Below the pieces are notes generated by a model. It was given only the letters and a program-made list of their open reading frames with translations, ran no database searches and was not told where the DNA came from. This document shows, piece after piece, positions 1 through 32,000 of a stretch of DNA of 32,000 bases. Source of the stretch: Promethearchaeota archaeon (GTDB taxonomy: Archaea; Asgardarchaeota; Lokiarchaeia; Sigyniarchaeales; Promethearchaeaceae); contig JAFGBS010000034.1 in assembly GCA_016933055.1 (NCBI GenBank), forward strand, positions 120,001-152,000, given 5' to 3'. Positions within the stretch are counted from its first letter, which is position 1. Each line of letters starts with the position of its first letter. The position numbers and the translations under genes are program-made.

Positions 1-231
1 TTGAATCAAATGAAGTTTTTCTGCATTTTTATTCGCAACAAACAATCCCATTGTTGCACGCTTATCTGCTGCGAGAACAACCCCATCTTTACAAACTAAC
101 CCTACAGTAGTAGTACCAGTTTTTAGTTTTTTCTCGATCTCCATCTTTCGCTTTTCAATTAGTTCTTCATTGATGACTTGAACATCGATGTCAAATTGGG
201 AACGATATGGTCGGAAATCTCCTTGTTTCAT
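1..231 (-). CDS. psmB: Proteasome beta subunit, 5' part (runs off the left edge)
   Basis: Not in the ORF track. My translation from ATG at 231: [77 protein letters not shown]. It has the G/TTT autocleavage site and the ADKRAT motif. An alternative start is M30. Confidence 0.95.
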
Positions 232-356
232 ACTTAACTGTAACAATATAATGGATAAAAATTTTGGTAAAATAGAAAATATCCACATACGCAATTTTTA
301 GCATATGTCGTAATAAAACAATCCTTAACTATTATGGTGGATTTTATGATGTTAAA

Positions 357-818
357 ATGGTTAAATCTGAGATTATCACCTTTGTTAGCAAGTCTTATGG
401 GAAAACTGGATTTAAGTTTTTTTTCTATAAACCACGGACTGACATTTGTCCAGAGTCTTGCCGCTTTTATAATCCATGCATGAATAATCTCGTACCAAAT
501 ACCATTTATAACATAATCTCCACAACTGATATCGAGCATAAATGTCCCTATGATTATCATACAGAGCCCATGCGATTGGTAAAGGTAAAAGAAAGCGAAA
601 TTCTAATTTTGATTGAATCTCGACATGCATACTTAGGAGCTCAAATTGAATATCAACCATTGGATTGCGATTTCCCCGATTGTCCTTATTCTAAGTATTG
701 TTCCCCAGTGGAGGGTCTAGCTCCGGGTACGAAGGTAAAGATAAGAGAAATTGTGCAAAAGATCAAAGATCAAAAATGCCCGAATAGTTTGACTTTGGTA
801 AAAATAGAAAAAGTGTAA
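357..818 (+). CDS. UPF0179-family archaeal Cys-rich protein
   Basis: 153 aa with two similar Cys clusters (CPESCRFYNPC, CDFPDCPYSKYC) and an N-terminal ITFV..GxxF pattern recognised as UPF0179. Divergent from psmB. Confidence 0.75.
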   Translation: MVKSEIITFVSKSYGKTGFKFFFYKPRTDICPESCRFYNPCMNNLVPNTIYNIISTTDIEHKCPYDYHTEPMRLVKVKESEILILIESRHAYLGAQIEYQPLDCDFPDCPYSKYCSPVEGLAPGTKVKIREIVQKIKDQKCPNSLTLVKIEKV

Positions 819-829
819 AATAATTAGTT

Positions 830-1933
830 TTATGTAGATGCACGACTTTTCGTGAATCTTGCGCGATATTCATCCTTAAGGGTATCGATATACTCCAAAG
901 CAGCTTGTAAACTGATTGCTTTTAATGAATATTGTTCTCGAATGAGATTTAATGCGTATTCTGGAAAAATTTTTTCGATTTGGACATTCGATTGCAATGC
1001 ATAATATTCATTTCCGGCTTCATCCCGTAAAACAACGATCATCTGAACATCCCATAAATTCTTGAGTACTGCATCTATATCATTGACCCCTTTTTTTTGT
1101 AGTTTCTCCAGATCATCCCGTGTGACGATTGCTTGTCGCAATAGCTTTAAAGTCTCATATGTGGCAGGATCGAGTAAAGTATTCAACAGTTTCAAATTAT
1201 CTTCTTCCGTATTTTCATATTCACGGAAAAAGGATGTTACTTCGCTCTTGTAATCTTCAGCTAATTTCTGCGGTAATCCACGACTGACAGATTCACGAAT
1301 TAACTCTGTAGGAGGGACACGCGTGATGAAAATATCATTTATTAAGTAGAGCATTTCACTGGGGCTTCCTTTTACAGAACGTGTCTTAATAATTGAATCT
1401 TTAATCAAACTCTGCATCAACCCTTCTACGTCAGCGAATCCATCTCGATATTGATCCTTCAACCACACGGTAACTTCGGATTTCAATAGAGACCCTTCTT
1501 CTTGTAAGCGTTTAATCACCATTCTTCTTGCTTTATCTGTGTACAACATTGCAGTTTTGAGTTCTTCTGTAAGCTTTGGATACACGGACAATCTTTGAAA
1601 AATACTCGGTATTAATAATCGGTAGGCGTCATTTTCTAAATTTTGAATAACTAATCGTGTGGCGTCACTTAATCCGTCCTCAAACACCTCTGGATCCTCA
1701 TCTAGTGTCAATGCTAGAATCATATACACTCCAATATCTGGTCCAGTATAATAGGATACTAAATTCATAGAACCGACATTGAGAGAAATTAACCCGGATT
1801 CTCCAGAGTATTCATGAGTTGAATAGATTTGCATTAAGGTTTTATTTGTTACATCGATAGATTCAGGATATTTTGCAAGAATCGACACACCAAGCCGTTC
1901 GTCCCATTTCATTAGTACTAAACCTGTAGGCAT
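830..1933 (-). CDS. Longin/uDENN-like N-terminal domain plus probable winged-helix domains (NPRL2-like architecture)
   Basis: The N-terminus GLVLMKWDERLGVSILAKYPE fits the uDENN/longin beta1-beta2 pattern. Two later segments look like winged helices. The start lies 1 nt after the upstream stop and has an SD-like GGAGGAGGT. The gene is well supported; the fold is inferred. Confidence 0.6.
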   Translation of the reverse strand: MPTGLVLMKWDERLGVSILAKYPESIDVTNKTLMQIYSTHEYSGESGLISLNVGSMNLVSYYTGPDIGVYMILALTLDEDPEVFEDGLSDATRLVIQNLENDAYRLLIPSIFQRLSVYPKLTEELKTAMLYTDKARRMVIKRLQEEGSLLKSEVTVWLKDQYRDGFADVEGLMQSLIKDSIIKTRSVKGSPSEMLYLINDIFITRVPPTELIRESVSRGLPQKLAEDYKSEVTSFFREYENTEEDNLKLLNTLLDPATYETLKLLRQAIVTRDDLEKLQKKGVNDIDAVLKNLWDVQMIVVLRDEAGNEYYALQSNVQIEKIFPEYALNLIREQYSLKAISLQAALEYIDTLKDEYRARFTKSRAST

Positions 1934-1934
1934 A

Positions 1935-4900
1935 TTACATTACCTCCTCCGATGGCTGCTTTTCAGCGGGTTCTTTTGATTTTGTACCAATTGCCTTTCG
2001 AAAATCTAATCCGAGATCTTCCCAATCTTTACTGAAAATCTCTATAAGTTTTTCTTTTTTATCTTTCACAACTGATGTTCTGGTGTCAATTGTTTTCTTT
2101 TTGCTTATTTCTTTTGCAACAGCATCGCATTTTTTCACAAATTCTGGAATACGAGAGTTTTGTACTGCTTTTGTAAGCACAATAGCTCCTACACCTACTA
2201 CAACGAATGCAACTCCCAAAACGAAATAGAATGTAGGAATTTCTGCAAATAATGAATGCATTTGTACCGTCACTTGGACTGTAAATGTGTAGGTTTCATA
2301 GTAATCAGCAGTAATTTCTATGGTTCCCTCCACTATTTGCTTTTGAATGAAGGTATTAATATCCCCTGATATCAGATAAGTATATATTCCGTCTCCTTGA
2401 TAGGTAAAATCAATGCGTTGGCCCTCTGATGTAATAAATACGACACTCGCGTTATCTGCAGCCTCACCGTTTAACTTTTTCGTCAAATCCAAACTTAAAG
2501 TGGCACTATCTCCTTGAGGTATTGTAAATTTCAGTACATTGTTATCAAAATTACCGCTCGTGAATGCATAATTAAATTGATTTTTCACCATTTCTAAGGT
2601 AACCGATGCAACTTTAGCGTCATGATTGAGTTTTTCAAATTTGATATCGAATTCATAAATACCTTCTGGTAAAGATTCGGTATTGTAATTTAATTCATAC
2701 ACACCATTTCCGAGTTCGGTGATTTCATCTAATAGTGTTTCTGACCCTTTAGTGCCATTTACATAGGTGTAATCTACGAAACAAGTCACCGTTGCTCCCG
2801 TTATTCCATCTCCTGTTCCTGCAACAGTATATTCAAAATAAATTGGATAAGATTGAGTCAAATTTACCCTGGGTGTAACGTAAGATAATAAGAAATCAGC
2901 TGGATTTGTATCATTTAGACTGGTCGCTAGTGGTCGAATACTCAACCTCACATCAAACTGTTGTATCAGATAGTTATTTTTAAATGCGGTAAATTTAAGG
3001 ATATAATCTCCCACATTTCCCGGATCTGTTGTATCAATGGATACGGAATAGATCCCAGGCGTTCCACTTTCGGGAACCACCACAGTATCAAATAACCATG
3101 GTGCATCATAGCTTACATACGCACCAGATATAGCAATAGACTCTCGATCTTCGTAGATAATATCAAAAGTAGCAATATCAGTCCATGTCGCTGCTACAAT
3201 TTGATCAAAACTGACACTTGTACTGATGGGATTGATGGTTAATGAGGACACTATAGGAAGTGGTCCTGCACCATATCCTGGAGTATTTGCCTCAATTATG
3301 ATATAATAACTGTAATCGGCATCACCCAAAATTATTTCATCAGCTTGTGGATTGAAAATTATATCATAGTATCCCTTAGTCCCCGTTGTTACCATATGCT
3401 CTTGATATACCAATGAGTTGGTTTTTACGCTATAGATCTTTAAGAATGGATCTGCTTCGATATCAAACACTTCTATCGAGTCATTAGCAGTTATGCGAAT
3501 GTGTGCATAGTAGTCTTGGTCAAAATCGACAGAAGTAGCCAGAGTGTTTTGTAGTGTAATATTAGTTGTATAAACTGTCGCTTGTACTTGCACAGTTACT
3601 TGAAACTGGAAGCTATCAAATGCTGAAAATGTGAAATTTGCGTAATTTTGACCGGTAGAGCTAAAAGTTCGCGCTTGTCGGTAAAAAACTGCCATTAACG
3701 AATAGTTTTCAGGGGATTTTGTAAAATAATAGAATGGATTTCCATCTGCATCCAAGGCGTCTCCATACTCATTTGTAGTCAAATTCACAATAGCCGTGTG
3801 ATTTCCTGCAAGTCGATCTATCTCTGTATCATATATTTGAATTGCGAAACCTTCTGCTGGAACATCATCTCCATCAATAAAATTCAATTCCACTTCTGCG
3901 AAAGGAATATTAATGGATTCCACTGCTTGATGATACAAATCAACTTCTATGGTGCCATCATTTGTAGTGGTATTATGACCCAAAATAATAACTCTTACTT
4001 TATTACTTCTGAGGGAATCTAATCGCATTATTCCACTACTATCAGACCATAAAGGAATGCTTCCCGTCCAATCTTGGGTTGATGTACCAGAGATATCTTC
4101 ATAATAAACCATATCTTCTCCCAAATCAAAAATCAACTGAACCGATACCGAATCAATGTAATCTGTAACAGAGGAGAGATCGATGTTTATCCAATTGAGC
4201 AATTCATCCACTTCGAATTCAAATACAAATTGATAATCATTTCCTCCCAAATCGATCATTCCAGTACTGTTAAAGTCTCTTATAATGGAGGTTTCATTTC
4301 CAACGGGAAGGATAGTTGTATCGTTAACATACGTAATGGGATTCTTATAGTTATTGTTTAAGTAGAGAACAGAAACATCATAGGAAGAGCGTGCAATCCA
4401 TGTAAAGTATTCTAAATTTGTTCCTAAGGACATATTATCCCCCACTGCTCCTCCTTTAGTTTGGTTCCATACTACCAGATTTCCAGCGGTGAAATCTCCT
4501 CCATTTATATCTGTCACATCAAAATAGATTTTCTGCAATGGCACAACGTATGTTTCTTCTGCATATAATTGAGATGAGCTATCAATAACTAAGGAAGAAT
4601 CTACGTATACTAATTCTTCGGAGTAATAGCTTGTTGAATAATAGACGTTTACGGTATATGAGCCATCATTCAAGAGTTCGAAAATTGCCATACCATTTTG
4701 GTCGGTATGTTTGGTATCACTGAAACCATCGAGTGTTATGGTTACTGATGCATTAAACACTGGCCCCATATCCATATCTAATATATGAATAGTTAAATCC
4801 GGGCTTTTTGCTTTACCAGTATATAAATAATGGAGGGGGTTTTGACGATATACATAATTATCCCAGGCACCAAATACAGTCATCATTGTCTGGGAATTAG

Positions 4901-6779
4901 AATCAGCACTTCCCACCGAGGAGTAATATGATGGGCTTATCCAATCGATTATTGTGGATGATTGATTCCAAACAAGAATACTGGGTTCTGGTAGATTTCC
5001 TAATGCAGAGTCATATCTTCTATAACTCCCTGCGAACATTTCTATCTCGTTATCATTATCAAGATCCCCAAATCTAGGATAATATAAATCATGATAAGGA
5101 ACCGATGTATTACCCCATTGACCCCATACAAATTCTTGAACAATACTATCAGTTTGATTTGCAAGACCTTTGACTTTAATTACGGCTATAGATGAATTAT
5201 AATAAGAATCAGAATTACCTATAATAATCTCAGTATACCCATCGTAATCCCAATCATACATTGCTCCTACTACGGGATCTCTGAAATTGGGATCGGATGG
5301 TATGTTGAAAGTTCCTTCGTGCTCCATCTGTCCTGTCTCATTCATCTGCCAGATATATATGTAATGATTATTATCATGATCTGACATAACTAGCTCGATA
5401 TTCCCATCATTATCAATATCACCCGCCGATATAGAACGTACTTCTTGGGGGAGTATACCACCATGACCGGTTTTGACCTCTTGTGTGATATTAAAATGTT
5501 CATACTCTCCCGTTCCATTATTCATCCAGAAATATACGGTGTATCCAAATCGATCATAATAATCTCCATCTACATCAGCAGCAATAATATCTAAGAACCC
5601 ATTGTGGTCCATATCCGCTAAAACCATAGCTTGAAGTCCTATTTCTCCAGTGCTCCAATACTCTTGAATATTTAATACATGATTGAGTTGAGCATCCAGA
5701 GTTATGTTATAAATCACAATATAATTATGAATATCATAGCGATTCATTGTAATGATTTCATCACTTCCATCATTATCTATATCTGCTGCATATACACTAT
5801 AATGCGTCCAACTAGTCGCTGCTATTTCAGAATCTGCCAGACTTTCGAAATCAAGAGGATCCCCGTTTTCTGTTTGCAGTGGAATGAATAACCCTGTTAC
5901 GGGATTGTAATCCATTAACCAAAATTGATTTTCTCGATCATTAACTAATAGTTCCACCTCACCATCCCCATTAAAATCCCCGGGTATAGGATCTAAGTAC
6001 CTTTGTATATCCGAATGAGGACGCCCGTAATAAATAGTATCTGATAAATCATCGTTCCATATTGTGAGTTTTCCTCTATTTTCAGCAACATTATCTCGAA
6101 GATTGCCATAAGCAAGGTGGAATTTTTTATCTCCAATAACATCCGTTTTATAATTATAATCTTTTTTCCAGATTAGTGAATCAGGAGTCGCAAGATATCC
6201 ACCAGTATTCTCAATGGTATCAAAATATATCATGAAAGTACGATTGGTATTAGCAATTGATTTACCCGGTAGTTCAAACCATAGTTGCCCGAACGCATTA
6301 ATTTCTGCATGATAATTGTCATATTTTTCTAGGGGAATGAAAAGTGATGGAATCACATATTTATTCATTTCAATTACTTCGTTCACATTAAACAATTTCG
6401 GATAATACGGACCGATTCCTTCATATTCTACCACACGAACGGAATCTTTATCAAATTCACCCGACCAACCTGATTCAATTAATACCTGCGTAAAATTAAC
6501 ATCAATTTTCACAGAATAATCAGTTCGATTCATATACGTTGAGTTGATTTCCAGCGGAATTCTATAGGTAAAACTGGTAAAATTCGACCAATCATAGACT
6601 CCCGTTGGATTATAATTTGTGGATGATTTCAATCCAAGTTCATGTTTGGGTAAAATTGGGTTTGACTGCGAAAAAAAATGAGTACTAGGAACCAATAAAA
6701 ATATGCTAAGAAGTATAGAGATAAGTAGAACTGTGGTTTGTGTTAGGCGTTTCGTGTATTTTGTCAAGTAACAGTGCAC
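1935..6779 (-). CDS. Large membrane-anchored cell-surface glycoprotein with FG-GAP/VCBS-type repeats and Ig-like beta-rich domains
   Basis: 1614 aa. Features: hydrophobic signal peptide, six DxDxDG-type repeats, about 30 N-x-S/T sequons, a single C-terminal TM (FYFVLGVAFVVVGVGAIVL) and a charged cytoplasmic tail of about 75 aa. The GTG start is uncertain. Confidence 0.85.
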   Translation of the reverse strand: MHCYLTKYTKRLTQTTVLLISILLSIFLLVPSTHFFSQSNPILPKHELGLKSSTNYNPTGVYDWSNFTSFTYRIPLEINSTYMNRTDYSVKIDVNFTQVLIESGWSGEFDKDSVRVVEYEGIGPYYPKLFNVNEVIEMNKYVIPSLFIPLEKYDNYHAEINAFGQLWFELPGKSIANTNRTFMIYFDTIENTGGYLATPDSLIWKKDYNYKTDVIGDKKFHLAYGNLRDNVAENRGKLTIWNDDLSDTIYYGRPHSDIQRYLDPIPGDFNGDGEVELLVNDRENQFWLMDYNPVTGLFIPLQTENGDPLDFESLADSEIAATSWTHYSVYAADIDNDGSDEIITMNRYDIHNYIVIYNITLDAQLNHVLNIQEYWSTGEIGLQAMVLADMDHNGFLDIIAADVDGDYYDRFGYTVYFWMNNGTGEYEHFNITQEVKTGHGGILPQEVRSISAGDIDNDGNIELVMSDHDNNHYIYIWQMNETGQMEHEGTFNIPSDPNFRDPVVGAMYDWDYDGYTEIIIGNSDSYYNSSIAVIKVKGLANQTDSIVQEFVWGQWGNTSVPYHDLYYPRFGDLDNDNEIEMFAGSYRRYDSALGNLPEPSILVWNQSSTIIDWISPSYYSSVGSADSNSQTMMTVFGAWDNYVYRQNPLHYLYTGKAKSPDLTIHILDMDMGPVFNASVTITLDGFSDTKHTDQNGMAIFELLNDGSYTVNVYYSTSYYSEELVYVDSSLVIDSSSQLYAEETYVVPLQKIYFDVTDINGGDFTAGNLVVWNQTKGGAVGDNMSLGTNLEYFTWIARSSYDVSVLYLNNNYKNPITYVNDTTILPVGNETSIIRDFNSTGMIDLGGNDYQFVFEFEVDELLNWINIDLSSVTDYIDSVSVQLIFDLGEDMVYYEDISGTSTQDWTGSIPLWSDSSGIMRLDSLRSNKVRVIILGHNTTTNDGTIEVDLYHQAVESINIPFAEVELNFIDGDDVPAEGFAIQIYDTEIDRLAGNHTAIVNLTTNEYGDALDADGNPFYYFTKSPENYSLMAVFYRQARTFSSTGQNYANFTFSAFDSFQFQVTVQVQATVYTTNITLQNTLATSVDFDQDYYAHIRITANDSIEVFDIEADPFLKIYSVKTNSLVYQEHMVTTGTKGYYDIIFNPQADEIILGDADYSYYIIIEANTPGYGAGPLPIVSSLTINPISTSVSFDQIVAATWTDIATFDIIYEDRESIAISGAYVSYDAPWLFDTVVVPESGTPGIYSVSIDTTDPGNVGDYILKFTAFKNNYLIQQFDVRLSIRPLATSLNDTNPADFLLSYVTPRVNLTQSYPIYFEYTVAGTGDGITGATVTCFVDYTYVNGTKGSETLLDEITELGNGVYELNYNTESLPEGIYEFDIKFEKLNHDAKVASVTLEMVKNQFNYAFTSGNFDNNVLKFTIPQGDSATLSLDLTKKLNGEAADNASVVFITSEGQRIDFTYQGDGIYTYLISGDINTFIQKQIVEGTIEITADYYETYTFTVQVTVQMHSLFAEIPTFYFVLGVAFVVVGVGAIVLTKAVQNSRIPEFVKKCDAVAKEISKKKTIDTRTSVVKDKKEKLIEIFSKDWEDLGLDFRKAIGTKSKEPAEKQPSEEVM
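1942..1950 (-). promoter_or_regulatory. Shine-Dalgarno-like site for the longin-like gene
   Basis: GGAGGAGGT on the minus strand, 8 nt before the ATG at 1933, inside the 3' end of the surface-protein gene. Confidence 0.6.
5028..5981 (-). repeat. Six FG-GAP-like Ca-binding protein repeats (probable beta-propeller)
   Basis: GDFNGDGEVELLV, ADIDNDGSDEIIT, ADMDHNGFLDIIA, GDIDNDGNIELVM, YDWDYDGYTEIII, GDLDNDNEIEMFA. Confidence 0.85.
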
Positions 6780-6812
6780 CTTCTTTTTTCCAATTCTTAA
6801 AAATAGTTTTGG

Positions 6813-6819
6813 TTATAAA
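6813..6819 (-). promoter_or_regulatory. Candidate archaeal TATA box for the surface-protein operon
   Basis: TTTATAA on the minus strand about 33 nt upstream of the GTG at 6779. The context is AT-rich, so specificity is low. Confidence 0.35.
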
Positions 6820-6937
6820 AAAATGATAATTCTATACCTTAATGGGTTTGGTTAATGAAAGTCAAATGTTGGACAAAAATACCATTGTGAAAAAGAAGAG
6901 AAAAAGAGAGGAGCCAGTTATTTGATAAACTATTTTA

Positions 6938-8008
6938 TTATTTACTAGAAGTGGTTTTCTTGGTAGATTTTTTCGATTTTGAAATTTTCATGCTCTCCGA
7001 TTTCGAGCTGGTCGATTTCTTTTTAGCAGTTTTTTTTGGTTTAGTCTCTTCTTTAGCAATTTCTTCTGCTAACTTTTCATCTTTGCCTAATTCCACTTTT
7101 TCTTCATGGTCATGATCGTGATCATGAGCTTTGGGTTTCTTGTAGGAGTGAATGAAATTCACAGTGTCAATGTCCAAGTTATTTTGAAGATCATAGGCTA
7201 CATAAAATTCTGTCATACCAATATTTTGCTGCAATCCAAAGAAATCAGGTGTTCCGATGTCCAATTTGTTTTCGGATTTATTATAGTCTAACTTAAATTT
7301 GTCTTCTTCGACCCCAGGAATCCGACGTGAGATATATGCGAACACTTTGTCCTCGAATTCATCAATTCGTTCAAGGGGTTTTAATCGATATTCCACTTTT
7401 CTTCCGGCAAGAGGATGATTAAAATCAACACGTATTCTTCCTTGGTCTACCGTGATTACGGTACCAGTTTTTCCAGTTTTCTCATTACGAAATTCCATCC
7501 CAAGTCGTGGTTTGTCCTTGGCTATTGCCATGAATTTCTTATATGACATTTTTTCGATATTTTTCGGATCTCGCTCTCCAAACGCATCCTTAGGGTCTAG
7601 AACCACCGTTTTCTCATCTCCATATTTTAGCTCACCCGATGCAAGCATTTCTCCAAGTTTATCGAAAATAACTCCGCTTTTTTCCCCTACTAATACTAAT
7701 TCTGGAGTGTAAAGATGGGACTTTTCAGGATCATAATTTGGTAATTTCTTTGCATCTTCTTCATTCGACACTTGAAAAGTCACAGTAGTTTTATCTGTTG
7801 CTGTTGGTACCGTTTTCCCAAGTAGATCGAGCTTAATAAGATCGCCTTTCTTCACAAGTTGCCCTATATATCCTATTTTCTTCTTAGAGGATTTATTCAC
7901 GGTTTCCTTTTTAGTGGTTTCTTTCTTCTTCTTATTCGATTCTTTCACTGATGATTTTTTTTCAGAATCATTGTTCTCTGTTTCTGTTGCCGTTTGTTTG
8001 CTAGACAT
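6938..8008 (-). CDS. Long-type archaeal FKBP peptidyl-prolyl isomerase (SlyD-like) with Lys-rich tails
   Basis: Motifs PKDAFGERD and RVDFNHPLAGRKVEY, the archaeal C-terminal extension, and HDHDHDH at 7126..7106. The start is placed at M15 of the track ORF (ATG 8008) because the longer start overlaps the divergent gene. Confidence 0.9.
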   Translation of the reverse strand: MSSKQTATETENNDSEKKSSVKESNKKKKETTKKETVNKSSKKKIGYIGQLVKKGDLIKLDLLGKTVPTATDKTTVTFQVSNEEDAKKLPNYDPEKSHLYTPELVLVGEKSGVIFDKLGEMLASGELKYGDEKTVVLDPKDAFGERDPKNIEKMSYKKFMAIAKDKPRLGMEFRNEKTGKTGTVITVDQGRIRVDFNHPLAGRKVEYRLKPLERIDEFEDKVFAYISRRIPGVEEDKFKLDYNKSENKLDIGTPDFFGLQQNIGMTEFYVAYDLQNNLDIDTVNFIHSYKKPKAHDHDHDHEEKVELGKDEKLAEEIAKEETKPKKTAKKKSTSSKSESMKISKSKKSTKKTTSSK

Positions 8009-8105
8009 TATCAATTCCCAGCTTAATGATGGATAATTCGTTTTATCCATGTTTAATAGATTTTTTGCTTTTAAAGCTTCAAGTTCATTTTCTCATAAGA
8101 TTAAA

Positions 8106-9014
8106 ATGGGAATTCATCAAATCTTTTCTAGAGGTTTTAATGTGATTATATTTATTACCGCACAACCGACGCATTCGACGAAAAATCAAATCATTAACAC
8201 TTTTATGAATGCAAAAGTTCCTTACATAGTCTTAGATCCATCAATACCATGGTTCAAATTGCGCAAAAATTTTCAAAATGATGTATCAATTTGTTTATTA
8301 GCTCCCGACCATCCAAATGCATTTAAAATTTGTTCGTATTTACTGGCTAAAAATATTTATGTACTCAATCCACCCAGAACCACACTGTTGTGCAAACAGA
8401 GAATTGAAGTAAATATTCGATTGAATTCGATTCTCACCCAATTTAAAAAGGATAATCCCGTCTGTCCTATCCATATTCCTATGTCCCGCTATTATAAAAA
8501 AAAAGGATTGTTACTAACTCAAGTAAACGAAATTGATTTCCCGTTTGTGATAAAATATCCGATAAACCATTTAGGAATCCATCATGTGGAACTTATTCAA
8601 AATATGCAAGATCTCTCAACAAAAATACCGAAATTCTTCAATAAAAATGGTATTTACACTGAACAATATGTGGAAGCACAAGAATTGCTCATCAAGACTT
8701 ATCATTTAGGAGATACAACCATTACTCAACAAGAATCTCACCACCTAACGTTGGAAGCGGGTAATAAATTGAAGGAAATATTATTTGAGAGTAAAAATCA
8801 ACGGAAAACTATTGATACTCCTCTTATCTTAAAAAAATTTACAGAATTCATAGCAAAAGAAATGCCTATTACATTTTTTGGGTTAGATCTTTTACGTTCG
8901 TATGATGACCAATACTGGGTAATTGATTTTAATGATTTTCCTGGATCCCGTGGAATATTTAATGCAGGAGAGATTATTGCCAATTGCATAATCGATAAAA
9001 TAAAAGGAAATTAA
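8106..9014 (+). CDS. ATP-grasp enzyme, ITPK1 (inositol phosphate kinase)-like
   Basis: Motifs VLNP, FPFVIK, EQYV, LIKTYHLGD, FFGLDL and VIDFNDFPG. The ATP-grasp fold is confident; ITPK1 specificity is inferred. Start uncertain (ATG 8049 or 8106). Confidence 0.7.
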   Translation: MGIHQIFSRGFNVIIFITAQPTHSTKNQIINTFMNAKVPYIVLDPSIPWFKLRKNFQNDVSICLLAPDHPNAFKICSYLLAKNIYVLNPPRTTLLCKQRIEVNIRLNSILTQFKKDNPVCPIHIPMSRYYKKKGLLLTQVNEIDFPFVIKYPINHLGIHHVELIQNMQDLSTKIPKFFNKNGIYTEQYVEAQELLIKTYHLGDTTITQQESHHLTLEAGNKLKEILFESKNQRKTIDTPLILKKFTEFIAKEMPITFFGLDLLRSYDDQYWVIDFNDFPGSRGIFNAGEIIANCIIDKIKGN

Positions 9015-9029
9015 GCCAGATAACTGGCT
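9014..9029. terminator. Small hairpin between convergent genes
   Basis: AGCCAG-ATAA-CTGGCT, a perfect 6-bp stem at the stop of the ATP-grasp gene and just beyond the SECIS. Function is not established. Confidence 0.3.
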
Positions 9030-9049
9030 AAGTGTATAGTGTAATGCAT

Positions 9050-9120
9050 AATCGATGACCCTTTGCAAGGGCGTCCATTCCATCCGCATGCTTTAGGATG
9101 AAATTTCATTCCTATCGATT
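9050..9120 (-). ncRNA. Eukaryote-type SECIS element in the 3' UTR of the hdrA-mvhD selenoprotein operon
   Basis: mRNA sense: AAUCGAU-AGGA-AUGAA-AUUUCAUCC-UAAAGCAUGC-GGAUGGAAU-GGAC-G-CCCUUGCAAAGGG-UC-AUCGAUU. It has a 7-bp helix I, an AUGA/GA non-canonical quartet, a 9-bp helix II and AAA in the apical loop. It starts 10 nt after the mvhD stop. Confidence 0.85.
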
Positions 9121-9130
9121 TGTTTTCAAG

Positions 9131-9604
9131 TTATTTTTTGGGTTTAGTTTCTTTATTCGTATTAGATTGAGGTTTTGGTTTTGGTGCGAGTTCTCTGAGC
9201 GGTGAGGGTCCAAGAGCGTTTATTTTTTCGAACATTGCCACCATCGTTTTTTGGAATTTTTGTCCTTCAGCAGCCGAACAATAGTGCATTTGTAACCGTT
9301 CGGACTCTAATCCCACAGAATCCATTACTTGTTGGAGGTATTTAACATTTCTACCACCATGTTTCGCTCCCGTTAGGTAATTACATTCGTGTTCATAACA
9401 TCCTACGACCGCAACACCATCTGCTCCTTTTCCGAATGCTCTCATGATCATGTCCGAAGACACTCGACCTGCACAGCTGACAAGAACCGGCCTAACAATG
9501 GTTGGATATTGCGCTCGAATAGTTCCCGCCATGTCTCCTGCCCCATAACCTCATTTCCAGCACATAAAAGCTACTATATGTAATTCCTTCTGAATTTGAG
9601 TCAT
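9131..9604 (-). CDS. mvhD: MvhD/VhuD [2Fe-2S] subunit, selenoprotein (Sec at codon 18; 157 aa)
   Basis: From ATG 9604: MTQIQKELHIVAFMCWK-UGA-GYGAGDMAGTIRAQYP..., continuing in frame into the 133-aa track ORF. The UGA at 9553-9551 aligns with the second Cys of FCNWCSFAGAD in the paralogue at 16756..17226. Confidence 0.93.
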
Positions 9605-9612
9605 TTTTGGTT

Positions 9613-9618
9613 ACCTCC
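9613..9618 (-). promoter_or_regulatory. Shine-Dalgarno-like site between hdrA(Sec) and mvhD(Sec)
   Basis: GGAGGT directly after the hdrA TAA and 8 nt before ATG 9604. This supports the upstream start and therefore read-through of the UGA. Confidence 0.7.
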
Positions 9619-11589
9619 TTACTCTGCTACTCGATATAGTAGATTATCGATTACAGCATTGAATTGGGAGCCACGTGAGTTTCGAACGGTGATGGCTTGA
9701 CTGGGACAAGTTTGTGCGCAGATTCCACAACTTCTGCATTTGACTTCGTCTACGACCGCAAACTTCTGTACGGGATCTAGTGCAATTGCGTCATATGGAC
9801 AATTTTCTACACACAAACCGCATTTTGAGCATCGTATTTCGTCTACAACGGCTTTTTCCATACGCATTCGGTATTCTCCCGGTCTCATGATGATATTTGC
9901 AGATGATGCTGCTCCTTTCGCCTGCATAATCGTTTCAGCAATCGATTTCGGACCTTGAGATGCCCCTGCTAAAGATATTCCTACAACATTTGTATCCACT
10001 GGATTAAGTCGAGAATGATATTCTTTGAAGAATCCATCGGGACTACGTTCCAGTTTGAGTTTATCATTGAGGATACCAATCCCTTGGGCTGGTTCCATAG
10101 CGGAGGATAATACAACAAGATCGAATTCGTGTTCTTTCATTTCTGAGCAATCTTGCAGCATATCTTGCATGTAAACCTTGAGATTATGCGTTTCAGCGTC
10201 TTCTTGTATACGTGGGATAGATGCCTTGACGAATTTTACCCCATATTTTCTGGATTCAAGGTAATATTCTTCATAGGCTTTCCCCCCTGCTCGTATATCA
10301 ATGAACGCTACTATGACGTCAATGTTGGGATCATGTTGCTTGATTAGTTTCGTGTTCTTAATGGAGATTAAGCAACACACACCTGAACTGCAATGTCTAT
10401 TTCGTTTGAGATCACGCGAGCCTACACACTGGATGAACAGTATCTTATGAGGGTGTTTCCCATCGGATGGTCGAACGATATTCCCATAAGTTGGTCCATT
10501 TGGAGCGAGAATTCGTTCCAGTTCTAGTTGGGTTATAACATTGGGATATTTACCGTATCCAAGATACCCCTCTTGTCGGAATTCGTCCCAACCTGTGGCA
10601 ACGATTATTGTACCGACTTTCAGTTTCTTAATCTTATCTGTATCATCGAAATTTATGGCATTCAGTTCGCATTCGTCCATACATAATCCACAACGGATGC
10701 ATTTGGTCATATCTATCTGAGCAACCATCGGAACTGCTTGGGCAAATGATACATAGATTGCTTTTCTCGGACCGAGATTCTGGTCAAATTCGGAAGCACT
10801 ATAAGCAGGACAGACTTCTTCACATGCCCTGCATCCATTACAATCGCTATTAGTGTATTTTGCGTGTTGTAACACTTCCACTTCGAAGTTTCCGACGAAA
10901 CCCGAGACACTTTGCACTTCGGTAAGTGTCATGAGGTGAATGTTTTTATTTCGATTCACATCCAGCATCAACGGACCCAAGATTCAAATACTGCAGTCGT
11001 CAGTAGGAAAGGTTCGATCTAACATGGCCATTTTTCCACCTATCGTCGCAGCTTTTTCGACTAGATAAACTTCATATTCCGAAGCTAAGTCTAGTGCTGC
11101 TTGCATTCCTCCAATCCCTCCACCTATTACAAGCGCTTTTTTTTCGACAGGGAACGTTTTTTCAGGAATTGGTTCCAAGAACATTGATCGCGCAACTCCG
11201 GCACGAATGAGTTCTTCGGCTTTGAGTTGGGCTTTATCTTTTTCCTTCATATGAACAAAGGAGACATGCTCTCGGATATTCACGAACTCCAGATACGATG
11301 GATCTAATCCCGAATCTTCCAAAACCGCCCTAAATACAGGTTGATGGGTTTTTGGCGTGCAAGCGGCCACTATGATCCGATTCAGCTTATGTTCCTCAAC
11401 AGCTTCTTTTATTAAATCCGCTCCGGAGGTAGTACATAAACTAATATTATCGGTGGAATGCACCACGTTAGGTAGTTTTCCTGAGTATTCAGCGAGTTTC
11501 TCTGTGTCTAGTGTACCAGCTATGTTAACACCGCACCGGCAAACAAAACACCCAATACGAATCTCTTTTTCAGCGTTTTCTGCTGCCAT
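9619..11589 (-). CDS. hdrA: Heterodisulfide reductase subunit A, selenoprotein (Sec at codon 202; 656 aa)
   Basis: The two track ORFs (10984..11589 and 9619..10980) are in one frame, joined by TGA ATC: FPTDDCSI-U-ILGPLM versus FPTMDCSA-C-ILTPKM in the Cys paralogue. The FAD motif GGGIGG, the QCVGSRD..CSSGVCC motif and four CxxCxxCxxxC motifs are present. Confidence 0.95.
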
Positions 11590-11739
11590 TTGAGTCCGTA
11601 CCAGTTTTTTGTTGTTGGTTGGTTACGTTTACTTCACACATCTGGGCTTAAAATATTTTTCTTCGGTTTTTCTTTAACTTTGGAAGTGAATTTCTATTTT
11701 TCCCGTGGTCTTAAAATCTTGGATATACCATTATCACCT

Positions 11740-12396
11740 ATGATTGATCATGGATTTACCCACAGTAAATTGAATCGATGGTTAGAACAAATTGTAAAAA
11801 AATATGACAGAGGGAGAATCACACCCAACCAACTAACCATATCAGCATTATTTCTTGGTTTGCTGGCATCAGGATTTGTCTATCTTAGCGGAATTTCCCC
11901 CATATCATGGGAAATTATCTATCTCGTGTTAGGGGAGTTTGCATTAGCAACTTCTTTTATCTTAGATGTTTTTGATGGGATATTAGCGCGTAATCGTAAT
12001 CCTACAGTATTTGGAGGGATATTAGATATTTTTTGCGATCGGACTGTTGAGATTTCCATTTTAATAGCTATCGTCTCAACAGCTCCCTCCTATCTCTTGT
12101 GGAGCGGGTTGTTTTCCCTCGCATCCATTGTGCTATGCATAACCATCTTTCTGTTAATGGGCTCAGTACAAACAGAGCGTATACCCGAAGAGAAAAAAGT
12201 GATTTTCTATACTCATGGTATAATGGAGAGGACGGAAACGGGGATTTTCCTGTTAGTTTTAATTGCAGTCCCATTTCCATTATTTCGCATGAGTATATTG
12301 TGGATCTTTTTCGGTTTGGTGCTTCTAACTGCTCTTCAACGTCTATATATTGCCTATAGAGTATTATCGAACTCCATACGTATAAAACATAAATAA
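11740..12396 (+). CDS. CDP-alcohol phosphatidyltransferase family protein
   Basis: Signature DVFDGILAR..GGILDIFCDR, TPNQLT and several TM segments. The start is moved to ATG 11740 because the upstream 50 codons span the divergent promoter. Confidence 0.92.
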   Translation: MIDHGFTHSKLNRWLEQIVKKYDRGRITPNQLTISALFLGLLASGFVYLSGISPISWEIIYLVLGEFALATSFILDVFDGILARNRNPTVFGGILDIFCDRTVEISILIAIVSTAPSYLLWSGLFSLASIVLCITIFLLMGSVQTERIPEEKKVIFYTHGIMERTETGIFLLVLIAVPFPLFRMSILWIFFGLVLLTALQRLYIAYRVLSNSIRIKHK

Positions 12397-12516
12397 TTAG
12401 ATATTTCAGTAACTATTTAACTGCAATATCGGTACATTCAAATATAGAATAAAAACGAGACGTTTTTGTTGCTAATTTAACTAACTGTTATAAATCATAT
12501 CTTCTAGGAAAAAAAA

Positions 12517-13827
12517 ATGGCAGATCTTTCTGGATTAGTATCCGATATTCACAAAAAGACCCCTTCGAAAATCGGAGTAATTTGTGTCAACTGCATACTG
12601 CATCACAGCCCGTTGGAAAATCTTATCCGATTTTTGAAAAAATACAGTATTTATTTACCGGAATCCACACTAAACGTTCGTTCTGAATTGGTATATTATA
12701 TTTATTATCATTTTTTTACAGAATATCAAAATGATCAGATTATTCGGCAAATGTATTCCGATCCCGTAGAGTATATTGGAGATGTGATCGCTAAAGACGA
12801 ACTATTTAAGATTGGTTTACAGAAACACGATTTTATAGCAAAACACGAACTTATTGATGTGTTTGCCGACTACTGTGCGGATATGGGGATCATCACCTTT
12901 GAAATGGATCCGAAGGATGAAATCAATTCCATGATGGATTTATTTTTAACAAAACGTGTACCTTTGTTGAAAACCGAAACGGTATTTGTTCGTACGGGTC
13001 ATGAACTGGAAAATGGTGGTTATTCAGAAGAACTGATCAAAAATATTCAAGAAGCTAGCAAAAAGGCGATTTGGACAGTATTTGTTACAAGTAGTTATGG
13101 TGCCTATGTAGTGGGATTAGATCGGCTTATCAAAGACATGGAGAGGTTAAATATATGGTTGTACGTAGTAGACCCTCTACATAAGAATGTATATGGAATA
13201 ACCAAAGGAAAAAAGAATCAAATCGATGAGAATTTAAAAAATCAATTAGAACAAAGCTTACCATCCCAACCCATTCGTGCTCCCTCACAATTAGGAAAAA
13301 TCAGCAAATATGATTTTAGTGAACGAGATTCCTATAATCCCAACAAATTTACAACTTTTTCCATATTAAAATCCGATATTTATGGGATGTACTATGAAAA
13401 AACAGAACCAAATCACAAATTCCGCGATATCTTTCGTAGTTTGCTAATTATTGATCCCGTATCAGGTCTAAATATTTTTTCCATGAAAAGTCAGACACAA
13501 AAAATTGATGATGTAATCCTTTCTGGATTTCTTTCGGCACTAGATAGTCTTGCTTTAGAAATAGGAACTAAACAAGAGGGAGCTAAAGAAAAAGAAATTA
13601 ACTACCAGGGATTCATTGTGCAAATCATCTCGGGGGATTTGTTGAATATAGCATTATTTTTGACAAAACCAGCGGATCAGATTCTGAAAGAGCGTATGAA
13701 CCGCTTTATCCACCAGTTTGAGTACGTCTATCGAGATAGCATAACAAAATATAAGGAATCGGGTAATGTGGCAGTATTTCCTGAGAGTAGAATTAAAAAA
13801 TTGGCAATGGATATTCTCTCTATTTAG
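12517..13827 (+). CDS. Asgard-type protein with a C-terminal longin/roadblock-like domain
   Basis: The last roughly 130 aa (SLLIIDPVSGLNIF..DDVILSGFLSAL..EINYQGFIVQIISGDLLNIALFL) fit the Asgard longin-like pattern. The middle region resembles a PD-(D/E)xK fold (inference). Confidence 0.65.
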   Translation: MADLSGLVSDIHKKTPSKIGVICVNCILHHSPLENLIRFLKKYSIYLPESTLNVRSELVYYIYYHFFTEYQNDQIIRQMYSDPVEYIGDVIAKDELFKIGLQKHDFIAKHELIDVFADYCADMGIITFEMDPKDEINSMMDLFLTKRVPLLKTETVFVRTGHELENGGYSEELIKNIQEASKKAIWTVFVTSSYGAYVVGLDRLIKDMERLNIWLYVVDPLHKNVYGITKGKKNQIDENLKNQLEQSLPSQPIRAPSQLGKISKYDFSERDSYNPNKFTTFSILKSDIYGMYYEKTEPNHKFRDIFRSLLIIDPVSGLNIFSMKSQTQKIDDVILSGFLSALDSLALEIGTKQEGAKEKEINYQGFIVQIISGDLLNIALFLTKPADQILKERMNRFIHQFEYVYRDSITKYKESGNVAVFPESRIKKLAMDILSI

Positions 13828-14602
13828 AAATACTCTTGTATCTCCCCTTTCGAATCGTAAAATAAAGGAGAAATATGCTAAATAGAAACAATACTGATGT
13901 AATATAAATGTAGTTCCAATAAAATTCTAATTGCATGTTTATGAGTAATAGATTTACTACTCCTAGAAAATAACCAGCATTAATTAAGATAAAATAAACC
14001 ACCTTGCGTTTTTGAGTTCCAGTTTCCGCATCAGGAAAGATGCGGATTATCAATATTAAATCTATGATGAAAAAAACGCTCAAAATTGTGAATAAGTAGA
14101 TAGCAAGCGGAAGATTGATTTTAAAAAAATCATAGCCACTTTCTGGTTCTGGTATAAATTGAAATCCATTGGTGGGAAATAAAAAATAACTTGCAATTAT
14201 TGAACTAAAGACGATGAGAATAAGAAATATGGCTAAAATCGAGAATTTTCTATCTCGATAATATCGTTCTCCAAAATTAATGATGAAGAAAGCCGTACCA
14301 AATAAAATGAAAATGATAACCATTGATGCGGTAATAATGGAAACTAAGAGCATATATATCTCTACCAAAAAGGTACCGGATAATAAATTGCGTGTATCAA
14401 TTACAATAGACAAAATCTTTGTTACAATATTTAGCCCTGAAAAACCCACTACTGTAAAAAAGACTAGTGAAAAATATACATTTGCGAGGGATTGGGAATG
14501 TTTTATAATATTAATACCCAAAAATAATAATATACTTATTTCAATTACAAGAATTCCGATTATTATAATGTCATCACGGTAATTTAGGAATACTTGGTAC
14601 AT
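13820..14602 (-). CDS. Polytopic membrane protein, about 7 TM, function unknown
   Basis: 260 aa with seven hydrophobic segments and a basic C-terminus. It overlaps the convergent gene by 8 nt. Confidence 0.75.
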   Translation of the reverse strand: MYQVFLNYRDDIIIIGILVIEISILLFLGINIIKHSQSLANVYFSLVFFTVVGFSGLNIVTKILSIVIDTRNLLSGTFLVEIYMLLVSIITASMVIIFILFGTAFFIINFGERYYRDRKFSILAIFLILIVFSSIIASYFLFPTNGFQFIPEPESGYDFFKINLPLAIYLFTILSVFFIIDLILIIRIFPDAETGTQKRKVVYFILINAGYFLGVVNLLLINMQLEFYWNYIYITSVLFLFSIFLLYFTIRKGRYKSISK

Positions 14603-14690
14603 ACTTTTACCTTTTAAAATTCTCTGTAGGTGATTAGATGGTATAAGGATCGTATGGTTGAATATTACTTTGTTACTTCATAAATCTTAA

Positions 14691-14861
14691 CTAAAATTTG
14701 TTATCAACATTATGATACTCACCGAGTTCCGTAATCTCAGCGGTACCAACGGGATGTCCACTATGTTCGAGTTCAAATCTTTGCACTCTACGCATACCCT
14801 CAAAGCTCTCATCCTCTATTTTGACAAATTCCTTACACTTATGGCAGACTCTACACATCAT
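14691..14861 (-). CDS. Small Cys/His-rich, probably Zn-binding protein (56 aa, below the ORF-track cutoff)
   Basis: MMCRVCHKCKEFVKIEDESFEGMRRVQRFELEHSGHPVGTAEITELGEYHNVDNKF*. It fills an otherwise empty 365-nt gap, contains CxxC and HxxH, and has an upstream TTTATA at 14923..14918. Confidence 0.7.
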   Translation of the reverse strand: MMCRVCHKCKEFVKIEDESFEGMRRVQRFELEHSGHPVGTAEITELGEYHNVDNKF

Positions 14862-14967
14862 AGTAATCACAAAACTAGATTTTGATTAATTCAGTTGCCT
14901 ATTTTAAAAAAAGACACTATAAATATATGATGATTATTAATAATTAAAAAAATCGATTATGGAACTT

Positions 14968-15771
14968 TTACTTTCTAACAAATAATGAGCCATTTGGTTT
15001 CGGTATAGCATGGTCTCCCGTGTATTCAATGTATTTACCCTTAAAATCACCTGCAGGAGTTACGACCTCTTTTACTTCCCCTTTTTTTATGAAGGAGGGA
15101 AGCATACTTTTGACTTTGCCCATAATTATTATTTGTCCGTGACTCATGTCTGCACCCACTCGACCTTCAACATCCCCATTACAAATTAAGGTTCCACCAT
15201 GATTATGAACTCCAAGGTAATAATCAGCTGAACCACACCACAATATGGGATATTTCTTGTAAGTTTTGGAAGACCGCATCCAAGATCCTGATTCTACACC
15301 GACTTGACCTTGAACCTTTATCATCCCCCCCGTCATACCCACCCAAAATCCACGATATGCGGATGCACAATGATTTCCCGCATTTCCTGAAATCTCAATT
15401 GATCCATTCTCCATCATGGCACCTGCCCATTCTCCTGCGTTTCCTTCTACTTTGATAGAACCTCCTTTCATAAAATTACCTAGATGCATTCCACAGTTTC
15501 CTATAATCGTTAATTTTCCATCCGTCATTTTTTCTCCCAGACGTTGAACTAATGGGCAGTCTCCTTCTATGATAATTTCAGTTTCTTTAGTAATAGGTCC
15601 CGAATCTCCCGTAATGATAAAGAATTCGCTGAGTTTTCTCTCTTGATTTCCATGGTATACCGGTAATAATCCAATATCTCCAATGGATTTTCCTGCAAAC
15701 ACATCGGGTGAAATACAATCTGCTTCTAAATAGAATTCTGGAGGATTTTGAAGAGTAAGCGTAATTGGCAT
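14968..15771 (-). CDS. fwdC: Formylmethanofuran dehydrogenase subunit C
   Basis: LEADCISPD N-terminus and GXGXG beta-helix repeats (HLGNFMKGG, GNAGEWAG, GASMxGG-type). Confidence 0.95.
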   Translation of the reverse strand: MPITLTLQNPPEFYLEADCISPDVFAGKSIGDIGLLPVYHGNQERKLSEFFIITGDSGPITKETEIIIEGDCPLVQRLGEKMTDGKLTIIGNCGMHLGNFMKGGSIKVEGNAGEWAGAMMENGSIEISGNAGNHCASAYRGFWVGMTGGMIKVQGQVGVESGSWMRSSKTYKKYPILWCGSADYYLGVHNHGGTLICNGDVEGRVGADMSHGQIIIMGKVKSMLPSFIKKGEVKEVVTPAGDFKGKYIEYTGDHAIPKPNGSLFVRK

Positions 15772-15788
15772 TTTGAATTTCTCCTTAA

Positions 15789-16496
15789 TTAGTTCATACG
15801 TTCTCCTTCTCGCATACGGGAAGTCTTTAACCGTTCTATGGTTTTATCCCATAAGATGGCCTGATAATCGCCTTTGAAGTTAACTTTGGTAATGTTCAGA
15901 TGAATTGCATCATCGACGGGGCAACTATTTGTGCATACACCGCATAAAATACATTTATCCTCATCAACAAGGATTTTTCTGCCCTTTTCCCATGGTTGAT
16001 TTGATTTTTCAACGGAAAGTGCACCTGTTGGACACACATCAATGCATGTATTGCACCCACCAGGGCAATTCTCTGTCGTGATCTCCAATTTACCTTCTAA
16101 ATAAGATCGAGCTTTCGGAATAGTATCCTTACATTTCTTCAGTTGAATGACTAATTCAGGTACTGCTTTTTTTTTAACTAATTCTAAATTTTCCAGTGCT
16201 ATCTTTTCACCATTTTTCATTAAAGAAATCGCTGTCCACGGGCACATGTAGGAACATAATCCGCAATACGAACAGGTTTCGGGAGACACCACCGTTGATA
16301 CAGACTTATCAAAAGTTTTCTTAAGAGTACCTCCGATAGGTCCTCGCTCCAATGCATTGGTTGGACAGATTTTAACGCAAGTCCCACATCCTTGGCATCT
16401 ACTTTCATCGATCTGAAGTCCAATTGTCTCATTTAGATACTTAACGGTGACTATGGACAAATTTTGATCGCGTGATCGCGTTATTTTGGGAAACAT
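15789..16496 (-). CDS. fwdF: FwdF-like polyferredoxin with four [4Fe-4S] motifs
   Basis: CQGCGTCVKICP, CSYCGLCSYMCP, CPGGCNTCIDVCP, CILCGVCTNSCP, lying next to fwdC. Confidence 0.8.
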   Translation of the reverse strand: MFPKITRSRDQNLSIVTVKYLNETIGLQIDESRCQGCGTCVKICPTNALERGPIGGTLKKTFDKSVSTVVSPETCSYCGLCSYMCPWTAISLMKNGEKIALENLELVKKKAVPELVIQLKKCKDTIPKARSYLEGKLEITTENCPGGCNTCIDVCPTGALSVEKSNQPWEKGRKILVDEDKCILCGVCTNSCPVDDAIHLNITKVNFKGDYQAILWDKTIERLKTSRMREGERMN

Positions 16497-16501
16497 TTTA
16501 T

Positions 16502-16750
16502 TTACTCTACCATTTGAATCGTAATTGCCTTTTTATGGCATGTATTAACGCAAACTCCACACCCATCGCAGACTTCGGCACCCTCATGGGCCTTGCCGTC
16601 CTGCACATAAATAGCAGCCGTGTTCTCACTTAGTAGGTTCTTCTTTAATAATAAAGCATTAATTGGACAACTTTTCTGGCAATTTCCGCAGCCATCACAT
16701 AATACTTGGTTAATTAGGAGTCTGTAAGTCTTCATTTCCTTGTATACCAC
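16502..16750 (-). CDS. fwdG: FwdG-like 2[4Fe-4S] ferredoxin
   Basis: 82 aa with CDGCGNCQKSCP and CDGCGVCVNTC, in operon context. Confidence 0.75.
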   Translation of the reverse strand: MVYKEMKTYRLLINQVLCDGCGNCQKSCPINALLLKKNLLSENTAAIYVQDGKAHEGAEVCDGCGVCVNTCHKKAITIQMVE

Positions 16751-16755
16751 TTAAA

Positions 16756-17226
16756 TTATTTCTTGAAATATTTATTGAAAGGACCAGGTCCAATTTTCTT
16801 GATCTCTTCAGAATATTCTTTAATCAATTCCGTTAGTTCTGCACCTTCACTTGCTGAGATGAACTCAAATCGGACACGCTTGGGGTTAATTCCGAATTGT
16901 TCAATCATCCTAAAGAGAAGAGGCATCCTACGGGCGGTTTTATAATTACCCTCAACATAGTGGCAATCTCCGAGATGACACCCACATATCAGCACGGCGT
17001 CTGCCCCTTCTTTAAGTGCTTCTAATATCCAATGGGCTTCGACTCTCCCACTGCACATCACGCGCATTATGCGGAGATCAGCAGGGCGTTGCATTCGGCT
17101 TGTTCCCGCTTGGTCAGCACCGGCGAAACTACACCAATTGCAGAATATTCCGAAAATAAATGGTTTCCATTCCTTTGGTGGTTCAAGTTCATGTTTGGTT
17201 TCTGTTTTCTTTTCAGCTTTAGCCAT
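16756..17226 (-). CDS. mvhD: MvhD [2Fe-2S] subunit, cysteine form
   Basis: FCNWCSFAGADQAG, MCSGRV, GCHLGDCHY, ISASEG. Confidence 0.96.
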   Translation of the reverse strand: MAKAEKKTETKHELEPPKEWKPFIFGIFCNWCSFAGADQAGTSRMQRPADLRIMRVMCSGRVEAHWILEALKEGADAVLICGCHLGDCHYVEGNYKTARRMPLLFRMIEQFGINPKRVRFEFISASEGAELTELIKEYSEEIKKIGPGPFNKYFKK

Positions 17227-17227
17227 T

Positions 17228-19207
17228 TCAATATACCCCTCCTTCTTTCAGAACGGATCGGATGATTACATCTAGTTGTTCTTCCTTGAAATGATTCTGG
17301 GCAATTGCTCCAAACGGGCAGGCAGCTACACATGTTCCGCAACCCTTACATTTAGCAGGGTTTATAACCGAGATCCCGCTTATTTTATCAAACGTTATCG
17401 CTCCAAACGGGCACATCGAGTTGCATGCTTTACATCCGGTGCATATTGCTTCATCAATTACTGCAAAATATGGTTCAATTTCGACCTCTCCCTTAGCCAT
17501 TAATGCCGCTGCCGAGGAAGCAGCTCCTTTCGCTTGAGCAACTGCATCGGGAATATCCTTGGGACCTTGAGACACACCAGCTATAAAAATCCCATCGGTT
17601 AATGTATCAACTGGTCGCAGCTTTGGATGTGCTTCCATAAAAAATCCATCCTCGGTTTTTTGAATACTGAGTAAGGAAGCAATTTTATCCGAGTCATCAC
17701 GTGCTTCTATTCCAACGGATAACACGACCATATCTACCTTAATTTCGACTGGTACTTGGAGTAATGTGTCTTCTCCACGGAGCCAAATACCTTTATCCTT
17801 GGGATCTTCATAGACTTCAGAAAGACGCCCTCGAATAAACATAATTCCGTATTCACGACTAGCTATTTCGTAAAATTCTTCATAACCTTTACCGAATGCA
17901 CGGATATCCATATAAAAGATGTAAATTTTAGCGTCTGGATGTTTTTCCATATATTGCCGTGCTTGTTTCATAGCATACATACAACATACACGAGAGCAAT
18001 ATTTGTGTCCTCTTCCAGGGTGAAAATCACGTGATCCCACACATTGGATAAACGCGATACTATGGGGGGCGGTGAGATCGGAAGGTCTCACAGGTTTTCC
18101 CAAGGTTGGACCATATGATGAAAGAAGTCGCTCCATCTGCATGGAAGTAATTACATTATCATATTTTTCATATCCATATTCCTTCAGTGCAGTGGGATCG
18201 AACGGATCAAATCCGGTAGCGACGATTATGGTACCTATATCCAGTTTCACGAATTTGTCTTTATCGTCATAGCGAATGGCATCGGGTTCACATACAGACG
18301 GATCCGCACAAATCCCACATTTTATGCAATGATCCATATCTATCGTGTAATAACCCGGTACGGCTTGCGGAAATGGTAAATACGCCGCCTTGCGCAAAGA
18401 TAAACCCAAATCGAACTCATTGGGTACGGTTACAGGACATTCTTCTGCACAATTTCCGCAACCTGTACATTTTTCTGTATCAACATATCGAGCTTTTTGG
18501 CGTACGGTAACCTTGAAATTGCCAACATATCCCTCGACATTATCTACTTCGGAGTATGCCATTAACGTTATATTTTCATGCTGATTGACATCAACCATTT
18601 TTGGGGTTAGAATACAAGCGCTACAGTCCATAGTAGGAAAGGTTTTATCCAATTGAGCCATATGACCACCAATTGTGGCAGTCTTCTCGACAAGATAAAC
18701 ATGAAAATTTTGTTCAGCCAGATCCAACGCTGCATTAATTCCCGCTATTCCTCCTCCGATAACCAGTGCGTTAGGAGTAACTTTGACTTTTTGGGGTTGG
18801 AGGGATTCTAACTTGGAAACTTTCGCCACTTGCATACGGATGTGGTCTTTAGCGATACGTGAGGCTCCTTCTTTATCCTTCATGGATATCCAAGAGGAGT
18901 GTTCACGGATGTTAGCTTGACTGAATAGGAATTTATTCATACCGGCACTTTCAATTGCACGGCGAAATGTAGGTTCATGCATACGAGGCGAACATGCTGC
19001 AACAACTACTCGATTAACTAGACCTTCCTTTATATCGTCTTTTATCATAGATTGGCCAGTATCTGAACACATAAACTTGTACTGACGGACCAAATTTACA
19101 TTTGGCAGAGTTTTCGTAAACTCTTCGAGTTCATCCATATCAATTACCCCTGCGATATTTACACCGCAGTGGCATAGATATACGCCGATTTTAAGATCCT
19201 CTTCCAT
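17228..19207 (-). CDS. hdrA: Heterodisulfide reductase subunit A, cysteine form
   Basis: CHCGVNI, AACSPRMHE, GGGIAG, DKTFPTMDCSACIL, QCVGSRD..CSRVCC and four ferredoxin motifs; 659 aa. Confidence 0.97.
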   Translation of the reverse strand: MEEDLKIGVYLCHCGVNIAGVIDMDELEEFTKTLPNVNLVRQYKFMCSDTGQSMIKDDIKEGLVNRVVVAACSPRMHEPTFRRAIESAGMNKFLFSQANIREHSSWISMKDKEGASRIAKDHIRMQVAKVSKLESLQPQKVKVTPNALVIGGGIAGINAALDLAEQNFHVYLVEKTATIGGHMAQLDKTFPTMDCSACILTPKMVDVNQHENITLMAYSEVDNVEGYVGNFKVTVRQKARYVDTEKCTGCGNCAEECPVTVPNEFDLGLSLRKAAYLPFPQAVPGYYTIDMDHCIKCGICADPSVCEPDAIRYDDKDKFVKLDIGTIIVATGFDPFDPTALKEYGYEKYDNVITSMQMERLLSSYGPTLGKPVRPSDLTAPHSIAFIQCVGSRDFHPGRGHKYCSRVCCMYAMKQARQYMEKHPDAKIYIFYMDIRAFGKGYEEFYEIASREYGIMFIRGRLSEVYEDPKDKGIWLRGEDTLLQVPVEIKVDMVVLSVGIEARDDSDKIASLLSIQKTEDGFFMEAHPKLRPVDTLTDGIFIAGVSQGPKDIPDAVAQAKGAASSAAALMAKGEVEIEPYFAVIDEAICTGCKACNSMCPFGAITFDKISGISVINPAKCKGCGTCVAACPFGAIAQNHFKEEQLDVIIRSVLKEGGVY

Positions 19208-19244
19208 TATTTGATACCTTTTTGATGCTTATAATTATTATTGC

Positions 19245-20258
19245 TTAAGATTCGGTTTTCACCGATTGTTTTTGTAATTGTTTATAATCATATCCCAATT
19301 CCTTGAAAATTCGCGATAGAATTGGTTCTTGGTCCACAAATGGGGGTACTCCTTTAAGATTGTGATGTTTTACTAAACCTAAATCATTCGGATGCATTCC
19401 CATTGCAAGCCCCAGTAATTGGGTATAATAGAATACCGGAATTGCAAAAGGTGCGGAAATTTCATCCTTGAATATGCTGTTGACCTCAATTTGTCCAAGA
19501 TCCAATTGTAACATACAGAAGGGACACATCACCACGATGCATTCAGCTCCTGCCTCTCTCATCATTTCTAATTTATGCCGCGTGAAATCTAATGATACTT
19601 CTTTAATAGCGGATCGCACTCCTCCACCCGCTCCACAGCACATATGTTTATCTTTATAGTCTGTGCTTTCACATCCGATTACCTCCACTAATTCATCAAA
19701 AAACCTTGGATCTTCCGTTTCTCCCCCCCACGGTCGTATCGCACTGGGTTTTGTTAAATGGCATCCATAGTGGACTGCACATTTCAATCCACCTAACAAA
19801 CGGGTTACTGAATCGCGGATTTTATCCATTCCAAGATCCATGTATAATACTTCTGCGAGGTGTTTGACTTTTATTGAACCTTTGAATTTTTTATCAATTT
19901 TTACAAGATGGTTGTTGACAAAAGTGCGCTTTTTCTCGTCAGTTTTGAGTTGATGATCTACGTCAATGAGAGTTCCGTAACACCCATTGCACATTGTTAC
20001 AAGATCTGCATTATTCTCTTCAGCGATTGCGATATTTCGAGCTCCGATAGCTAACCATGTGGGAATATCAAACGATCGAAATACTCCGGGAGCTGGGCAA
20101 CAGCTAGCTCCTTGCATATCTTTTAAACGAACGCCGAGTTCATTCAGTACATTGCGAGTTGCCTGCTCTACGAAGGGATAGCGATTTGGAATGACGCAGC
20201 CGAGGTAAAACGAATATTCTGGGGGTGTTATTTCTTCGTGACTCAAATTTTTGTGCAC
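19245..20258 (-). CDS. hdrB: Heterodisulfide reductase subunit B
   Basis: Two CCG domains: SCCPAPG..CNGC and HYGCH..CCGAGGG..CPFC. Confidence 0.96.
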   Translation of the reverse strand: MHKNLSHEEITPPEYSFYLGCVIPNRYPFVEQATRNVLNELGVRLKDMQGASCCPAPGVFRSFDIPTWLAIGARNIAIAEENNADLVTMCNGCYGTLIDVDHQLKTDEKKRTFVNNHLVKIDKKFKGSIKVKHLAEVLYMDLGMDKIRDSVTRLLGGLKCAVHYGCHLTKPSAIRPWGGETEDPRFFDELVEVIGCESTDYKDKHMCCGAGGGVRSAIKEVSLDFTRHKLEMMREAGAECIVVMCPFCMLQLDLGQIEVNSIFKDEISAPFAIPVFYYTQLLGLAMGMHPNDLGLVKHHNLKGVPPFVDQEPILSRIFKELGYDYKQLQKQSVKTES

Positions 20259-20888
20259 CTATTTCTTGATTTTTGATTTTCGACCTTTACGTGTCGCCTT
20301 TTCTTCCTTTTTTTCCGGTTTTTCATCCTTTTTACTGTTAGTATTTACAGGAGGTTTGTATTCCACCAGTTTATCGAACCCCAATGACTTCACTAGGGTT
20401 TGTACCTCTTTTACGGCGGAAGGATATTTATGTACGGTCGGGGGAACAGGATCTAAATCATAACTCTCCCTTAAGTCATTCCATTTTTTATCATTAATTG
20501 GAACACCGTGTCCAGTATCAATTAAAAGATGAGTCAGTGATTTATGAGGAGCTAAAATTCTACCCTTTTGGGTCGCGAGATTTCTTAATTTAATGATGAT
20601 ATCTGTTACTGGTACCTGTCTTGGGCAACGTTCGAAACAAGTGTAGCAAGTGGAACATAACCATATATCAGGGTCATCTAACACCTGATCCAACCCTAGA
20701 AGTGCTTTTCTTATGACTGCACGGGTTCTTAATGCCGTTCTCCGACCGCTTGGACAACTCCCTGTACAAGTTCCACATTGATAACAAGCTCGGATTAATT
20801 CAAGATCGTCTTTCACAATTTCCTCGGATATTTTCGCCGATATCTTATCAATTCGATTTCTCTTTATGTATTCCATCTTTCTAGTCAC
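20259..20888 (-). CDS. hdrC: Heterodisulfide reductase subunit C with a basic C-terminal tail
   Basis: CYQCGTCTGSCP and WLCSTCYTCFERCPR. The start may be ATG 20876. Confidence 0.95.
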   Translation of the reverse strand: MTRKMEYIKRNRIDKISAKISEEIVKDDLELIRACYQCGTCTGSCPSGRRTALRTRAVIRKALLGLDQVLDDPDIWLCSTCYTCFERCPRQVPVTDIIIKLRNLATQKGRILAPHKSLTHLLIDTGHGVPINDKKWNDLRESYDLDPVPPTVHKYPSAVKEVQTLVKSLGFDKLVEYKPPVNTNSKKDEKPEKKEEKATRKGRKSKIKK

Positions 20889-20983
20889 AGATTCGTATTC
20901 GTGTTAGGATAACATTTCTCTCTTATTATTATTTTATGAATTCTATACTCGTAATTTCGTAAGATTTTGAACTATTAGCTTGA

Positions 20984-22705
20984 CTATACTCCTTTATGAA
21001 CAATGGGATTCTCACAATAGACTTCTTGGACAGCATAGTTTCCATAATTAATGGAATATCTTGAATCCCAAACCGCCCGGACATCATCAATTACCGATTC
21101 TAACATATCTTTCTTGATTTTACCTGTTACATCACTATATATAGTATTTCCGAGGAAGACTTTCACAATCTCACCGTTTTTCACAACTATCTCCCCCGAT
21201 TTAATCGTGAATGCCGCATCAGAAAATGCTTTTTCGATTGTTTTTCCATCTTTTTCATTAGGATCAAGTCGATAGACGGCTACATCACCATCAGCCCCAA
21301 TTCCGAGATGCCCCTTTTCTTTCAAACCTAAACATTGTGCAGTTCCCGCTCGGGTGATCCATGCAATTTCTTCGATTGTGTATTCCCGTTCCAAATCCAC
21401 AAGCCCACTTTTAGAAGATGCCATTTCATTGATTTCCCCCAATCTTTTGTTTCGTGTTTTTTTACTCATCAGCCAACTGATTATCGTAGGGTAATAGATA
21501 AATGGGCCCCCATTGGGGTGATCTGTAGTGAGAAATACTTGTTTTGGGTTCTTAATGCCCAACATAATCTCTAAGCCGATAGCCCATTGAATGGAATTCA
21601 CTCCATTTTTGGGATTAAAAATGTATGGAGTTAAACCTGAACCACATTCTCCCTCCACTTGTCCATTTACCCATTTTATGCCAGGTTTGTTTCCCCATGG
21701 AGAAACTCCCCCAATATGGTGTAATGCATATTCCCATGGACCATCCGCCGTCATTGTGGTCGTGTTAGTGAATATCACCTGTCCAGCATCAATGGTAATA
21801 TGGTTATGCTTATTCAAATAGTCGCAAATATCCGCTGCTCCCGATCCAAAATCTTTCCAATCCGTTCCTGAGTATGCATTGAATTGTGCGTGGGTCATAT
21901 GCATTACAGAATCATGATTTTTTCCCGGTTTGACTCCTTTCATGAGATCGTAGGTATCGAGTGTCATCTGGTAATTCCCGGGATGCCCTAAATTGTTCCC
22001 ATGTACGTGAATTGTGTGCGGTAATCCCAGTTCCTCATTTACTTTTGCAAGATTTTCCAGAATTTGGCGGGGAGTTACCTCGAAATATAATACTTTTTCA
22101 TCTAAACTCTCACAATTCTTACCCCACGCCCACGACTCCACCCCCCCTGGATTCACGATCTTAACAGCGTATCCCTTGGTAGCGTTTAGCAACCAAGCTA
22201 CATAGGCTTTTAGCTTATCAAAATCTCCGTTTTTAATATATTCCATCACAAACCAGTTATTTCCAAAAAGAGGAAAAGCTAATTTGTCAATGATGGGACA
22301 ATCGCTAAATTCTTCATGCGTATGTCTGGCTTTGAGTGGTGGCATTGCGGGTTCCGTAACTGTGGTATATCCCATCTTTGCATATCGATAACCTGTTACA
22401 AAAGTTGAGGGAACTGAATATCCACTACCCGAGCGTGTAATTGAGGTTTTTTTTACTGGATCACCTATATGATCTTCGGGACGGAATAGTCTTCCAAGGT
22501 TTACTTTCGCTCCAGAAATGTGTGAGTGAATATCAACCCCCCCAGAGAGCACAATACATCCCTTAGCATCGATTAAATCTGCGTCTGTATCCTTGAATTC
22601 TTCACATATTTTCCCATCAGTAATGAAAATATCTTTTTTCTCGCCAAGTATCTTGTTAATGGGATCGTACACCAGACCATTTTTTATAATAAGTTTCTGT
22701 GCCAT
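20984..22705 (-). CDS. fwdA: Formylmethanofuran dehydrogenase subunit A (amidohydrolase)
   Basis: DIHSHISG, KIVNPGG, HVHGNNLG, HMTHAQF, TTDHPNGG. The start is placed at ATG 22705. Confidence 0.97.
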   Translation of the reverse strand: MAQKLIIKNGLVYDPINKILGEKKDIFITDGKICEEFKDTDADLIDAKGCIVLSGGVDIHSHISGAKVNLGRLFRPEDHIGDPVKKTSITRSGSGYSVPSTFVTGYRYAKMGYTTVTEPAMPPLKARHTHEEFSDCPIIDKLAFPLFGNNWFVMEYIKNGDFDKLKAYVAWLLNATKGYAVKIVNPGGVESWAWGKNCESLDEKVLYFEVTPRQILENLAKVNEELGLPHTIHVHGNNLGHPGNYQMTLDTYDLMKGVKPGKNHDSVMHMTHAQFNAYSGTDWKDFGSGAADICDYLNKHNHITIDAGQVIFTNTTTMTADGPWEYALHHIGGVSPWGNKPGIKWVNGQVEGECGSGLTPYIFNPKNGVNSIQWAIGLEIMLGIKNPKQVFLTTDHPNGGPFIYYPTIISWLMSKKTRNKRLGEINEMASSKSGLVDLEREYTIEEIAWITRAGTAQCLGLKEKGHLGIGADGDVAVYRLDPNEKDGKTIEKAFSDAAFTIKSGEIVVKNGEIVKVFLGNTIYSDVTGKIKKDMLESVIDDVRAVWDSRYSINYGNYAVQEVYCENPIVHKGV

Positions 22706-22890
22706 GAACTTCACAAATGAAAGGAACCTTTTCCAACTAACCGATGAATCGAGTAAGATGAAGGTTATATAGTTGTCAATCAGACCCGGGAATATAAAAT
22801 TTGATTTTATTTCATTCCGAAAAATTGAGAAAAGTGTGTAATTAAATCCCTCTTAAAATGTAGATAAATATTAAATACGAAATATCCCCG

Positions 22891-23289
22891 ATGAGATGCA
22901 TGAACAAAAAATGGAATCTTAGTTTTTGTGGATTAAATTGTGTTGCATGTGAGATCTATTTAGCTTCTCATGGTGATGTTGAATTACATGATGAATTAGT
23001 TAAGTGGTTTCAAGAGAATGTTGATTCAAGCATTACTAGCATAAGTTGCGAACAATGCCGTGGTGAACAAAATAAATGTTGGACTCCCGATTGCTTCTTC
23101 CGGAATTGTGCTACACAAAGAGGACATACCTATTGTTTTGAGTGTGAAGATTTTGTTTGCACCAATCTTGATGCGTTTGCAAAAACTGCTCCTCATCATT
23201 CTCGAACGATTAAAAATATGAGGAAAATGAAGGAAATGGGAGTCAAAGAGTGGATTGCCTCCCAAAATGAAGTGAAATTTTGCCCTTAG
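22891..23289 (+). CDS. DUF3795-type Cys-rich protein
   Basis: FCGLNCVAC..CEQC..C..C..HTYCFECEDFVC pattern. Divergent from fwdA. Confidence 0.8.
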   Translation: MRCMNKKWNLSFCGLNCVACEIYLASHGDVELHDELVKWFQENVDSSITSISCEQCRGEQNKCWTPDCFFRNCATQRGHTYCFECEDFVCTNLDAFAKTAPHHSRTIKNMRKMKEMGVKEWIASQNEVKFCP

Positions 23290-23433
23290 ATACACATAGT
23301 CAAGCTATAAAAGTACCAAGAAAGAACAAATATTAGTGGTAAATCTTGTAGGAGGTTCCTTAGTATAACTGATAATCCAATATCTACTTCAAATACTTCC
23401 CAAAATACGCGATATCATGCAAAAGCATCAAAC

Positions 23434-23838
23434 TTGGGTAGATTATTTCAAATTTTAACGGACGTATTCGGACAAGAGAATTTGGGTGGGCTAAAAAAAA
23501 TTGAGGGTCAGGAAGTATTACTCCTATTTCCTAAAATGAGTAATGCTAGCGTTATCATTAAAATCATTAATTGTCGTATTATTCCTATTGAATATAATAC
23601 TCATACACCCCACCAGACAGTAATCGAATTTTGGGTGGAAGTTGATGAAATCGTACCCCTTCTTAACGACATCATTAGGTCACCTGCGAATCTACGTGGT
23701 ATTATTAAGATTGTCGGAAAATATGTTATTACAAGAAAACTTAAACCCAAAGGTTCTCTTCGAATTATTCTACCCATCTTAAAAGCTCTCATGACCGGTA
23801 ACCATAATATGTACAAGATGGAGAAGATGACTTCATGA
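23434..23838 (+). CDS. Hypothetical protein, possibly SCP2 (sterol-carrier)-like
   Basis: 134 aa ending in RKLKPKGSL, reminiscent of the SCP2 GKLKxxGD motif. An ATGA overlap couples it to the next gene. Confidence 0.45.
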   Translation: MGRLFQILTDVFGQENLGGLKKIEGQEVLLLFPKMSNASVIIKIINCRIIPIEYNTHTPHQTVIEFWVEVDEIVPLLNDIIRSPANLRGIIKIVGKYVITRKLKPKGSLRIILPILKALMTGNHNMYKMEKMTS

Positions 23839-24998
23839 GTGCTACAAACTTCTTGGATTTTTCATCATTATTAAGAAATGCCCATCTAACGGAATGGATC
23901 CAAAATCATAAAAAAGTCATAGGATTTTATTGTTCTTCCATTCCCGAAGAGATAATTCATGCAGCGGGAATGCTTCCTTATCGAATTCGAGCCACAAACA
24001 ATCTTAATTATAATTTAGCAGATAGTCTGTTAAGTCAATTTAATTGTTCATACGTTAAATCTACTCTTAACTTGATCATGGAGGATAAATATAATTTCTT
24101 GAACGGGATTGTGATAGCAAATACTTGTGATCATGTTCGAAGAATGTATGATATCTATAAACATAAACTCAATAAAAACTCTCAGAATCCGATCGCGCTA
24201 TTTTTTTTATCCTTACCGCATTTATTTGACGAAAATGGATGGCTGTGGGTTCGAGAAGAACTAAAACTTTTCCAAGAACAACTTTCCAGAAACCTCAATA
24301 TAGAAATTGATGAAAGAAAGATACAAGAAACCAATCACCTCTACAAACGAAATCAAGAGCTAATTAGAAAAATTATGGAATTTCGGATATTGCCTGAACC
24401 CAAATTGAATGGCGTAGATTTCCTGAAAATCAGTATAGCAAACAGTTCCGTTAGAAAGGAGTATGCAAATGAAAAGTTGGAGCAGTTAATTATGTATTAT
24501 CAACAAGATGAAGGACCCAAAATAGAAAATGTTCGAGCGCGTCTGATGCTACTCGGTTCTTCCATAGATAACCCTGCATTTATACAAATACTGGAACATC
24601 ATGGTGCGATTGTAGTTTCTGATCTTTTATGTACTTCGGAAAGATGGGGGCTGAAAGATCCACTTTGGCACTATGATAACTGGAACAGTGAGGATCCATA
24701 TTATCCCATTATTCAACGAATCTATGGAGACTGTTTTTGTCCCCGGATCATGAATGGGCACTCCTTGAGAATGAACTTGATTAAACAGAGAATTAAAGAA
24801 GCTAAAATAGATGGAATTATTTTGCAAAGATTAGAATTCTGTGATCTCCATGGATGTGAAAATATGTTGATCCAACAGGAAATGGAAGAAATAAATGGTA
24901 CTCCCATATTATCAATTGATCGAGAATACCTTTTAGGGGATACAGGACGTCTTAGAACGAGAGTTGAAGCATTTTTGGAGAGGTTAGAGAGATCTTGA
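23835..24998 (+). CDS. 2-hydroxyacyl-CoA dehydratase / benzoyl-CoA reductase family subunit (HgdB/BcrC-like)
   Basis: PEEIIHAAGMLPYRI, FNCSY, NTCDHVRR, FCDLHG, LRTRVEAFLE. Confidence 0.9.
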   Translation: MSATNFLDFSSLLRNAHLTEWIQNHKKVIGFYCSSIPEEIIHAAGMLPYRIRATNNLNYNLADSLLSQFNCSYVKSTLNLIMEDKYNFLNGIVIANTCDHVRRMYDIYKHKLNKNSQNPIALFFLSLPHLFDENGWLWVREELKLFQEQLSRNLNIEIDERKIQETNHLYKRNQELIRKIMEFRILPEPKLNGVDFLKISIANSSVRKEYANEKLEQLIMYYQQDEGPKIENVRARLMLLGSSIDNPAFIQILEHHGAIVVSDLLCTSERWGLKDPLWHYDNWNSEDPYYPIIQRIYGDCFCPRIMNGHSLRMNLIKQRIKEAKIDGIILQRLEFCDLHGCENMLIQQEMEEINGTPILSIDREYLLGDTGRLRTRVEAFLERLERS

Positions 24999-26278
24999 AA
25001 GCCAATGTGAAACCAGTGGAAATGCTGTATGAAGCAAGTCAGACAACTTTAGGGCTGATTGAAGGCGCGGTGCCTAAACATGAAATGCAAATTCTTAAAT
25101 CATTTTTCAGATGCATGGAAAGTAATTTACGGATTAAATTGGAACAGATCGCTGAAGGAAAACCGATAATTGGACATCATTTCGCGTTTCCTTCAGAAGT
25201 TTTTTCATGTTTTGATGCTGTTCCTATATGTGTAGAAGCAATTTCCTACCTTTTCTCTGCATTGTTTACAACTGGATCGGAAAAATATTATGATCTCGCT
25301 AACTCTTGGGGGCATCCATATCATAGTTGTACATCACAGAAGGGAATGATAGGTATGGCTTTAGAGCACAATTTCATAGATTTTGATGTTATTGCAATCC
25401 CCAGTGCTCCATGCGACAATACTATTGCAAGCTACCAGTTTTTTTCAGAACACCTGAACATACCTACCATCGTTGCTGACATGCCGTATTATCATAATTC
25501 TAGGGGATATGAATATTATAGCAATGAATTAGAATCCATGATCCAAGAATTAAGTACCATTCTGAATCAAGAACCTAATTACGAGAGATTACGTCAATCT
25601 ATTATATATAGTAATCATGCGGTGGAAAACCTCGCGGAAATAAATAATTTACGACGCTCGATTCCTTGCCCAGTGGAAAGTGTCTTCAATCCAATCGGAA
25701 GTGCGGTTCAAAACTTTTTTTCAGGACAAGTTGAGAAGGAAATTTTTTATAACGAGGTGCTAGAGATTGCACGTGAACGAGTACGAACTAAAAAGGCTTG
25801 GAGGGAAACTGATGAAAGGGTAAGGAGTTTCTGGCCATATATGTCGGTTTTCTTTGATATAACTTTCTGTGAATGGCTGGATCGTAAGCTAGGAATGCCA
25901 ATCGTTACTGATATATTCAATTACTTCTTTTTTGGTCCAATCAAGAATATTGAATCTTTAGATACTAAAGGAATGATTGATGGGTTAGCCTATCAGAGTA
26001 TGGAATATCCAATGGTTAGACAATCCGAATCCTTTGCATCAGTATTTTTTGAGGATGCTGTGAACTTAGCTCACCAATTCAGTGCAGATTGTGCGATATT
26101 TACAGCTCATATAGGATGTAAACAATCTGCATCGATGATTCAACTCATGAGAGAAATATTAAAAGAAGAAGTCGGAATTCCGATGTTAACAATTGAAATG
26201 GACATCGGGGATAAACGTATGACCAGTTTAGAGACCATTAAGAAGAAAGTATTGGAATTCACTCAAACTCTACTATAA
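24995..26278 (+). CDS. 2-hydroxyacyl-CoA dehydratase / benzoyl-CoA reductase family subunit (HgdA/BcrB-like)
   Basis: HSCTSQKG, PCD, HIGCKQ, EMDIGDKR. The TTG start overlaps the upstream TGA; the true start may be a downstream ATG. Confidence 0.88.
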   Translation: MKANVKPVEMLYEASQTTLGLIEGAVPKHEMQILKSFFRCMESNLRIKLEQIAEGKPIIGHHFAFPSEVFSCFDAVPICVEAISYLFSALFTTGSEKYYDLANSWGHPYHSCTSQKGMIGMALEHNFIDFDVIAIPSAPCDNTIASYQFFSEHLNIPTIVADMPYYHNSRGYEYYSNELESMIQELSTILNQEPNYERLRQSIIYSNHAVENLAEINNLRRSIPCPVESVFNPIGSAVQNFFSGQVEKEIFYNEVLEIARERVRTKKAWRETDERVRSFWPYMSVFFDITFCEWLDRKLGMPIVTDIFNYFFFGPIKNIESLDTKGMIDGLAYQSMEYPMVRQSESFASVFFEDAVNLAHQFSADCAIFTAHIGCKQSASMIQLMREILKEEVGIPMLTIEMDIGDKRMTSLETIKKKVLEFTQTLL

Positions 26279-26298
26279 GAAGAATAGGACGAAAACCG

Positions 26299-27090
26299 AT
26301 GATATGCGGAATTGATGTTGGCAGTATTTTGATAAAAGCGATAGTTCTAGACGAAAAAAATAGCAATGATATTGTCTTACAAGAAATTGGAAAATCAATC
26401 GGGAATCCCGAAGAATCTGTTACAACCTTGATCAATAATATTCGAAAGAAGCTGAGATTAAAAAAACGGGATCTACAAATCGCATTTACCGGTAGGAACT
26501 GTGAAAACCTCACAATGAATCCCAAAATAGCGGAGTTGAATTGTTTAGCAGAAGGAATTCATACGTCTTCAGATCATAATCGAATCATTGTGGATATCGG
26601 GGGATTTACAAACAAGATTATTAAAATCGATGAAACCGGGCGAATCATGGATTATCTGATGAATAATATCTGCAGTTCTGGGTCAGGTGTGTTTATTTCT
26701 TTAATCTGTAAATCTCTTGGCATCGATATTATGGAGATAGATACCTATGCATTCAAATCTGAACATCCCCATCCTATCAGTAGTCAATGTTCTATTTTTG
26801 CCGAGACAGAAGTAATCTATCTCATGAATGAAGGAAAACAAATTGAGGATATTGTAGCAGGTGCGTGTAAATCAATAACTGGGAGACTGATACCTTTAAT
26901 TCTTAAAATTGGAAGGGAAATTAATCAAGTTCTTATGTTAACAGGAGGATTAGCAAAGTCTGAATTCATTAAACAAGACTTAATGGAGCAGTTGCATATA
27001 GAAGTGAAGAACCCCTCCATCGATCCCATATTTACTTGTGCGTATGGATGTGCCCGTTCATTACAAAATACCAGCAAGGAGGAAATTTAA
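26299..27090 (+). CDS. ASKHA-type CoA-substrate activase, divergent copy
   Basis: GIDVGS, DIGG, NNICSSGSG, CSIFAETE, TGGLAK. Confidence 0.88.
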   Translation: MICGIDVGSILIKAIVLDEKNSNDIVLQEIGKSIGNPEESVTTLINNIRKKLRLKKRDLQIAFTGRNCENLTMNPKIAELNCLAEGIHTSSDHNRIIVDIGGFTNKIIKIDETGRIMDYLMNNICSSGSGVFISLICKSLGIDIMEIDTYAFKSEHPHPISSQCSIFAETEVIYLMNEGKQIEDIVAGACKSITGRLIPLILKIGREINQVLMLTGGLAKSEFIKQDLMEQLHIEVKNPSIDPIFTCAYGCARSLQNTSKEEI

Positions 27091-27094
27091 TAAC

Positions 27095-27868
27095 ATGTTA
27101 TATGCCGGGATCGACATCGGAAGTTTAACCGGAAAAGCGGTTATAATGAAGGATGATGACCTAATTTCAAGTTCTATCATTCAAGTAAAGAGAAATCCCG
27201 TCTTGACCTCAGAACTGGTATATACAGATGCTTTATCAAAAACTGGATTCACACCCGATGAAATTGATTATTGCGTGGGGACAGGTTATGGACGGGAACG
27301 GATTCCTTATATCAACAAATCATTAAGTGAAATCAGTTGCCATGGAAGGGGAGCCTTCTTCCTAAATAATGCAATCCGTTCAATTATTGATGTGGGAGGC
27401 CAGGACTGTAAAGTTATTTCTATTGATGAATATGGCGAGTTAGTAGACTTTCGAATGAATGAGAAATGTGCCGCAGGAACGGGTCGATATTTAGAAATCA
27501 TGGCAGACTTATTAGGTCTCGCATTGCCAGAGTTGGGCGCCATCTCCTTAAAGTCCAAAACTCCAATCTCCTTATCGAGTGAATGCAGTATTTATGCACA
27601 ATCAGAGGTTTTGAATTATATATCTCGAAAAATAAAAAAAGCAGACATTGCAGCGGGAATTAACCATGCAATGGCGCAGCGTGTCCATAAAATGACAGAA
27701 AAAATTAACTTGCAACCTAAATTCACCATCACTGGAGGTGTAGCTAAAAATGTGGGAGTTGTGAAAGCGTTAGAAAGACTAATGAAAGTAGAATTTCAAT
27801 CATTAAGTATAGATTCCCAATTAATTGGTGCATTGGGTGCTGCAATCTTTGCAAAATCTTATTGGTGA
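27095..27868 (+). CDS. ASKHA-type CoA-substrate activase, canonical copy (HgdC/BcrA/BcrD family)
   Basis: GIDIGS, TGYG, EISCHGRGA, DVGGQD, NEKCAAGTG, CSIYAQSE, GGVAKN. The start is at ATG 27095, with AGGAGG at 27077-27082. Confidence 0.94.
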   Translation: MLYAGIDIGSLTGKAVIMKDDDLISSSIIQVKRNPVLTSELVYTDALSKTGFTPDEIDYCVGTGYGRERIPYINKSLSEISCHGRGAFFLNNAIRSIIDVGGQDCKVISIDEYGELVDFRMNEKCAAGTGRYLEIMADLLGLALPELGAISLKSKTPISLSSECSIYAQSEVLNYISRKIKKADIAAGINHAMAQRVHKMTEKINLQPKFTITGGVAKNVGVVKALERLMKVEFQSLSIDSQLIGALGAAIFAKSYW

Positions 27869-27871
27869 TCA

Positions 27872-28867
27872 TTATTTTATATATCCATTCTCCCGATACC
27901 AATCAACTGCTTTCTCAATAGTATGTTTTATCGGAGTTTGGGGCAACCCTAATTCATCTATTGCTTTCGAACAATCAAAATGTTCTCCCATTTTTCCCAA
28001 ACGTACTTGAGATACTGATACCGTAGGAGGTTTTTTTGTTATTCGGGATCCTAATTGGAATAAATACCCTAAGAAAATTGCAAGTCTATATGGAATTTTC
28101 AGTTTTGGAGGTTTTACTCCCGTAATTTCTGCGATTAGGTTAAAAAATTCACCAACATATATATTATTATTTCCAAAGAGATATCTCTCTCCACTTCGTC
28201 CTTTCTTCGCTGCTAAGATGTGTCCTCGCGCAACATCTTCTACGTCTATGACATTAATCGCTCCTTCAATATATCCTGGCATATCACCGTTCGCAATGTC
28301 AACAATTAAGGCTCCTGATGGAGTAGGTTTACTATCCCCTACTCCAATTACTAACGTTGGATTCACAATGACCATAGGAAGTCCTTTTTCACAAATTTTC
28401 TTTGCTTCAATCTCTGCTAAATATTTAGAAATCGCATAATGATCCTTTGCCTTCCAACCGTTAAATTCGGCTTCCTCCGTGACATAGTTCCCAGCTCCAT
28501 GAGAACCAATAGTATTTGATGTACTTGTATAGACTACTTTTTCAAATCCTTGAGATAAAGCTTCTTCGAGAAGAGTTTTGGTTCCTTCCACATTAATATC
28601 GTAAAACAATTGGGTATTTGGTGACCAATGCGCAAAATATGCAGCAACATGATATAGTGTATCGCATCCTTTCAACGCGTTTTTTACCGATTCTCTATTC
28701 CGAATATCACAATAAACTTTTTCTACATCCAAATCATTAATATTACGCGTATCACTATTCTTTCTAAGAGTAATTCGTATCTCTTCGCCATCCTTTATCA
28801 ATTCTCTTACAACATTGGAACCAATGAAACCAGTTGCACCAGTAACTAGAGTTTTCAATTTAATCAC
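27872..28867 (-). CDS. Extended SDR, NAD-dependent epimerase/dehydratase (HpnA/dihydroflavonol-reductase-like)
   Basis: TGATGFIG, HVAA, VYTST, YAISK, VNPT, VEDVARGH. Confidence 0.92.
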   Translation of the reverse strand: MIKLKTLVTGATGFIGSNVVRELIKDGEEIRITLRKNSDTRNINDLDVEKVYCDIRNRESVKNALKGCDTLYHVAAYFAHWSPNTQLFYDINVEGTKTLLEEALSQGFEKVVYTSTSNTIGSHGAGNYVTEEAEFNGWKAKDHYAISKYLAEIEAKKICEKGLPMVIVNPTLVIGVGDSKPTPSGALIVDIANGDMPGYIEGAINVIDVEDVARGHILAAKKGRSGERYLFGNNNIYVGEFFNLIAEITGVKPPKLKIPYRLAIFLGYLFQLGSRITKKPPTVSVSQVRLGKMGEHFDCSKAIDELGLPQTPIKHTIEKAVDWYRENGYIK

Positions 28868-29027
28868 ATTATAGAGAAGGCTCTACAGAAATAAATCTTC
28901 AAAATTTCAGACTTAAAACTCCATACCCTATTGAGGACATGAATTCGGAGTTAAAAGATAAATAATGATGATTGGGATATTCCTAGGAATTTAAATAAAC
29001 CTTTAACCAAATCAAATTTTAGAATGG

Positions 29028-29807
29028 TTGATGAAGAGGATGAAAAAGGATCAGTACACTTTAGCGTACATCAATTTGAATGCTGTAATCAAAAGTATTG
29101 TACATTTGTATGAATTAGATAAAGAAATCAAGGATTTAGTGGGAGACAGAAATATTGCTATTCAATTTATAGTTAGAAAGGGTCCCTCTGCTTTACTTAA
29201 GTTTGAAAATGGAAAGTGCACCTTCCTAGAGGGACGGCATAAAAATGATGTGTTATTATTTTTCGTTTCACCAATTCATTTCAATAACATGATTAATGGA
29301 AAATCTAACCCAATTCCTCTAAAAGGTTTCATAAAATTAGGGTTCTTGACAAAAGAGTTTAATACAATTACGAAGAAACTCGAATATTATCTTAGACCGA
29401 CTAGAGATCTGTTAGAAAATGAGAATTATGCTAAAATAAATACGATTCTAGCATTCTATACTGCTTTTAATGCCTTATGTCAGGTTGCTAATACCGATGA
29501 GGTTGGAAAATACACTGCTAAACGGTTAAGCGATGGAAATGCATTAGCTACGATAGGTACCTCTGAAAAAGTCTATATTGAAGTTAAAAAGCATACATTA
29601 AAAACGTATATTGGAGAACCAGAGAAAGTCCATGCAAGGATGGAATTTGTTGATTATGAAACCGCAAGTGGTATGTTAAACGATACAGTAGACGCTTATA
29701 GCTGTATAGGAAGTAAGAGGTTAAAACTGTCAGGATATATTCCACTGCTTGAAGATTTGAATGCATTGTTGTATCAAACATCGATGTACTTGAAGGAGGA
29801 TACATAA
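29028..29807 (+). CDS. Hypothetical protein, probably two SCP2-like domains
   Basis: 259 aa in two halves with alternating beta/alpha pattern, ending in KRLKLSGYIPLL. It lies 2 nt from the next gene. The fold is inferred. Confidence 0.5.
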   Translation: MMKRMKKDQYTLAYINLNAVIKSIVHLYELDKEIKDLVGDRNIAIQFIVRKGPSALLKFENGKCTFLEGRHKNDVLLFFVSPIHFNNMINGKSNPIPLKGFIKLGFLTKEFNTITKKLEYYLRPTRDLLENENYAKINTILAFYTAFNALCQVANTDEVGKYTAKRLSDGNALATIGTSEKVYIEVKKHTLKTYIGEPEKVHARMEFVDYETASGMLNDTVDAYSCIGSKRLKLSGYIPLLEDLNALLYQTSMYLKEDT

Positions 29808-29809
29808 AA

Positions 29810-31057
29810 ATGAAAACTAATGAATATAATGAATCAATGAAACTATTCAAAAGAGCATTAAAAGTCATTCCAACTGGAGTTCCAAGTCATTTGGGACCAG
29901 TTAATGGGTGTTTTATACCGATTGATGCTTTTCCACTATTCTCCGGGAAAGCAGAGGGATCTTACTTCTGGGATGTTGATGGCAACAAATTTATTGATTA
30001 TATGTGTGCTTATGGACCAAACATCTTGGGATATAATGATCCGGATGTTGAAAATACCGCTAAAGAACAAATGCTGCTTGGCAACTGCGTTACTTTACCT
30101 TCAATAAAAAGCATCGAAATGGCTGAGTTGTTAGTAAATACCGTTGAAATGGCAGATTGGGCATTTTTTGCAAAGAATGGAGGAGATGTTACCAATTTTT
30201 CATTGATGATTGCTAAAGCCAAAACAGGTAGAACGAAGACACTTTTAATCAAAGGCGGATACCATGGAATCGCACCATGGACACAAAAACTAGGAATGCC
30301 GGGTGTCATTTATGACGATATAAAAAATAATATTTATGTGGATTGGAACGATTATGAGCAAGTAGAACGTGCTATTGAAAAAAATAAAGATGAGATTGCA
30401 TGTTTTCTGGCAACTCCCTATCATCATCCGACATTCGAAGATAATCAAATGCCTAAGGATAAGTACTGGCAAAAAATTAGAAAGTTATGCACGGATAATG
30501 GTATAATTCTCGCTATTGATGACATCAGATGCGGATTTAGACTAGATTTGAAAGGAAGTGACCATTATTTCGGCTTTAAAGCTGATCTCTTATGTCTTTC
30601 AAAAACGCTTGGAAATGGTTGGAATCTCTCTGCAATTTTGGGAACCGATGAAATGAAATTAGCCGCTTCAAATGTTTTCTACACCGGAACTTACTGGTTA
30701 AGTTCAATACCATTTGCAGCCGGAATTGCCACAATAAATAAGTTAAAACAGATTAACGCGACTGAGTTGATGAAAAAACTTGGTGAGAAGCTGACAAATG
30801 GATTGAATAAGGTTGCAAAGGATAATGGATTTAATTTAAAGGTAACAGGGCATCCCTCAATGTGGTTTATGAGAATAGCAGATGATGATACTTTGAATTT
30901 ACATCAAGAATGGATTGCTGAATGCGTAAAACGAGGTGTTTTCTTTACTAGCCACCATAATCAATTCATTAACTGTTCCTTAACTGAAGCTGATATAGAA
31001 GTAACTTTGAAGGTCGCAGATGAAGCCTTTAAAGTAGTGAGGAAAAATCATTCTTAG
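29810..31057 (+). CDS. Class III PLP-dependent aminotransferase (GSA-aminomutase-like, not canonical HemL)
   Basis: GSYFWDVDGNKFIDY, AKNGGD, GGYHG, DDIRCGFR, SKTLGNG (PLP lysine). Confidence 0.92.
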   Translation: MKTNEYNESMKLFKRALKVIPTGVPSHLGPVNGCFIPIDAFPLFSGKAEGSYFWDVDGNKFIDYMCAYGPNILGYNDPDVENTAKEQMLLGNCVTLPSIKSIEMAELLVNTVEMADWAFFAKNGGDVTNFSLMIAKAKTGRTKTLLIKGGYHGIAPWTQKLGMPGVIYDDIKNNIYVDWNDYEQVERAIEKNKDEIACFLATPYHHPTFEDNQMPKDKYWQKIRKLCTDNGIILAIDDIRCGFRLDLKGSDHYFGFKADLLCLSKTLGNGWNLSAILGTDEMKLAASNVFYTGTYWLSSIPFAAGIATINKLKQINATELMKKLGEKLTNGLNKVAKDNGFNLKVTGHPSMWFMRIADDDTLNLHQEWIAECVKRGVFFTSHHNQFINCSLTEADIEVTLKVADEAFKVVRKNHS

Positions 31058-31106
31058 ATTAGATTCTCGTTACATGGGATTTCGCTTAAAATTGAACATG
31101 TTCTGA

Positions 31107-31556
31107 TTACAAACTAAATGGAAGTTTATAGTCCCTTTTTTTACCAATCCCATAACCAATGAAACCACCGACAATGAACAATCCTATTATTGTGCTCTAA
31201 AGGATCCACGGTCCTGCAGGTTTGAAATTCAATAATAATACCCCAAGACCAGTGATTCCACATATTAATGCAAACACAAAAAACAATCCAAACCCGATAG
31301 CGAAGGTTCCAAAAGCGATGTATACGACTTTATTTACTATTTTAGAAGGTTTTACTCTGATATAATAGGCAACAAGCAATACTAAAAATAACATAATTTC
31401 GGAAAGAATGAATATAATTTTGTTATCCGCAAAAAAATAAAAGGTGATACCCGAACCAATCATCGAAATAAAAATTACTATCCAAAACGGTTTCCACCAT
31501 TTTAGTTTTGGTGGTTTTTCATCATGTGTGTGTAATATTTGTGCTGTGATTGTCAC
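31107..31556 (-). pseudogene. Small membrane-protein gene interrupted by an in-frame TAG (31199-31197)
   Basis: After the TAG the frame continues for 29 codons, STIIGLFIVGGFIGYGIGKKRDYKLPFSL*, which is a TM helix followed by basic residues. The 5' end may also be frameshifted in an (AC) tract. Confidence 0.6.
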
Positions 31557-31663
31557 TCATTTTTATTAATTATAACAATGTTCAATATTGTATTAAGTAA
31601 AATGGTTCTTCATTGCAAAACCAATGATGTATGATCCTTTTTTATTTTAAAGACCAACAAAAT

Positions 31664-31999
31664 TTAGTTGGTTTCTAATAAATTCTGAGCGATCCTTTTG
31701 ATTGCTTTAACAGCTACACTACTATCGTCAAGTATATCAAGTGATTCTCCCATTTGTTCAATTTTTATTAATTTCTCATCAAAAGGAACCACTCCAATGA
31801 TTGGAATCCCGACTTGTTCGATTTTGTCTTTGAACTTCGCATCAAAATCTCCCATTTTTTTATTTACAATCAATCCAATCTTCTTAAAACCGATAAAATT
31901 GTTTGCTGATTTGGCAATGAACTCAGCAGTTTCTACACTACGAAGAGAATAATCCGTTATAATGATTATATAATCTACTTCACCCAAAACCTGGCGGTG
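31664..31999 (-). CDS. CooC/MinD-family ATPase, C-terminal part (runs off the right edge)
   Basis: The frame is open to the window end: HRQVLGEVDYIIIITDYSLRSVETA..GLIVNK..GVVPFDE, matching the C-terminal half of CooC-type nickel-insertion ATPases. Confidence 0.75.
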   Translation of the reverse strand, partial: HRQVLGEVDYIIIITDYSLRSVETAEFIAKSANNFIGFKKIGLIVNKKMGDFDAKFKDKIEQVGIPIIGVVPFDEKLIKIEQMGESLDILDDSSVAVKAIKRIAQNLLETN

Positions 32000-32000
32000 A

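Follow-up and report, generated by a model that had tools for sequence, protein, structure and literature searches.

Sequence evidence supports the presence of a real but unusually divergent member of the ITPK1 (Ins134_P3_kin) family in the 32,000-nt stretch of Promethearchaeota archaeon DNA analysed here (hereafter the window; G000:C11:120001-152000), a low-GC region (34-41%) of a 3.76-Mb assembly that comprises 36 contigs and is 91% complete. The encoded protein belongs to a separate subclade of Asgard sequences, which we call W, and it combines an intact ATP/Mg site with altered substrate-contact positions, rapid amino-acid evolution, and a genome in which we found no inositol-1-phosphate synthase (MIPS). 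We put at roughly 0.5 the probability that the protein is a Mg-ATP kinase acting on salvaged inositol or on an inositol phosphate.

Translation of the ITPK-like gene gave an intact reading frame with all six motifs of the original prediction, in the order that had been described (Table 1). The frame is open on the forward strand to position 9014 from either 8049 or 8106. With the alternative ATG at 8049, the gene would overlap the first codon of its divergent neighbour FKBP26, and the residues that it would add have no counterpart in homologues, whose similarity to the protein starts near residue 13. Hence, we set the start of the gene at 8106, in line with the original prediction.

Table 1. 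Coordinates of the ITPK-like gene, its motifs and its neighbours within the window.
Feature	Residues	Nucleotides	Strand	Basis or remark
FKBP26-type prolyl isomerase gene		6938..8050	-	Pfam FKBP26_IF, FKBP26_C; divergent neighbour, synteny marker
ITPK1-like ATP-grasp gene (protein P0001)	302 aa	8106..9014	+	W-clade member; ATG at 8106, stop TAA
N-terminal pre-ATP-grasp domain	~13-115	8142..8450	+	Secondary structure of model
LLAPDHP in N-terminal domain		8295-8315	+	Ala66 at the column of human K59
VLNP	86-89	8361-8372	+	Motif of ITPK-like protein
FPFVIK	145-150	8538-8555	+	Lys150 = ATP lysine
HLGIHH	155-160	8568-8585	+	His155/His159 match human H162/H167 (profile alignment)
LIKTYHLGD	195-203	8688-8714	+	Lys197 = human K199
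LIKTYHLGD plus hairpin QQESHH		8688..8744	+	Gln209, Glu210, His213; hairpin where ITPK1 has R212
FESK plus QRKTIDTP		8784..8822	+	Arg233; FESK = counterpart of canonical FDSQ motif
FFGLDLL	257-263	8874-8894	+	Mg/ATP-site motif; Asp261 = D281
VIDFNDFPGSRGI	272-284	8919-8957	+	Asp274 = D295, Asn276 = N297, Gly280 = G301; Arg282
MvhD and HdrA genes		9131..11589	-	Pfam; convergent, synteny marker, outside kinase function
CDP-alcohol phosphatidyltransferase gene		11590..12396	+	Pfam PF01066; 2.6 kb downstream

Pfam, PDB searches, HHalign and phylogeny all agree with the earlier proposal in placing the protein in the ITPK1 family and not among the RimK/LysX ligases. When the two Pfam profiles were compared, Ins134_P3_kin (PF05770) scored 26.1 bits (E = 7.5e-6), exceeding its gathering cut-off of 23 by a small margin (the copy in a congener scored 16.9 bits in a six-frame search), whereas RimK (PF08443) scored 19.8 bits, below its cut-off of 21. 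PF05770 was matched by all 12 close relatives (best 5e-16) and RimK by 8 of the 12 (best 2e-6). A phmmer search against all PDB chains returned human ITPK1 as the top match, with an E-value of 1e-5, and nothing else below 0.4. Searching the PDB with a profile built from the 12 closest relatives returned the ITPK1 proteins of human (3e-11), potato (2e-9) and maize (6e-8), with RimK (1e-7) and ArgX (1e-5) behind all three. HHalign comparison of the W clade with canonical ITPK1 gave 99.3% (E = 2e-20, score 143), versus 98.6% (E = 8e-16, score 112) for the comparison with RimK. The closest cluster in the ESM Atlas is a Promethearchaeota "putative Ins(1,3,4)P3 5/6-kinase". The N-terminal pre-ATP-grasp domain PF17927 gave no Pfam match in the protein at E-values up to 10, and several canonical ITPK1 rows likewise had no match to it.

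The motif-by-motif correspondence with human ITPK1 on which the original prediction was built was confirmed by profile alignment for FPFVIK/FPFICK, LIKTYHLGD/LYKVFVVGE, FFGLDLL/LFGIDII and VIDFNDFPG/VIDINAFPG, and also for the histidine pair of HLGIHH, which aligns with human H162 and H167. VLNP lies within the region covered by the HHalign alignment to canonical ITPK1. In the single-sequence phmmer alignment the LIKTY segment was mis-gapped, and this was put right by profile alignment. Taken at the level of sequence, we judge the resemblance of the protein to human ITPK1 to exceed chance.

We next consider the relatives of the protein. An exhaustive profile search of 1.84 billion representatives recovered 1005 proteins at E-values up to 0.001, of which only 15 were below 1e-30. 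The near relatives that carry a name are all proteins from Lokiarchaeota/Promethearchaeota metagenome-assembled genomes, labelled as hypothetical, ATP-grasp or RimK-family. More distant matches include canonical ITPK1 as defined by Pfam (75-140 bits, mostly with PF17927); several distant matches are named inositol-tetrakisphosphate 1-kinase, one of which comes from a 1.6-Mb viral contig, and others are true RimK proteins (135 bits) or intermediates. Scanning genome contigs for loci yielded 3, and a metagenome scan yielded 12, most of them short.

We built an IQ-TREE tree of 54 rows, in which K denotes canonical ITPK1, and A, B, C, D, S and W are our labels for Asgard types. Types B, A, S and W formed a clade with K (UFBoot 98, SH-aLRT 91). 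True RimK (100/100), Asgard types C and D, and the intermediates fell outside this clade. Tree placement, which had been put forward as a check on the assignment, thus groups the ITPK-like gene with canonical ITPK1 and sets RimK apart. Within the clade, support was 93/85 for K+B, 87/63 for A+(S+W), 100/99 for S+W, and 100/100 for W, such that the Asgard B type, rather than the A/S/W branch, is the nearer of the two to canonical ITPK1. The grouping of A with S and W, together with the position beside FKBP26, weakly suggests that the W clade is strictly orthologous to the A type. W itself is distinct and evolves fast, and it occurs in one genus-level lineage of Loki-type Asgard archaea. Because neither the best profile match nor the tree placement lies with the ligases, we place the protein in the ITPK1 branch of the ATP-grasp superfamily.

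Individual residues were compared in a MAFFT alignment that covered every group and in an accompanying site table, with hmmsearch and HHalign as checks. The ATP/Mg-site residues Lys150, Lys197, Asp261, Asp274 and Asn276 are invariant, and the last three (D281, D295 and N297 in human numbering) are unchanged in every ITPK-like row. Lys150, His155 and His159, the key residues of FPFVIK and HLGIHH, do not vary within the W and S clades. Across 10 W members, 76 columns are invariant, including those of all the catalytic residues. The most conserved inositol-phosphate contacts of ITPK1 are H167, K199 and R212, with K18, K59, H162 and G301 being less conserved (PMC6900528). H167 and K199 align with His159 and Lys197, both of which are invariant in W and S, and Gly280 is kept at the position of human G301.

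The W clade differs at the K59 column and, depending on the alignment, at the R212 column. The K59 column, which is aligned in the N-terminal region by MAFFT only, is occupied by Ala, Ser or Thr throughout the 10 W rows (Ala66 in the window protein); RimK has Arg there, and almost all canonical, A, B, C, D and S rows have Lys. By hmmsearch and MAFFT, the R212 column falls at Gln209/Glu210 in 10 of 10 W rows, with Glu210 placed at R212 itself, and in the MAFFT alignment the same column is Arg or Lys in every A row and in 10 of the 11 canonical rows. In the HHalign alignment E-S-N instead counts as an insertion of three residues, and the canonical Arg falls opposite W position 213, a position occupied by Arg in 7 of 10 W rows and by His in the window protein. 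The outcome at R212 is therefore ambiguous, since MAFFT/hmmsearch and HHalign pair it with different W positions. Two further basic residues are not conserved in canonical ITPK1: Arg233, which is conserved in the Asgard W, S, A and C types, and Arg282, which is conserved in W, S and A. Together, these arginines may keep the substrate pocket basic.

An AlphaFold model of the protein (mean pLDDT 80, pTM 0.79) has a three-domain ATP-grasp fold. Its N-domain is of the alpha/beta type, and from about residue 10 onwards the model aligns with chains of ITPK1 and LysX. The best Foldseek match was ITPK1 (2q7d; E = 8.8e-12), with RimK and ArgX within a factor of three in E-value. VIA-align gave LysX/ArgX a Z-score of 19.9, higher than those of ITPK4 (17.5) and ITPK1 (17.4). 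Comparison of the predicted fold thus does not discriminate between kinase and ligase.

We surveyed the phylum using a sample of 301 Asgard genomes. The ITPK-like family profile matched 79 of these, with the matches concentrated in a sister family, where 67 of 69 genomes matched, usually with 3-4 clustered copies. Within the window's own family, the profile matched only the window's genus, i.e. the window's genome (G000) and a congener (G234, 76% complete), and found no ITPK-like gene in the other three genera; in those genera, FKBP26 genes have different neighbours, with no ITPK-like remnant among them. The cluster in the sister family has the order FKBP26, D, C, B, MIPS, MFS transporter, A, followed by UppP and isochorismatase genes, and in one genus of that family (L030) FKBP26 is followed by A only. 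In the window, and at the W loci L035 (from the congener G234), L038 and L039, FKBP26 lies directly and divergently beside a single ITPK-like gene, and at an S-clade locus (L036) the downstream order of ITPK-like gene, MvhD and HdrA is the same as in the window. Based on this FKBP26-adjacent synteny, we infer that the W/S gene is the positional counterpart of type A, minus D, C, B, MIPS and the MFS transporter. The ITPK-like gene is single-copy in G000, with no linkage to MIPS or to paralogues at the locus, and tblastn searches of that genome with the B, C, D and MIPS proteins gave no match.

The Pfam MIPS profile PF01658 matched 284 of the 301 genomes, among them all five of the remaining genomes of the window's family. 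Neither G000 (91% complete) nor its congener (76% complete) gave a match to it, and PF07994 had no match in G000. Assuming that the two assemblies are independent, the probability that incompleteness alone accounts for both absences is ~0.02; hence, MIPS has probably been truly lost in the window's genus. An S-clade genome (G301) has MIPS, and some sister-family genomes with a single A copy also have no MIPS match, among them G040 (100% complete) and G135 (98% complete). G000 encodes two archaetidylinositol-phosphate-synthase-like proteins, scoring 155 and 128 bits, the same level as in MIPS-bearing relatives, all scores in G000 and the relatives compared being under the 180-bit cut-off. A search for a TK2285-type inositol kinase among seven PfkB proteins found none that matched a PDB chain of that name, with chains recognised by label only. 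The original prediction had extended to soluble inositol-phosphate synthesis. This part was not borne out: MIPS and the MIPS-flanking paralogues were not found, two ITPK1 contact positions appear altered, and inositol-phosphate synthesis from glucose-6-phosphate in the window's organism is not supported.

We also compared rates of evolution between the window and its congener. The ITPK-like protein is 48% identical to the congeneric copy, as compared with 69-73% for FKBP26, and ~85% for both HdrA and the upstream 367-aa protein; a giant surface protein is 60% identical. The corresponding dN was 0.49 for the ITPK-like gene versus 0.10-0.20 for the neighbours, a rate 2.5 to 4.5 times faster. Because dS is saturated in comparisons with the window copy, the rate analysis is limited to dN and to dN/dS in one subclade. 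Among three W members (L035, L039 and L040), dN/dS was ~0.09, indicating purifying selection. The gene is fast-evolving yet constrained, and is therefore not a pseudogene.

With regard to function, we favour a kinase that uses salvaged inositol or an inositol phosphate. The gene product would be a soluble member of the ITPK1 family with the three-domain ATP-grasp fold. With Mg-ATP bound between its central domain and its C-terminal domain, it would move the gamma-phosphate onto a hydroxyl group of a small, anionic polyol. The most likely substrate would be myo-inositol or a low inositol phosphate, with His155, His159, Lys197 and the Asgard-specific Arg233 and Arg282 holding it in place. Inositol or a low inositol phosphate is the most economical choice given the function of the family, the location of the counterpart gene beside MIPS, and the apparent retention of inositol-lipid enzymes. 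With no inositol-1-phosphate synthase detected in this genome, salvage rather than glucose-6-phosphate would be the source of the substrate.

A more specific version of the salvage reading, which we consider unlikely, is that the W-type enzyme replaces MIPS, either by phosphorylating salvaged free myo-inositol or by trimming or re-phosphorylating scavenged inositol phosphates. Inositol monophosphate would then be supplied to the retained archaetidylinositol-phosphate-synthase-like enzymes, and a less charged substrate would be reflected in the two missing basic contact residues. The pattern within the window's family is complementary, with five genomes from other genera having MIPS and no ITPK-like gene, and the two genomes of the window's genus having the gene and no MIPS. 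It is on this one presence/absence pattern, equal to a single evolutionary event, that the replacement of MIPS rests.

The same set of losses could instead have been followed by a change of substrate, such that the protein is an ITPK-fold kinase that acts on a small molecule other than inositol after loss of the MIPS/paralogue cluster. We regard this as possible, although the odds are against it. W-specific replacement of K59 by Ala, Ser or Thr, and, by MAFFT and hmmsearch, of R212 by Gln or Glu, at ITPK1 contact columns is consistent with such a change, as are amino-acid evolution faster than that of all the neighbours, the lack of an operon partner for the gene, and the failure to find MIPS or the B, C and D paralogues in the genome. 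However, His155, His159, Lys197, Arg233 and Arg282 are kept, suggesting that the pocket is still basic, and by the HHalign pairing 7 of 10 W members do have an Arg, located three residues further on. Moreover, the S clade, which comprises the nearest relatives, retains the Lys and is present in a genome with MIPS, and the genomic context points to no alternative substrate. Rapid evolution relative to the neighbours (48% identity to the congener, versus 69-85%) and the disappearance of pathway partners would also be expected of a decaying, functionless relic of the lost inositol cluster. We consider decay very unlikely, given that the reading frame is intact at every W locus seen, that the 76 columns invariant across 10 W members include the catalytic residues, and that dN/dS among L035, L039 and L040 is low.

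A further alternative is that the protein is a ligase of the RimK/LysX type that adds an amino acid, e.g. glutamate, to a protein or cofactor, with the likeness to ITPK1 reflecting a shared fold. The only NCBIfam matches are to the RimK family, MptN and CofF, NCBI has named two of the relatives "RimK family alpha-L-glutamate ligase", and the HHalign match to RimK is still 98.6%. Structural comparison points in the same direction: VIA-align ranks LysX/ArgX, synapsin and RimK (Z 18-20) over the ITPKs (Z 16.5-17.5). RimK, LysX and ArgX share with the window protein the three-domain ATP-grasp fold (rmsd 3.1-4.2 A, ~255-264 residues) and a common framework of ATP and Mg ligands. Nevertheless, we think a ligase improbable. 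The NCBIfam scores are ~23 bits against cut-offs of 143 to 350 (23.7 against 143.4 for TIGR00768), the Pfam RimK score is also under its cut-off, and true RimK is split off in the tree with support of 100/100. At the residue level, RimK has an Arg in the strand before the hairpin (D-x-R) where the window protein has Lys197; RimK has E-x-N-x-S-P-G where the window protein has D-x-N-D-F-P-G, with Asp274 replacing Glu; and RimK has F-x-S-N-x-x-x-G-G where the window protein has FESK without the Gly-Gly acceptor motif. By contrast, the RimK profile and the genome's own RimK carry the Arg, the Glu and the Gly-Gly. This genuine RimK (142 bits) is encoded elsewhere in G000, separately from the single PF05770 match of that genome.

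ITPK1-like genes in Asgard archaea are already established, as the original prediction correctly stated, and the gene described here is a divergent addition to them with an odd context. Four ITPK1 homologues, LcIKA-D, flank inositol-phosphate-synthase genes in Lokiarchaeum (Desfougeres et al. 2019, PNAS, PMC6900528). LcIKC, the only one of the Lokiarchaeum homologues to have been assayed in yeast, partly restores IP6 in a plc1-delta strain (PMC6900528). Apart from this partial case, published ATP-dependent phosphorylation of inositol phosphates is confined to the eukaryotic enzymes. Asgard ITPK1 homologues are mentioned again in later papers. We infer that the ATP-grasp types A to D of the sister family most likely correspond to LcIKA-D, and an Arg near residue 155-156 suggests that LcIKC is probably of the B type. 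The window protein has in common with LcIKA-D the PF05770 branch of the superfamily, the phylum, the ATP-grasp fold and the ATP/Mg site, and the LcIKA-D clusters beside MIPS are of the same kind as the sister-family cluster that holds the counterpart of the window gene. What sets the window protein apart from LcIKA-D is its placement in subclade W, which is separate and sister to S (100/99); we saw neither W nor S types in the sister-family clusters. The window gene also differs from LcIKA-D in being single-copy, in its changed K59 column and probably changed R212 column, and in that MIPS was found neither nearby nor in the genome.

Eukaryotic ITPK1 proteins (human 2Q7D/2QB5/2ODT, Entamoeba 1Z2N, and plant ITPK1 and ITPK4) match the window protein in the order and spacing of the six motifs, and H162, H167, K199, D281, D295, N297 and G301 all have identical counterparts. 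Overall identity is, however, only ~16%, PF17927 is undetected, the counterpart of K59 and, by MAFFT and hmmsearch, that of R212 are non-basic, and Arg233 and Arg282 are extra conserved basic residues.

ITPK1 is one of few inositol-phosphate kinases to have been traced to Asgard archaea, and it has been cited for pre-eukaryotic inositol-phosphate chemistry. The Asgard ITPK1 family is non-uniform: it comprises a separate S/W branch in addition to the MIPS-linked paralogues, and one lineage keeps a single, rapidly evolving ITPK-like copy with no detected MIPS. A W copy that still acts on inositol would indicate a salvage route; one that no longer does would call for caution before every Asgard PF05770 match is taken as a sign of inositol-phosphate signalling. 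Either outcome would help annotation and the choice of archaeal enzymes for assay, and would leave the published picture unchanged.

Elsewhere in the window, a search with Rfam at gathering thresholds gave no match. The phosphatidyltransferase 2.6 kb downstream of the ITPK-like gene is weakly archaetidylinositol-phosphate-synthase-like, a third and weaker paralogue of the two such proteins noted for G000, scoring 70 bits against NCBIfam NF040950, for which the cut-off is 180, and a functional link between it and the ITPK-like kinase would be conjecture. The MvhD and HdrA genes each contain an in-frame TGA, one at 10981-10983 and the other in the region encoding the N-terminus of MvhD.

Inositol-1-phosphate synthase (MIPS; PF01658) is present in 284 of the 301 genomes sampled from the phylum. 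We found no match to PF01658 in the whole genome that carries the window (G000) or in its congener G234. Two sister-family genomes of high quality, G040 at 100% and G135 at 98% completeness, likewise gave no match; each of them retains one A-type ITPK-like gene. G000, which has no detectable MIPS, has three CDP-alcohol phosphatidyltransferases that resemble archaetidylinositol phosphate synthase (see table). All three score below the 180-bit cut-off of the archaetidylinositol phosphate synthase model. MIPS-bearing relatives score at the same level as G000, which suggests that this threshold is too stringent for Asgard archaea. G000 also encodes an orphan PfkB-family kinase (L068), for which a search for solved relatives returned none below E 1e-4. 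Six further PfkB proteins were checked, and these resemble ribokinase, fructokinase-like, nucleoside, KDG and HMP-P kinases.

Positions of the features discussed
Feature	Location	Strand	Details
CDP-alcohol phosphatidyltransferase	window 11590-12396	+	best match archaetidylinositol phosphate synthase, 70 bits
CDP-alcohol phosphatidyltransferase	G000 C17:548405-549043		best match archaetidylinositol phosphate synthase, 155 bits
CDP-alcohol phosphatidyltransferase	G000 C5:61026-61598		best match archaetidylinositol phosphate synthase, 128 bits
Orphan PfkB-family kinase (L068)	G000 C17:756400-757158		Pfam 66 bits
Sister-family cluster	L026 3522-10283		also in L027, L028, L037
Near-palindromic TTTTAAAG	window 8069-8076		single copy in gap; ~30 nt from start codon of either gene
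MvhD gene	window 9131-9604	-	in-frame TGA, FMCWK-TGA-GYGAGD, 5' of called MvhD start
HdrA gene	window 9619-11589	-	in-frame TGA at 10981-10983, CSI-TGA-ILGP

In sister-family genomes, gene order is conserved as FKBP26, D, C, ITPK-like B, MIPS, MFS transporter and ITPK-like A, where D and C are two short ATP-grasp genes. Our tree places the MIPS-adjacent B type as sister of canonical (eukaryote-type) ITPK1 (UFBoot/SH-aLRT 93/85); the A, S and W types are not sister to it, and the C and D types fall outside the ITPK1 clade. Locus L037 (JBHLQY010000006.1), labelled Candidatus Thorarchaeota, contains a complete Loki-type cluster with 50-77% identity to that of genome G071. Protein P0012 carries the label Heimdallarchaeota; its sequence is the same as that of the A-type protein encoded by G201, a genome from the window's own order. 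Both taxon labels look unreliable.

Within the window, the divergent FKBP26 and ITPK-like genes are separated by a gap of 55 bp (8051-8105). The TTTTAAAG element in this gap is possibly an archaeal TATA box common to both genes, from which short-leader transcripts might run in both directions. The in-frame TGAs of MvhD and HdrA are compatible with selenocysteine codons.

Protein P0037 (NCBI CAH6419041.1) is a canonical ITPK1, matching PF05770 at 101 bits and also containing the N-terminal domain. Its source record is a 1.6-Mb contig annotated 'uncultured virus', which suggests that a giant virus may encode an inositol-phosphate kinase.

Follow-up and report, generated by a model that had tools for sequence, protein, structure and literature searches.

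A putative K-turn-based three-way junction with a conserved third helix in the SECIS element of an Asgard archaeal hdrA-vhuD operon

The window analyzed here, a stretch of 32,000 nucleotides from a Promethearchaeota genome (contig JAFGBS010000034.1), carries on its minus strand two adjacent genes that each contain an in-frame UGA (Sec) codon. The upstream gene, hdrA (9619..11589; stop at 9619-9621), has this codon at position 202 within the motif DDCSIU and, when read with TGA as U, gives one unbroken 656-aa HdrA. The second gene, vhuD/mvhD (9131..9604), starts 14 nt past the hdrA stop, has its UGA at codon 18 (FMCWKUGYG) and ends with a TAA stop at 9133-9131; one or two in-frame TGA codons are likewise present in the vhuD orthologs of 12 of the 14 genomes of the window's family. 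A 71-nt element at 9120..9050 on the same strand starts 10 nt past the vhuD TAA, ∼440 nt from the UGA of vhuD and ∼1.9 kb from that of hdrA. The hdrA-vhuD spacer is 14 nt long and contains no SECIS, and one element is common to both genes. We conclude with good confidence that 9120..9050 is the single SECIS recoding the UGA codons of co-transcribed hdrA and vhuD, that it belongs to the known eukaryote-like kind of Asgard SECIS, and that its full form is a K-turn-based three-way junction with a third helix. There are no experimental data on transcription, folding, protein binding, or Sec insertion at this locus, and among public sequencing runs none of RNA is listed as containing the stretch.

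Read along the minus strand, the element begins with the 5′ strand of helix I, AAUCGAU (9120-9114), which in the minimum free energy (MFE) fold pairs with AUCGAUU at 9056-9050, the latter closing the three-way junction 1 nt after the third helix. The 5′ junction and the bulged strand of the predicted K-turn follow at 9113-9106 (A-G, then G 9111 at position -1b, the bulge A-A-U at 9110-9108, G1b at 9107, and A2b at 9106), so placed that AUGA, the 5′ side of the core, occupies 9109-9106; A 9105 then stands opposite G 9076 as a 3b:3n A.G. Helix II is formed in the MFE fold by 9 bp between AUUUCAUCC (9104-9096) and GGAUGGAAU (9085-9077) and is capped by the apical loop UAAAGCAUGC (9095-9086) with a conserved AAA. 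The nonbulged strand of the K-turn (9076-9073) comprises G(3n) 9076, the 3′ GA at 9075-9074 (G2n and A1n), and C(-1n) 9073, the partner of G 9111. Beyond it lies the third (T) helix, the side hairpin CCCUU-GCA-AAGGG at 9071-9059, whose stem can be lengthened by a G:U pair (9072/9058) to span 9072-9058. The junction is tight, with two unpaired nucleotides between helix I and the C pair G9111:C9073, none between the C pair and the T helix, and one between the T helix and helix I. RNAfold returns exactly this three-way junction as the MFE structure (7 bp in helix I, 9 bp in helix II, and 6 bp in the side hairpin; -20 kcal/mol). The energy itself is not significant (z = -1.33; 25 of 200 shuffles equally stable), and since single-sequence energy is thus uninformative, the case rests on comparative data and not on thermodynamics.

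The core of the element belongs to a described class. Mariotti et al. (2016; PMC4989117) defined the lokiSECIS by an AUGA, a stem of 9 bp, an A-rich loop of 11 nt with G as its last residue, and a GA, located just downstream of the gene, with one element serving the hdrA-vhuD tandem. The window element agrees in its 3′ UTR site after vhuD, its sharing by hdrA and vhuD, its AUGA and GA, the ∼9-bp stem between them, and the A-rich loop of 10-12 nt. Its upper part can be read either as 9 bp with the 10-nt loop UAAAGCAUGC, itself in agreement with the lokiSECIS description, or as 8 bp with a 12-nt loop ending in G, and its total length is one nucleotide more than the published 9+11+9. Because all published lokiSECIS features are met, the core is of a known kind. 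The first-pass annotation had drawn the 71-nt string with its helices, core, loop, and side hairpin; these were located at 9120..9050 on the minus strand, and the MFE fold is identical to that drawing. Its view that the AUGA/GA/AAA core is that of a eukaryote-style SECIS, serving a selenoprotein operon from the 3′ UTR, is supported by the Sec-hdrA and Sec-vhuD genes upstream, with the qualification that this likeness had already been published as lokiSECIS (PMC4989117). It had also set the element apart from the methanococcal GAA/A SECIS, correctly, in that the hallmarks of euryarchaeal SECIS, the GAA/A asymmetric bulge and a GC-only 3-bp upper stem, are absent from 9050-9120. The euryarchaeal elements (Methanococcales/Methanopyrus) resemble the present one in being 3′ UTR elements for the same gene families, and methanococcal vhuD elements have been reported with AUGA and GAC/AAC around an extra stem, without a third helix in the description (PMC4989117).

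To keep the hairpin from determining which sequences entered its own count, the sample for comparison was anchored on protein and not on RNA. With the window VhuD as query, genomes of the family, class, and phylum were searched, and the DNA downstream of the best in-frame-TGA matches was taken, giving 51 vhuD 3′ UTRs, of which 41 represent six families of the class and the other 10 represent four families belonging to other classes of the phylum. Two RNA-level alternatives, a loose genome pattern ATGA...GA (16,504 matches) and a three-way-junction descriptor (1,338 matches), were dropped as too unspecific in an AT-rich genome. A first covariance model, built from seven close sequences, gave distant orthologs only 10-25 bits along with spurious matches, and its alignments were excluded from the pair counts. 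A single MAFFT alignment of all 41 class sequences was anchored on the loop GC with the stems out of register, and clade-wise alignments were used instead.

A hairpin of at least 4 bp starting no more than 6 nt from the 3′ GA is present in 40 of the 41 class sequences, compared with a mean of 17.5 and a maximum of 27 in 300 dinucleotide shuffles; at a minimum of 5 bp the counts are 31 of 41 and 8.0, respectively. The hairpin is also found in all 12 vhuD orthologs of the window's family and in 10/10 sequences from the four families of other classes. In an ortholog with 79% protein identity, helix I and the hairpin are nearly letter-identical, the apical loop is longer by 5 nt, and the flanks cannot be aligned. 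Its site is fixed, the third helix starting 0-4 nt after A1n of the 3′ GA in 49 of the 51 sequences. The stem itself is highly variable, with 39 distinct third-helix stems among the 51 sequences and compensatory changes between them (e.g., CCCUU/AAGGG, AAACC/GGUUU, AUCC/GGAU, AAUGG/CCAUU, ACCU/AGGU, and CCUAU/AUAGG; further GCCC/GGGC, CUCUU/AAGAG, GUGCC/GGCAU, CCCCC/GGGGG, and AUCCUC/GAGGAU).

RNAalifold applied to an unguided MAFFT alignment independently yields the side hairpin. When 17 diverse sequences are aligned by MAFFT without reference to structure, 86.7% of hairpin cells are paired versus 61.4% in shuffles, and the covariation score of the hairpin is 0.679 versus 0.231, values that none of 500 shuffles reaches; shifting the partners by 1 to 3 columns leaves a covariation of only 0.03-0.26. 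All five hairpin pairs and all nine helix II pairs vary on both sides in this alignment, and helix I also covaries in relatives (AUGUCGA/UCGGCAU, GAAACA/UGUUUC, CUCGAUGG/CCAUCGAG, AUAUAUGG/CCAUAUAU, and CCACCAC/GUGGUGG). The shuffle statistics overstate significance because the sampled sequences are related and not independent. Moreover, sequence conservation of the third helix (AAUGG/CCAUU) leaves almost no covariation within the largest family (f3, type A), so that pairing there is supported only by comparison with other clades. On the comparative sequence evidence taken together, the side hairpin is a conserved third helix across Asgard archaea and not an incidental feature.

The same alignments bear on the register of the core. 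With the 5′ strand numbered -2b, -1b, L1, L2, L3, G1b, A2b and the 3′ strand G2n, A1n, -1n, -2n, the -1b:-1n position is Watson-Crick or wobble in 51/51 sequences if a 3-nt bulge is assumed, against 10-18 of 51 in other registers (GC 27, UA 9, AU 8, UG 4, CG 2, GU 1), and -2b:-2n is paired in 40 of 51. The bulge is mostly RAU (AAU 26, GAU 16, UAU 4; n = 51) and the commonest 3′ motif is GAC. By its sequence, the core is a canonical K-turn, with a 3-nt bulge, a C stem of 1-3 bp, and tandem G.A/A.G pairs. The -1b:-1n result therefore resolves the ‘internal loop’ into a C stem of 1-3 bp plus the 3-nt bulge. In its resemblance to the simple K-turns bound by L7Ae (Kt-7; box C/D RUGAUGA...CUGA), the core has a 3-nt bulge ending in U, a GA, an opposite GA, and a Watson-Crick -1b:-1n pair, the AUGA of Asgard SECIS corresponding to the RUGA of box C. 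It departs from them in that its C stem is just 1-3 bp and opens into a junction, in its long helix II with an AAA loop, and in lacking a D/D′ guide organization.

A third helix on the nonbulged strand gives the predicted structure a k-junction-like topology. The secondary-structure definition of the k-junction (Wang, Daldrop, Huang, Lilley 2014; PMC4005666) is met in 49 of the 51 sequences, in which the T helix follows 0-4 nt after A1n. Coaxial stacking of T on C and a kinked geometry are not supported by any structural data. The k-junction of TPP riboswitches is unrelated to Asgard SECIS in sequence and function, and differs in that here 0-3 unpaired nucleotides and a C stem of 1-3 bp lie between A1n and the T helix.

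Besides the GA of AUGA and the apical A residues, the GC in the loop of the third helix is the most constant part of the element. Counting the closing pair, GC is present in the loop of 48 of the 51 sequences, compared with 11.6% of equal-length control stretches. Of the three sequences scored automatically as lacking it, one (L069) was mis-picked and its true hairpin, AAUGG-UUGCA-CCAU, has the GC, and another (L080) has a weak and short stem. Typical loops are GCA, GCG, NGCAA, NNGCA(C), and GUAAGCG. In the 41-sequence MAFFT alignment the loop G is invariant and the C is at least 90% conserved; the only other such columns are those of AUGA (GA invariant, A and U at least 90%) and of the apical loop (AA invariant, third A at least 90%). 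A complement to the loop GC was sought by eye in the apical loop and junction strands, and no consistent one was found. The 5′ tetranucleotide is AUGA in 46 of the 51 sequences, AGGA in three (L083, L085, L089), and UUGA in two (L076, L090), and the 3′ GA is replaced by AA in L014, L114, and L116; all of these variants retain the K-turn register and the third helix. The vhuD SECIS elements of one genus (g6; L019-L021) have in addition a tandem G.A/A.G inside helix II (UUCGAGCU/AGCGAGAA), potentially a second K-turn-like or sheared-pair motif in the upper stem.

The architecture is not confined to vhuD. In relatives, a covariance model found it after stand-alone Sec-hdrA, vhuU, and small Sec proteins. 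This result is biased because the hairpin is part of the model, and other selenoprotein genes of the window genome were therefore identified by protein or Pfam homology. The 3′ UTRs of all three genes so found have helix I, the AUGA...GA core, and the side hairpin: vhuU (G000:C11:166668-166464, minus strand), in which the UGA of AUGA is the stop codon of the gene; a small Sec protein related to one with the motif RGUCG (G000:C17:287988-288374, plus strand); and selD (HGUSCK; G000:C22:∼156.7-157.83 kb, plus strand), which has a type II-like element with an apical mini-stem. Folded without constraints, the vhuU and selD elements give MFE structures other than the K-turn fold as drawn. UUGCAAA is common to three of the four elements of the window genome, with the distal stems CCC/GGG, GUC/GAC, and CUGC/GCAG; a shared UUGCAAA on covarying distal stems would be the pattern expected from a common trans-acting reader of the loop. 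To judge from these sequences, the hairpin is a general part of the Asgard SECIS elements of several gene families. As the first-pass annotation had proposed, the hairpin lies outside the standard eukaryotic model, and it lies outside the published Asgard models as well; the orthologs show it conserved with covariation across the class and other classes, and the reservation that it might exist in this genome only fails. The extra helix is thus real, whereas the description of it as ‘grafted’ is misleading for a general part of Asgard SECIS. The ‘internal loop’ in which that annotation placed it amounts to a tight K-turn, with a 3-nt bulge and a C stem of 1-3 bp resting on a three-way junction.

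The arrangement of SECIS elements around hdrA and vhuD varies among relatives. Two genomes of one family (f6) have a complete three-way SECIS between hdrA and the vhuD start (L088:1377-1456, plus strand; L091:2016-1934, minus strand), consisting of AUGA, helix II, GA, CUGUUU-GCA-AAACAG, and helix I, and a second SECIS after vhuD, so that a single SECIS for each hdrA-vhuD pair is not a universal rule. Genera g4-g6 of the window's family have a stand-alone Sec-hdrA paralog without a downstream vhuD (L053, L054, L055, L058), which has its own three-way SECIS ∼50 nt past the stop. In genus g6 there are also partial copies of the vhuD SECIS (L052:1501-1577, plus strand; L057:1578-1501, minus strand) that represent its 3′ two thirds; they retain an intact third helix, and their AUGA half is absent or degenerate. 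One of these lies after an unrelated repeat-protein gene and the other ∼900 nt downstream of the true element.

Huang et al. (2024; PMC11227280) described Asgard SECIS elements as eSECIS-like type I from more than 400 Asgard genomes, with models that comprise the quartet core together with the upper stem and apical loop. Compared with the published Asgard models, the window element adds the conserved third helix, the closing helix I, and the K-turn register with its 3-nt bulge. The running texts of Mariotti et al. (2016), Huang et al. (2024), and a 2026 review, leaving aside figures and the supplement of the first, do not use ‘hairpin’ or ‘three-way’ of Asgard SECIS, and full-text searches of the SECIS literature for three-way junctions, k-junctions, and Asgard L7Ae found no description of the third helix. 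The third helix, its GC loop, and the putative k-junction-like K-turn appear, then, to be a general feature of Asgard SECIS that has gone undescribed, with the proviso that a published figure could still show the hairpin.

In eukaryotes, SECIS elements are bound by SBP2 and L30. How archaeal SECIS elements are recognized is an open question, and the Asgard elements are cited as a link between archaeal and eukaryotic selenocysteine decoding. No SBP2 has been reported in archaea, and archaeal EFsec has been reported not to bind the methanococcal element (PMC4989117). The window genome has two L7Ae-domain genes; a third paralog was sought in this genome as a candidate binder and none was found, so there is no obvious dedicated paralog. 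In the absence of binding data, we infer, by analogy with SBP2 and L30 on eukaryotic SECIS, that the K-turn may be bound by an L7Ae-family protein or by an unidentified factor. The third helix would hold the junction in a k-junction-like geometry in which T stacks on C, provide a sequence-specific contact through its GC loop, or both. Such a contact would mark the SECIS K-turn apart from the other K-turns of the cell (rRNA, sRNA) and would help to recruit EFsec with Sec-tRNA(Sec) to the ribosome at the UGA codons ∼440 nt and ∼1.9 kb upstream. A function of the third helix as a recognition or architecture determinant for an unknown archaeal SECIS binder is an inference from these comparisons and has not been demonstrated.

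Three other explanations of the hairpin were weighed. It might be the site of a regulator governing selenium-dependent mRNA stability or the selenoprotein hierarchy and be dispensable for Sec insertion, a possibility that we rate as unlikely without setting it aside. A regulator site would have a precedent in eukaryotes, where the selenoprotein hierarchy is modulated by additional SECIS-binding proteins, nucleolin and eIF4a3 among them; it would also accommodate a loop conserved beyond the needs of pairing (the UUGCAAA of three of four window-genome elements) and the stronger conservation of AAUGG..CCAUU than of helix II in family f3. Against these points, the third helix is near-universal in every selenoprotein mRNA examined and is built into the junction, 0-3 nt from the C stem of the K-turn, both of which fit a core role better than differential regulation, and no candidate regulator has been identified.

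That the hairpin is an element of the mRNA 3′ end, a terminator or a stabilizer against exonucleases merely adjoining the SECIS, is very improbable. The site does lie in a 3′ UTR between convergent genes, with a T-rich tract at ∼9015-9000 on the minus strand, ∼35-50 nt downstream, but there is no U-run directly after the hairpin, which is moreover enclosed by helix I, whose downstream 3′ strand covaries with the strand upstream of AUGA. The occurrence of the same three-way element inside the f6 operon between hdrA and vhuD, where termination would be harmful, further argues against a terminator role. Least credible of all is an incidental lineage-specific insertion or chance palindrome beside a functional SECIS of only two helices and an unstructured internal loop, since, for all that the single-sequence energy is not significant, that short hairpins are common in AT-rich DNA (17.5 of 41 in shuffles), and that published models do without a third helix, the hairpin is present in 40/41 and 10/10 sequences at a fixed site (0-4 nt after GA in 49/51), combines 39 distinct stems with a near-invariant GC loop, and recurs in the SECIS of unrelated genes of the window genome. 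Both the 3′-end and the chance-insertion explanations are contradicted by the data.

The conserved third helix, read as part of the SECIS itself, invites comparison with the eukaryotic elements. Eukaryotic type I SECIS and the window element have in common the AUGA...GA tandem G.A core, unpaired apical A residues, a closing lower helix, and action at a distance from the 3′ UTR. They differ in that helix II of the window element is shorter, that it has no Rfam match, that the third helix branches from its 3′ strand, and that a C stem of 1-3 bp and a 3-nt bulge replace the eukaryotic internal loop; the eukaryotic criterion of two helices with an unbranched internal loop is not met, given the conserved hairpin branching from the 3′ strand. 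One tentative scenario, possible but in our view rather less likely than its alternatives combined, is that the K-turn junction with its GC-loop third helix is the ancestral and general form of the Asgard SECIS, in which the helix specifically docks the archaeal forerunner of SBP2 in recognition, whether this is a protein, a surface of EFsec, or a site on the ribosome, and that the eukaryotic SECIS arose by loss of the helix, leaving an enlarged internal loop, once SBP2 took over.

The third helix provides a testable scenario for the origin of the eukaryotic internal loop and a more specific descriptor for Asgard selenoprotein genes. Together with the loop GC it defines a bait RNA, and sites to mutate in it, for pull-downs with L7Ae, L30e, EFsec, or unknown factors from cultured Asgard archaea. 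The k-junction class, described in TPP riboswitches by the defining paper (PMC4005666), would also gain in Asgard SECIS an example from a natural mRNA.

Two minor features of the window deserve mention. A cmscan search of the whole window with Rfam (E ≤ 10) matched no family, and so no SECIS family, at 9050-9120 and returned only four weak C/D-box matches. These sub-threshold C/D-box sRNA matches lie at 19517-19569 (minus strand), 5695-5765 (minus strand), 14060-14113 (plus strand), and 874-954 (plus strand), the first of them showing AUGAUGA...CUGA...GUGAUG motifs, and may be genuine archaeal C/D sRNAs or chance. On the minus strand, the 12-nt sequence ATCGATTATGCA is repeated exactly and in direct orientation, at 9056-9045 and 8996-8985. 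Its first copy contains the 3′ strand of helix I, and the second lies 60 nt downstream, within the end of the convergent plus-strand open reading frame 8049..9014; the repeat may be the leftover of a local duplication.
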